DNA of 64,000 nucleotides from Oikopleura dioica (taxonomy: Eukaryota > Animalia > Chordata): contig OU015567.1 in NCBI GenBank assembly GCA_907165135.1, positions 13,082,001 through 13,146,000 on the forward strand, given 5' to 3'. This document shows, piece by piece, positions 1-64,000 of the stretch; the first letter of the stretch is position 1, and every line of letters starts with the position of its first letter. Below the pieces are notes generated by a model. The model saw only the letters and a list, made by a program, of their open reading frames with translations. It was not told the DNA's origin and made no database searches. Both the position numbers and the translations under genes were made by a program.

Positions 1-470
1 CTGAACTTTCAAACTGGATTGGAAGGCATTCTTTTTGAAGACGCCATAGGCACAGAAACAGATGTAGAAGTAGAAGACAAAGATTGGAAAACCTCGACAA
101 CGAGTCTGTCAGAAGTATTTGAAACGATTGCAACTCGCTTGACGTAGTCGCTGTCCATTTGATAATTATATATGTAGTAACTTATTATGTACACATCTTT
201 TGTTGTCAAATAAATATGTAAGATAGTCTAAAAGAGTGGCTGCGCGAAAATATGTGGGAAAGCATTTCCCGAAGGTTGAAGAGGCAATAAATGCTTACTT
301 CGTATGAACGCTAATTGATTAACCTTGGGAAAGTGGATTCTGAGAAAACCCAGAATTGGATAGTTCAATTAAATAATTTTACAACCATGTTTATTCATTA
401 TTCCCGAGGAAGCTAAAATGTCATTTTATTTATTTATTAGAAAAATAGAACTCTTTATTATAAAAATTTA

Positions 471-3400
471 CTAGAATGATTCTTCTTGAATAGAGTTTGA
501 TGGAGATAGTTTGTTCGCTTTTGTAGATTTGGTTTTCTGATTGTGCTCGCATTCCGGGTCCGAGTCATGGTTTGTCATTGAGCTCTTGAAAGGTTATTTT
601 CATGTGAAAATCAAAGCACAGACTTACCTCAGTTGACATCGAGTCTTCAGGAGCAGTGTCTTCAAGTGTATACGGACACTGAGATTGAGTATCGAACTGA
701 CACTCTTTCAATGGATTGTCTGTTTCTTGTGGCAGTTCAGTCAAATCTGAATAAGTTCTAATTCGAATGAACTGTTGATCTCTTTACCGTCAAAATTCCC
801 GTTCTGAATGCATTTCAGTCTGAATTTCGTTCGCAATCTTGACGCGTATACTTTAACAAATACAATCGCAAAAACCCATGAAACAAGGATCATCCCAGAT
901 AGGACCCAGATTGTCGTCCAAAGAGTTTGCAGATTTTGCTCTTGCGCGACCTATAAATGAACCAAGTGATGATCAACTCAATCGAACATGCTCGTTAAAC
1001 CTGAGATTGTTCAAGGACAAGTCCAAAAACTCGAATATTTTCTCGAAAGTCGATTGATGAAAGATCATTGAAGATCGCTTTGACTCCGACCTTTTCCTTC
1101 AAGACCATGTCTTCCATGTGAAATCTTATTGTCCCAGTGCTTGTCATCTCACCTGTAGCTGAAATACGTCTGGAGCTTTTATGAAAATAGATTTTTGCGC
1201 CTTGAATCTTTGCTTCGATAGCGTTTCGAAACGCGCTTTCGTTGAATGTAGCGATATTCAGGCATTGAACTTCGAAAATGTCTTCTTCAGCTGCTGGAAA
1301 GAAGGTGATGTTTTTTAACGAACATGGTCCCGCCGCCAGATTTTCGCACTTGATTGTCGTTATTATCGAATCGGTCGACCTTAGAGGATTCTGAAGCCGC
1401 ATGATTCCGTTTCGATCTGAAAAATGCTCAATACCCAGTGCTCTTATGATTTTATACCTATTGAGAATGGGCTCTGGGAAGAATTAACGATACTGAATAT
1501 CGGAACAGTGTTTTCATAAGTTGTGTCTTTATCGGAAATCTAAAATGCATAATTAACTTTGTAAAATATATAACCATACTTGGAAAGAGAATAAACTTGA
1601 ACCAACAGCTGGATCTTCTGAAAGACTAATCCCGCGTTCGAGGACTCCGGCATCAAGAAAGAGTGGAGCATTATCGTTTATGTCTTCAATTAAGATTTTC
1701 AAATGAGCTTGCTGGTCTTCTTTAAATTGATTTGTTTCAGATCTTCTGGTGCCGATCTTGATGTTTCCAACGGGTGATTTTTCAAAGTCAAACTGTTCCG
1801 ATATCTCTGCTGAGGTTTAAAATCATGATCGCACCGAATAAATAATACTTTATTTTTAGAAAAACTATAACCCTTTCCCAATGGCCAGGTAGAATTTACC
1901 TTTGCGAAGCAATTCGAAGAATTATCCTGTTCAATAATGCATAATAAGTTGTCCTCGTTTCCAACAGTATCAACATCAATGATCGAATCTGCAGGAATAT
2001 TGATGATAATTGGTGTCTCTTCCTTGATGGATATTTTCATCGAATTCAGAACTTTTTTGTTGAGGAATGGTTCATTGTCATCTACATCGATAATTGAAAT
2101 AATCACAGTGAGACTGACTGTTCGGGGTGGGACTCCTTCATCAAAAGCATCGAAAATAACCATGTACTCTCTTTTTTCTTCGTAATCTGGAGCACTATTA
2201 AATTTCAATACTCCATTTGAGAAATTGAAGTCGACATAGTCAGCGGACTCGCGAACATTTATTTGTGTCTTTCCATTTAGACCTGCATCATCGTCTGTAG
2301 ATGATAGATTTAACAGAGCATCATTTCGATTCTCTTCTATCGCTATATTCAGCATATTGGACTCGATCAAGTGTCCATCATTCAAGAATACCGGCGAGTT
2401 GAAATTGACTCCTTGAATACCGACTTCCACGGTAGCTTCACTTTTGAAAACGCCGTCACTGACTTCTATGACAGCAATAACTGTGCTGAACCCGCGACCA
2501 AGGAGGCTTACATCTTCTTTGACGATAATTGAGAAAACGCTTTCAGTAGCCATAATTGAGAACATATTCGTGCCATTTTTGAGTCTAACATTAAAAGCAT
2601 TCACGCTGTCAGAATCATCATCTACTATCGTCGGAATAAGAATCGTTTCCAGTGCCGAAATAGTTTCTAGAACTTCTATTCTATACAAGCTCTTACTGAA
2701 TGCCGGAGGATTGTCGTTTTCGTCGAAAATGTTGATCTCAACGTTCCTTTCGGCCATATTTGACTGCACTGAAGTCAGACCATCGATGACTCGTATCCTT
2801 AGCTCAATAGTAGAAGGATCAGTTTCATAGTCTATCTTTTTGCTGAGTACAAGATCTGCACAGAAAGGAGATTTCTCCTCAAGCTCAAACTGAGATAGAC
2901 TGGTTACAATCATGAAATTCAAGCTTTCGTCAGAAGCATCCAAATCTTCCGCACAATAAGTACTCAATACTGTGCCAACTTCAATAGCTTCAGAAATATT
3001 GATTTGTGTTTGACCTTCTGTCAATACGGGAACATCATCGTTAACATCATTGATATAAATTCGGAGTGTTTGAGTAGCGTTAAATAGACCATCAGAAGCA
3101 AATACGTTGATTTCATCAAAGTTAGAAATCTTTATAAGGTTTAAAAAAATTCTTTTATTTTTGATTCTTTACTTTATTAATTTATTGCCGTTCCTCAAAA
3201 TCATATGGTCGTCTTAGGAATATATTTCCACTATTCCTCTCCACATTGATCTTTTCATCTTTCGTATAATAATGAAGTCTATCGTGATCTTCGTCACTTG
3301 CCGCTACTGTAGCCAAGAACGTTCCAACAGGACTGTCTTCGTTGACAAAAATATCCATCGTTGGAATGAGAAATTCAGGCGCATTGTCATTTTCATTTTC

Positions 3401-5642
3401 GACGAAAATTATAAATTCAAGTATTGAAGAGTTGTCGTAATCAGCCGCTGTGTTGAGATCAACGACATTCAGTTGGCATTTTACAGCGTCTGTTTCTTCA
3501 TAATCGAAACCCTCTGTTAGCCACAAATCCAAAGAGTTATCATCGAGATGATTTCTTAAAACAATCGATTTTATATCTTTCTGAACAATATTTTCATTCT
3601 TCAAAGTGTTGCATTCAATTGACGGCTTCAGAATTGCGTCCAAATCATCATCCTCGATAGTGATTTCCCCAAGAGATAGATTCTTTGCATTTTCGGCAAC
3701 AAATTTAGCAATTCTTTCGTCTTTAAAGGAAGGTGGCGTGTCGTTGATATCCAAGATATGAATATTAACTTCTACATTTGTCGAACGCAATTCAACATCC
3801 GTCGCCCTTATTTGTATCTGTATTGACTCCATTTCTTCACGATCGAAGCTCCTGAAACATGCTATTTCCCCGTTGTTGCATTGACGGCGAAGTCTGATCT
3901 CCCAGCAAGTAAATCATAAGTAACGACCCCGAATTCTCCAAAATCTTCATCAGTTGCTCGAACCTACTCTTTTAACAACGTCAAGCTTCGGGTATTTATC
4001 CTACCTGTCCAATAAACAAAGGAGGGGATTCATTTTCATATACACTAAATGCATATGACGTGGTCTCAAACGTGGGAGAATTATCATTAAGATTATTAAT
4101 AACAACGGTAAAATTCTTAGCTTCCGCTAAACCAAGTGTTTGGCCATCAAATATCTTAGCCCCGGGGTTTCAAAGGAATTCAATTATTAACAATTTGTTT
4201 TATACAGTTTTAAACCTCGACTTGAGCTGGACATCACAAAACTGAATCTCTTCGAAATCCATTGGTTCTTTTGTTCGGAGGGAAATAGAGTTGCGGTGGT
4301 ATCCTTCTCGGGGAATCACGTCGATTTTGCACCTCGGATCATCAACAGTGATAGATGCCTTCCAATGAGTGTTTGAATATTGATCGTCATCTTGAATCAC
4401 AATTCTGCTTCCGGTTATTTCAGTCCCCGGAAGAGAATTCTCGTCGACGGAAAAGATGAAGTCTTCGTCAAAATCGACGATATACGGCTCGTTGTCATTG
4501 ACGTCTAGTAACGTAACAACTACTTTCGCAACAGAGCTGAGGGCTCGTTCATTTTTGAAGAAGCCTGTTGGTTGTTCTAAGGCTTCAATTTCAAATTCCA
4601 GTTTTTCGTTCGCCTCTCTATCAAACGCGATCGAGTCTTTTATAAAAATCTTTCCAGATGTTCTATCCACTGAAATTCTATTGTCAAAAGTGCTGTAGAT
4701 AATTGGCCAATTTATTTCTTCATCTCCATCAAATGCTGTGACTTCGCCAATAAGCGTGTTTTCTTGCGAGTTTTCCAACACTTGAAAAAAGTTCCGATCC
4801 CGTTGATACACTGGAGGCGTATCTGGAAAGTCCTTTACATACAGATACACTAGAATTGAGAATTAATATTTCGAATAATTAATCATCCTTTCACCTGGAA
4901 TTCGAGAGCTTCTCTGGCGTCGGTCAAAGCGCACTCCAAAGTCAATGACTTTCGCTATTATCCGAAATGGCCCTCTATCTGTTTCAAAGTCAAATTGCTC
5001 CGCATTCTTGAGCTGCAAAATCCCATTCCCAGCCAGTTCTATCCAAGGATTCTCTTCAACTAAGAATTCTAGCGAGCTCGAGCATTCGTTCGGCAGGCGG
5101 CAATCGAGATCATCAGCCATTAATTGAGCCACAACGCTTCCATTTCTAATCAAGCCAGAGGAAAACTCAGGAATTCCGCGAATACAATTTTCTTCGGATG
5201 GTCCGTAGCATTCTTGATTCCCGGCTAGATTGAAGAAAATGTCAAGTCTGTCGATTCGTGTGTTGAACCGATCGACGAAGTAGGGGTCGTGATCGTTGAG
5301 ATTTGTGACGATTGTTTCGATGATGCCTTCTATTGTTTCTGTCCCCTCTTGATTAGCAATGAGCACGGGGAATGAAAAGCTGGTCGATCCCTGAGCAAGT
5401 TGGAGCTCTTCAAAGTCTATCGCCTTGAATAGCGTTAAATTCATCCCGTTCCCAGAAAAGAACTCTCTTCCCTGTCCTCTCACATCTAAAATCTCAGCAG
5501 CATCTTCTGAAAACGAGTCCTTTATCGATATTTCCAGCGGTTCAAAATTCCCATCCTCTGCTTCGTAAACAATGATACTCTTTTGCTTTATTTGCGAAAG
5601 TGCCAGGCAATACGAAAAAAGTAGCAAAAATTTGGATCTCAT
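471..5642 (-). CDS. Multi-exon cadherin-repeat type I membrane protein
   Basis: Signal peptide MRSKFLLLFSYCLALS. Many cadherin Ca-binding motifs (DFEE, DRE, DYE, DxNDNxP, DxD) in ORFs 4863-5642, 4200-4850, 3182-3832, 1699-3024. TM segment IWVLSGMILVSWVFAIVFV at ~850-920. Short tail ending in TAG at 471-473. Confidence 0.9.
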
Positions 5643-6218
5643 CAGTTCATGTATTCTTTCCTGAAAAAAGTCTATTTTGAAGTCAGTTCTACTGACTAAC
5701 TAAGTGGTTGTCTTGTACAAACAATCAACGCTCTGCTCACAATGCAACCTATTTGCTGCTTACATAACTTACAGAAAAAAGAGAGCAACAAGAATAGATG
5801 GCAGGTTTGGCACTCAATCAAGTTTAGACGAAAACTTCATACTCACAAAGAAATCAAGGGGGATCAAGGAAGCGGAAATGGTTTATTTTTTCTAGTTCGT
5901 ATGAATACTTTTATTGTTTTCCATGAAAAAACCTTAGTTTTATCCCTTCAGGGATCTACTTATTGATTCACATATTTTCTAATAAGAAGGAAAAATTAAT
6001 TAGAAAGTAATAAGAGAAAGCTGCGTGGACTGAATATTCAAAGAGGGGTAGAAGCATCGTTTCCTCAAGGAGCAAATCGTACAATTACTTAGAAATGCAA
6101 AGACTAAGAGAAACGAGGCACTTCGAAGCAAAATGTGAACTTAACACTGACCACATAGGAAAGAAGTCAAATGCAAAATAACCAAGCTTTTTTTATTCAA
6201 AACTTCTGAAAAGAAATT

Positions 6219-8166
6219 GTGACGGGGGACATTTTCGAAGTTGAAATGCCGCTGGATAACCAAAGAAACAACAGAATCTTTGTCAAAATTGGAGAGAAGA
6301 AAACTTTGATAACGACTACTCAGTGGAGATGCTGTTTGTGTCTTTCTGACACAACCTGGTTCTTCCCCAACGTTTCTAGGCCAGAGGCTGGAAAACTTCT
6401 ATGAACGGATTTTCAATAAATATGTAGATCGTAGATTTAAGATCGCAAATGTTAAGATCCACGTTCAGTAACGTCAGATGTTCACGGCGCTTTTCTGATA
6501 AGAAAATCTGATGTCAACACGAGCCAAGAAAATCACAAGTATACTTTGAGTGCGAGAGCGCCAAGTGGAGGAATCAAACACTACAGAATCTTCAGAGAAA
6601 ATAGACAGTACTACATTGCCTCGCATCGTCGATTTAATCTTCTAAGAAATGATGTCAATTGAACTCAAAATACAATACCGAACAAATCTAATTTGATAGA
6701 TTATATGATATATCATATATATATATATATATATATATTTTATGTAAGCACGTAATGACCTTAAACACAGTTCACATTGAAGATAATTAAGAAGTTGATT
6801 ATTTTTGCGGAAATAAGTTTTTCTTCCAAACAGCCAACGATAATTTCATATCATTTAAAAGCGCACTTGCAGAATACTACTGGAAAGATTCGGGAAAGAT
6901 GGAGCTTCAACTTATTGAGCCAGTCATAAGCGGGAGAAGCCCGTTTGTGTTTGACAAAAGGGATCTTCTTCTTGGCGACAAAATCGGCGCCGGATATTTT
7001 GGCGAAGTTATGTCGGGAAAATTGAATGGTGATACTCCAGTTGCACTCAAGTTGCTCAAAGAAGGGAGAGGTTCCAGGTAGTTAAGTTCCTTTTTTATGT
7101 TATAAATACCTCTCAGATTCGAGTTCGAAAAAGAGGCTCAATTGTTGGCGAATCTGAGGCATTCGAATATTCTAACTCTTCTTGGAATATCAGGAGATCC
7201 AATTGAATTGATGGCCATGGAAATGAGACGGGTTGAGAAATTCTCCTTTTGTGAGGATCAACGCAGAAGTTCTTGACCCAAAATAAGATGAGCGGTGGTT
7301 CCTTGCTCAACAACCTCAGAGAGAAACCGGACCGAGTGACCCTGCGCGACCAGATTCATTGGTGTTTTGATATCATCTCTGGCTTGAACTTTTTAACGAC
7401 GCATGGGGTTATTCATCGCGACATAGCTGCAAGAAATATACTGCTCAATCACAAACACATTGCCAAGATCGGAGATTTCGGAATGGCTAAAGTTCTTGAA
7501 GAGGAAGAGGAATACTACAGGTCCTGCTTTTTTGAATAATAGATTTCTAAATTTGTTTTAGAATGACATCTTCAGCAAAACTTCCTGTCCGATGGATAGC
7601 GCCAGAGGCATCTAAAAGATGGATATTTTCACCTGCTTCTGATATTTGGGCTTATGGAGTCACCATTTGGGAGATTTGCGCACTCGGAGAGCGGCCTTAC
7701 AAGTGAGATTCTTTTCAAAACCTGATGTTACTCAATTCTAGGGACATTCAAAACGGAGAAGTCCAAAAACAAATTCGCAAAGGTCGTCGGCTAAAACCAT
7801 CAAACTTCAACTGCAATACAAACCATCCAGATGTCAAGCCATTTTACAAAGGAATTTACGGTATAAATTATTCAACATCTTAGTTTTTAGTGAAAGCATA
7901 CCATTTATCATCTAAACAGTGCCTAATGGTAAAATGTGCTTGATCGTCACTTATCACTTCATGTAGCGTCCAGCTTTACTAAAAATATCATTTTAGCGAT
8001 AATGGAGAAATGCTGGCTTGAAGAACGTGAAAAACGAATAAAATCTTCCGAGGCTTTGAAAAAGTCGAAAAGCTCTTCCACCTCTACCTCTAAAATCTAT
8101 TCCGGTCTAATTTCCTGCGCTTTTTCTTGGGAACGTTTTTTGCCAAATAAACTTTTTCATTTTTAA
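6219..8166 (+). CDS. Non-receptor tyrosine kinase with SH2 domain (possibly a degenerate SH3 upstream); 5' end uncertain
   Basis: SH2: WFFPNVSRPEAGKLL...GAFLIRKS...YTLS...KHYRI (6357-6650). Kinase: GAGYFG, VALK, HRDIAARN, DFG, LPVRWIAPE, SDIWAYGV, CW, split by short introns. Confidence 0.88.
6403..6468 (+). other. Putative non-canonical GA-AG intron in the SH2 domain
   Basis: Removing GAACGG...TTCAG (66 nt) eliminates in-frame stops and joins KLL to LTSDVHGAFLIRKS. Confidence 0.6.
6702..6738. repeat. (AT)n microsatellite in a kinase intron
   Basis: tatatgatatatcatatatatatatatatatatatat. Confidence 0.9.
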
Positions 8167-8207
8167 TAATAATGATAGCCGCCATCGGAAAATTCTTATT
8201 ATGCGTT

Positions 8208-9440
8208 TTAGTCAGTTTTAATCTTTTGGTGTTTTATTGGGAGATATTTTTGTTTTGTAGCACATGTTTTTTGTTCACTTTGTTGTTTGTATTCGCTTGT
8301 AGCAGTCTGTAGCATACGAAGAAGGCCATTGTTAGTTGCTGTCAATTTTAGTGATCAACGAGTTGATCAAGCATGCGAATTTCGGGAGCAAACAGCTTTG
8401 GTTCGTCAGTTATATCAGTGTTCAGCTCACGGAGAAGCTCAACTGCAGTTTCACTAGAATATTATCTTGAATATTTGCTTAGAAAAAGGTTTCTACCGGA
8501 GACTGTCAAGAGTACCGCAGACAATTCTCGAGTCTGGAAATATTTTCGTCATCGCCTTGATTAACGACTGGTCGATAAGCTCATCCGTCGCCCAGTTGAC
8601 GACAAACACAAGATCTAATATCCTTTGTCATTTTTTGATTAGAGAAAATATCTACCTATGGAACTGAGCTGCCCTGGCTTTGTGGCGTAGTTCAACGCGT
8701 CTAGATAAATTTTACCACAGTTGGACGATTTGTCGAAGATTTCGAAGTTGGGGCTAACAAAGCAGTTTGCTTCGATATCGACTCCAATGTCGCCATCTTG
8801 AAAGAAAACCCTTAGAGTTGCAAATCAGAGAAAAAAATTACCAGTAAGAAGGATGAGTGCCTTCAGATCATTCAGATTGAATCGATTCTCTTTGTCGTCT
8901 TCTAATTGATGCGCAAGGGAGACAATCGCGGAGTAAGTATCATATCCGGGTCGTCCCAAATAAGAAATTCTTGAAAATATTTAGAGCACTATTTTATAGC
9001 AAAAAACTTCAAACCTTGAGTGAATGTCACGAGTTCCAGAAGCATGTCGAATGTTGACTTTATGATTTGGGTCCGAAGAAGTTATGAAGTGGATCTCAGT
9101 TCCAATTTTGGTCGCATCGATCACGTGAGTTAGCCATGTCTTCGCAGCCTTCCATCTGCGAGAATTTTTTAGGGAAAGAAAAATAAATTCTTTTTTACCT
9201 TCTATGGTGTGTGATTTTGTCTCTCGGTCCATCTGTGAGTACAAAAAGCTCGAACCCCTCGACAAGGCTATAAAACGCGACGGCGAAAAATACAAGTTTG
9301 TTCAAAAGCGAATTCATGACGAGCTCGACGTTGGGCAAAATTTTTTTATGGAAGGACGAAGCAGCATCGGCAGGCTTTATGAAGTTGCCACCACCTTGTG
9401 GAGGTTATAAAGGTGCACAAACAAGCAGGAGGGCCATTTC
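8208..9440 (-). CDS. Uncharacterised multi-exon protein; boundaries approximate
   Basis: Coding-like segments separated by short GT-AG introns (e.g. KNSRRWKAAKTWLTHVIDATK; ISYLGRPGYDTYSAIV). No family recognised. Confidence 0.4.
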
Positions 9441-10043
9441 CACTGCCATTGAAAAAACTACTTAACCCGCTGAGACCCCTTTAGAAGAGGTGCGATCAGC
9501 AGACGACGAGTGGAAAAATTGTAAATAAACAGACTCTTGAGGATAAACTAGGACAATGGACTCTGCATTCCGAGACGGATGAATAATGCTTCGCTAAAAT
9601 CATAAATAGAGTCATGGAATTTCTAGTCTGAGTTGACTCTTAGTTTTTGTTCAAGAATTTTGGCCCTAAAAAGGGCCAGAAGATTAGTAGGTGATGACGG
9701 TAGTCATCGGTGGGTGAGCAAGAGTTCCTTTTCAGGGAACATTAGATGCTCAAAGTCGATTTGCTTTGATCCTTTTTGTGTTCTAGGGATCTCTCATCGA
9801 CAGAGTCAAGAGCTTGACTGAGTGAAGACTCGGATGCGGCGGCCCTTTTTATACTTTTTCAGAGCTGCGTTCTAGAGACGATTCTGCAGTTTTGAAAATT
9901 TTGCAAATTGCGGTTATCTGAAATTGACATAAAGATAAACAAGCTCTAGAAAATGCTCTAGAATATACGCCAACAAATTAAACAATAAATAATTTATTCG
10001 TGAAGTTATCAATCGTCACATTTGATCAATAAATAAATAACTT

Positions 10044-11677
10044 TCACCGAGATTTTTGCTCGTTAATCGACGATTCCAGGCTCTCGTACTGGCTGTCGCG
10101 GCTCGATGTCGGAGACAAGGAATTTTTCTCAATTCGTTTCCGCTCGTTAGAGTCAGAGTTGTTGTGCTGGTCCGACACGTAGTCCCCACCAGAGAAGTAA
10201 CGGTAGTCCGCGGATGATGCTCTGTCGCTCGAAACCCGTTGTTTAGACTTCTTTGGCTTCCGCTGCTTTTTTTCCTCCACAAAGGCGATCGTCCACCGAT
10301 CAACAAACTAAATTCCAGATCCTTATTTTATCTAAACACAACAGGTTGAACGCAAAACAAATACCTGCAACTCTCTTGTAGCAATAACGACGTTAGCTAT
10401 GATTCCCTCGTCCACGAAAAACGGCGTCAGGTTGAAAATACCGTATGATACCGTCAGTACGTTAACACATCCATTCGCACTCTCCTCAATCGCTTTACCG
10501 ATTCTCTCCGCTAAATTTTTTTGTTCATGTTTCTTTGTGTCTAATACTTTGACCTCTACGCTGAGCTCACGAATTAACGGGTATAATTTATACCGTATAA
10601 AATATTATTGCCAAATTACAAGTGTCAATTTCGCGTTTCATTAGAACTAGAGGGTTCTCTTGGTTGAATCTCGCGTGTCTATTTTTCTAGCACTGGAACT
10701 GGTTATTGATCATAACGAAATTATAAATCAAGCAAATTATAAGATTAGCCCTGTAATGATAATTTGATAGAGGTAATCCCATTTTATGATTCTAGTGAAA
10801 GTTCATATTAACAAGTAAGTATAACATTGCAATTACATTTGTATAACATAAAAAATCAACATTTATACATAGAGGGTTTATTCAAAATTTCAAATCGTGA
10901 AGTGTTTCTTTACCTATTTCTGTGTAAAGCTGAAACCGATACTCCTCCAATTTACTGTCCTCCTGCGAGTAAATAAGGAAGCGCACGAGACAGCCGGCTC
11001 GATTCACAATTTCTCTTCCCTTGGTTGTGCGGATGAAGCCCCGCTTGATCCGATCGTCCCACCACCAAGTGCGTATTCTCTCGAAATAAACTGGCCTCAC
11101 GTTCAGCAGAAATCCTCGCCGAATGTAGCTAAAGTCGATCGTCGTATCGAATCGCTTTGGGACTTCCTCTCTCTTTCTCAGGTTTCATTTTTTAAGTTTA
11201 TTTTAAAGAATTTTAATATAAAAAAGTGATTATTAATGATCAATTAGATGAAAATAAATTTGGAACCTTAGCCGACACACAGTGCACTCATTGGTCATCA
11301 CGAACCTCTCCATCCTTTTGTTGATGCAGCGGAAGGATGGATTGATGATTCCCACCTTACTGATCCTCTTGTCGAATGGCTTGGCAAGGCCAAAGACAAC
11401 CGTGCGTATCTTTTCAGGCGACATGTTCAACTGCCGACAGACTCCGCTTCGCTTCTTGTTGAAGTACTCCTTTAATACTTCCGTCGCTCTTAATACTATT
11501 GATGCCTTGAAGAGTTATTTCAACGAACCTTCTCAAAGGAACCACCCCTTCCGTCTCAATCAGCCGATCCAGGACACACTGCACCAGATCTATCTGCAAA
11601 TCGTATCTCGCAGGATTTCTAATCGAGTACTTGAATATCGCCAAATCAGGCAACAACCGCTCCAACTTCTCGTTCAT
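10044..11677 (-). CDS. Uncharacterised multi-exon protein with a Lys/Ser-rich C-terminus
   Basis: Frame-compatible exon chain: MNEKLERLLPD..., ASIVLRATEVLKEYFNKK..., DFSYIRRGFLLNVRPVYFERIRTWWWD..., ELSVEVKVLD..., EEKKQRKPKK... Confidence 0.5.
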
Positions 11678-12172
11678 AGCAAAAAACTCGCTGTTTCTCT
11701 TTCTTTCTTTGACGCAATTCTCAAAATAAAAACGGAGTTAGTCGGGTCAATAACGCAAAATCAGCGGAGGTCAAATCGAAAACAAAACAGAAACGGGTCA
11801 AATCCAGATTTTGAGTTGTCCAGACCGTTGGGCGGCAGCTTCCTTGATTTGCTATCGACTGTGGCTATCTTATGAAATTTTAAAAATCTGGAAAACGAGC
11901 CCGAGAATCAAGAAAATTTGATTACAAAATCGAATTAGAAAATGGGTTTTCTAAATAAGATCAGTGAAATCATTCCCTGGGGAAAGGGGGAATTAGAGAT
12001 TATACTTTGTCAAAATGTTAGAAATCTAAACATATCTGCTGAAATCGGTCAAGTCTTGGGTAAATTTGATCCAACGGCTATGTTCTTAGCAATAACAAAG
12101 AAAGGGGGCGCCTCATTTGTAGCGCGACTGCCACAGAATTATAATCATTTCTGAAATCATTCGTAACAAATA

Positions 12173-13513
12173 ATGTTCATAAAAATGATCGGAAAACTAT
12201 TTTTAATTCTATGTGCATTGCTTTTCATTACCTTTTTAAACCTTTCTGAAGAGAGAATCGCAGCAATTCAAAAACGAGACGTCAGTGGAGAATATTACGA
12301 CTGCGCTGCTGATGTTAAACTCGGCGATCCGGGACAATTCAACTGGATTCTACTTCTTTCTGTCCAGGGCTCAGGAAACACTTGGACCAGACAACTACTG
12401 CAGTCGATGACGGGCTACTATGCGGGAGGAGTTTATCGCGAGATCGACGAAGAGTTTGATACAGATGAGCTATTTGAAAAATCTCCTTTTCCTGGCGAAC
12501 ATTTCGCACCAGAATCCGGAAGAGTTCTTGGTAAGTTTTAATAAGAATTTTGGACGAAAGAGCTTAATAAAAGGTTGAAAAATACGATTATAAAAATCTA
12601 GATGAACATTGCGGAGGAAAAACTAGCAAATGAAGTCTTAAACTAAAGAGTCTTAGAGGTAAAATTAAAGGTTTATAGTATAAAGTTTATGCTTTAAAAA
12701 ATAGACCCAATTTCAATTGATTAGTTCCAAGACCGACCCCTTTGAACGTGATGTTTTTCCTTCAAATAAAGCCATCGTTACAATTGTAAATGTTTACAAA
12801 ACTCCGCCGTTAAATTAATACATTCTGCTGAACTACCGATAAAATTGTTCACAATATTATCTCATAATCAAATTAGATATCTTCGCCAAAATTTATTTTT
12901 AGGCGTGAAATCTCATGCTCGCGGTCACATCCGAAAAGGATCGGCGATAGTTCTCATCATGAGGAATCCTTATGATACTCTAAAGGCGAATTTTAATCGG
13001 ATAGTTTCCGAGAAAGAGTCAGGTGATGGTCATGGTGCTCACACGGGCACAATATCTGCGGAACTTTTCCTCTCTTCTTCGTGGCGAAATTACATCAAGA
13101 ATCATGGACAAGTTTGGAGCGAATACTATCAAGAAGCTGTTCGACTTTCGGAGAAAAACGGAGAAAACTTTCACTTTTTATGGTACGACCTGCTCAAGAC
13201 CGACAAGATTGGCCAGATGCGGAAGCTGTATTCGTTCTTGCAAGAAGAAGCCAGTGACAATTTTGAAGTCGAAAACTTCGAAGAGCGGCTGGAATGCATC
13301 GAGAATCAAAATTTAGACCGATATAAGCGAAAAAAGCAAGAAATCGACTTTGATCTATTTTTACCAGGTTAGTCTCGTTTCAGAAAAGCAGTGAAGATTA
13401 CTTTTTTAGACGAGATTATGATGATAAACAAATTCATCGAAGAGTACAAAGAATTTTTCAAGAAGAATAACATTGATTTCCCCGAAGAAACAATTGACTC
13501 TTGGTTAAAATAA
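12173..13513 (+). CDS. Golgi type II sulfotransferase, WSCD1/2-like catalytic domain
   Basis: N-terminal anchor. 5'-PSB LLSVQGSGNTWTRQL, GVKSH, 3'-PB LIMRNPYDTLKANFNR. Three exons ending ..SWLK*. Confidence 0.85.
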
Positions 13514-13955
13514 TTCGATTGTGCTCTGTTTGTTTGCTTTGATATTTACTGTGCTTAACGTTAGATGTTTAACGGAATGTAAATAAATTCTTTACCTCTT
13601 TTACACTGTTTGTGTTTTTCATTTCAACAGAAAACAAGTTTTTGAAAGCGAACAAGGTAGCTTTGTATTTATCCAAAAAATACGGTAATTTTGCTTTTCA
13701 AGAAAAGGCTCTTGAGTAGAGAATCTTGTTCAAGAGCTCAGGCAATAAATTTAAAAGCCTATTGGTGACCGACGAGATCAATGGACACAATATCCATTTT
13801 TACCTATCCTCGGTAGTATAACGCAGCAAACCCCCAGACCGGATAATTGAGCGCTGCAAATAAAAACTTTTACGCAAGCGGGTAATAATTTATGCACTCA
13901 TAAAGCAAAATTTGACCTGTCACATCTGCAAAGTGCATATTTTCGCATTTTCAAA

Positions 13956-15667
13956 ATGCTATTTTTGACACTTTTATTTTCTGCTCGTCCGAATTTTGCA
14001 CAAGAGACATCCACTTTCTCATCCACCACGATTCCATACAACCCTTCGTCTACGGAGCTATCTTCTTTTTCAAGCTCGACAACTATACAGACAGTAACGG
14101 CCAAGACATGCGACCCGTTCGTGCTCATGTGCTCAACTCGGCACATTTCCGTCAATTTTGATCAAAACTGCTGGACACATATCCCGATAGGAAAGGAGTT
14201 TAGGTCCATAAGATGCAAAAGTCGAAAAACTCTGAGGACCCCTTGAAAAGACACACTGTACCTCACATGGCAAAAATCGGCTAATCTTAGCTCTTCATGT
14301 CAGTTCACTGACAGTGGACAAGCCGCCGGTGCCTGCGGAAAGCCAGAATTGACAACTGGAAGCAAAGACGACTCGGTTTTTCGATTCTATGTCGTCCAGA
14401 AAATCCCAGACACGACGGTCACCACGATGACCAGGGCCAGACTATTTGCATTCTTGAAAAAATTCACGAAATTGCCTGTGAATATTCTTTTACGAAAAAG
14501 AAATGCGTGCATATTCATTTTAGCCTATTCTCGTGCATATTCACGAAATTTTGAGCGGACGGGGACGGGGCTTCAGTTTGGGTGGCGCCCGCGAGATGTG
14601 AGCCTGAGGGCCCGATTTAATTCGGCCGCCGGCTCGGAGCTTAACCAATCAGGGCGCGCAGCATTCGCGAATATTTGAGATATTCACGAATTTTTCAAAA
14701 ATTCACGGAAGATATTCTTTTCCATTCATTTGAATATTTTCGCGTCGTGAATATTCATACAGCAATAAATAGTGAATCTTCGGCAAGAAGAATAACTTTG
14801 AGAATGCAAATAGTCTGGCCCTGACGATGACTCCGGTAGAGCTTGTATGCAAGTTCGACAGCCCAAGTTTATCAGGGAGGGTTTTCGAATTATGACTTCT
14901 GAAAATATTGTCATGTGGAATAGCGCTAACCTAAATAAGCAAATTTGACGGTTTCTTCAACAACTGATGCTCCTTTGATTCAAATAGTTTCTGCGCAGGA
15001 TGTCATAAAAGATTATAACATCGAGCTGGTCACAAGAACCGATTCAACTCCTGTTTTCACTGGCGATATGATCACTGTTGATATGAAATACACGGCGATA
15101 TCAAGCTCTACTGGGTAACCCTCATGTTTTCAAACAATCAACCTAATTCAATAAAACCAAATTGGATAAACTATTTTAACCAAGAACCAAGAGTTTTAAA
15201 CTTTCTGTCTTAGCTTTCGGTTTTCTTCGTGCGAAGCTTCAATTGGGCCCGTTACAATTCCTCTTCTTGAGAATGGATGTCCGAATGCTTGGAGTATCAA
15301 AAATATTGGACTTGTTCAGTATAAAAAGGAAAAGGTCAGATTTTTAGACTAGTCTCAAATTCTGAACAGTAAAATTGAACCTTGAAATGAGCTTCACGAA
15401 ATATCCTTCATCGCGTTTTTCTTAGAAGGATATTCTAACCTTTCGGTAACATGTTCTGTGATCATGGTGGATGCCACCGACGCAAATGTCCTCTCATACC
15501 TGGATACATGTACGAATAACACTCGTAGCGTGGAAACCGTGAGTGATGTTTACCAGCGAAAATTTACGATTCAATCCAACCTGGAGCTTGAGAATTCGAT
15601 GAACTCGTCTAGACAAAGTCTAATCTTTGCTGTTTTCCCTGCAATCATTTTTATCAATTTTCTTTGA
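13956..15667 (+). CDS. Secreted or membrane-anchored ZP-domain-like protein with a Ser/Thr-rich N-terminus
   Basis: Signal peptide, Ser/Thr-rich stretch, ZP-C-like SSCEASIGPVTIPLLENGCP and LSVTCSV, hydrophobic C-terminus. Confidence 0.65.
14454..14790. repeat. Intronic cluster of ATATTCACGAA/TCGTGAATAT-like motifs around a GC-rich core
   Basis: Several exact or near copies in both orientations; the core has GGGGACGGGG and CCAATC. Confidence 0.55.
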
Positions 15668-15719
15668 TTATGAAAACAATTTATTTCAAATAAAACAGTA
15701 CATGTAGAACATGATGTAA

Positions 15720-16146
15720 TTAATTATGTAGTAAATTTCCCGTACGCACATCAAATACATCAGTAATATAAACAACTCTATTTCCGTCGGAATCATATTC
15801 ACCCTCCAATTCGTCCCCTGACTCTGAAGAGGAAATATCTTCCTCTTTGATGGTGATTTCACATGTTTCGATTGGTTCTTGTATGCTCATCTGTGAAAAA
15901 GAAGCGTAGTTCCCTATCATAAAGAGCCTAAAATCATAAAAAGTTTCAGACATCATGCAAGATGCTTTACCTTTTGACAAAATGCTGCAAGTTTGTGAAT
16001 TTTGCACCTGTGTCTTGGCAAATTTTATTCAATTGATGAATTGACGGAGGGTTTGTGCTCGAGAAATTTTTCTTGATTATCTTTTTCGCGGTTTCAGGAA
16101 CTAAAGGGTCGACACAAACCTCTTTTCCGGCCCACATTTTGTACAT
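15720..16146 (-). CDS. Divergent homeodomain-like protein with acidic tail, copy 1 (2 exons)
   Basis: MWAGKEVCVDPLVPETAKKIIKKNFSSTNPPSIHQLNKICQDTGAKFTNLQHFVKR|LFMIGNYAS...EGEYDSDG. Paralogous to copies 2 and 3. Confidence 0.7.
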
Positions 16147-16181
16147 CTATAAACATATTTCATTCTTTTGTCAATATGTCA

Positions 16182-17378
16182 TTATGAAACCGTTGATGTT
16201 GATGAGCTGTTGTGTGTAAAGAAATCATCTTGCGTGTTTGACTCATCTTCACTCGAGGAGAGTTCTGCTACGTTAATCGGTTCAAACTCGTCTCTCTTTA
16301 GCATTATTCTGGGATTATTTTTCTTCTTAGTGTCACTGGAGAATTGGTCGGTTAGAGCACCAGTAGACTTTACCAACTCTTTTTTTCTTTGAGGCCCCTC
16401 CTCTTTTTGAGCTTGGAAATCTTCAGCAACTTTTTTGGCCGAAACAATCTGTCCATGTTTTCCGTCAATTGTTTCAAAGCCTTCTTCTTTGATATCGTAA
16501 GTGACCGTGATCGACGAAGAGGCATGTTTTTTTCTGATCACTGGTCCTCGATCCATGTCTACATTTAACGGTATGGAGAAGCTCTTCTTCCATCTTGTTT
16601 CACTGCGAAACTTGAAGCCATTCTCAGATATGCCACTTTTGACTGACAGCCCGTCGACAGTAAATTGGCGCGATAGTGCCTTGACAGTCACATTGATATT
16701 CCCCGGAAGCGTCGGAAACTCATCCAAATTTACTTCGCATATCCATTTCTTCGGTTGCTTTTTCTGTTCGTCCCATTCTTTCAGTAGTTTCTTAGCAGTC
16801 GCAGGCAGTTCTTTTTCCTTTTTCTGCAGGTCTCTTTCCATAGCTCGAAGGTGTGATGCTTGCTTCATTCGTTGCCTTTTCTGATCATTTATCAAAACAT
16901 CATTGTAGTCTTTATCCGACAACGTAGCACGGAGATTTTTGAATTTCTCCAGTTCGGCTTCGGTGAGAAACTTTTTGTAACCAAGTCCAAGAGCTGCGTA
17001 TTCTTTGATCAGCTTCTTTTTCGCGTAAAGACATCTAGCGTTAGATGGAGATGTACCAAACTCCTCAGCTGCTTTTTTCCAGCTTCCGGGTTTCTTAGTT
17101 GCGAGTTGCTGTTCTCGTTGTAGGACAAAAGCAAGCTGCTCAGTCACTGTAAAAGCAGGTACCCCGGTGACTCTTTTTTTGGTTGAACTTTATGGTCGTG
17201 CGTTTATCATATCATCCTCCCGAAAAAGCCAACCATTCCTTTTCTTTCTTTTCTTGACTTCGTTGACCTTAATAATTTCAGAGGAAGGCAGCGCGGTCTC
17301 AATAATTTCTTCATCAGCCTGCTCTACATGCTCAAATGGAACTTCCATACTTTCAATTGCTTCTTGCCCTGTGCTCAT
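16182..17378 (-). CDS. HTH + alpha-crystallin(HSP20)-like protein, copy 1; in-frame TAA at 17190-17192 (unseen intron or pseudogenising allele)
   Basis: FTVTEQLAFVL...WKKAAEEFGTSPSNARCLYAKK (HTH-like). PGNINVTV..FTVDG..SENGFKFRSETRWKKSFSIPLNVD (ACD-like). Confidence 0.65.
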
Positions 17379-17657
17379 TTTTCTCTTAAAAATTTTAGAA
17401 CGATATCAAACACTCAAAGTTTGAAAAGGACGGTACGTGCGTGGGCGAGTCGGTGAATCAATACGCGGGCAAAAATGGCCCCTCTGCCTCAAACATGGAA
17501 TTTTATTTTGGTCCCGCCTCCGCTCCACTAGCAACGTCTTCCTTGACTCTTTTTGCCATCTTTTCGTTCCGAATTTTATTACAGTGATATTAAATAATAC
17601 GAGTGCAGGTCCTACTGAGCGAAAGTATCTATCGATATTTGTAAACGGAAAAGCTCC

Positions 17658-18153
17658 TCAGGCAAAGAAGGATTTTCCGGTAGATGTATCAAAAATATCA
17701 GTTATATGAAAAACTTGATCGCCATCTGAGTTGTATTCGCCTTCTTCATCTGTCTCCTCTTCAGATTCAGAAGAATCTCCTTCGTCCTTCGTCGCTTCTC
17801 CTTCGTCAGACGTTTCTTTGGTGACTTGATCCTCTTCAATAATTTCCGTCGATTTTTGTTGAGGAGGATTTGGATCATCATTTGACAGTCGTCCTCTTGG
17901 CAAAGGGGACCGAGCGTAATTGCCTATCGTAAAATACCTAGAATATAATGAAAACTCAATAAAAAGGAATTGAAATACGGGATTACCTCTTCATGAAATG
18001 ATTCAACTCTGCGAACTTCGCGCCAGTTTTTAGACAAATAAGTTTCAGTTCCGTCTCTGATGGTGGCTTCTTCTTGGAGAATTCTTCCCTGATAATTTTC
18101 TTTGCACTTTCGGGAACATCTGGATCAATACAATATTCTTTTCGAGATACCAT
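17658..18153 (-). CDS. Divergent homeodomain-like protein, copy 2 (2 exons)
   Basis: MVSRKEYCIDPDVPESAKKIIREEFSKKKPPSETELKLICLKTGAKFAELNHFMKR|YFTIGNYAR...EGEYNSDG. ATG lies 29 nt after the upstream stop. Confidence 0.7.
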
Positions 18154-18182
18154 TTTGTAAACCTTCAATATATTTTTTGAGT

Positions 18183-19240
18183 TTATGATCTTATTCTTGA
18201 CAATCTTACCGTTTTTGATGAGCTGTTTTGAATGAAAAAGCCTTCTTTCTTGTCTTCGACCTTTGATTCATCTTCGCTGGACGAAAGCTCCGGTACGGTT
18301 ATCGTAGGGAAAGTTTCTTTTGTTATTCTGTCGCTTGTCTTTCGAGATTTTTTCTTAGATCTCAATTTCATTCCTTCTCCAGAGCTGTGGGAGTCTTTTT
18401 CCATGTTTTCTTGCTCCTCCGTGACTTCAACTAGAGTTATCACTTCTTCATCGTCCTCATCATCATCATCATCATCTTTTTTGAGATCGAATGTAACGAT
18501 GAGAGTAGTAGCGTCCCCGTCCTTCTTTCTGATTCTCGGACCTCGCTCCGTGTCAACGTTTTCAGGTATGTCGAAGCTCTTTCGCCATCGTGTCTCACCT
18601 CGAAATTTGAAGCCACTTTCAGTCATGCCTTGCTTCATTGAGAGCCCATCGACAGTAAATTTACGAGATTCTGGTCTTACGGTGACATCGATATTGCCAG
18701 GTATAGTAGGGAATTCGACCAGACTAATTTCGCACCTCCATACTTGTTTTCTTCGATTCTCTATATCCTCGTCTTTTTCAAGTTTTTTCATTTCGCAAAC
18801 GCTGAGCATCTCCTTCTGCTCGTCGGACAAATCTTCGCCTTTTTCGTTCAGTTGTCTTTTCAAATACTTTAATCTGTTGAAAGTCTTAATTCGTTGTATT
18901 TTCTTCACTTTCATCACTTCTTCCTTGTAGGCTTTGTCCGACAAAGTCGAACGAAGATGCCTGAACTTGTCGGCTTCCTTTTTCGTCGTTTTCTGCCTGA
19001 AAGTAAGTCCAAGATCAACGTATTCTCTGATAAGATCCCTCCTGTCATAAATCAATCTAGCGTTTGTAGTAGACATTCCAAATTGTGGATTTTGGAGTAA
19101 AAAATCCTCTGCAGATTTTCTCCAGCTAGGAACATATAATCTTGTAAGTTCGTCTTCTCGTTTCACGATGTAAGTCAGTTGCTCAGCTACTGTCATTGTT
19201 TGTTTTCCTGGTTTTCTTCCTCTGCGATGGATGTTTTTTG
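18183..19240 (-). CDS. HTH + alpha-crystallin-like protein, copy 2; 5' end uncertain
   Basis: 337-aa ORF. The in-frame upstream sequence adds an AT-hook-like RRGRKPGK. Confidence 0.7.
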
Positions 19241-19851
19241 ATAAATTGAAAAACTAAATGAAAGGGAATAAATATATTCTAAACAAACACAAGCAGAAAA
19301 ACGCCCTATCCTTTTTAACATCTTGACTTCATTGAAGCCTGATTGTGTTGGAGTCGCTGCTGGATCTGCGCACTGAACGAGGCCAGATGCTGTGTTCCAC
19401 ATTCTGCCCATCTCTGCAGGACCTTCCGAACGATTCTTTGCTCTCAAAAGAATACGGCGGATTTTTTTTTAATTGAGTAATTCTCTGACGATTTGATTGG
19501 TAGTAAAATAAATACATTCTGAAAGCTTTGAAATTGATAATGCGTAGGCAAGGCGATGAGTCAAACTGCGTGCGCATTTTAGGAGTCCTCTCCGGTTGTC
19601 ATACTATAACTCCCTGACACTCTGGAGCTCATTTTTACGTCTGCGCAATAATTGACATCAACGATTAAACAAGTAACACTTCGTTCTGTAGGGCAGATTT
19701 ATATCTGTGATATCATGGGCAACACTATTCTTTTTCTCAGAAACACTGAACACTTTCCGCATTTAAACATTAACTCACAAGTAAAGAATAAAACTTTTGA
19801 ATACTCATTAACCAATCTTGCTATACAATGTGAATTGAAGCAGCCTCCATC

Positions 19852-19970
19852 GCTTAGCGTCATACCGCGTAGAATAAACCAGTTCTCGTCCGATCACTGA
19901 AGTCATACTACGACGGGCGGGGTTAGTACTTACATGGGTGACCGGTTGGGAATACCTCGTGCGCTAAGCA
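19852..19970 (+). rRNA. 5S rRNA
   Basis: 119 nt with self-complementary ends GCTTAGCG/CGCTAAGC. Conserved CTCGTCCGATC, GGTTAGTACTT..ATGGG and GGGAATACC. Pol III T4 terminator at 19971-19974. Confidence 0.95.
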
Positions 19971-20177
19971 TTTTGCCATTTTACGGAAAAGGGTGATCCT
20001 TTTCTTCGATACCGACACTTTCGCATAATATTTTCTCAATTTGAGAGTGGACCTTGCCTGGCGGGCGGCGTGGCACTTGAGAAAAAGCGCCCTCTACCGC
20101 GTGCTTATCCGAAAAGAGGCCGAAAATAGGAGCGTGCAGCGACAAAACGACCTCGAAATCAGGCACCCCATCTCTTC

Positions 20178-20270
20178 ACTCATCCCATTTTTGAGTCCGA
20201 TTTCGATTGTCTAACAGGTAAGAATCGTCTCCATGCCTACTCTCTCCTATCCCTCTCGCCTCCTACAAAT
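20178..20270 (+). ncRNA. Spliced-leader RNA (exon 20178-20217)
   Basis: ACTCATCCCATTTTTGAGTCCGATTTCGATTGTCTAACAG|GTAAG matches the 40-nt O. dioica SL as I recall it. The 3' end is inferred from where the two copies stop matching. Confidence 0.93.
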
Positions 20271-20349
20271 ATAAACTCTATGGAAAGAAAAACGGGACTT
20301 CTCCCCACAACATTTGAGTTCATTACGGGAAACTCTTCTGAGCTTCAAT

Positions 20350-20938
20350 GACGCGCTTTTTAAGGTTGGGCAAGTTATTTCACCCACTTCTTTATTTTAG
20401 ACCCTGGAACACCATACATATTTGGAATCAGCAGGAAATTTTAAGAACTTTGACCGTTTTAGTTTCCAAAATTTCCACTTCCGGTCCGATTCTAGAGCCG
20501 GAAGTTGACGAAATTTTTGAGTTTGGCCAACTTGTGACCTATCAAATTGATCCTCAGAAAATTTTGAGTAAGGTCATCTTAAAATCATCCAAAAAAACCG
20601 TCCCAACCGCAGTCAAACCGACCGGCAAAACTAGGAAAAAAGGCATAAATTTTCGATTTTTCTTTCAGTTTTTGCGGTTGATTTGACCGCGGTCGGCATT
20701 GATTCTTCTTCCAGATGATAGGAAATTTTCTGAGAATCAATTTGATAGGTCACAAGTTACCCAAACTCAAAAATTTCGTCAACTTCCGGCTCTAGAATCG
20801 GACCGGAAGTGGAAATTTTGGAAACTAAAACGGTCAAAGTTCTTAAAATTTCCTGCTGATTCCAAATATGTATGATGTTCCAGGGTCTAAAATAAAGAAG
20901 TGGGTGAAATAACTTGCCCAACCTTAAAAAAGCGCGTC
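20350..20938. mobile_element. Foldback MITE, ~210-bp TIRs, 3-bp TSD AAT
   Basis: Termini GACGCGCTTTTTAAGG...CCTTAAAAAAGCGCGTC, flanked by AAT on both sides. No coding capacity. Confidence 0.9.
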
Positions 20939-20973
20939 AATTTAATAGGTCACACTTCACCCTTTCACGTGAA

Positions 20974-21138
20974 TTTTGTCAACTTCCGGCTCTAGAATCG
21001 ACCGGAAGTGGAGTTTTCTAGGATTTTCAAGGGTCAAAATTCTTGAAATTTCCTGCTGATTCAGAAAAGGTATGGTGTTCCAGGGTCGGTATGGCGGAAG
21101 TGTGCTAGAAAACTTCCACAACCTTAAAAAAGCGCGTC
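20974..21138. mobile_element. Truncated, diverged copy of the same MITE (one arm)
   Basis: CAACTTCCGGCTCTAGAATCGACCGGAAGTGG...ACCTTAAAAAAGCGCGTC. Confidence 0.85.
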
Positions 21139-21374
21139 CAATCAGTAAAAAACCTTCATTTAGAAAATCAATATTGATATGTTCACCAAGCTCGTGCCTT
21201 CCACACCCTAGTTCTACACTTAGATGCAGTAGAACGTCTAAACACACTGAAGGTGGGCAACTTTTGCCATTCATAAGGTCACATGTGACCTGCATGTGCA
21301 GTTGATCTTCTAATAGAACGCCCTTGTTATTAGTGAATTTCCAAGGAGAAATCTCGAAGGAGGAGGAAAGGTTT

Positions 21375-21966
21375 GACGCGCTTTTTTAAGGTTGGGCAAG
21401 TTATTTCACCCACTTTTTGATTTTAAACCCTGGAACACCATACATATTTGGAATCAGCAGGAAATTTTAAGAACTTTGACCGTTTTAGTTTCCAAAATTT
21501 CCACTTCCGGTCCGATTCTAGAGCCGGAAGTTGACAAAATTTTTGAGTTTGGCCAACTTGTGACCTATCAAATTGATTCTCAGAAGATTTCCTATCATCT
21601 GAGAGAAGAATCAATGCCGACCGCGGTCAAATCAACCGCTAAAAACTGAAAGAAAAATCAGAAATTTATGCCTTTTTTCCTAGTTTTGCCGGTCGGTTTG
21701 ACTGCGGTTGGGACGGTTTTTTTGAATGATTTTAAGATGAGTTTACTCAAAATTTTCTGAGCATCAATTTGATAGGTCATAAGTTGGCCAAACTCAAAAA
21801 TTTTGTCAACTTCCGGCTCTAGAATCGGACCGGAAGTGGAAATTTTGGAAACTAAAACGGTCAAAGTTCTTAAAATTTCCTGCTGATTCCAAATATGTAT
21901 GGTGTTCCAGGGTTTAAGATCAAGAAGTGGGTGAAATAACTTGCCCAACCTTAAAAAAAGCGCGTC
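21375..21966. mobile_element. Foldback MITE, second full copy in opposite orientation, TSD TTT
   Basis: Same termini; the centre is the reverse complement of the copy at 20350; flanked TTT/TTT. Confidence 0.9.
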
Positions 21967-21994
21967 TTTCCGTATTCTTTCAGATGTCTTCATT

Positions 21995-22087
21995 ATTTGT
22001 GAGAGGCGAGAGGGATAGGAGAGGGTGGGCATGGAGGCGATTCTTACCTGTTAGACAATCGAAATCGGACTCAAAAATGGGATGAGT
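21995..22087 (-). ncRNA. Spliced-leader RNA (exon 22048-22087)
   Basis: Identical 40-nt exon plus GTAAG donor on the minus strand. Confidence 0.93.
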
Positions 22088-22351
22088 GACGAGAGAAGGT
22101 GCTTGATGTCGAGGTCGTTTTGTCGCTGCACGCTCCTATTTTCGGCCTCTTTTCGGATAAGCACGCGGTAGAGGGCGCTTTTTCTCAAGTGCCACGCCGC
22201 CCGCCAGGCAAGGTCCACTCTCAAATTGAGAGTCTCAATGCATTCCTGACCCGAAAAGAAGCACCTTTTCTTATTGTTCGATTCATCAAAATGTTATGCG
22301 AAAGTGTCGGTATAGAAGAAAAGGATGACCCTTTTCCGTAAAATGGCAAAA

Positions 22352-22470
22352 TGCTTAGCGCACGAGGTATTCCCAACCGGTCACCCATGTAAGTACTAAC
22401 CCCGCCCGTCGTAGTATGACTTCAGTGATCGGACGAGAACTGGTTTATTCTACGCGGTATGACGCTAAGC
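22352..22470 (-). rRNA. 5S rRNA
   Basis: Reverse-complement copy of 19852-19970 with T4 terminator at 22348-22351. Confidence 0.95.
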
Positions 22471-22653
22471 GATGGAGGCTGCTTCAATTCACATTATATA
22501 TCAAGATTGGTTAATGAGTATTCAAAAGTTTTATTCTTTATTTGTGAGCTAATGTTTAAATGCAGAAAGAGTTCAGTGTTTCTGAGAAAAAGAATAGTGT
22601 TGCCCATGATATCACAGTTAAAAATCTGCCCTACAGAACGAAGAGTTACTTGT

Positions 22654-23117
22654 TTAATCGTTGATGTCAATTATCTCAGTTTTACATATATTATTTTCTT
22701 CATCAGTGCATTCCATCTCCGTGTCCATAATTTCCTCAATTTGTAAGAGTTGTCTACAGTCTTCATAATCGTCAGCTTCAATTTTTGTGACGACAAACTC
22801 GACTTCTTCATTTGTCATCGTCGACATTGGAAGACCTTGGCTGAGGGTCCTCAACTCAGAGCGGTCCTTTCCTTCCATCCTTTCTTTTTTTCTTTGAATC
22901 GCAGAGCCGTAATTCCCAATAACGAAGAGTCTTACAAATAATAAGAAAACGGGGCACTAATGAGGAAATACCTTTTCATGAAATGCTCGAGGTGAGAATA
23001 CTTTGCTCCTGTGTCTTCACAAATAATTTTCAATTGAGTTTTTGTTGGACGATTAGAGCTGGAGAAATTTGTCTGGAGAATTCTTTTAGCTCTTTCAGGA
23101 ATGTCAGCATCGGCCAT
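22654..23117 (-). CDS. Divergent homeodomain-like protein, copy 3 (2 exons); stop lies inside the inverted-repeat boundary
   Basis: MADADIPERAKRILQTNFSSSNRPTKTQLKIICEDTGAKYSHLEHFMKR|LFVIGNYGS... Confidence 0.65.
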
Positions 23118-23183
23118 TACCTCTCTTCCATTGTGTATTTTGTAATGCTATAAAACAGTCATTTTGTTGCGAGGGAAAACTGA

Positions 23184-24260
23184 TCAAACCGTTTTTGGAG
23201 TTGCATTTTGGATGAAAAAACCCTCCTCTTCAATCATTGATTCATCCTCGCTCGAGGAAAACTCTGGTACATTGATTTCGGGTAAATTTTCTGAATTTGT
23301 GTTGCTGTTCGTTGAGTTTTTCTTCAGGCACTTATCCTTAGTCGTTAAATGTTGTTTTATTTGCGGCTGTGTTTCAATATTCTTTGGAGCATTCTCCAGT
23401 GTCATCATGTCATCTTCTTCACCGATTTGTTTCCGATAATACCAAACGGTAAGATTATTCGACTTGCCCCTTTCTTTTTCAATCGTGGGTCCTTGATCAA
23501 TATCGACATCTTCAGGAATAGCGAACTTCTTTCTCCATCTCGTTTCACTTCGGAACTTCACGCCGCTTTCTGTGATGCCAAATTTTATGGAGAGACCGTC
23601 GACGGTCAACTGACGAATGTCGGTCTTTACTGTCACATCGATATTGCTCGGCATTGTTGGGAATTCCTCCAAGGAAATTTCGCATTTCCATTTTTTATTC
23701 AGCCACGCTTCTCTTCCTCTTGTTTCTTCCCAGTTTGTCAGCAATTTCCTCGATTTAGCAGGTAGTTCCTCATTCTTTTCCTTCAATTTTCTCTCCACTC
23801 TTCGGAGTGCTTGCGCTTTCTTGCATCGTTGTCTTTTCTGCTGTTTTATTAACAGATTGTTGTATTCCTCATCGGACAATGTTGCGCGAAGACATTTGTA
23901 TTTCTCCAAGTCGCTTTTGGTGAGAACTCGCTTGAAACCGAGGCCAAGCGCAGCGTATTCTTTGACAAGCTCTTTCTTTGCGAAGATACCTTTGACGCAA
24001 GAAGTGCTGGCTCCAATAAGTTCACCGGATTCTCGCCAGGTTGGCGGATTCAATGTTGCCATTTGCTTCTCCCGCTCGAGGATGTAAGTAAGTTGCTCAC
24101 TTACTGTAAATGACTGCTGACCTAGTCTCGACTTGTATTTCTTTTCTTCCTTGACGTTGATTGTTTCTTCGGGCAGAGGATTACCGATAATTTCATCCCG
24201 TTCTTCGGTATTTTCTTCAATTTTTATTTCAGTTTCTCCATTTTCGTCGATTGAGTTCAT
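23184..24260 (-). CDS. HTH + alpha-crystallin-like protein, copy 3
   Basis: Intact 358-aa single ORF with both conserved blocks. Confidence 0.75.
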   Translation of the reverse strand: MNSIDENGETEIKIEENTEERDEIIGNPLPEETINVKEEKKYKSRLGQQSFTVSEQLTYILEREKQMATLNPPTWRESGELIGASTSCVKGIFAKKELVKEYAALGLGFKRVLTKSDLEKYKCLRATLSDEEYNNLLIKQQKRQRCKKAQALRRVERKLKEKNEELPAKSRKLLTNWEETRGREAWLNKKWKCEISLEEFPTMPSNIDVTVKTDIRQLTVDGLSIKFGITESGVKFRSETRWRKKFAIPEDVDIDQGPTIEKERGKSNNLTVWYYRKQIGEEDDMMTLENAPKNIETQPQIKQHLTTKDKCLKKNSTNSNTNSENLPEINVPEFSSSEDESMIEEEGFFIQNATPKTV

Positions 24261-24279
24261 CTCACTTTTTCTCTGAGAT

Positions 24280-24990
24280 TTATCCGTATTTTATGAGCTT
24301 GTTCGATATGACCTGACATTGAGTAAAACAATGCTTGCGTAGGCAATACGATGAGTCACTATGGCCACGCAAGTCGGTCCCGCCTCGAAGAATTAATTTG
24401 TCGAAGAAAGGGCCGCTCCCTGGGAAGAAAGGGGGTGAGGGGGACTCTTCTGTCCTGCAATCAAGCTGGTGTTCTAAATGGCTGAAACTAGCGGGTGACG
24501 AGTAACTAACGTTTTCTTCGTCAATTTCTAATTTCATGTCGATGAATTCATCTTCTTCAGTTAGTAGTACTAACTTAGTACCGTTGACATCGGAAGACTT
24601 GTACTTAGGGTCCTGCACCCAGAGTCGGTATTTGCCGAAAAGACATTCTTTGATCCTTCATAAATTGGCCTTCGTATAAATTGAAGAATCAATTACTGAT
24701 TCATCAAAAAATCGGTACTCTGTCGCAGTGATTGTCCAGTGAGACGATCTTTATAAATGCAAGAGCCCGTGATCCCGTCTAATCTACGAAGAAGTCCAGA
24801 GCTTGCCCGTTCTATTATAGTAGAATGCATGTTTAATTAATTTCTGCAAATTTCGTCTTTGGCTCAATCAGCTTATCCGGATGATGCTGCTTGTCCTCTT
24901 CTCACATCAAGCGAGACATCGATCAAAACTCACTTATGTACTTCGCACAGTTTTGTCAACAAACCTTCCGTCTAGGCCGTCTTCGCCGTT
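24280..24990 (-). CDS. Uncharacterised gene upstream of copy 3; boundaries approximate
   Basis: 112-aa ORF plus upstream coding-like exons. Its DSSYCLR motif is echoed by DSSPCLR upstream of copy 2 (~19545-19565). Confidence 0.35.
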
Positions 24991-25790
24991 CAGAGAGAGA
25001 ATAAATTCAGAGAGAGCATCTTGCTAAGATTGGGATAACAGAAATCAACAAGGAGAAAAAAAATGTTAGATATTTTTTGGATTTTTATGAAGAATAAAAA
25101 CGTTTCTCACAGAACAGGTCATCGGACTGATTGTAATCAAGTTAATTTTGCGAGGCAATATCAAGATTTAAAGCTCTCAAGCCTAATTCGATTTGAATTC
25201 ATCTGGGTGCCTTTGAGCAATAAAACCATGCGTCGATTTTCGCCAAATTAGGGGGATGCATTTTGTGTTCAAACAGGTTAATTTTCACGCAAGCCAGCCA
25301 TGACCCCGATTCCAAGCGATTATTGCAGATTTACATTGATCTAGGATTATCGAGCACCGCTTTTTTTTAAAGGAAAAATATTTATTTTCACTAAAAATAT
25401 CTTATTGAAGAGAAAAACATTCCAGTATGCTGTTCGAATAATATTCATAATCATACAGAGAGCATATTTCCCGCGAGGCTGCTCAGAAGGTGCGTAAAAT
25501 GAAAAAATAAACGATCAAGATGTTGATGACTTGAATATATAATTCATTCGCTTCCCCGACCGTGAAAACTGTTTTCTGATCTCTTTAGTGTCTGTATTCA
25601 TTCATCCCTTTTTTTTACTCAAAAGCTGCGAATTCCTCGCCCCCGGGCGCGCCGATCTTGGCACCAACCTCCTCCGCCGAGAAAAGCTCAATCATCAGAG
25701 AAAATAACGAAAATTTTCAGAAACAGAAAGAATCGGAAGTATTGCCAAGCAAAGAGATTTAATAAAAAGAAGTAAGAAACCAGAGAGAAC

Positions 25791-27466
25791 ATGGCGACCA
25801 CGGGACTACAGCTCCTGGGGTTCGTCCTCGGGGTCATCGCCTGGTCGGGAATGATTGCAACTTGCATGAGCCCGGAATGGAGACAAAATTCAGTTGGTGG
25901 AACAGCCCTTGATGAGCATAAGAGGTAATTACCCAATAAATGCATTAAATAAACAGTATATAATCCTGATTTATCCATTGATTCATTACCATGATCAAAA
26001 GATTCGACGGCTTATGGACTCAATGCGAGCAGATGCCAAATGGGAACACAAATTGTGAAAGCTACAATGTATTTTTCATTGGCCTACCAGGTAAAATAGA
26101 CGTAGATCTTTCAGTAACTAAACGAAATTCCAGAGGTGCTACAAACATGCAGAGCGTTGATGATCACAGCCATCGGCCTTGGCTTTCTCGGCATCTTACT
26201 CTCCGTGTTAGGAATGAAGTGCACTTCAGTCGGAGCATCCAATCATAAGGCAAAAGCAAGGACTGCTTTGCTTGGTGGTCTATTGCTTGGCGTCGCCGGT
26301 AAGAAAGAATATGATTTTCGGTGTCTTCTACTCGTAAATTATTTCTCTTTACGAGCAGGAGTTATTTGGTGTTATAAATGTTAATCGGTGTGTTAGGTGT
26401 TTCGCAGGTAAGTCAAACAGGAACGATAGAGCTTATGACTTTCGAGAGTAGCTTCTTATGGCGATCGTTTGGACAACAAATGTCACCACTAAAAACCAGG
26501 TAAATCACTTTTTACATGTTACATGTACAAGCTAACTTTGACTTTAAGGATCCGCGGTATATTTGCAAAAATGGCGGAGTAACGGCTGCTTCGAGAAGAG
26601 ACAGGTTCAGATTTTGCGAATGTCCGACAACCAATGCAGACGCTTCTCAGGAGGGATAAAAAGTCTGATCAAAAATAAGCAGACAAATTGCCAAATGCCA
26701 AACGACGATTATCCCAGTCAACAGTGTGCTGTAACTTCACCTTTCAAAACTGGCAGCGCTTTGCCCCCAAATATGATTGGGCCGTGGATGTTTTTTGTCG
26801 GAGCAGTTCTGACCGTTACTCAGGGAGAGTTTCAGAAATTCTTGATGTTAACAAGTCAAGACATTCTTGAACTCTTTTGGAAGCGAAATGAAAGGCGGAA
26901 AAGTCCACATTTGGACAATTCTAGCCAATTGAGTGAACCGAAATTCTCGTCTTTGGTGTCGCAAGCGCGGGCCTTGAGCGGGGCCAGTTCGAATTCGAAC
27001 TCGCCACCTCAAGTTTCCGCCGACCATATCCAAGTTCACTCGTACCTATGACCGTTGTTTTCAGCTGCCTGCACGGGCGCCAGCGTCTCTTACTACGCGC
27101 ACAAAGTCGTGCAGGAATACTTCAACCCCGTACTGCCTTACAACACGCCGCTCTATCTCAGATTCGAATACGGAAGTGCGCTTTTTATTGGATGGATTTC
27201 GCTTATCATGGGTATGTTACAACAAATCTGAATATCTTCTCATAAAAATTAGGTGTCCTATCGTCTGTCATTATGTCTGCAGCATCACTAATGGTCCTAT
27301 CAAAAATTGCCAAAGGAGAAATTCTGCAAAACGGCTACCTCAAGAAGCATTTGGGTAAAGAAATAGACTGAAACAAAAATAAGAAATGAATCATTCAGGG
27401 TACAAACAACTTGAAGGCTTGCGAACTCAGAACAAACTCACACACGCCGTCCAGGAATACGTCTGA
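25791..27466 (+). CDS. Claudin with two alternative 3' halves
   Basis: MATTGLQLLGFVLG, GLWTQC..C signature, TM2 RALMITAIGLG. The distal isoform has SYYAHKVVQEYF..RFEYGSALFIGW and C-terminal EYV*; the proximal isoform ends SYL* at 27051. Confidence 0.9.
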
Positions 27467-27911
27467 ATACTATCGATAATTATGCAGTCCTCAAACATTG
27501 CGGAAGCCTTCTGTTCTTTTAAATTATTGCACTAACACCGAAATGTTCACAATTGCGATTTCCATCAACCATTCCTTTATAAATACTCTCCGTTCGAAAT
27601 AAACGAAATTATTTTCTTCAAATCGATGCTCAAAATTTGCATGCAAAAATTTCAAACAGTAAAAGCAAGCGATGAAATCGTCCTTGAGCAGACCTATGAA
27701 TACTATTTGAGCGTCATTTATCTGCATAGAAAACTGTCCTAGTTTCTAAGACGCGATAAAAACACGCGGTCAGAAGACCGCCTCGACATTTACAGGCACG
27801 TATACGTAAGTAACGTCGACGTTTGCCACGCAAATTTGCAAATGCTAAACCCCAGCATATAAACAACTGCTGAAGAAGGTTCCATTATCTTGACAGAAAA
27901 AAAATTGAAAG

Positions 27912-28294
27912 ATGCTCGTCTCCTTCGAATACGCCGCCGTCCAAGCCGCTGCCTACCAAGTGCAAATCAAGGAGGTAGTTTAAAATTTGAGAAAAAAATT
28001 CTCAACTTGACTGACTTTTTTTAGACCGAAACTATCGGCTCCTATCTGACCAAAGCCGCTGCTTACTACAAGATTGATCTGAAAAAGTGCAAGTTCACTA
28101 CCTCGAATGGCTTCACCGTTACTGTAAGAAATCTATTTTAGTGAATTAATTTCTAACAAAGCTATTAGGCTGGCATGACTTCTGCCCAGTTCGCCGCGGG
28201 TAAATCTACTTGTGGAGGTCGATCTGCCGCAGCGGCATCATCTCAGAAGGTCGTCATCAAGATCGAGTACTCTTCTACTTCTGTCTGCCGTTAA
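27912..28294 (+). CDS. 95-aa ubiquitin/UFM1-like fold protein (exons 27912-27974, 28025-28123, 28169-28294)
   Basis: Two phase-0 GT-AG introns give an open 95-aa product. Upstream TATAAA (~27858). Codon usage resembles highly expressed genes. The fold is inferred by eye. Confidence 0.7.
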
Positions 28295-29222
28295 ATTCGC
28301 CTTCAAGTGAATTTCCGCGAAATTCTTCGTGGGAAACGCTTTCAAATCAAAGTGCAGTGATTTCTACCGTCTTCAATAAACTTTCAATATTAGATGTAAG
28401 ATCTTCTTTTTCTTGAGTTATTCTCGCAGCAGATTTGTCTGCTTGAAAGTAAATGCACGTAAAATAGCACAAAGCTCCTTAGAAACATGATCTTGTCATC
28501 CGTTGATGCGTTCACCCTCCCTTTTATTTTATTTTTTGACCTTCTATTGACTGCCTTCGCAATTAATTAATTTCCTTCTGTTGCGACCGACGAAGAAACA
28601 GGTTTGTTTCATTGAGAGCAGAGAAGTTTGTAAAAATGTCGATAGATTTTGTAAAAAGGAGAGACTAAGCATTTTCATCCGTCAAAATGAGTATCGGTAT
28701 GAAATTAAAAAGAGGTACAGATTTATTTTTAGTTAGACGAGATCTTTTGATAGTGATAGAAACATTTATTATTTATAAAAAACCTTAATACAATTGTCTC
28801 ACTTATCCGACAAAATTAAAAAAATAAAAGCATGAAAGGGATAAATTAAAGAGAAAAAAGGAGAAAAGATAAAAATGGCAGGTATTAAGACCGATTAATT
28901 TGCAAATAAAGAGTCTATTTCTGATGAATAAAGTTCATCCATTTTGTGAACCTTCAACTAGCCGACACGACTTTGACATAACCATGAACTTTGATTGGCA
29001 GATTCGCCGCAAGAACAAAGGGCGCTATACTGTATATAGGCTCGACATACGAAGAGGGCGTTGAATAATGCATGAAACTCATTAGGGTGTTTGGTTGATC
29101 GCGTGCTTTTTACCATTTTTATATTTTCAGCACTCGGCGATCGAAGGATAGATCAGAACACAATTCACCTCAAGCCGAAGTGCGATACTTTCATTTTTAT
29201 CAGCTGCGAAGACAGTACAGAG

Positions 29223-32142
29223 ATGACAGAAGCCTTGAACTTAGACTTTGGGAAGCTAAGAAACCTTGCAAAGCAAATTAACATGAATAAATTTATGTAA
29301 GTTGATTTTTCGCTTTGAGATTTTTTGGAATATCAGAATAGATCTGGTGAAATAAGGTCGGGTGGGAAGATTTAGATTCTGCGTCAGTCGACGCCTTAAA
29401 GATAGCTTCTTCACTTGCATAAGTTACGTGATAATTAGTTTTGGTCCCCAACTTTTAAACCATAACTAGGTTTAGGTAGGATAATCCTATATAGAATAAG
29501 GAATAGAATTTCTATTCCTTGAATTGAACGAGAATCTATCCCTTGAATATAGAACTCGTATACGCGACCATATTAAACGTGGTACTATATATCACGTAAA
29601 CTATTATATGGTAGATAGTTTCAAGAAAATTAGAATAACATATTAATCCACATTATTAAGCACGGACAGCCCGCTGTCGACTCTGTATATGAGCGAAGCC
29701 CTCTTGCGGCGCGGACAAAATCATATTATCCCACTCATTTTTAAAGCGAACTTTGAATTGCAATAACCCCATATTTATACAGAGACCAGCCGCAAAGAAA
29801 CGATATGGAGGCGATTGCGATGACAACTGGAATTTTATACACAATAGGTATCTTAAATTATACTAAATTCTGATTTATATGGTACTTTAATCAATCGTCC
29901 AATCGTCGAAATTGCAGTTTTTTTTGACAAAAATCTCCGGCAAATTTGTAATTTTAAGCCTTCGTTATTGGATTCTTTGCGAATATTGTGGTGCTTTATT
30001 CGATGATTGCAAGGATGCCGAAGAAGAACGACTCCGAGTACCTGATTTTGCAATTGCTGCTTACCGATCTATGCTATGTGATAATTCTGGATCGTGTTGA
30101 TAGATATACCAGTTATAGTGGTACAATTAAATGATCAATTGTCAATCGAGCATATGCCGTTCTCAATTGAAAACATGCAAAAGCGATTTGTCAACACGAC
30201 TCAAAGCCCTTCTGGATCATCAACGCCTTTCGTGGCTTTTCTTGGCCCTTTGGAGGTGCAATGGGGCTCATTATATGTAAATTTTGCACTGGAATGTTCT
30301 ATGTAGGCGGGTTTTTTGAAATCTTTAATTGTTAATTTTCGGAGGTCCTTTTTGAAGACCGATTCAAAAAGCCTGGACAGGAATGAACGCAATGTCGTAC
30401 TTCATCTGCGCGCTCAGCTGGAATCGCTACTCAATCCTCTTCAACGTTCTAAGTTGGAACAAATTCATATCCGTCCGCGGCATGTCAATAATCATCTGGA
30501 TATTTTCATTTCTGTGCTCTGTTCCGATGTGGGTGTCATCTATTCTACATGTCGACGCTAAAAACGATACGATGTGTCGGCCAGACTTCAGTGAATTCGG
30601 GTGAGTGTTTTTCGTAGAAAATGGGCATTATTTATTCTGCGGAACAATCGTACCTCGCCAGCGATCCATATTTTATTAGAAGAATCTCGATTAAAGCCAT
30701 TTTATTTTGCTAGTGGTTTAATCAGTAGTAACTCATAATAGGTAGAATATTCGTAATTACGTATGACGAGGAATCTTCTTATGATTTATAAATTTTGATA
30801 AATACAATTATTATATGTCCCAATAAGTATGTGATGCGGAAAGTCAACTTGGCTATGGTCAATCCGCGACCGTCGAACTGGTTATTTTTTGGAGGCCAAC
30901 TTGACCCGATGATCCGCTGATAAGGACCACTAGGCTTCGATAAATGACCCCGTAGCGTTAGAATATTGGACGTGTTTTGAGGCCCGAATCGACTACCGTG
31001 CAATATCTTTATGGTTTTTGTTTGTGATCATGAACTTACCTGGATGATCCGGACTAAAAATTTAAGATGATGATTATTCAAAGTGAAAATCTAATCGGGT
31101 TCGGTTAGTTAATTATTTTTAATTATTCAATGCAGATTTTTTTTAAACGGAGTTATCGCTTCGTTCGACTTCATGTTAAACCCTGTGAAAAAATAATGAG
31201 GAAGAACGTGAACGAACCGAAAACTTAATTTAGAGAGAATCGAGCGTATTTCATGATGACCTTGAACGATATACTGAAAATCATTGTTGGCTTCATCTTC
31301 CCTCTTGTGATCATTATTTATTGCAATGCCGCCATCGTTCATTTCGTCATCACAGCAATGAAGGTAGCTTTCAATGTTACGCAAAAATTATGGATCAATT
31401 CTGGCATGTAGTCGATATATTTGAAAACGATTTTAAGACGAACTCTTCGGAACGTACAGTGATAATCCGACGGAAAGCATCGATAAGTGGCGTTTTGATA
31501 GTATTTGTCTATCTCATTTCTTGGCTCCCAAATAGGTAATTTATGTTAAAAGCTTTTGAACCCATTTCAACTATTGTTTGATTTTCAAAAATATAAGATA
31601 TTAATAATGAATGGTAATAAAAATAAAGCCAGGCCAAAAAGTTTCAGAAGAATAATTGATGGTCCCTAAAACTTTCGTTAGAACCATTTTAAGCTCTATT
31701 CTGTCGTATGGGAACAGAAATGATCCCATGCAGTTTCAAAAAGCTTCTCCTTCATCAAAAATTTACAGGGTCACTTCTTCACTTATCATGATTCAACAAT
31801 ACGAAATAGCAAACATTCCAGGAAGAGTCATGAAACCGCTGATGTTTATGCACAAACTCAACTCTTGTTGGCTCATTCTCGCGGTAGCAATCAACCCTTT
31901 TTTATACGCGCTGCATGGGAAGAACATCAGACAAGGAGTTATCATGAGCATGAAGGTTAGTACTAGAAATAATTTTCGTTTGAAAATAGTGTCTTTTATA
32001 GAAGAGCCCTATTTCTGCAATGATAACAGCGGTTACTTCAAAAGTAACACCGCTTTCACGGCGGTTTTCAAAAATTGGCCGTGAGTCGAGAAAACTAAAA
32101 ACGACAATGTCATGTGACGAAACCTGCCCCGCAATGAGATAA
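29223..32142 (+). CDS. Class A (rhodopsin-like) GPCR, peptide-receptor-like
   Basis: TM1 LYTIAFVIGFFAN, TM2 LLLTDL, ECL1 WPFG..CKF, TM3 LSWNRY (DRY variant), TM4 W..S.P, TM5 GFIFP, TM6 SWLP, TM7 NPFLY. Confidence 0.9.
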
Positions 32143-32285
32143 AAGTCGCTAGAAAGACGACGCCCGTTTCCTGTAAATAAATATGTACACAGCTGTAATA
32201 ATTGAAATAATGGAAGATGTATTGAAAGGTCAGGGACTCGACGAGCCAAGCGTATTAGCAGAATAACAGGAAGATTGCAATTGAG

Positions 32286-34461
32286 CTACTGTAACATTTT
32301 TAAAATATCGTTGAGGTTTCCTTTCACATTATCGGTCTTCCGCGAAAGAGCGTCGAGTTTTTCAAAACTTTCGGGCTTTGCGAACCTTCTCTTTGGCGGC
32401 TTAGAAGCAGTGGAAATATAATGTCGATTGAAAAGCGCAAACCTGGTAGAATCCGGTAATGCCAGTAACGCCCTTCGACGCGGGTCTCTTCTCAGGCTTT
32501 TTGTCCTCGATAACAATACAATCATTACTTGATCCAGAGCGGTGCCTTCCTCTCTGAAGGAATGCGTGATCGATTATCTTAATGAGTAAGTACTTACAGG
32601 AGGACTTCTTGAAGAGCTGACACTTCTCTCCCTGCTGTCCCGTTTTTCCTTCTTCGACCTTTTCTCTCGTTTTCTATCCTTCCTTCTCTCCTTGTCTTTC
32701 TTCTTCATAAGTTTTCGAATCTCCTTGTCGATTTTGGAAACCTTTTCGTCTTCGGGAGGGCGAATTCTGTCATTTATCTGGTCTTGAATCGACGAAAAAA
32801 CAGAAGGTTTCCTCAGAAGTGTATTTTCATCTTCTTTTATGAAAATAATCTACAAACCTCAAGATTTGAAGTTTTGTCTTTGCCTCGACATGGTCTGGTT
32901 CAAGGTCAAGTATTTGCTCGAGCAAAGTTGCTGCGCGCTTTAGGTCGGGTTTTGAGGATTCGTTTGCTGAAACGGCTTGGGTTGAGATAACATTCGACCA
33001 GTCAAAAAGGACACGGATAAGGTAGGCCTTCGCGTTTTTATGCTCCGGGTCGATTTTGTACGCTGCTTCGAGGTCTTCGCATGCTGCTCGCCATTGCTTT
33101 CTGATAAAAGAATAAGCTTATGAAAGGAGAAATAAACGAAAAAACGAACCTGGATGAATAAAGAGCTCCACGAGCAACGAGAGCATCGGTATTCTCCTTA
33201 TCAAGTTCAAGCGCCGTGCGATAATTATTCATTGCTTCCTGAAGTTCCCCTTTTTTGAAGTATTCCACCCCTTTTGTAACGTATTTCTTCGATGCAAGCT
33301 TTGATTGACGCTCCCTCAGACAGCTTTTCATTTCTTCTAAATTGGAAATCGTTAGAGATAGAATAAATAAACTGTTAAATATTACCTTGTTTTGGGGGTG
33401 TGATAGGTGCTAAGAAAGACAGAGTGTCTTTTAAATCGACACCGAGTCGTTCAAGAATGTAGTGACTTCCAGTAGGATTTAGATACGCGTTCGAGCTGGT
33501 AATGATATCGTGAATCGAGTCTTTCTCCTTCGCTTCTTCTGAAAGCCTCCTTGGTCTGTCAATTGAGCCGAGTTTTGTTTTTAGAGACATGAGGGGATCG
33601 AATTCTTTCAGAACATCTACGTCTGTTGTGGCGATAAGGACATCTTTTTGGAATCGTTCAAAGACGCAGCGGACATAGTCACCCTCTTCCAAAAGTTCGT
33701 CTTTCTGTGTCAGAAAGTTAAAGAAAAAATTGCAAGTTAATAAATAGACCTGTGGGATTGTACAAAGAATCGTGACATTTTCCGGTACTCGTCTCAATCT
33801 GCCACAGTCAAGACTGACTAAGATCAGTTCGAATTGAGCTCTTCTCCAACTTCGGACTTTTCCCACGAGTATATCTCCTGGGACGAGCTCCTGCATAAAC
33901 TTGCTGAATGATCGCGACTCCGATGTCTTCATTACAGTCTCTGTAAGTAGGGCTATCACAATTCATATAAATCTTAACGGTCGAATTATATTTTATCCCT
34001 TCCTAAAGGCGGATGGATAGGCATGGCGTCTCCCTCATCTTCCAGTGGATCCCAGAGACGTTTGTCAGTAAGATTTGGCTTTTTTGAAGATTTTCACCGT
34101 TTACTGTCGGTCGCTGCGGGATATTTTTTGGAAAGATTAAAGAATTCGAATCTTGTCTTTGCTAGCCGGTGGATCTTCGATAACGCGATACGATCCGACA
34201 CTTTGAGGCTAGAATTTGTCGATGCTAATTGCTCGACCATTCGAGGATTGTCGTAGATCTCAACTGAATTTCCATTCGGATGAGAGTGGCAATTCATCAC
34301 GAGGGATGCAAGCTCTGGGTGCATTTTTGAGAATATTCCATGGTCCACAGCTGAAAGTGGTGAATTCTCGCAAAAACAAGGAAGAAAATACCTTTTGCAG
34401 CGTGAGCCAGTACTATAGGATCATACTCGATAGTTGTACTACGCTTTCGTTGCGATTCCAT
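32286..34461 (-). CDS. TTC14: Tetratricopeptide repeat protein 14 homolog
   Basis: S1-like PGDILVGKV, EGDYVR; TPR KGVEYFKKG...ALELDKENTDALVARGALY; Lys/Arg-rich tail. Confidence 0.85.
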
Positions 34462-34574
34462 TCCATTCAAACACACTGAATCAAAACCCACCAGGACTGA
34501 CAAATACTAACAAATCGGGAATTCAAAAAAAGCGTTCTCGCATGACAAAAAAGACAGGATTTTAGATGACAATT

Positions 34575-36734
34575 TTATTTTCTATGTGAGAGCAGTGAGG
34601 AGGCATGACATGAAAAATTACGAGCGGGATCCACGATTGTATCCCATTTTAAAAGAAGGTTGTTTTGATGGCTGGTGATTGTGGTGATGTTTTCGACGCT
34701 TAGGCATGGTCGAAACTGTGGAAGAATTATTCGATTGGACATCGTTGTAGATAGGTCCATTTCTAACTGGGCTTGATGGTACTGGTACTAAATTTACTCA
34801 TAAATAACCCTAGGACCTCTACCCTAATAACCTCCAGGACGTGTGCCTTGAAAATGTGAAAAGGTATTTGGAGGTCGTGATTGTCGTCTACCACGATTGA
34901 AACCTTGTGTTCCAGTTGGTCCTGATGATGAACAATTGTGTGATGAATCTTGTGAGTGAAACGTGGTAGATGAATGGCGATTCTGTTGATTAGTGTCCAA
35001 GGTTCGAGTTTCATATCTGACTGTCGGACTGTTGCGATTGATTCTCTGATTAAAGCCTGATGTTGATGGCGCGTCTGATCCGACAGAGGATGAAGTGCTT
35101 GGTCTTGGATCCTCGTCCCAAGAAGAGTACCTCTTTTTCGGTCTTGGGGTTGGATTCCTTTGCCTTTCTTCTTTTTTCTTTTCCCAAAATGCGATCTGGC
35201 TTGCTGTTGGAGGTCTCCATTCGCGCTCTTTACGCAACCGCTTTCTTTCCTCTTTTTGTTTCTTCTCTCGCTCTCTTTCTTGCTCTCTGATGCGACAGCT
35301 GAATCTACTCATATTCATGAGATTCAAAATCGGTCCATCTTCTTGTCCAAATTCTAGTTCTTCATTCGTGCGATCTGCAACAAACTCGACGTCGGAGTTA
35401 TCCGAGTAAGGATTTGGTGAGTTTCCGTTCGATGAACTTCCCTTGCTCTCTATTTCTCTTTTTACTAAAGAACCTTCATTTTCGCCTCCACATCCGCTCG
35501 CAGTGGATCTTCCGGGATTATTGCTAGCTTCTGTTGTCGAAGAAGTCGCATTCCAGCCCCAAGAATTCGATATTCCAGCCTCAAAGATAGACCTAGATTC
35601 ACCCCATTTTGGAGGTGATTGCTGGCGCACTCTGTTTCGATTTCTGTTATGCCAGGCATAGTCTTCGAATCCCCAGCCCGAAGAAGGCGGACGAGATGGT
35701 TGGACCTCAGGATACTTTGGCTTCTCAGTTTCATTTTTCCAGATCTGCTTCTGTATCTTCCAGTCTGCTGTTTTCCAAGCGTTGCAATGAGGAGCATCTG
35801 TTGCTGACCAAGACTCGCAGTCTTTTGAAGCTTTATCGCAAATAAAGCAAAAACACTTCTCGCAAAAGGACTCGTTCGCTTCAATCGCTTGCTCATAGGG
35901 CTGAAGCTTGGTGAACTTATTTTTCGGGCAATCTGATCGATGATGAGAAAGTATGTCACCTTGCTTTTCTCCAGTTATCTCTAAAACCCACGTCAAGAAC
36001 TTTTTTCGACAAAAAACATACCGAAGTCTTCATCGTCGTTTTCATTATCATCCTCAACTGGTTTTAGTTCAGGCTCCTTGACAGTCACTTCTTGTACTTC
36101 TGAATCAAAGTCCTCAAGCACAATAACTTCGCCTTTGACAGAAGGAGTTGTGATTTGCCGCAAGTGATTGGAAGGAAAGCTTTCGAATGAATCACCGATC
36201 ACAATGACTTCTTGATTCTCTCTTTTTTGTTGGGGTCGACGGCGCGGATCTGTTGGCTTGTTGAATACTTGATCGCGGCTACTTAAAGTCGGAGCCTCCC
36301 TGATATTCGCATTTTCCAGGATCTTTTTCGCTTGTTCCAAGGCATCGTCGATAGATTCTCCTTGAAGAGAGGCGATCGACCTCCATGGCACTCCTGTATA
36401 TCTTGCTGCTCTCTCCTCAACTTGATTGCTTGGTGTTGGCAGAGCCATCAACGCATTCAAGGAGCTTGGCTCTGTTTCTGTTGAGTTAATCGAAATGATC
36501 TCCTGGCAGTTTTCTTTCGTCTCTGAATGAGCTTGTGGGATCTCGTATTTTGGAATATCTGCGATTAGTTGATCCAAGTCGGCTTCCTATAAATATAAGT
36601 GAATACTCATGAAAAAGATTGACTTGTCATCTTACATCATCAGAGGCAAACTCCAGATCAGGCGGTAAACTTGAGTCAGAGACCTCGCTCTGGTTATCAA
36701 CCTCCTCAAACTCATTCATCATTTCATCCGACAT
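34575..36734 (-). CDS. Protein with HxRxDCP / CxxCxCxxCD / CxxW / HCxA Cys-His module (RIN13 / zgc:112980-like); 3' end approximate
   Basis: SHHRSDCP...FCEKCFCFICDKASKDCESW...HCNAW, flanked by acidic and disordered regions. The intron at ~35970-36010 joins the ORFs. Confidence 0.65.
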
Positions 36735-36855
36735 CGAAAAATCTAAACGATGAAAAAATTAACAGTCTTTTATCTAATTTACATTTATTATCTCAATTTA
36801 GAGATTCAGAAGATTGCACAGACAGAATAACTTGAACAAAAATATGAAATAACTC

Positions 36856-37778
36856 CTAAAGGTTTTGGACTAAAATCTCGGCAGCACGAGAAATGTCCCC
36901 TCTCGTGTTGATAAGAGCTGCCTTTGCACGATCCTCAGGAAATCCCATAGCGACTAGGCTTTCGATTGCCTCGCGACTTGGAACAACTGAATAATGATTT
37001 TGAAGATGAACATAGAAGAAGAAAATTTTACATTGAGGAGGTTGTTGCTGTCTTCTGACTTGCGGCCGAGCTGCGGTTGGTGGCCCAGCTCGAAACCTCG
37101 CCATTTGGGCTTGAATCAGTCTCTGTTCTTCTTCATCTAGCCTAATTTTCTGCTGTATTTTTAGTGTCGCTCCGATGGGGTCTTTCACGGCTTCTTTTTC
37201 TTCCGAGAACGATCCGATGCTTCCATCCCAGCTAAACAGAGTCATTCCCATCACGAAGCCAAATGCAGCACTCTTTGGATTTCCTGAAAATCGAAAGATA
37301 TAAAAACTATGTCAGAAGGTTTCAAACCTTGAGCAAGACTAGCGAGAAACATGTACGTCATGCATTTTTCCGACAAAGACAGTTTCGAAAAGATATGAAG
37401 CTTTCTCTTAGGCGCGCAATATGCGATGAAAATGGGCGTGTATGAAGCCATAAGTGCGATTGGAAGAGTTATTCCGAGTCCAAGAGACCATGAGCTCCTA
37501 AAAATTGTTAGATTCATAATTGAGTCGAAGAAATACATGATCAAGGCAGAAGTGACGATGTTTCTAGCGAGGAGTTGCTCAGAGCCAATAATTCTCTCCA
37601 CCGAAGCATAATGATAACTCAAGTATCCGAAAGGGACGAGCTCATGTGATCCTTTTAGGAGCAAATTTGAAAATACTCCGAGCAGTTTCTCCGCATTATT
37701 TCCGAGTTGAAATCCGACGAGGCTCGAAAGCCCGATCCCTATCAAAACCGACCTCGTAACGGGAGCTCCTTCCAGCAT
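36856..37778 (-). CDS. UBAC2: UBA domain-containing rhomboid-like protein 2
   Basis: APVTRSVL N-terminus, ERIIGS, DPIGATLKIQQ, C-terminal UBA LVAMGFPEDRAKAAL. Confidence 0.85.
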
Positions 37779-37944
37779 CTTAATCAATTTGAATAATTTT
37801 TAGAAAACAAAATGCTGACAAGTTTTGAAGCTGATATCGTGAACAGAATTTGGTAGAACAAGTTTTAAAAATACGCACTACGGATATATATTTACAGTGA
37901 ACGTTATAATTTGACTTGATCGTAAAAAAGGGGCATTTTCTTTA

Positions 37945-39176
37945 CTACTTAGAATCGTTTAATTTAGAAAGAAATTTTGCTCGAGCAAATTGTAACAAGG
38001 CTTCTTTACGCTCTTCGAGGCTCATGTGCGACTTGATGGGATTTGAGCCGTCTTTTAGGCTCTCGGCAACGAGATCTGTCTTGATTTCTGACAATTTTGG
38101 GATCGCTTTCCGTACAGGCTTTGCTTTTGGTGGTGCGTTGGGGATCTTGCCGTTGAGAATGTTTTGAATGGTGAGATCGATACTGTTGGTCTGGCTCAAA
38201 TCACGGATGGTCGCTGCTCGGTCAATTTCCGGAAACACTTGAAAAGATTTAACTTCAAGTGAGAAACCACGGCTTCTGACCTTCTAAGATAGAATTTAGT
38301 TTGGCAAGCAACTCAGCAGAAAGTGTAATTTGCGGCTGCTGAACGACTGGAGGCTGTCTTCGAACAACTGTTCTTCGAAAAAGTTGTGTGGCGGACGGCT
38401 GGGAGCGCGACTTCTCCATAATTTCTTGCAAATGGTCTGTGATGGATTTTTCTGCGGGGATTTCTATGTTCAGAAACTTTGAAAACAGCGCTGGGATTTT
38501 GTTTGATTACCTGAAAGCTTTACGGGCATTAAATATCTGCTATCAAGGACCATCAGCGGCGACGCTAGAATTTTCACGGCCGTCAAGACAAATCCATCAT
38601 CTTTATTTATTGAAATTGGCGAAATCATGTAGTGAGAAGTGGTGATAGGCTAGAAATGAAATAAGATGAAATGATGAATGATGGGAAGATACCTGGACAG
38701 TTTGCTGCGCAGGAATATTTTTAAAATGACTTGAATCTTCGAAAACAAATCGTTTTGAACCCTGTAAGTCTGCGCCTCCGACTGATATATTGCAAATTCG
38801 TCTGAGAAAATATCCTCTCCACGAGCTTGGAGAGATGATAGCTTTTATTTTGGAAGTGATGGCTAGGATAAACTCATCGCAGGAGGTCGTTCGATTGATT
38901 GGAAAATACGTGGCTAAGAAAAGTTTTAATCAGTACAAGAAAAGTCACAAACCTCCGCTAATGTCACCGGAAGAGGTTAAAAATACACCGCAGCTGATCA
39001 TATACAACTTTGACAAATTGACGGTTACTTCGTCTGTAACTCCATAAGTAGCGCAGAGCAATGCACGCATCACAAACAAAACGAGTAAAAGTGCAAGACG
39101 AAGTATGAGCAACGCAAGCCCGAGTGGCGCGTACGCTATTAGAAGTAACATATTTAACAATCTGAAACTTAGCCAT
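37945..39176 (-). CDS. AUP1: AUP1 lipid-droplet/ERAD factor
   Basis: LLLIAYAPLGLALLILRL hairpin, CUE-like FPEIDRAATIRDLSQTNSIDLTI, G2BR SLEERKEALLQFARAKF. Confidence 0.88.
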
Positions 39177-39220
39177 GTTAGAAACAAGAAGTCATTCTTT
39201 GCGTTTTATTTATTTTTTTT

Positions 39221-41928
39221 TTACAGGGCAGCGATTATTTCAGAAAGTTTTTCGATATTCTTATGGTACGTTTGGATCTTCTTCAATTCTGCCTTCAGCG
39301 CGCTGCATTTCTTCATCTGTTCTAAAGGAATATTTTAAAAGCTTTAGATTTTCACTGATTCTATACCTTTTATGCTTTTTTCTTGGATCATTTCATCAAT
39401 AAGAAGAACAAACTCTTCCATCCCTTGTTTATCACTCGCTTGTTCCTTGACAACCGTCACAAAAACCATCAGCCCGTTGACTTTCTTTTCCGTCGATGAA
39501 GGGTTCAATATCTTCGCACACGCAGCTTCCCCGCATGAAGCTATTGAAGTCAGCGCCATAAAACACGCTCGAACAACTAAAAATGTCCAAATTAATGTCC
39601 CTTCTTCGTGCGAATTTTCAAACCTTTCACATCTTTTTTATGCAACTGAAGGGCCAAAAAGATCCCAGGAACAGCTGACTCTAGGATCTGTTTTTCGCAC
39701 GCATCTTCCAGCGACAACGCCCAGTAAAGTGAAACGACTTCTGCAGTAACCAAAGCATCAGACTTGAATTTACTTGCTCCGTCGAAAACATCCTGAAAAA
39801 ATCATTCAAGTTCAATTTTCAGTTTTTTTAAAGAATCGTACCGGAAGAACATTTTCTTGGGAAGCGAGCTCTGCGTTTGATTCGTTTACACAAGCCGACC
39901 ATAATGCCTTCACACAGTTTTTGAATACTTCCTTCTCTAATTAATCGACAATAGAAGGAAATTCTACATGAAGTTGGACTGTACCTGATTTGTACTTTTT
40001 GATGAAGAGGCAAATCTCATGAATGAATCCTAATGACCCAATAGTTGCAATCGACTTTTCCGAGTTGAGCTGTGACAGGATAATCATCGACTCGTTAACG
40101 ACATCTTTACATTTTGACGTGCGCACAATACTGTACAAAGGTCGTAGTAGTTCTGAAGTGACGCAGCCAAATTGGAGCAATTTCAGGCACTGAATCACGA
40201 TCGCGTCGTTTTCTTTGTGACTAAGCATGGTGAGCAGAAGTGGTCGGGAGTACTGAGTCAGTTTCTCGCTCTTTGTGAAGAAAGAAATGCGTGGAAGAAT
40301 CGCTGTAGCTGCCGAGGAGGATTTGTAGTATTTCTCAAGATATGCCATCGAATCTTTGAGGTTGAGGTCTGCTTTTGGAGCGGGTATTTTCGCATTTGTT
40401 TCTGTCTTGTCACTGGTAGCTGATGAAGAGATTCCTGAAGATTTGAGAGCAGCAGCGCCAAAGGGGGATTTGCAAAGATCCTGTCATTCGGTATACAAAT
40501 CGAAATAATAAACATACATTTTTTCTACAATTATCTAAAATACTTTCGACAACCGCATTCCTGAGCATTTGGTCTTTGATGGAAGTTCCTGGTAAGACAG
40601 GCTTTGAGAACATCAGCGAGCTCTTTTGAATAAATTTGCTTAACTTTGGCGAGCACTTTCGTCAGAGAATTGTCTTCCTTTTTGATTTCAAACAATAGCT
40701 CGCGCACTTCTTTTTGGTCAAGAATGGAACAAGTAACCATTTCCAGCAGAATACAGCCAAAGGACCAGATGTCCGAGCGATCGTCGTAGGGCCTTTCAAA
40801 GACTTCTGGCGCCATCCAGTTTACAGAACCCACTGTTGTTCTCGTCTTCGTTCGTTTATCGTCCATGAGGGTGGCTACGCCAAAGTCGCCAATAGCGAGA
40901 GTCAGGTCGTTGCGGAGAAAGATGTTGGATGGCTTCAAATCGCGATGAATTATGTTCTTGGCATGAATGTACGCCAGTCCAGAGAGCATCTGTCCAGTCC
41001 ACTTTTGGAGAATGGGCAATTCAATCAGTTGTTTCTTTCCTCGCCGATTTGTTAAAATTCTGCTTAGATCGCCCTTTGGGTAGTTTTCCATGATGATGCA
41101 AACGTACATGGCGGAAGTTTTCTTGTCCCAAAAGACGAAGAATTCTTTGTATCCGCATACTGACTGGTGGCGGAGTTCGTTAAGGGCCATCGCTTCCTAC
41201 AGTAAACATTTTGACTTATTTATTGTACTCTCAGGAGCCTTAGCTACAGATGCTTCTCCTCTATGATATCGAATCGTTTCTATAACGAACCTGAAAGGCC
41301 TTTCGAGCAGCTCCTTCATCGTCGCACTCAATCTTCTTCAGGACATATTCTTTCCCTTCTGCTTTGTGTTTGACCAGGTAGCATGATGCTAAATAAAGTA
41401 ATTTCTTGAGAAAGTAGATGTCACGCCAAATAAAACGTAATTCACACACGATGAAACATTGGGTATCGATTGGTATTTGGTTTAACATCAATGATGTAAA
41501 CCGCACCTGCGTTTCTTCAGGTGTATTTCCAAAGAAGGGCAGTAAATGAACTTGTAAATCCAGTCAAGTAGGAATTTCAAAGGCCTTTACTTAGCAACTT
41601 CAATATCCATGTCTTTAGAAAAAGGTTTACGTCTTTTTTGATGATTGAAATCAAAAACATATGGCCAGAACGATCATGGTTCTACCAAGAATGGTAGACT
41701 TCCACTGACTTGTATGAAAGTAAGAACGAAAATCTCTCTATCACGAAACAGCTGATATCCGTTCATTCTTTCTATAAAAGGGCGAAGTACAAGAAGGAAA
41801 ATGTAGCATCAAAAGGGAAATTTTTAAAGGGTTCATTTCTAGCATAAAATTTCGATCGCCAGAGCTTTTTATGGGTTCTTACCTTGAGCTCCTTTTCCAA
41901 GCTTTTTTATCTCTTCATATTTCTCCAT
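39221..41928 (-). CDS. STKLD1: STKLD1-like Ser/Thr kinase with helical (ARM-like) C-terminus
   Basis: MEKYEEIKKLGKGAQA, YVLKKIECDDE, KEFFVFWD..YVCIIME, HRDLKPSN, DFG, WMAPE. Assignment of the exons at 39221-40350 to this gene is inferred. Confidence 0.75.
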
Positions 41929-42573
41929 GTTGGTTGTATCAGTTTGAGGAGACTCACTAGAATGGAGGCAGCAGTATTTGAGCGCTGTATATTTGCTCAC
42001 AACTCAGAATAGAAGTCAGCCATAAAGCCAGATCAACGGCGCATTGCGACAAAGACGACATATTGCGAACAATGAGATATAAAACTGGTTATTCTTCCTG
42101 TTCTGTAATCTCACAGGACTTTGTTGTTTCTGGCACTGAGACATATTGACACACAATCATCGCTGGAATCTATTCGAGTTCATCCATAAAAAAGGTTGAA
42201 AAGCGCATTTTCGTAGTGATGAAGTTTCGTTTTCGCATGAAGTTGGATATTTTTCTGTTTCGTCGATTTTTTAATAGATAAAAGCTTCTGCAGCAGCCAC
42301 ACATTCAATTTTTGACGATCCATCGAATGAAAAAAACGAAAAACTTGAGTTTTAAGTCCGGCTGCCGCAAATGTTCAAGTGCACGTCTATCAATCTCTCA
42401 TTGCTCTTTACTTTTCTGGACAGGTGCATTTCTCAGGGCCTTCTTACAGTAACTGTAGCAGTTTCTGATTTATTGGGGGAGGGTACCGAAGCGGAGAATA
42501 TGGTGCGCGTCGGAGCGCGATTGTGATTGGCCGAAAGAGAGGGAGAAACCAGAAATAGCGAAAAAGACGGAAA

Positions 42574-43280
42574 ATGTTCGGTTTTGGAGATGATGCCAAC
42601 TATACTTATCAAATACGCCCAAAGTACGTTTTCAGGGTTCTTTTCTTTTTTGAGAAAACTTGATGACTTCGTGTATTTCACATTTTGAATTGATCCAATA
42701 ATTGGATTCCAATTAGAATTTTTATTAAAATTTCTAATTAAAAATTGGACTAGAAAGCCATTTCGTCTAAAAATTTATAAAAATATCTCTAGATAAATAC
42801 TTTTATCTTTACCGTAAACAACGAAGTAATTATATAATTCTAGCCCTGACGAAAAATTCAACAAAGCAGCTGTAAAGCGAGTTATTGACGATGTTCTATC
42901 CGAGAATTTCGATGGAGTCGATTTCAACGGAACGGCTCCACTTCGTTTTTTAGCATTTTCAGAAAAACTTTCAAACTGAAGAGCCCAAAAATAAGATACG
43001 CTCGACGAGCTCAATCAAAAAGTAACAAACGAGATTTTGGAAAAAGTTCAAGCTCTTGGAATGTCGCAGCGATATAAATTCATTGTCGACGCCAAAGTTG
43101 GCGAGCTTCGTGGACAGGTTAATTCACGCTGTTCGAAATAGAGTTAAATGAATGGTTCAGGGAGTGACTTGTGGAATGCGAGCGATTTGGGATTCGGACT
43201 CGGACAAATCTGCCCACAGCCAGTTCAAAAACGAGCAGTTCTTCTGCTCCGTCATTGTTTTTGGCATTTATTTCAACTAA
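42574..43280 (+). CDS. Tctex1-domain dynein light chain (DYNLT2B/TCTEX1D2-like)
   Basis: YTYQIRP..F, RYKFIV, GELRGQGV, WDSDSD, FCSVIVFGIYFN*. Confidence 0.88.
42930..42995 (+). other. Putative GA-AG intron
   Basis: GAACGG...AATAAG (66 nt). Removal restores VDFN-D-TLDELNQ. A weak GT donor alternative exists. Confidence 0.45.
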
Positions 43281-43413
43281 GAAAGAAGCTGCAGAGAGAG
43301 CTCAAGAACAACACCTATCTAATTCTGTAGACTCTTTTTTTATTTTATAACGCTACTAAATATATTTTTCTACATATCCTTCAAAATCAACGTAATCTGT
43401 TCTCTCCCCTAGA

Positions 43414-44345
43414 ATGACTGAAGAACAACCAAAGAAATCGGCAGCGCAGATTCGCGCTGAAAAACGAAGACAACGAATTCTAGGGCGGGGAGCTGCGGGA
43501 GCAGCTCAGATTTCCGGCGATAGAATTGCACCTGGCCTCGATTTTCCGCAACCTGGAAATGACAAGGCTGGGGTCGGAAATGAAGAATTCGAAAAGCAAA
43601 TCGAAAAGATCATGGCAAATGCGCCTAATAACGGAGGAAAGCGAAACTTGACGACTTCTCAAAATCCCCTGGTAAATAAAAAACTTTTCTATAACGAGGT
43701 CACTTTTAACGGCTCCTGGGGCTATTACGTCCCAATTCAGCCCCTCCTACAAACTCGTGTTGTTTAAAACTGGTTTTGTCTAGAATCATGAGTCGTTAAA
43801 TTACCGAGCACCATCGTGAACTTTTAAGAAAATATGCCGACTTTGATTTTAAGAGAGGCTCCAACGATTTACCGCGCAAAAATGCCGGTCCTCCGCCACT
43901 CAACCCGATTGCAAAAGTTTTTCTTTGCCTTTTGCTGAACATGGGCTGCTACTTTCTGAGAGTTAACTATGGCTACGCGCTGGGGACATCTGCGGTGATT
44001 CTAGCCACTCTGCACTTTCTGGGCTTCAATTCCATCTTTGCCCCGCCGGCCATGATCAACATGCTTTCTGGTCTGCTAAGGACAGCTGCTCTCGGAGCGT
44101 ACTTTTTCTACAGGTTTGTTTTTATGCCTTTTCTCTTCGATTATGTTTGTTTGTCAAGCATGTTCGAATACATCTTCCTTCATGGATTTTCCGTGTGCCT
44201 CATTCATCTCGTGGCGGCGAAGCTAAATGGAATCGATGCTGTTTTCAGCGATCCTGCCGAATCCATTCTCAAAAATCCAGCGGAAAAGTATCAAGAGCCG
44301 ATAGAGACGATTGACGAAGACTACAGTAACCCAACTGATTTTTAA
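43414..44345 (+). CDS. CAMLG: GET-pathway receptor CAML/Get2-like
   Basis: SAAQIRAEKRRQRIL N-terminal motif plus C-terminal TM helices. Confidence 0.7.
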
Positions 44346-44427
44346 TTTAATTGAAATATCTGCTAGACCTAATTTTTAAATCAACTGACAATCTATCAAT
44401 CCTGACATAAGATATTTTCAGACAAAA

Positions 44428-45992
44428 ATGAGTAGCAAAGTGTTCCGTAACCTTCGTCGTTGCATGAGCTACCAGCAAAATGCGGAGCTCCGTGAAAAGC
44501 ATCTTTTCCCCTGTATGACCGCGCACTTTGCTGAGCCTGTTTTGATTGAGCGAGGAGAGATGCAGGTACTTTCAAACCCCCTTTCTTTAGCCTTTACCTT
44601 TTCCTCAGTATTTATACGACCACACTGGCAAGAAATACCTCGATCTCTTCGCTGGCATCGTGACCGTCTCAGTCGGACACTGCCACCCGCGCGTCAACAA
44701 AGTCCTCAAAGAACAAATCGACCAGCTCTGGCACACGACACAAATCTACTGGTACCCACAAATCCATGAATACGCCAAGAAGCTGGCCGACAAGTTCCCC
44801 GACGGACTCGACCAAGTCTACTTTGTAAATTCTGGATCAGAAGCAAACGACTTGGCGATGATGTTGGCCAGATTGCACACCGGCAAATTTAACATTGTCG
44901 CGCTGCAAAACGCTTACCATGGCGCTTCTCCTTACGCAAGACAGGTTTGTTTTTCAGAATTGTTGTTAATTTCAACCTATCTTAGCTCACCTCCCATGGA
45001 TCCTGGAAGTACAACCTTCACGGCATTGGTGGAGTCCATCACGTTCCTCACCCATGTACTTACGCTGGCGACCATGGCGACAACTGCCAAGCTTATTTGA
45101 AGAATTTCAATGACGTTATCGACCTCAATATCGGTGACAACCTCGCTGGTTTTTGGGCTGAACCTATTCAAGGTACTATCAATCGATCGTTAACCATTTG
45201 ACAGGGTATTCAAGGCGTCGGTGGATCGAACATGTATCCAAAGGGCTACCTCAAGGGCGTTTATGAAAAGGTTCGATCAATGGGCGGCATTTGCGTTGCT
45301 GACGAAGTTCAAACTGGCTTCGGTCGCTGCGGAACGCACTACTGGGGATATGAAACCCACGATGTTGTTCCAGACATGGTTGTGATGGCCAAGGGAATTG
45401 GAAATGGATTCCCAATGGCTGCAGTTGTCACAACTAAAGAAATAGCTTCTAATATGTCCAAGGTACATTTTGATCAGAGAATTCGATGATGATTTTTAAG
45501 GCTCTTCACTTCAATACTTTCGGAGGCAACCCAATGGCTTGCCGAGTTGGTATGGAAGTGCTGGATGTCATCGACGATGAAAAGCTCCAAGAAAATAGCC
45601 ACGTTGTTGGAACATATTTCCTTGAAAGAATGAGAAAACTTATGGACAAATATGACTTTATCGGCGACGTCAGGGGAATGGTAAGTTTGCTCGAAGATGC
45701 ATATCTTGAACAGAATCTAGGGCCTTATGCTCGGCTTCGAAATGAGCGAGAACCGAGACCCGACGAAGCCTCTTGCCGCTGCCCAAGTCAACAAGATCTG
45801 GAATGAGTGCAAGGACCAGGGTGTTTTGTTCGGCAAGGGAGGCGCTTACGGACAAACTTTCCGGTCAGTGATCTCTTTCTTTCGCAGTAATGGAATGTCT
45901 GTTTTAGTGTGAAGCCGCCAATGTGCGTTAACAAAGAAGACATTGATTTTGCTGTCGACGTGTTTGACCATGCGTGTTCCAAGATTGAGTGA
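44428..45992 (+). CDS. AGXT2: Alanine-glyoxylate aminotransferase 2
   Basis: [44 protein letters not shown]-type motif ([14 protein letters not shown]), [23 protein letters not shown]. Confidence 0.95.
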
Positions 45993-46313
45993 AATTAATG
46001 TTTGCTACTGTCTGTTTTTCGAGATTGTCATTAACTATTGAGAATTGTCTCTCTATCCTACAGCCCTATTTATCTACTATTCTATTTTCATTCTTCGTTC
46101 ATGTCTGCTTTCGATGCTTTTGACACTTTTACACGTCTTTTATAAAGATTTTATAAAAACAGTTCACAAATTTGATGAATTTCTGGCTTCATTAAATTTT
46201 CTTCCTTGATTTCAACATCAAAAAGAATCAATCGCATTTGTATTCGCTCTAACAATTCTATACTTCTGTTTTCAAAGCAATAAAAATCGTTCAAGAAAAT
46301 GTTCTATGACTGT

Positions 46314-46691
46314 AACACTGTTTTTTTTAGGTTTACTCCCACTTTGTCCCAACCGCATTCAAAATCTTTAGTTGTAACCCCCATACTTCTATATATTTTC
46401 TGAAAGCCCAGACTCTGCTGCGTGTCCTCGTCTGGGTCTCGTGACCTTGGTGAGGTCACATGACCTCGAATGACTCATTCGAAGAGAGGGTATGCCCAAA
46501 ATGGCCTATTTTATGTGTAAAACCGTAAAAATTTTCCATGACTCTGGCCAAGGAACATCCATATATAATATTGTTTTAGAATCCCAAGATGACGAGGATC
46601 ATTTTACTATTGATCATAAGAGATTAACTCGTGCCCTGACGCGAATAAAGGGCGTCTGAAAAAGTGGGAGTAAACCTAAAAAAACAGTGTT
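46314..46691. mobile_element. MITE-like element with ~31-bp TIR
   Basis: AACACTGT(7-8)AGGTTTACTCCCACTTT at both ends, inverted; flanked by TGT/TGT. Confidence 0.75.
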
Positions 46692-46828
46692 TGTACTTCT
46701 TATGTCGCTATCTTATGTTTCTGACAGTGTTTCTTATGCTCTATTCACTTTCTTCGAAAAACTTTCACCAAAATATATTATATTTAATCTTCTGAAGTTG
46801 ATGGCTAATTTTTGTTTTGAAAGAAGTC

Positions 46829-48307
46829 ATGTCGGGGGTGCATAATTTGTGCAAACTCGACTACCCAATTTACTGCTGTTCGCCCTTCGAATCGAAATCG
46901 GTCATGGTCGGCGGTGGTGGAGGAGCACTAGGGCCAAAGACAGGCGTTCGAAACGCAGTGGAGTTGCTTGAACTTGACCAGAGGAGAAATGAAGTCATGT
47001 GAGTTCAATGAGGCATTCACGGGGTGAATTTGTTGTAGTGCAAATCCAACGATGTCTCTGGGTCTGGGAAAAGCTTGCGCTTGGAACATGGACACGCATC
47101 GATCAAGACAGCTTGTCGCGTTTGGGCGGGATGGAGAATGCCGAGTTTATCACATAAAGCGAACTCCTTTGAAGGCTGGAGGAAATCAGTAAGGTTTACT
47201 TTCCGACCCCTTTATTCATTTTCAAGGAATAAAAATGGCTTGACGCAACGAAAGAACATCCCAAAAGACTCCAAAGAAGCTCGCCACGCAGAAGGATTGA
47301 TTGGAGGAGTCGACAATTTCTATGCGCAAGAGCAAGCTATTCTGCAAACGGACACAAAGAACTTCCAAAAGGGTGTGAAATTTAGTCCAAATGGACAACG
47401 CATCGCTTGTGCTGGATCTGATGGGTAGGAAAATAGAAAGAGGACGAGCGTCAGTATCTGATTTTAGAACGATATCAGTTTGGGATCTTGCATCGCAACA
47501 AGCGCCAATTTGGAAGTGGAAGAACATCGCCAACGATGAAATCCAATGCATCGACTGGTCACCTGATTCGAAATGGCTTGTCTCTGCCTTTAGAGACGGA
47601 ACAGGTTCAAAAATCATAGGGGAATTTTGTTTATTGACTATTCGAATTCAGCTTTTCTCCATGACGCGCAAAACGGCAAGCTTTGTACGGAGCTGCACAC
47701 GCTATTTCTCATAAGTCAAGGAACAGACGCTTATAGATTCAGATCTGTGAAATTTATTCCAGGTAATTTTATCCCTCTATTCTGCATTTAAACTGGATTT
47801 CAAAGGATCCAATCCAAATGAGTTCGGCATTGTTTCCGCTCACGAGCCTCGAAGAATGACAAAACCGCCGACGCCGTGTCTAGTAGCCGGTTGGAGAGTG
47901 AAACCTCAAGACGAACTGTATCGTCTCGCAGAGCCAGTGGTTGTGAGAGAGCTCGCACAGAAAGTCTCTAGTATGACTGTATCAGATGATGGCAAGCTTA
48001 TTGGGCTGGGATGCTCTGATGGAAGCGTGGATGTTTTTTCATCTTGTGGGATGGAGCTTATTTTGAGGTAGCAAGCAAGATTTTAATGCCGTCTCAACTG
48101 TGTTTTAGAAAAGAAAATGTCCATGACGCTACAGTTACCGCCTGCTGCTTCCTCCCTTCCGAAAAAGAACGTACTCCCGCGATGTTTACAGTTTCCTATG
48201 ACAATACAGTGCGACTAGTTCCAGTTGTTAGAGATGCCACGTACCCAATCTCATTAATTATCTACATCGTTTTCTTCATTATCTGTTGTATTCTCTACTG
48301 TTTGTGA
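46829..48307 (+). CDS. PREB: SEC12/PREB Sar1 GEF (WD40 repeats, C-terminal TM)
   Basis: GGGGGALGPKTGVRNAV, WD repeats, terminal hydrophobic helix. Confidence 0.88.
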
Positions 48308-48711
48308 AGGGTGCATTCTATTATTATTTTTGCTCATGTCTTTCTCTTCTTCCTAATCTTAGCCTTTTTTGTACAGAAATAATATATTGAAGAAGAGAGA
48401 GTTGAGTGATCAGCCTTATTCAATGTGCAATAAGTGAATATTGACTCTGCAAGTAACCTCCTCAGCTAAGAAAAGTATCTTCGACAAAGTTATCTGTTGT
48501 TTTATTTAGATTACAATCATTTTGAATTATATTTCGGTATTTTTATGATATGCTGTTTCAACTGGATGTTTCCAGTCTAATTTAAATATGTTTCTCAATA
48601 ACTCCTAGACGCATTTCAATTTCATCAAAAGTCCGCTTCTGTTTCAAGAACAAACTTTCATATTCAAACAAAGTACCTTCTATGAAAATGTTTTCAATTT
48701 AATTTTCTTAG

Positions 48712-51495
<2,784 letters not shown>

Positions 51496-51702
51496 TAACA
51501 ATTTTATTCCCCTGTTCAATGAAAATTCTCAACGTCCAACTAAACTGTCGCTGCCACATACTGTCACTTGTCCCTTTTTTCAAGCTGAAAGAGGAAGCGT
51601 TTTCTGCCGAGTCATCAAAATCAATTCCAAACAGCTTGAAAAGTCAAATATCCAGAAATTGAAGATTGAAGTTTGTCTCTCATTATCTGCATTTAGAAAA
51701 AT

Positions 51703-52647
51703 ATGTCCGAGAGATATTCGTTTTCATTGACGACCTTCAACCCGTCAGGAAAACTTGTGCAAATTGAATATGCGCTCAATGCGGTAAATGCGGGCCAGCC
51801 GGCTGTTGGAATAAAGGCCAAGGTAAAATGGACATGAAATCAAAGAAGAGAATAGCGGGTACTTTCTTGACCGTGGTTCATGTTAAATTTTAAGGATGGC
51901 GTTGTAATTGCAACAGAAAAGAAGCACAAGTCAGCTCTGCAAGATGAAACTTCCTACCACAAGGTATCCCTATCTTTCATCCTATTTTCACCACTTTTCT
52001 AGGTTGAGACAATTTGCCCGCATATCGGCGTCGTCTACTCTGGAATGGGCCCTGATTATCGCGTCATTGTCAAACATGCTCGACACGAAGCTGCTGCTTA
52101 CAAACAGAGATATGGAGAGGACATTCCCACTGAACAGCTCGTACAGACCGTCGCTGAAATCTTTCAGGTTCGACCTTTCTCCGCGCTTTCCTGCTCATTG
52201 ATTTTTCATTCAGAACTACACTCAACAAGGAGGTGTTCGTGTATTTGGAATTTCGCTCTTGATAATCGGCTTCGACAGCAAAGGGCCGATGTTGTACCAG
52301 TGTGATCCGTCCGGCTGCTACTACCCTTGGAAAGCGACTGCTCTTGGTAAAATCTTTCTTATACAACAAAAGTTGACTTTCGTGTTCAGGCAAAAACTAC
52401 TTCAACGCTCGATCGTTTTTGGAACGAAGGTACAATGAAGACCTCGAATTGGACGATGCCGTCCACACTGCCATTTTAACGCTCAAGGAATCCTTTGAAG
52501 GTAATTCTTCCTATAAAAGCAGCTTCTTCAACCTCTTTCCAAGGACAAATGAACGAATCAAATATCGAAATTGGCGTCTGCGGCGAAAACGGATTCAAGC
52601 GACTTGAGCCTTCCGAAGTGCGTGATTACTTGGGATCCCTCGCCTAA
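51703..52647 (+). CDS. PSMA2: Proteasome subunit alpha type 2
   Basis: [54 protein letters not shown]. Confidence 0.97.
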
Positions 52648-52716
52648 ACAAACAGATCTTCACCTTTTTTCTTCTGTCTCGACTATTCCAATTTTTATTT
52701 GAATCACGGGTACAAC

Positions 52717-53177
52717 CAGGGTGGCTATTTTGGATTTGGGGGTTAGTTGGAATTGGATTGGATCCAATCCAATAAGGTTTGGATGGAATTTGGATGGCCA
52801 GGGTACCGGATTTTGTTGGGGAAAATTGGGCAATTGGGGGAAATTGGGGAATTGGATCCAATAAAAAATATATCGCTAAACTATGCAAAGAAGGGTCATT
52901 TTCATAATGAAAATGAGAAATTTCGGATAAAAAATCATTGTTTTGGCTATGTTGACCCTCCTTTTGGATAAAAACTTACTGTTTCCCTTCTTTTCAAAGA
53001 GATAAAAGCCTTGGAAAAATTGGAAATCCAATTGGATCTAATTGGAATTGGGGATTTTTGGGTAATTGGGTAATAATTGGGTTGGATTGGATTTTGGATG
53101 GATAGTTCCGGCTCAAAATTTATTGGATGGAAATTGGATGGCCAGACCCCAAAATTTTGTCCAAAATAGCCACCCTG
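52717..53177. mobile_element. hAT-type MITE, 18-bp TIR, 8-bp TSD GGTACAAC
   Basis: CAGGGTGGCTATTTTGGA / TCCAAAATAGCCACCCTG; TSD at 52709-52716 and 53178-53185; interior of AATTGG/TTGGA repeats. Confidence 0.93.
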
Positions 53178-53437
53178 GGTACAACCAAACTCACTTTTAG
53201 CTATTTCTATATTCTCAACAATTTTTGGGCTCACGATTCATTAGTTAACAATCCTCGAAGTTCACCGAAAACTGTTGCTCTGAGCAAATTGATAAAAACA
53301 TGTACTTGTAATGAAACACAGCGTTGAAATTGAATTGAAAAGCTACCGATTGCTTTCAATGTGTATTTCTATGCATGAGATCTTTTGGTAGCTTCATGAG
53401 TTTTTTTTTTATTTGCAAATATGGGCCCTCTGTTGAC

Positions 53438-53840
53438 CAGGGTGGAACGTTGGGACCGGGCAAGTCGGGCAAACCGGGCAAAAAATCGGGCGGGCGGGCA
53501 AATCGGGCGGCTCAAGGCTCGATTTTACGAGGTAAAATCGGGCAGTCGGGCAGAAATCGGCGCCCGGGAAAAAGTCGGCGCCCAGAAGAAAAAATGGCAT
53601 CTAAAGGGACATAAATACTGGAATTTTATTTAAAACGTCCGGTTTCGGTTCTCCATGAGTGCCCTTCTTCCTTCGGGATACAAAATAATGCTTTTTCTTC
53701 AATAAATTTACATATTTTTTGGTTTGGGGGTTGCCGAAATTTCCGGGCAAAAGTCGGCGCCCGGGCAAATCGGGCGGGCAAAAAGTCGGGCGGCAATCGG
53801 GCGGCCAAATTCAATTTTCTTGCCCCAACGTTCCACCCTG
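53438..53840. mobile_element. hAT-type MITE, 17-bp TIR, 8-bp TSD CTGTTGAC
   Basis: CAGGGTGGAACGTTGGG / CCCAACGTTCCACCCTG; TSD at 53430-53437 and 53841-53848; interior of TCGGGC repeats. Confidence 0.93.
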
Positions 53841-54194
53841 CTGTTGACTTCTAAAAGCAGGCTTTTTTCTGCAGAAATCAAGGAAGAGAACCCCTGATCC
53901 AGGGCGAAGGATCGCTGACAGATGTTGATGGATAAATGATTTAAATTTCTTGCAGCAGGTTGCATGGTTTGATGGACATTGTCGGCATCTTTACGTCCTA
54001 ATTAATGTTCAACTATCGATTTGAGGTGCTCTCCAGTGGTCACAACGATTTTGCTCCAGAAGGCCCTCCCTTATTGTAATTATTTATGTCTGGATAGGGG
54101 CGCCACGTCCGCCACTCCTCACTTTTAAAATTACAAATCTGATTAACTTGACAAGCCAAACTTTTCGAATTCCTGAACTTTTATTCCTTCAAAA

Positions 54195-55359
54195 ATGAGC
54201 TCGGTCGCTCTCATAAACTTGGAAAACTTCGCAATCGAAGAACTACAGGTGACAGGAGATTTGAAGAGTCTGTTCCGAAAGAGAATTCTAGGGCAAAATC
54301 CCGCTCTTGAAAGTGATGAGAGAAGAACAACTTGGAAATCCAAAGATAAATGCAGAGACAGAATTTTCAACAGAGCTGCATAAAGTCCTGATTTTCAGGA
54401 AGCGATTTGATCATTAGTAGCTATGGTTTTTAACTCGTCGGTACCTTGAAAATCCGATGAAAAATACGAACCGCTTTAAGAATATTTGCATTAATTATCG
54501 GTAAAATAACCTACTTTGGTTTTTATTTCTTAAATCTCTAACCTGATAAACTGTTTAACCTAATCGTATTTACCTAGTGCCGGCAATATTCCTTTTTCTC
54601 AGGTAAAAAAATCGGTCCTTTTTAACTGCTATTTTCCAATCAGCCTTGCTTTCCTGGTCGTCGATTGGGGAGGCTACCTGAAGGCAAAGTTTGCTCCTTA
54701 TTCCTCAGAAACGACTATGGTAAGAGAGCTACTGTAAGTGATGATTTGACGATTTGAAGTTACGAAGTCCTGCGAAGCTTCCAAAATCCCGTCGAATGCG
54801 GTGCGAAACAATGTGTTAATATTTCATGCAAATAAAGCTTACTTTAACTTAGAAGTTCTTGTACTTTTGAGAGATTTAATAAATTATGCAGTTCCTTGCT
54901 AGTTAGGGGCCGAAATGGTACCATTTCGCTCATTAGAAAAAGGTTTAACAAGGACAGACTCGTGCTCAATAAGCAGGGCGATAGGGAAAAACTGTAGGTG
55001 TCCGATAGTAATCCGATAAATCATCGGACTTTTTAAATTCTAACTTGCAGATTGAAACCATATAATGACGCTTAGACTTTCAGGAAAGAGCTGAACTATT
55101 TTTCTTAATAATTTGCTCCTCAGAATGATAATTAGTTGATTGATCCCACTGAAGAATGTTCTCCGAAGAAACTTCTGTGAAAAAATCCAAAGAATGGAAA
55201 AAATACTCAAATGAGTCATTTTGGCGCGCGTATCGCGTGGGCGAAGTCACGCTGGCAAATGAGCGCGGTGAATATTTCAAATCGGAAACTCCGGAGTTCT
55301 TTTCGATTTTTTGGCCCCATGGGGTGTGTTCTGTAGAGAAAAATTGTTACTGTAAATAA
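54195..55359 (+). CDS. Possible uncharacterised multi-exon gene
   Basis: Coding-like segments MSSVALINLENF..., LAFLVVDWGGYLKAKF, WRAYRVGEVTLANERG. No complete model could be built. Confidence 0.3.
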
Positions 55360-55410
55360 CGAAGTGAAAGAGAATGGATCGAAAAGTGAAAAAACCGTTT
55401 GATTTTAGAC

Positions 55411-55716
55411 ATGGCGGCTCATAAATCCCTCCGCAACAAGCTCATCCTCGCCAAGAAGCAGAAACAGAACCGACCTGTTCCCACTTGGTTCCGGTAAGTC
55501 CAAATTTTATTATGAAAAAAATTTATCAATATTACTCGAGAAAAATAGTCGCTGGAAAATCAATTCTCTTGATCAAAAAGTTTATTTTCCGAGGAAATCT
55601 TCGCTTTCTCATTTTCCATAGAGATCAACTGTTCTGCTTTCAGATTCAAGACCGACACCAACATCCGGTACAACGCCAAGCGACGACACTGGCGACGATC
55701 CAAGATTGGCTTGTAA
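55411..55716 (+). CDS. RPL39: 60S ribosomal protein L39 (2 exons)
   Basis: [28 protein letters not shown]|[23 protein letters not shown], 51 aa. Confidence 0.97.
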
Positions 55717-55917
55717 ATTACTCGCGGCCCAACCCTCTGGAATCGCTCTTTCTCCGAGCCAGTTCTTTTTCTGTTGCTCTCTGAACCAGTCGACTCCTAT
55801 AAAAACACCCTGCTTCTATCTACTGAGTTGATGATGAGTTGATTCTCTGTCTCTGCTTATGGATGGAAGCAGATGATAAAAAATAATCTTTTTGTATTTA
55901 TTTTCGCTGCTTATAGA

Positions 55918-56926
55918 ATGGAGATTAAAAAGGAACCATCGTTAGACTTCGTTCAATCGGACAAAATGCGTAAAGAAGCGGCGATTCTCGCTCTGATCAA
56001 AAGCGCCGGAGGAAAGCCCGTTCGCGATGAGGAGCTCCAAAAGGCTGTCCAGACATCTCCATCATGGATAGAGCGAATATCATCAACGAGCTCGTCATGG
56101 CGAACAAAGTCGAACTTGCCAAGGCGAAGAATGGGTCCATGGCGTATTCCTACAAGGACGAAATTAATATTCCGTCGATTGTTTCTGCGTCCGAAGAGCC
56201 AGTTTACAGGTGATTTTAAATTTTCCCCATTATTTATCCCCCGATTCCCCTATTCTCCTAAAAGCTGATTTAGGCTTATCGCGGAAGGAAAAAACCTAGG
56301 AGTCCTGAAATCCGAAATAATGGCTCAACTAGACGTAAAGAAGAAAGATTTGACGCGCACCCTTGACGAGTTTGAGAAAAAGAAGCTGATCAAGAAAGTT
56401 GGAACGCCGAAGCAAAAGTACTTCCTGTACGACGTAACGCCCGATCATACAGTCACTGGCGGTGCGTTTTACGACAACGACAGATTTGACAAGGAACTTG
56501 TCGATGGAATCACTCATATTCTCAAGCCTCATCTTCGGCAAATCATGGGTAGGTGCTTTTCAGAACTTCTCTTTCATACAAAATTTTGAAGATGCCCAAA
56601 AAGCGACAGAAGGACATCCAGCTCTGCTCTTCCGCGCTGCGAGTGTGACTCCAGGTCAAATTGCCGACTGGTTGAATGAAAAACGCTTCGTCAAATTTCT
56701 CCTGACAGAAACCGATTGCCGCCAGTTGCTCGACGCTCTCGTTTTGGAAGGCTTTGCTGACCGAAGAGGCGACGAATACCACGCTACCTTGACTGACAAG
56801 CCTCTTGTCGCCGCTGGACTTTCCTTCACACCGTGTGGCGTCTGTCCTTTGGTGGAGCAATGCCGACCGGGAGGACAAATCTCGCCCGAGACCTGTATCT
56901 ATCTCGACGAATTGCTTGAGTGGTGA
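55918..56926 (+). CDS. POLR3F: RNA polymerase III subunit RPC6/C34
   Basis: PDHTVTGGAFY; C-terminal Fe-S motif PCGVCP...C...ISPETCIY. Confidence 0.93.
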
Positions 56927-57086
56927 AATCCCCATCGACTTGTATTTCTGTATTTATTCACTGTAAATAGCTGCTTTAAAAATTTTTCACTGCCTTTTGC
57001 CTTCAATAAGATCTCATTGTTTGGATCTTAGCTCAGGTCACTTATAGCTTCCTTTTCAGACGATTTAAAAAGGATTTCAACCAAAA

Positions 57087-57456
57087 ATGTCCGCTGAATT
57101 GGCATGCACCTACGCCGCTCTCATCCTCAACGATGATGGAGTCGACATCTCTGGTGACAAGATCGCCTCCCTCCTCAAGGTATTTTCTTTCCTTCTCGTC
57201 TCCCTATTCTTATTTATTTTTCAAGGCCGCCAACGTCGATGTTGAGCCATTCTGGCCCGGACTTTTCGCTGGTGCCCTCAAGAACTGCGACGTCTCCGAG
57301 TTGATCTCCAACATCAGCTCCGGTGTCGGTGCTGGACCCGCTGTTGCTGGTGGTGCTGCCGCCGCCGGTGGTGCCGCTGAGGAAGCCAAGGAAGAGGCCA
57401 AGAAGGAGTCCTCCTCCGAATCCGAGGAAGACATGGGCTTCGACATCTTCGGATAA
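57087..57456 (+). CDS. RPLP1: 60S acidic ribosomal protein P1
   Basis: [39 protein letters not shown]. Confidence 0.97.
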
Positions 57457-57473
57457 TTCTCAAAATAAAAGCC

Positions 57474-59332
57474 ATGCCAGTAGGCAGGAAAAAAACCTCT
57501 CTTCTCAAAGGAGATCATTTTGATCGTTCTTTTTGGTTATATTTTATTCTTGCAGGGAAATTTTAAGCAAAGGGATAAAATATTTGAAAAGTTGAGCAGG
57601 AAAAGTAGAGTGAATCACAGGCACTTCCGCTTTTATGTTGAATCGCGTGAAAATATGAGATGAGATACTCAGATGATCTCAGAAGACAAATTTAATAAGC
57701 AATGGACAGTTTACGCATCTCCAAAAGAGAGGCCAGTCAGTTCTTAGGCAGAGACAGACGAGAAAATACGAGAAGTCACTTGGAAGAGGGTTCACTTTTT
57801 AGCAACAACGATAATCTAGGTTAACTAAACTCACTTTCGAGCATTCAATTTGACCTGTTTTATTCCAGAGCGGGAATGTCTCGAAGAAAAATGCTCGCTC
57901 GCAGAGTTGAATGAGGTTTACGAGAGTGACAAGGGACCACAGTTTCAAAAGGGGCTGTATACTGCTGCGCGGGAGTATCTTGAAAACCTCCATCTTGTGG
58001 AGCAGCGATCATGTGCAGAGCATATCCATGTTGTAGACACGAGACACCAAGTAGATGGGATGTACTACGCTGTTTATGATTACACTATTTCCGCTGTGAA
58101 TACCTACTTGAAGCCGTTCATCTATCAGCACGCGACGATTCCTCAACTTGCTCTAGTTCTCTGCTCCGGTAAGAAAATCAAATCGTTTTACTCAATATTA
58201 AATCCTTCAAGATGATGTGGACCAGTCATGTAAATGGCGCTTCGTGAATACGAAAACTCAGAAGTGCACAAACAGGTGCTACTCAACCCGGCCAGGCGTT
58301 GAGTTTTGCCCAAGCTTTGACTTTTCCAACTTCGGGTACCCTTACAATAATCCTGGATCTCTAACACTTGAGAAAGTTAACTACGTTTCAACTTCGATCC
58401 CTTGCTGGCAGAGTCATGGAACCTCCCACCAAGGTTGGTCAATAAAATGATTCCTTAATCGAAATTCTAAAGGGTGCAAATGCAACCACGAAACCCGTGT
58501 TTGTGAAAGACAGTTGCTCCTGTACAACACGCTCTGGAATCGCTGCGATCATAACTGCAAGGCAGCTTCCGGATGCAATGACTTCAAGCATGCATTCTGC
58601 TGCTCCGAAGAACAGGGCAATACCAGTTGCCCTCCGGAAATGAATCACCATCTCGGCTCTGGATACAAATTCGTCTATCCCCGTAAGCACATTAAGCATA
58701 TTTAATAAAATCTAATTTTCAAAGTCTACTGGTCTGAGTGGTCTCCGTGTCCCGATGACAATAAAGACGATTGCCGAGTCTGTGTAAATTCGGAAGAGAA
58801 CAATCGCAAGTGCGGTGATAACCTTCGACGACGAGGCGAAAAAAAAACGAGCTCCCATTTCAATGCGGATAGAAACTCTTACGTAAGATTTATAGTTGCA
58901 TATGGCACGTTTTCATTTGAAACTTAGAACTATCTTTCAAACCTCCGAAACCTAAACGAAGAGTATCTGGATATTCCCCCTAAAAGTGCTTACGTTTCTC
59001 CGCTAGGTAATCGTCCTTTTCAACCATAACTTTCATTTTTATCGTTTGTCTAGCTTACACAATCCCAATAATTCTCTTCGTCATCATTCTTTGCCTCGGA
59101 ATATTTCTGGTGAATCGCTTCTATCGACGATCCAGAGTCAGGTACAGTTTATCCTTTCTTCCCTCTTCCGAGCATATTCAGTTCAATAAGAGATAATCCG
59201 TCCCAAACATTTGAGCGACCTACTGGCAATCCTTTCGCAATCAACGAGCGCCGATTTAGCGCAAGTCTTCCACACGGCGGCTCACAAGACTTTCGACTTG
59301 AACCTGTTAGACTTCCTCCTTCATTCAAATAA
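57474..59332 (+). CDS. Transmembrane Gla-domain protein with Cys-rich and TSP1-like ectodomain; first exons uncertain
   Basis: Propeptide SLRISKREASQFLGRDRR; Gla LEE..NL|ERECLEEKCSLAELNEVYE; WSEWSPC; TM IPIILFVIILCLGIFLV; tail ending LPPSFK*. Confidence 0.8.
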
Positions 59333-60513
59333 TAAATTAATAAAACAAACAAATAACGCTTTATTCTACATAAAACCAGAATGTATCTCGTGTCCACTTG
59401 CAGGAATCGTATATTCATCTATAGTTGGAGCTCATTATTTTCTAAGTGAAGTCATTTTTGATCATTTTGAGCCCCATAACTTCGGAGCCTTGCACGATCC
59501 AGCGCTTTTTCTTGTGGCAGTATGATGCTATTTTGTACTCCTTCTCTTCAGCTCTCGTTTCACGGAAGAAGACAACGAGGAAGTACCAGACAAGGAATAG
59601 AATGCAACTGACATCGATTATTGGCAAAGCAGGCTGAATTTGGCCTTTGCATTCGTTCAAGAAATAATCCTACTTTTATGAGGCGGTAGACATTAGATGT
59701 GATCAACTCAGCTGCCCAGCAGAAGTCAAAGAATTCATAGAAACAGAAAAGAATAAAAAATCGTAGAGTGACTTTTAAAGGATCATTTGCGATAAATACG
59801 CAGTTATCCGTTTACATAAATGATCCCTTTATGTCCCGATTTTCGACCATACAAAGCGAAGTCGCTAAATTGTCATTTTTATTATAAAAAGTTGACAAGG
59901 GTTACCTTTGGGACATTCAGATGATGCTCAAAATCTCTCGTGAGAATCGTACATGGACTAAAATTCGACAATTAAAATGAGCAGACAATAAGAAACTGGA
60001 AATACATTTTGTAAGGCTCATCTCTGTCCATTCCAGGTTTTGGAGGAATGGTCATCTTTACGATTTTCTTTTGTGTCTCTTTATCCCCCTTGACTTTTTC
60101 TAAAGGTGAAAGACTCTCGAAATCTGCTGATCTTGAGCTCATTCAGTGCTCAAAAATCGTTACTATCGATGAATATCTTCCTTTTTGATGCTTCAGAATT
60201 GACAGAAATCATAGTGGTCTATGAAATCATAATGGACAGGATAACCAAGGATTTAATTGATTGTCTTTCATATCAGGCTAAGCATATTATTCAAGCTAGA
60301 AAATTTTCGCCTACCTTAACCTTAGCTTACTAAGTTGAACCTAGCGAGGAAAATTTGCTCAAAGATAATCATCAAACCATCTGCAAAACCAAAAAGCGCC
60401 CGGTTGGAGTCCAACCTTCCAACTGTATCAGTATCTGGCGCCCTCTTCTGAGCGAACCCCCGCATATATACGCTCCGAGACGAGGGATCCGCAGAAAAAC
60501 AAGTGCAGCAAAA

Positions 60514-61645
60514 ATGAAAAGGTCCGGGAGTTTTGAAGAATCCATCGGCATTCCCGAATCTTCATCAACACCAAAAAAGCTAAGAATTAAGAAACCAGAC
60601 GACTTCGAACTTGTTCACCCCGATTCCGTCACATCCTACGGACAGTTTGGAAAATGCGTTGGACCTGAATGCGACGGGTAAGAATTAAAGGATAATATTT
60701 AATTTAAATGAAGAACTTAAAATCATGACTTATGCTACTGGCTTTTTAGAGTACCCGCAAAGACAGTCGAAATCAACGACGAGAGACTATGCGTAGAGTG
60801 CGTGAAAAAGAAGCATGGCCACAGATTTCTTGACAGAACATTCGACAAGACCGACGCGGAATTCAAATGCCCAGCTTTCAATACCGACGGAAGCTGTAAG
60901 TCGGAGAGAATCTCTTTCCGCGAATTCTACCTCGGATCTTGCTGTGAGCAAGCTTCTAAATGGTTGACAGAGAATGAAAAAGGTAATAAAAATCAGAAGT
61001 AAAATTCTTAATATAATTTAAGCGAAGAGAAAGAAGCTCGAGGTAGTCAAAACTCTCCATGCAGAAATCAAGCAAGAGAAAATCGAGGCAAAGATCAAAT
61101 TTGACGAAAAGGCGAAAATCATCAAGCGTAAGGAGCAAAATCGAGAAGTACTCAAGAGAGAAGTAGAGGCGGCTATGAAAAAGCTAGAGGAAGCAGAAAA
61201 AGAACTTGCGGACGAAAAGAAAGCTCAAGAACCGATGGAGAGAACGCTGGAAGACAAAGTTCGAGAGGTGAACATGGTTGTGAAGCGCTACAAGCAGCTT
61301 TCTTACGAGTACCATGAGGTCACAGGCGAAGAGGACATCAAAGAAGAAAAAAAGAAAACAGGTAGCTTAACTCTTTCTAAAAATATCTATTCCAATATTT
61401 TTTTAGGTTTTTTCGACTTCTGTCGTGTTTGTAAGGAAGAGTTCACTGAAGAATCCCACGGTTGGTTTAGCGTCCATCGAGTGGTGCTTCGACGATGCGG
61501 TCATGTTGCCTGCCACAGATGCCTCGTAAATATCCTCGATCCCACGGATGACGACTTCCCATACGAAGACAGGGGACGGTGTCCTACCTGCAAACAATCT
61601 TTCGGAGAGGAATGTTTGGTCGACATATACTCGTTCGACCAGTGA
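60514..61645 (+). CDS. C-terminal RING (C3HC4) protein with coiled coil and N-terminal Cys cluster
   Basis: CRVC...CGHVACHRC...CPTC; Glu/Lys-rich coiled coil. Confidence 0.85.
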
Positions 61646-61901
61646 ATGACTTTCGAAAATACTGCAACTGATACACTAACACTGTCAAAGACCATTTGCC
61701 CTCTATGCTGCATAAATTATGCATCAACCATTGATTTCGGACTCAAATTTACTAACATCTCGTATTTTGAATAAATTTGATTAGCCAAAACTCGGCAAGT
61801 ACCGGATTATGATTGTGATTACGCTTCGTTGAAAAGGAAGGAGTTTCTTCCGATTAAATTTCCATCTAATAAATGGTCGGAAATGGACTTGAATTAGAAC
61901 A

Positions 61902-62117
61902 ATGACCACTGTAGAGAAGATGGGTGGATCTACTTCTTTAAAAATTAAAAATCAACAAATGGGTAAATCTTATGAAGCAACTTTCCTGTTCTTTCCGATT
62001 ATATTTATCGTCGCTGTGCTGGTCATCATATTTTACCTACTTTGCTGTTGCTACAAGAAAATCACGAACCATAGAAGGGAAAGATACTCAAGAGGAAATG
62101 CCAGTGAAAATGTTTAG
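61902..62117 (+). CDS. Small single-pass membrane protein (tentative)
   Basis: 71-aa ORF with FLFFPIIFIVAVLVIIFYLLCCCYKK. Confidence 0.45.
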   Translation: MTTVEKMGGSTSLKIKNQQMGKSYEATFLFFPIIFIVAVLVIIFYLLCCCYKKITNHRRERYSRGNASENV

Positions 62118-62798
62118 ATAGAGCTCTTTTGCATCAATCATTAATTTCGGACCCAAATTTTCTGACAAATAAATTAAAATTTTTTCCGAGTTATTTTATT
62201 CGAAATTATCTGAGACAAGAGTAGCTATCAGATGAACGCCGCTAATACAGTAGATGACTGTATGATAATGGTTGCCTGACCTTGAGACAGAGTGAGAGGG
62301 TGCTCGGGCCAATAAGCGAGGGGCGAGGGTGGCTTTCCAATTCAGCGCTCTCCCGAGTCCGCCTCTTGTTTTCAACTCGAACTGCGCTGCTTTTCAGATT
62401 CCGAGAACTGTTTCGCTACTGAAGCAAATTTGGCCGCAGAGATTTTTCTTCCGGAAGAATTTCCTTGCTCTACAAACTTGTGAAAAAACAGATGATTCTT
62501 CGAACTTTTTATTCTTTATTTTTAATTAATTTCTGATTTTTTTACTAAAATATTTTAGAATTAAAATTGTCGTCTATAGCATATCAATTAATCCATGTAT
62601 AAATAGAAAATTGATAAAATCTCAAAAATAGCAAGTTCAAGAGCCACTTCCGTCTCAAAACTGGGGCTAATCCCTGTATTTTTCAATTATCGAGATTTCT
62701 CCAGTACGATCAAAGTCAATTTCAGACTGTGTGTATTGTTGCTGCGCAAGAAGCACTTACGAAAGAGGGTTGAGTTTTTTCCTGCACCGAGTAATTGT

Positions 62799-63541
62799 AT
62801 GAACAAAAGCCAGTGCTGCGCCGCTGCTAATGAGTGCCAAGAAGAAACGTCGCAAAATAGCCGTCAATCCGGCCCTGGCCAAGGTCGGAGAGTGCGGCCC
62901 GCAGTGTAAGAAAAGACAAATGGCCAACAAAATGATTATGGACAATGACAAACGACAAGTAAGTTCACCTCCTTTTTTCTAATGAAAACTTCAATCCCCA
63001 TTTCAGAGCTTCTCGAATCGGCTCCAAGCTCCAACCCTGGTCACTTTGGACGAACCAGGAGCACTTCTGCCCGAGCTAGGCGAGGAAACTGCGATCGATG
63101 TCAATGTCCATGGAGTTTGCCACGCACTACAATTTGGTATGACAAGTTCAACGAGCGAACCGATTTCTGACTGTCTTTTTTAGAATGCCTGCTTTTTGAA
63201 AAAGCAAAGGTGATCGTCGTGGAGGGCAATTCCGAGGCTACAGCTTCAAAACAGGCTTTCGTCGAACTTCTGAGGTAAGAAGAGGAATTCTATTATTGAT
63301 GGAAGTTGACCATACATATGTATAGTTTTTGCGAAGACGAGTTACAGTATCAAAGCTGCATGATGGCGATCCCCAAGAATCGATCGGACCTTCGAACGAC
63401 AGGTACACCTACTAGCATCATTAAAACAAAATTCTTATGGCCTATTTAGTTCGAAATTTGTGTCAATTTCTTGACTTCGAGCTCATCCCTCCCGCCGCCG
63501 GTTGGAGCGAGGATCACATCTATCTCGCCTTGGACTTCTGA
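62799..63541 (+). CDS. OAZ: Ornithine decarboxylase antizyme
   Basis: Exons 63007-63136, 63184-63274, 63326-63402 and 63450-63541 splice to ...ASKQAFVELLSFCEDEL...IPKNRSDL...LCQFLDFELIPP...YLALDF*, matching the antizyme C-terminal domain (SKxxF..LLEFAEE; KNR; FLGFE). Confidence 0.88.
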
Positions 63542-64000
63542 GCTTCTTGTTCAAATCTCCGAATCTTCTGCTCCTCAATGTTCATCTCTAAATGTTCAAA
63601 ATTAAACTTTAACAACACGAATAATGAAGATTACCATCATCTCATTACAAAATAGCCTCGTTTTCTCGTCGTTCCAATTCTCAATTTTTTTAATCCAGAT
63701 TCATAAATCAGCGTTTTCACGGCGATAAATTCAAGTTTTATTTAATAAGATAGGCATCAAGAAAACGAACCATCAAATGTCGCCTCAAGATCAAAGTTAA
63801 TTTTTCATTTTTCTTCAAATTTAATTTAAATTTCTAAAAGATTTTTAGAAATTCGACTATTCATTTTTACTAATAATAACTGATGTTTTATGGCTCATTT
63901 CAAGCGCGCTTATGTCTTTTACTCGGTTTTCAAATTTCAAATTGTTCATTTTTGTCAAGTTTATTCTCCAGTTTCTCAAGTTCTTAAGTTTTCTCATCTC

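Follow-up and report, generated by a model that had tools for sequence, protein, structure and literature searches.

The window, a 64,000-nt stretch of Oikopleura dioica DNA (assembly GCA_907165135.1, contig OU015567.1, positions 13,082,001 to 13,146,000 of the forward strand), carries what is, judging by its sequence, the O. dioica orthologue of ornithine decarboxylase (ODC) antizyme; binding and degradation of ODC are predicted from the family. The spliced model of the gene comprises five exons starting at the ATG at 62830 and encodes 172 amino acids in a single open frame without any shift, its four GT-AG introns being 48, 47, 51 and 47 nt long. A further ATG, at 62799, opens a short ORF (ORF1) that ends at GTG TAA (62904-62909) and relative to which ATG 62830 lies in the +1 frame. 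These coordinates and frames, as well as two GTAAG motifs at 62906 and 62959, had been proposed from the letters of the window; they were recomputed and are correct. The features of the locus are as follows.

62724..62725, + strand: acceptor AG for spliced-leader (SL) trans-splicing; the mature mRNA starts with the SL joined to 62726
62726..62798, + strand: 5' leader, 73 nt, without AUG
62799..62909, + strand: ORF1, overlapping upstream ORF of 36 codons, U at -3, ending GUG-UAA
62830..62958, + strand: antizyme CDS exon 1, with the main AUG, MSAKKKRRK... and then a CGPxC motif; identical to P0006
62830..62909, + strand: 80 nt shared, in two frames, by ORF1 and the antizyme ORF
62906..62910, + strand: GTAAG motif, proposed as an alternative donor, unused
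62959..63006, + strand: intron 1, 48 nt, GTAAGT...CAG; junction supported by orthologues
63007..63136, + strand: CDS exon 2; its 43-aa translation matched P0002 at 62% identity
63036..63059, + strand: CCUGGU/ACCAGG inverted repeat (arms 63036-63041 and 63054-63059), not conserved
63184..63274, + strand: CDS exon 3, start of the ODC_AZ domain
63326..63402, + strand: CDS exon 4, core of the ODC_AZ domain (...AIPKNRSD...)
63450..63541, + strand: CDS exon 5, with the stop TGA at 63539-63541

To identify the product, the translation of exon 2 was searched against 1.8 billion representative sequences. The search retrieved P0002, a protein of 170 aa, which led to P0006, an unnamed NCBI protein of O. 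dioica OKI2018_I69 (chr2, g7696.t1) that matches the 172-aa model letter for letter. The gene is therefore already annotated, though without a name or any remark on recoding; the original prediction that it is invisible in the ORF track holds for the mechanical ORFs of the scan but not for the NCBI annotation. P0006 was used as the reference for the spliced 172-aa sequence in the searches. Translations of single exons gave no Pfam match, because the pieces are too short. The spliced product passes the ODC_AZ profile (PF02100), with a score of 26.1 bits for a cut-off of 24.2, and P0006 and four orthologues all lie above this cut-off (24.7-26.7 bits), a margin that is small and consistent. The family profile matches the antizyme structures 1zo0 (E 3.7e-4), 4zgy, 4zgz and 5bwa of the PDB, rat and human antizyme 1 among them, and family profile searches reached larvacean-type proteins only, with no canonical antizymes among the matches. 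An AlphaFold (AF2) model was obtained with a pLDDT of 77 and a pTM of 0.73. Its best Foldseek matches are human antizyme 1 (4zgy_B, E 1.1e-5), 5bwa_B and 4zgz_D (TM 0.69 by target), followed by GNAT acetyltransferases; antizymes first and GNAT acetyltransferases next is the order expected of an antizyme fold. The N-terminus of the protein, MSAKKKRRK..., is basic and resembles a nuclear localization signal.

The 5' end of the mRNA is visible in a metatranscriptome contig, X1, which is near-identical to the window (1 mismatch in 214 nt), covers 62730-62943 without a gap and carries the loose letters TAACAGAC (...TAACAG) directly before 62730. The O. dioica spliced leader ends in TCTAACAG (PMC6883708). 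Orthologous mRNAs (L001, L004 and L018) show the SL joined to ACTG... at the homologous place, up to 24 nt of the SL are retained in the spliced contigs of relatives (L001-L018), whose exon junctions confirm those of the model, and genomic contigs (L019-L021) support both the acceptor and the position of the intron-1 donor. These sequences indicate that the antizyme mRNA is trans-spliced at the AG at 62724-62725. With the SL junction at 62726, no AUG of the mRNA precedes ATG 62799. As X1 bears the SL end and is collinear with the window, there is no hidden upstream exon and no base error of the assembly in the critical region; a concealed exon supplying the UCC-UGA shift site and an assembly error, both named beforehand as what could overturn the single-frame reading, are thus not borne out by this gap-free contig and the collinear SL-bearing transcripts. 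As had been stated, TCCTGA is absent, and this across 61000-64000.

The intron-1 junction was confirmed by comparison of the mRNAs L001 and L018 with the genomic contigs L020 and L021, and the reads of X9-X11 continue spliced. The RNA reads are three raw runs (X9-X11) of a diverged sister lineage, below 90% identity, that map only to 62796-62931; exons 2-5 in the lineage of the window are supported by the NCBI model and by orthologous transcripts, not by reads of their own. The two GTAAG motifs had suggested that splicing at 62906 or at 62959 might switch the gene between a frameshift-dependent and a frameshift-free mRNA, since a hypothetical 62905-63007 junction would create ...CAG U|AG and hence an ORF1 stop with the antizyme frame at +1. 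This explanation, for which only the motif at 62906 and the mechanical outcome of such a junction speak, is highly improbable. X1 reads straight through 62906 to 62943, and about 110 reads from the three runs of the sister lineage, which retains the GTAAG, continue to 62931 and then into the joined exon 1-exon 2 sequence; no 62905/63007 joint was found in X1 or in the sister-lineage reads. Moreover, all orthologous transcripts use the 62959-type donor, and the GT is missing at the place of the 62906 donor in L004 and L002. The CAG-UAG reading was consequently rejected, for read-through in RNA and want of conservation, and splice-site choice as a polyamine sensor is unsupported on the same grounds.

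We asked whether the open antizyme frame is peculiar to the window. Protein and locus searches yielded 12 distinct larvacean-type lineages, 38-73% identical to the window and falling into three deep clades; most come from marine metatranscriptomes, many of them with the Oikopleura spliced leader. In all 12, the spliced transcript contigs hold an uninterrupted ORF of 168-175 aa starting MSAKKKRRK. Over the first 27 nt of the CDS, the numbers of variable columns at codon positions 1, 2 and 3 are 0, 0 and 6, respectively, and five of the six fixed differences between the window and the sister lineage in 62848-62901 are synonymous in the main frame. Such confinement of variation to third codon positions implies that the 62830 frame is translated. 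Frameshift-dependent antizymes have no initiator of their own for the functional frame; here an in-frame AUG (62830) is present and the codons that follow it are under purifying selection. Because the antizyme frame is open throughout from its own AUG, a +1 frameshift is not required. It is thus strongly supported that antizyme is encoded frameshift-free from AUG 62830, as originally predicted for the window, and this extends to at least 12 larvacean-type lineages; from conservation we infer the use of either AUG, 62799 and 62830. According to a 2007 survey covering about 300 genes, a +1 shift was required by all antizymes then known from animals and fungi, the frameshift-free exceptions named being Tetrahymena and possibly Capsaspora (PMC1874602), and a 2016 review names Tetrahymena only (PMC5009743). 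Our literature search found no paper on the larvacean antizyme gene.

If the main frame needs no recoding, what is the upstream AUG for? Exactly one ATG is present in the leader in each of the 11 lineages with enough 5' sequence, with leaders of 75-190 nt. It lies 28, 31, 34 or 40 nt before the main ATG, 31 nt in the window, and the antizyme frame is at +1 relative to ORF1 in 11/11. ORF1 is 34-45 codons long and ends 71-101 nt into the CDS (77 nt in the window). The nucleotide at -3 of the upstream AUG is a pyrimidine in all 11 lineages, while that of the main AUG is a purine in 9 of the 12 and a C in the O. dioica complex. An upstream AUG in weaker context thus opens an ORF that runs out of frame across the main start, with overlap and frame kept in 11/11. 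Shuffled leaders contain such an ATG in 3-5% of cases (0.03-0.05 per lineage). Taken as a product over seven clade representatives, the joint chance is 3e-10 for the upstream ATG and 0.005 for the pyrimidine at -3, both figures being optimistic as the lineages are related.

The sequence of the region points in the same direction. Leaders cannot be aligned across lineages; between the window and the sister lineage, identity is 66% in the leader 5' of the upstream AUG, 94% from the upstream AUG to the main AUG, 91% in nucleotides 1-102 of the CDS and 75% in the rest of the CDS, the sharp step from 66% to 94% falling exactly at the upstream AUG. In the CDS, the ORF1 frame meets its first stop after 71-101 nt, whereas synonymous shuffles reach one at a median of 23-50 nt (Fisher combined p 0.006 over the seven representatives). 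Synonymous differences occur at a rate of 0.36-0.44 in the overlap, 0.36 being the figure for the first 15 alignment columns, and at 0.59 over the remainder of the CDS. At the level of the peptide, five lineages have an ORF1 that starts MVK, and starts of MNK or MGK are seen in others; past its first 3-5 residues it is poorly conserved and changes wherever the main frame changes synonymously. The fourth ORF1 codon shows a synonymous UUG/CUG change within one clade. Overall, comparison of the lineages indicates that the arrangement of upstream AUG and ORF1 is conserved as an architecture, and that the peptide and the stop site are not.

These data bear on the possibility that ORF1 has no regulatory role, being a relic or a constitutive damper, in which case antizyme would be made constitutively and polyamine control would act elsewhere (transcription, protein stability). 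The poorly conserved peptide and the drifting stop would fit this explanation, and the frameshift-free antizyme of Tetrahymena shows that antizyme without recoding is possible (PMC1874602). However, a single upstream AUG in one frame, at a narrow range of positions and with a pyrimidine at -3, is very unlikely to have been kept without selection, the boundary of conservation is sharp at this AUG, and codon choice keeps the ORF1 frame open with reduced synonymous variation. We therefore consider an ORF1 without regulatory role unlikely.

A second possibility is a polyamine-stimulated +1 shift at the ORF1 stop by ribosomes that initiated at AUG 62799, which would give an isoform with the ORF1 N-terminus beside the 62830 product and leave ORF1 as the sensor. 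The layout is indeed that of a classical antizyme gene, in the window as in 11/11 lineages: a short ORF1 terminates, and the functional frame lies at +1 to it. Such a shift would have the right sign for homeostasis. In 8 of the 12 lineages, the UGU codon for the second Cys of CGPxC supplies the ORF1 stop together with the codon after it (contexts GUG-UAA, CUG-UAA, CUG/UUG-UGA and GUG-UAG), near the expected ancestral site. Elsewhere the stop moves: L004, L018-L020 and the X9-X11 lineage have it two codons earlier (CCC-UAA or UCC-UAA), and four lineages have it six codons later (AAG-UAG, AUU-UAA, GUG-UAG or AUG-UAG). UCC-UAA and CCC-UAA, each found in one sister lineage, have codons known from the P site of antizyme shift sites (Table 1, PMC1874602). 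UAA and UAG are nearly as effective as UGA in mammalian shift cassettes.

Against recoding at this stop stands its variability: eight last sense codons (GUG, CUG, UUG, CCC, UCC, AAG, AUU and AUG) and all three stop codons are used, at positions -2, 0 or +6 codons, and between L001 and L018, two close relatives within the O. dioica complex that encode nearly the same protein, a single synonymous Pro change (CCG/CCU) moves the stop. A conserved shift site as in frameshift-dependent antizymes is thus not found, the GUG-UAA of the window being replaced by varied contexts elsewhere. Stimulators are likewise absent: module A (UGG-UGC-UCC-UGA) is missing, and in 12 lineages the 120 nt following the ORF1 stop fold no better than shuffled sequences (z -1.8 to +2.1; z = +0.86 in the window). 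As the antizyme of sea squirts also has no pseudoknot, the 3' structure is a weak argument by itself. Finally, amino-acid selection acts on the +1 frame before the stop, which would be unexpected if this part were not translated. Together, these features suggest a stop whose exact place does not matter, and they make frameshifting at the end of ORF1 improbable. Of the reading proposed initially, what is conserved is an upstream ORF relative to which antizyme lies at +1; GUG-UAA as a shift site did not hold, since the position and codons of the stop vary.

A CCUGGU/ACCAGG hairpin had been pointed out downstream of the stop. Its arms are present at 63036-63041 and 63054-63059, but they are lineage-specific, being missing in the counterparts in L001 and L004, among the closest relatives, and they lie outside the predicted minimum free energy (MFE) fold; the hairpin was discarded as a candidate element. 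As a whole, the original observation is real in part and its interpretation partly supported.

The reading we prefer, to which we assign a probability of about 0.6, is that of a frameshift-free antizyme gated by a conserved overlapping upstream ORF through start-site choice. The proposal of start-site choice was one of the options raised for the window, and it fits the conserved pair of a weak and then a strong AUG. In such a mechanism, ribosomes starting at the weak first AUG would be diverted into ORF1 and lost for antizyme synthesis, whereas scanning ribosomes that leak past it would start at the second AUG and make antizyme. With ORF1 acting as such a gate on translation, antizyme output would depend on how initiation is divided between the two AUGs and not on frameshifting. 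Speculatively, high polyamines may raise leaky scanning past the weak AUG and with it the yield of antizyme, which is the correct sign for homeostasis. A more far-reaching version, in which larvaceans swapped the +1 frameshift sensor, a recoding event among the most conserved in eukaryotes, for a choice, sensitive to polyamines, between two out-of-frame AUGs spaced by about 31 nt, with the ancestral ORF1 left only as a decoy frame, is possible but doubtful. Three points weigh against the preferred reading: (i) the main AUG has a C at -3 in the O. dioica complex, so that the contrast between a weak and a strong AUG is absent in the lineage of the window, (ii) the stop at the second Cys of CGPxC in 8/12 has the look of a retained frameshift cassette, and (iii) the gate could be constitutive.

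The layout offers two views of its origin. ORF1 may be a relic of the ancestral antizyme ORF1, given its identical relative frame, similar length, MVK or MNK start and stop near the expected old shift site. Vertebrate OAZ1 begins MVKS. In canonical genes, GP occupies codons -6/-5 of ORF1 (Table 2, PMC5009743) and ORF1 ends UGG-UGC-UCC-UGA (PMC1874602). If, on the one hand, the CGPxC of the main frame corresponds to the canonical ORF1 end ...GPxWCS-stop, as it may, then an indel at the shift site would have joined ORF1 to ORF2, and the upstream ORF would be new. On the other hand, the ...PLW..-stop of the ORF1 frame in several lineages and the MVK start may represent the ancestral ORF1, and the larvacean novelty would then be the AUG and the open path in the +1 frame.

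With canonical metazoan OAZ1-type genes, the larvacean gene shares the family and fold (Pfam ODC_AZ; 4zgy, 5bwa and 1zo0 are the best structural matches) and the two-ORF geometry with the antizyme frame at +1, and the length of the canonical ORF1 is comparable to the 34-45 codons of larvaceans. Unlike OAZ1-type genes, the larvacean gene provides the antizyme frame with a conserved AUG and leaves it uninterrupted, and it has no UCC-UGA, module A or 3' stimulator. Before the ORF1 stop, constraint acts on the +1 frame and not on that of ORF1. The antizyme of Tetrahymena thermophila is likewise a single ORF without recoding (PMC1874602, PMC5009743). However, this organism is a ciliate that uses a variant genetic code and reportedly has no equivalent of the upstream ORF1, whereas larvaceans are animals and keep an ORF1-like overlapping ORF.

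Closer parallels to the proposed gate are found in other mRNAs of the polyamine pathway. The tiny and small uORFs of plant AdoMetDC also start at two close, out-of-frame AUGs, the first being the weaker, and a model has been proposed in which at high polyamines the 43S complex skips the weak first AUG and takes the next (PMC2811004). The second AUG of AdoMetDC opens an inhibitory uORF, while that of larvacean antizyme opens the main ORF, and the overlap is 1 nt in the plant gene but 71-101 nt in larvaceans. Vertebrate SSAT and spermine synthase (SpmSyn) similarly have conserved out-of-frame uORFs that overlap the main start (PMC2811004). These are uORFs of other genes, with start codons more distant from the main AUG (74 nt in SSAT), a shorter overlap (16 nt) and a function that is itself only predicted. 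SSAT is polyamine-induced, like antizyme.

Antizyme frameshifting is a standard example of regulatory recoding, and a single-frame larvacean antizyme breaks the rule stated in 2007. A chordate class that combines such an antizyme with an ORF1-like overlapping upstream ORF, conserved together with its weak AUG, provides a case for studying the loss or rewiring of a frameshift-based metabolite sensor, and the leader and overlap, about 185 nt in all, would form a compact cassette for the effects of polyamines on start-codon selection. If the swap of sensors is true, larvaceans would offer the first case of an animal antizyme that is produced without a frameshift, and a natural experiment in the conversion of a frameshift sensor into a start-codon sensor. 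Public ribosome-profiling data exist for O. dioica (Danks et al. 2019, PMC6883708).

The 5' end of the antizyme mRNA is delimited by the spliced-leader (SL) acceptor, the AG at 62724-62725. In two genomic contigs from the sister lineage (L019:892-1022 and L021:1371-1501), an additional ATG in the frame of ORF1, the overlapping upstream ORF (62799-62909), is found 130 nt 5' of the main ATG. As this ATG lies upstream of the trans-splice acceptor, it is stripped by SL addition, and the first AUG is therefore set by trans-splicing. Also upstream of the acceptor, a few reads from X11, one of the RNA runs of the diverged sister lineage, match the window at 62500-62545, at the left edge of the mapped stretch. 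These reads suggest that the transcribed part of an upstream plus-strand gene has its 3' end less than 250 nt before the trans-splice acceptor, so that this gene and the antizyme gene may form an operon. In another lineage, a contig (L010:1-1028) continues for ~1 kb upstream of the main ATG; the antizyme frame is open there, and the protein called from the contig (P0013) is 220 aa long. This contig may represent an unprocessed or operon precursor transcript. A further protein, P0024, looks like a variant of the P0013 gene, alternatively spliced or truncated.

The invariant N-terminus of the main ORF, MSAKKKRRK (62830-62856), is similar to a classical basic nuclear localisation signal. Comparison of codons 6, 9 and 10 (62845-62860 and the homologous codons of all loci) showed that each of the 12 lineages uses AAA for both Lys6 and Lys9, and that codon 10, in every lineage that has Ile at this position, is AUA. 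The Ser2 codon is AGY and both Arg codons are CGN throughout. Avoidance of stop codons in the ORF1 frame was considered as the reason for the AAA-AUA-G invariance and does not account for it; AAA-AUA-G yields a UAG in the third frame.

Alignment of a relative's genomic contig (L024:170-330) with the mRNAs of relatives (L011 and L013) revealed an A/T-rich intron of ~79 nt after main-ORF codon 11, within the region shared by ORF1 and the main ORF. The intron has a non-GT donor, the boundaries being exon ...TCAATAG / GAATAC...AAAAAAG / TGGTGAAC, and the contig may come from a larvacean lineage with non-canonical introns.
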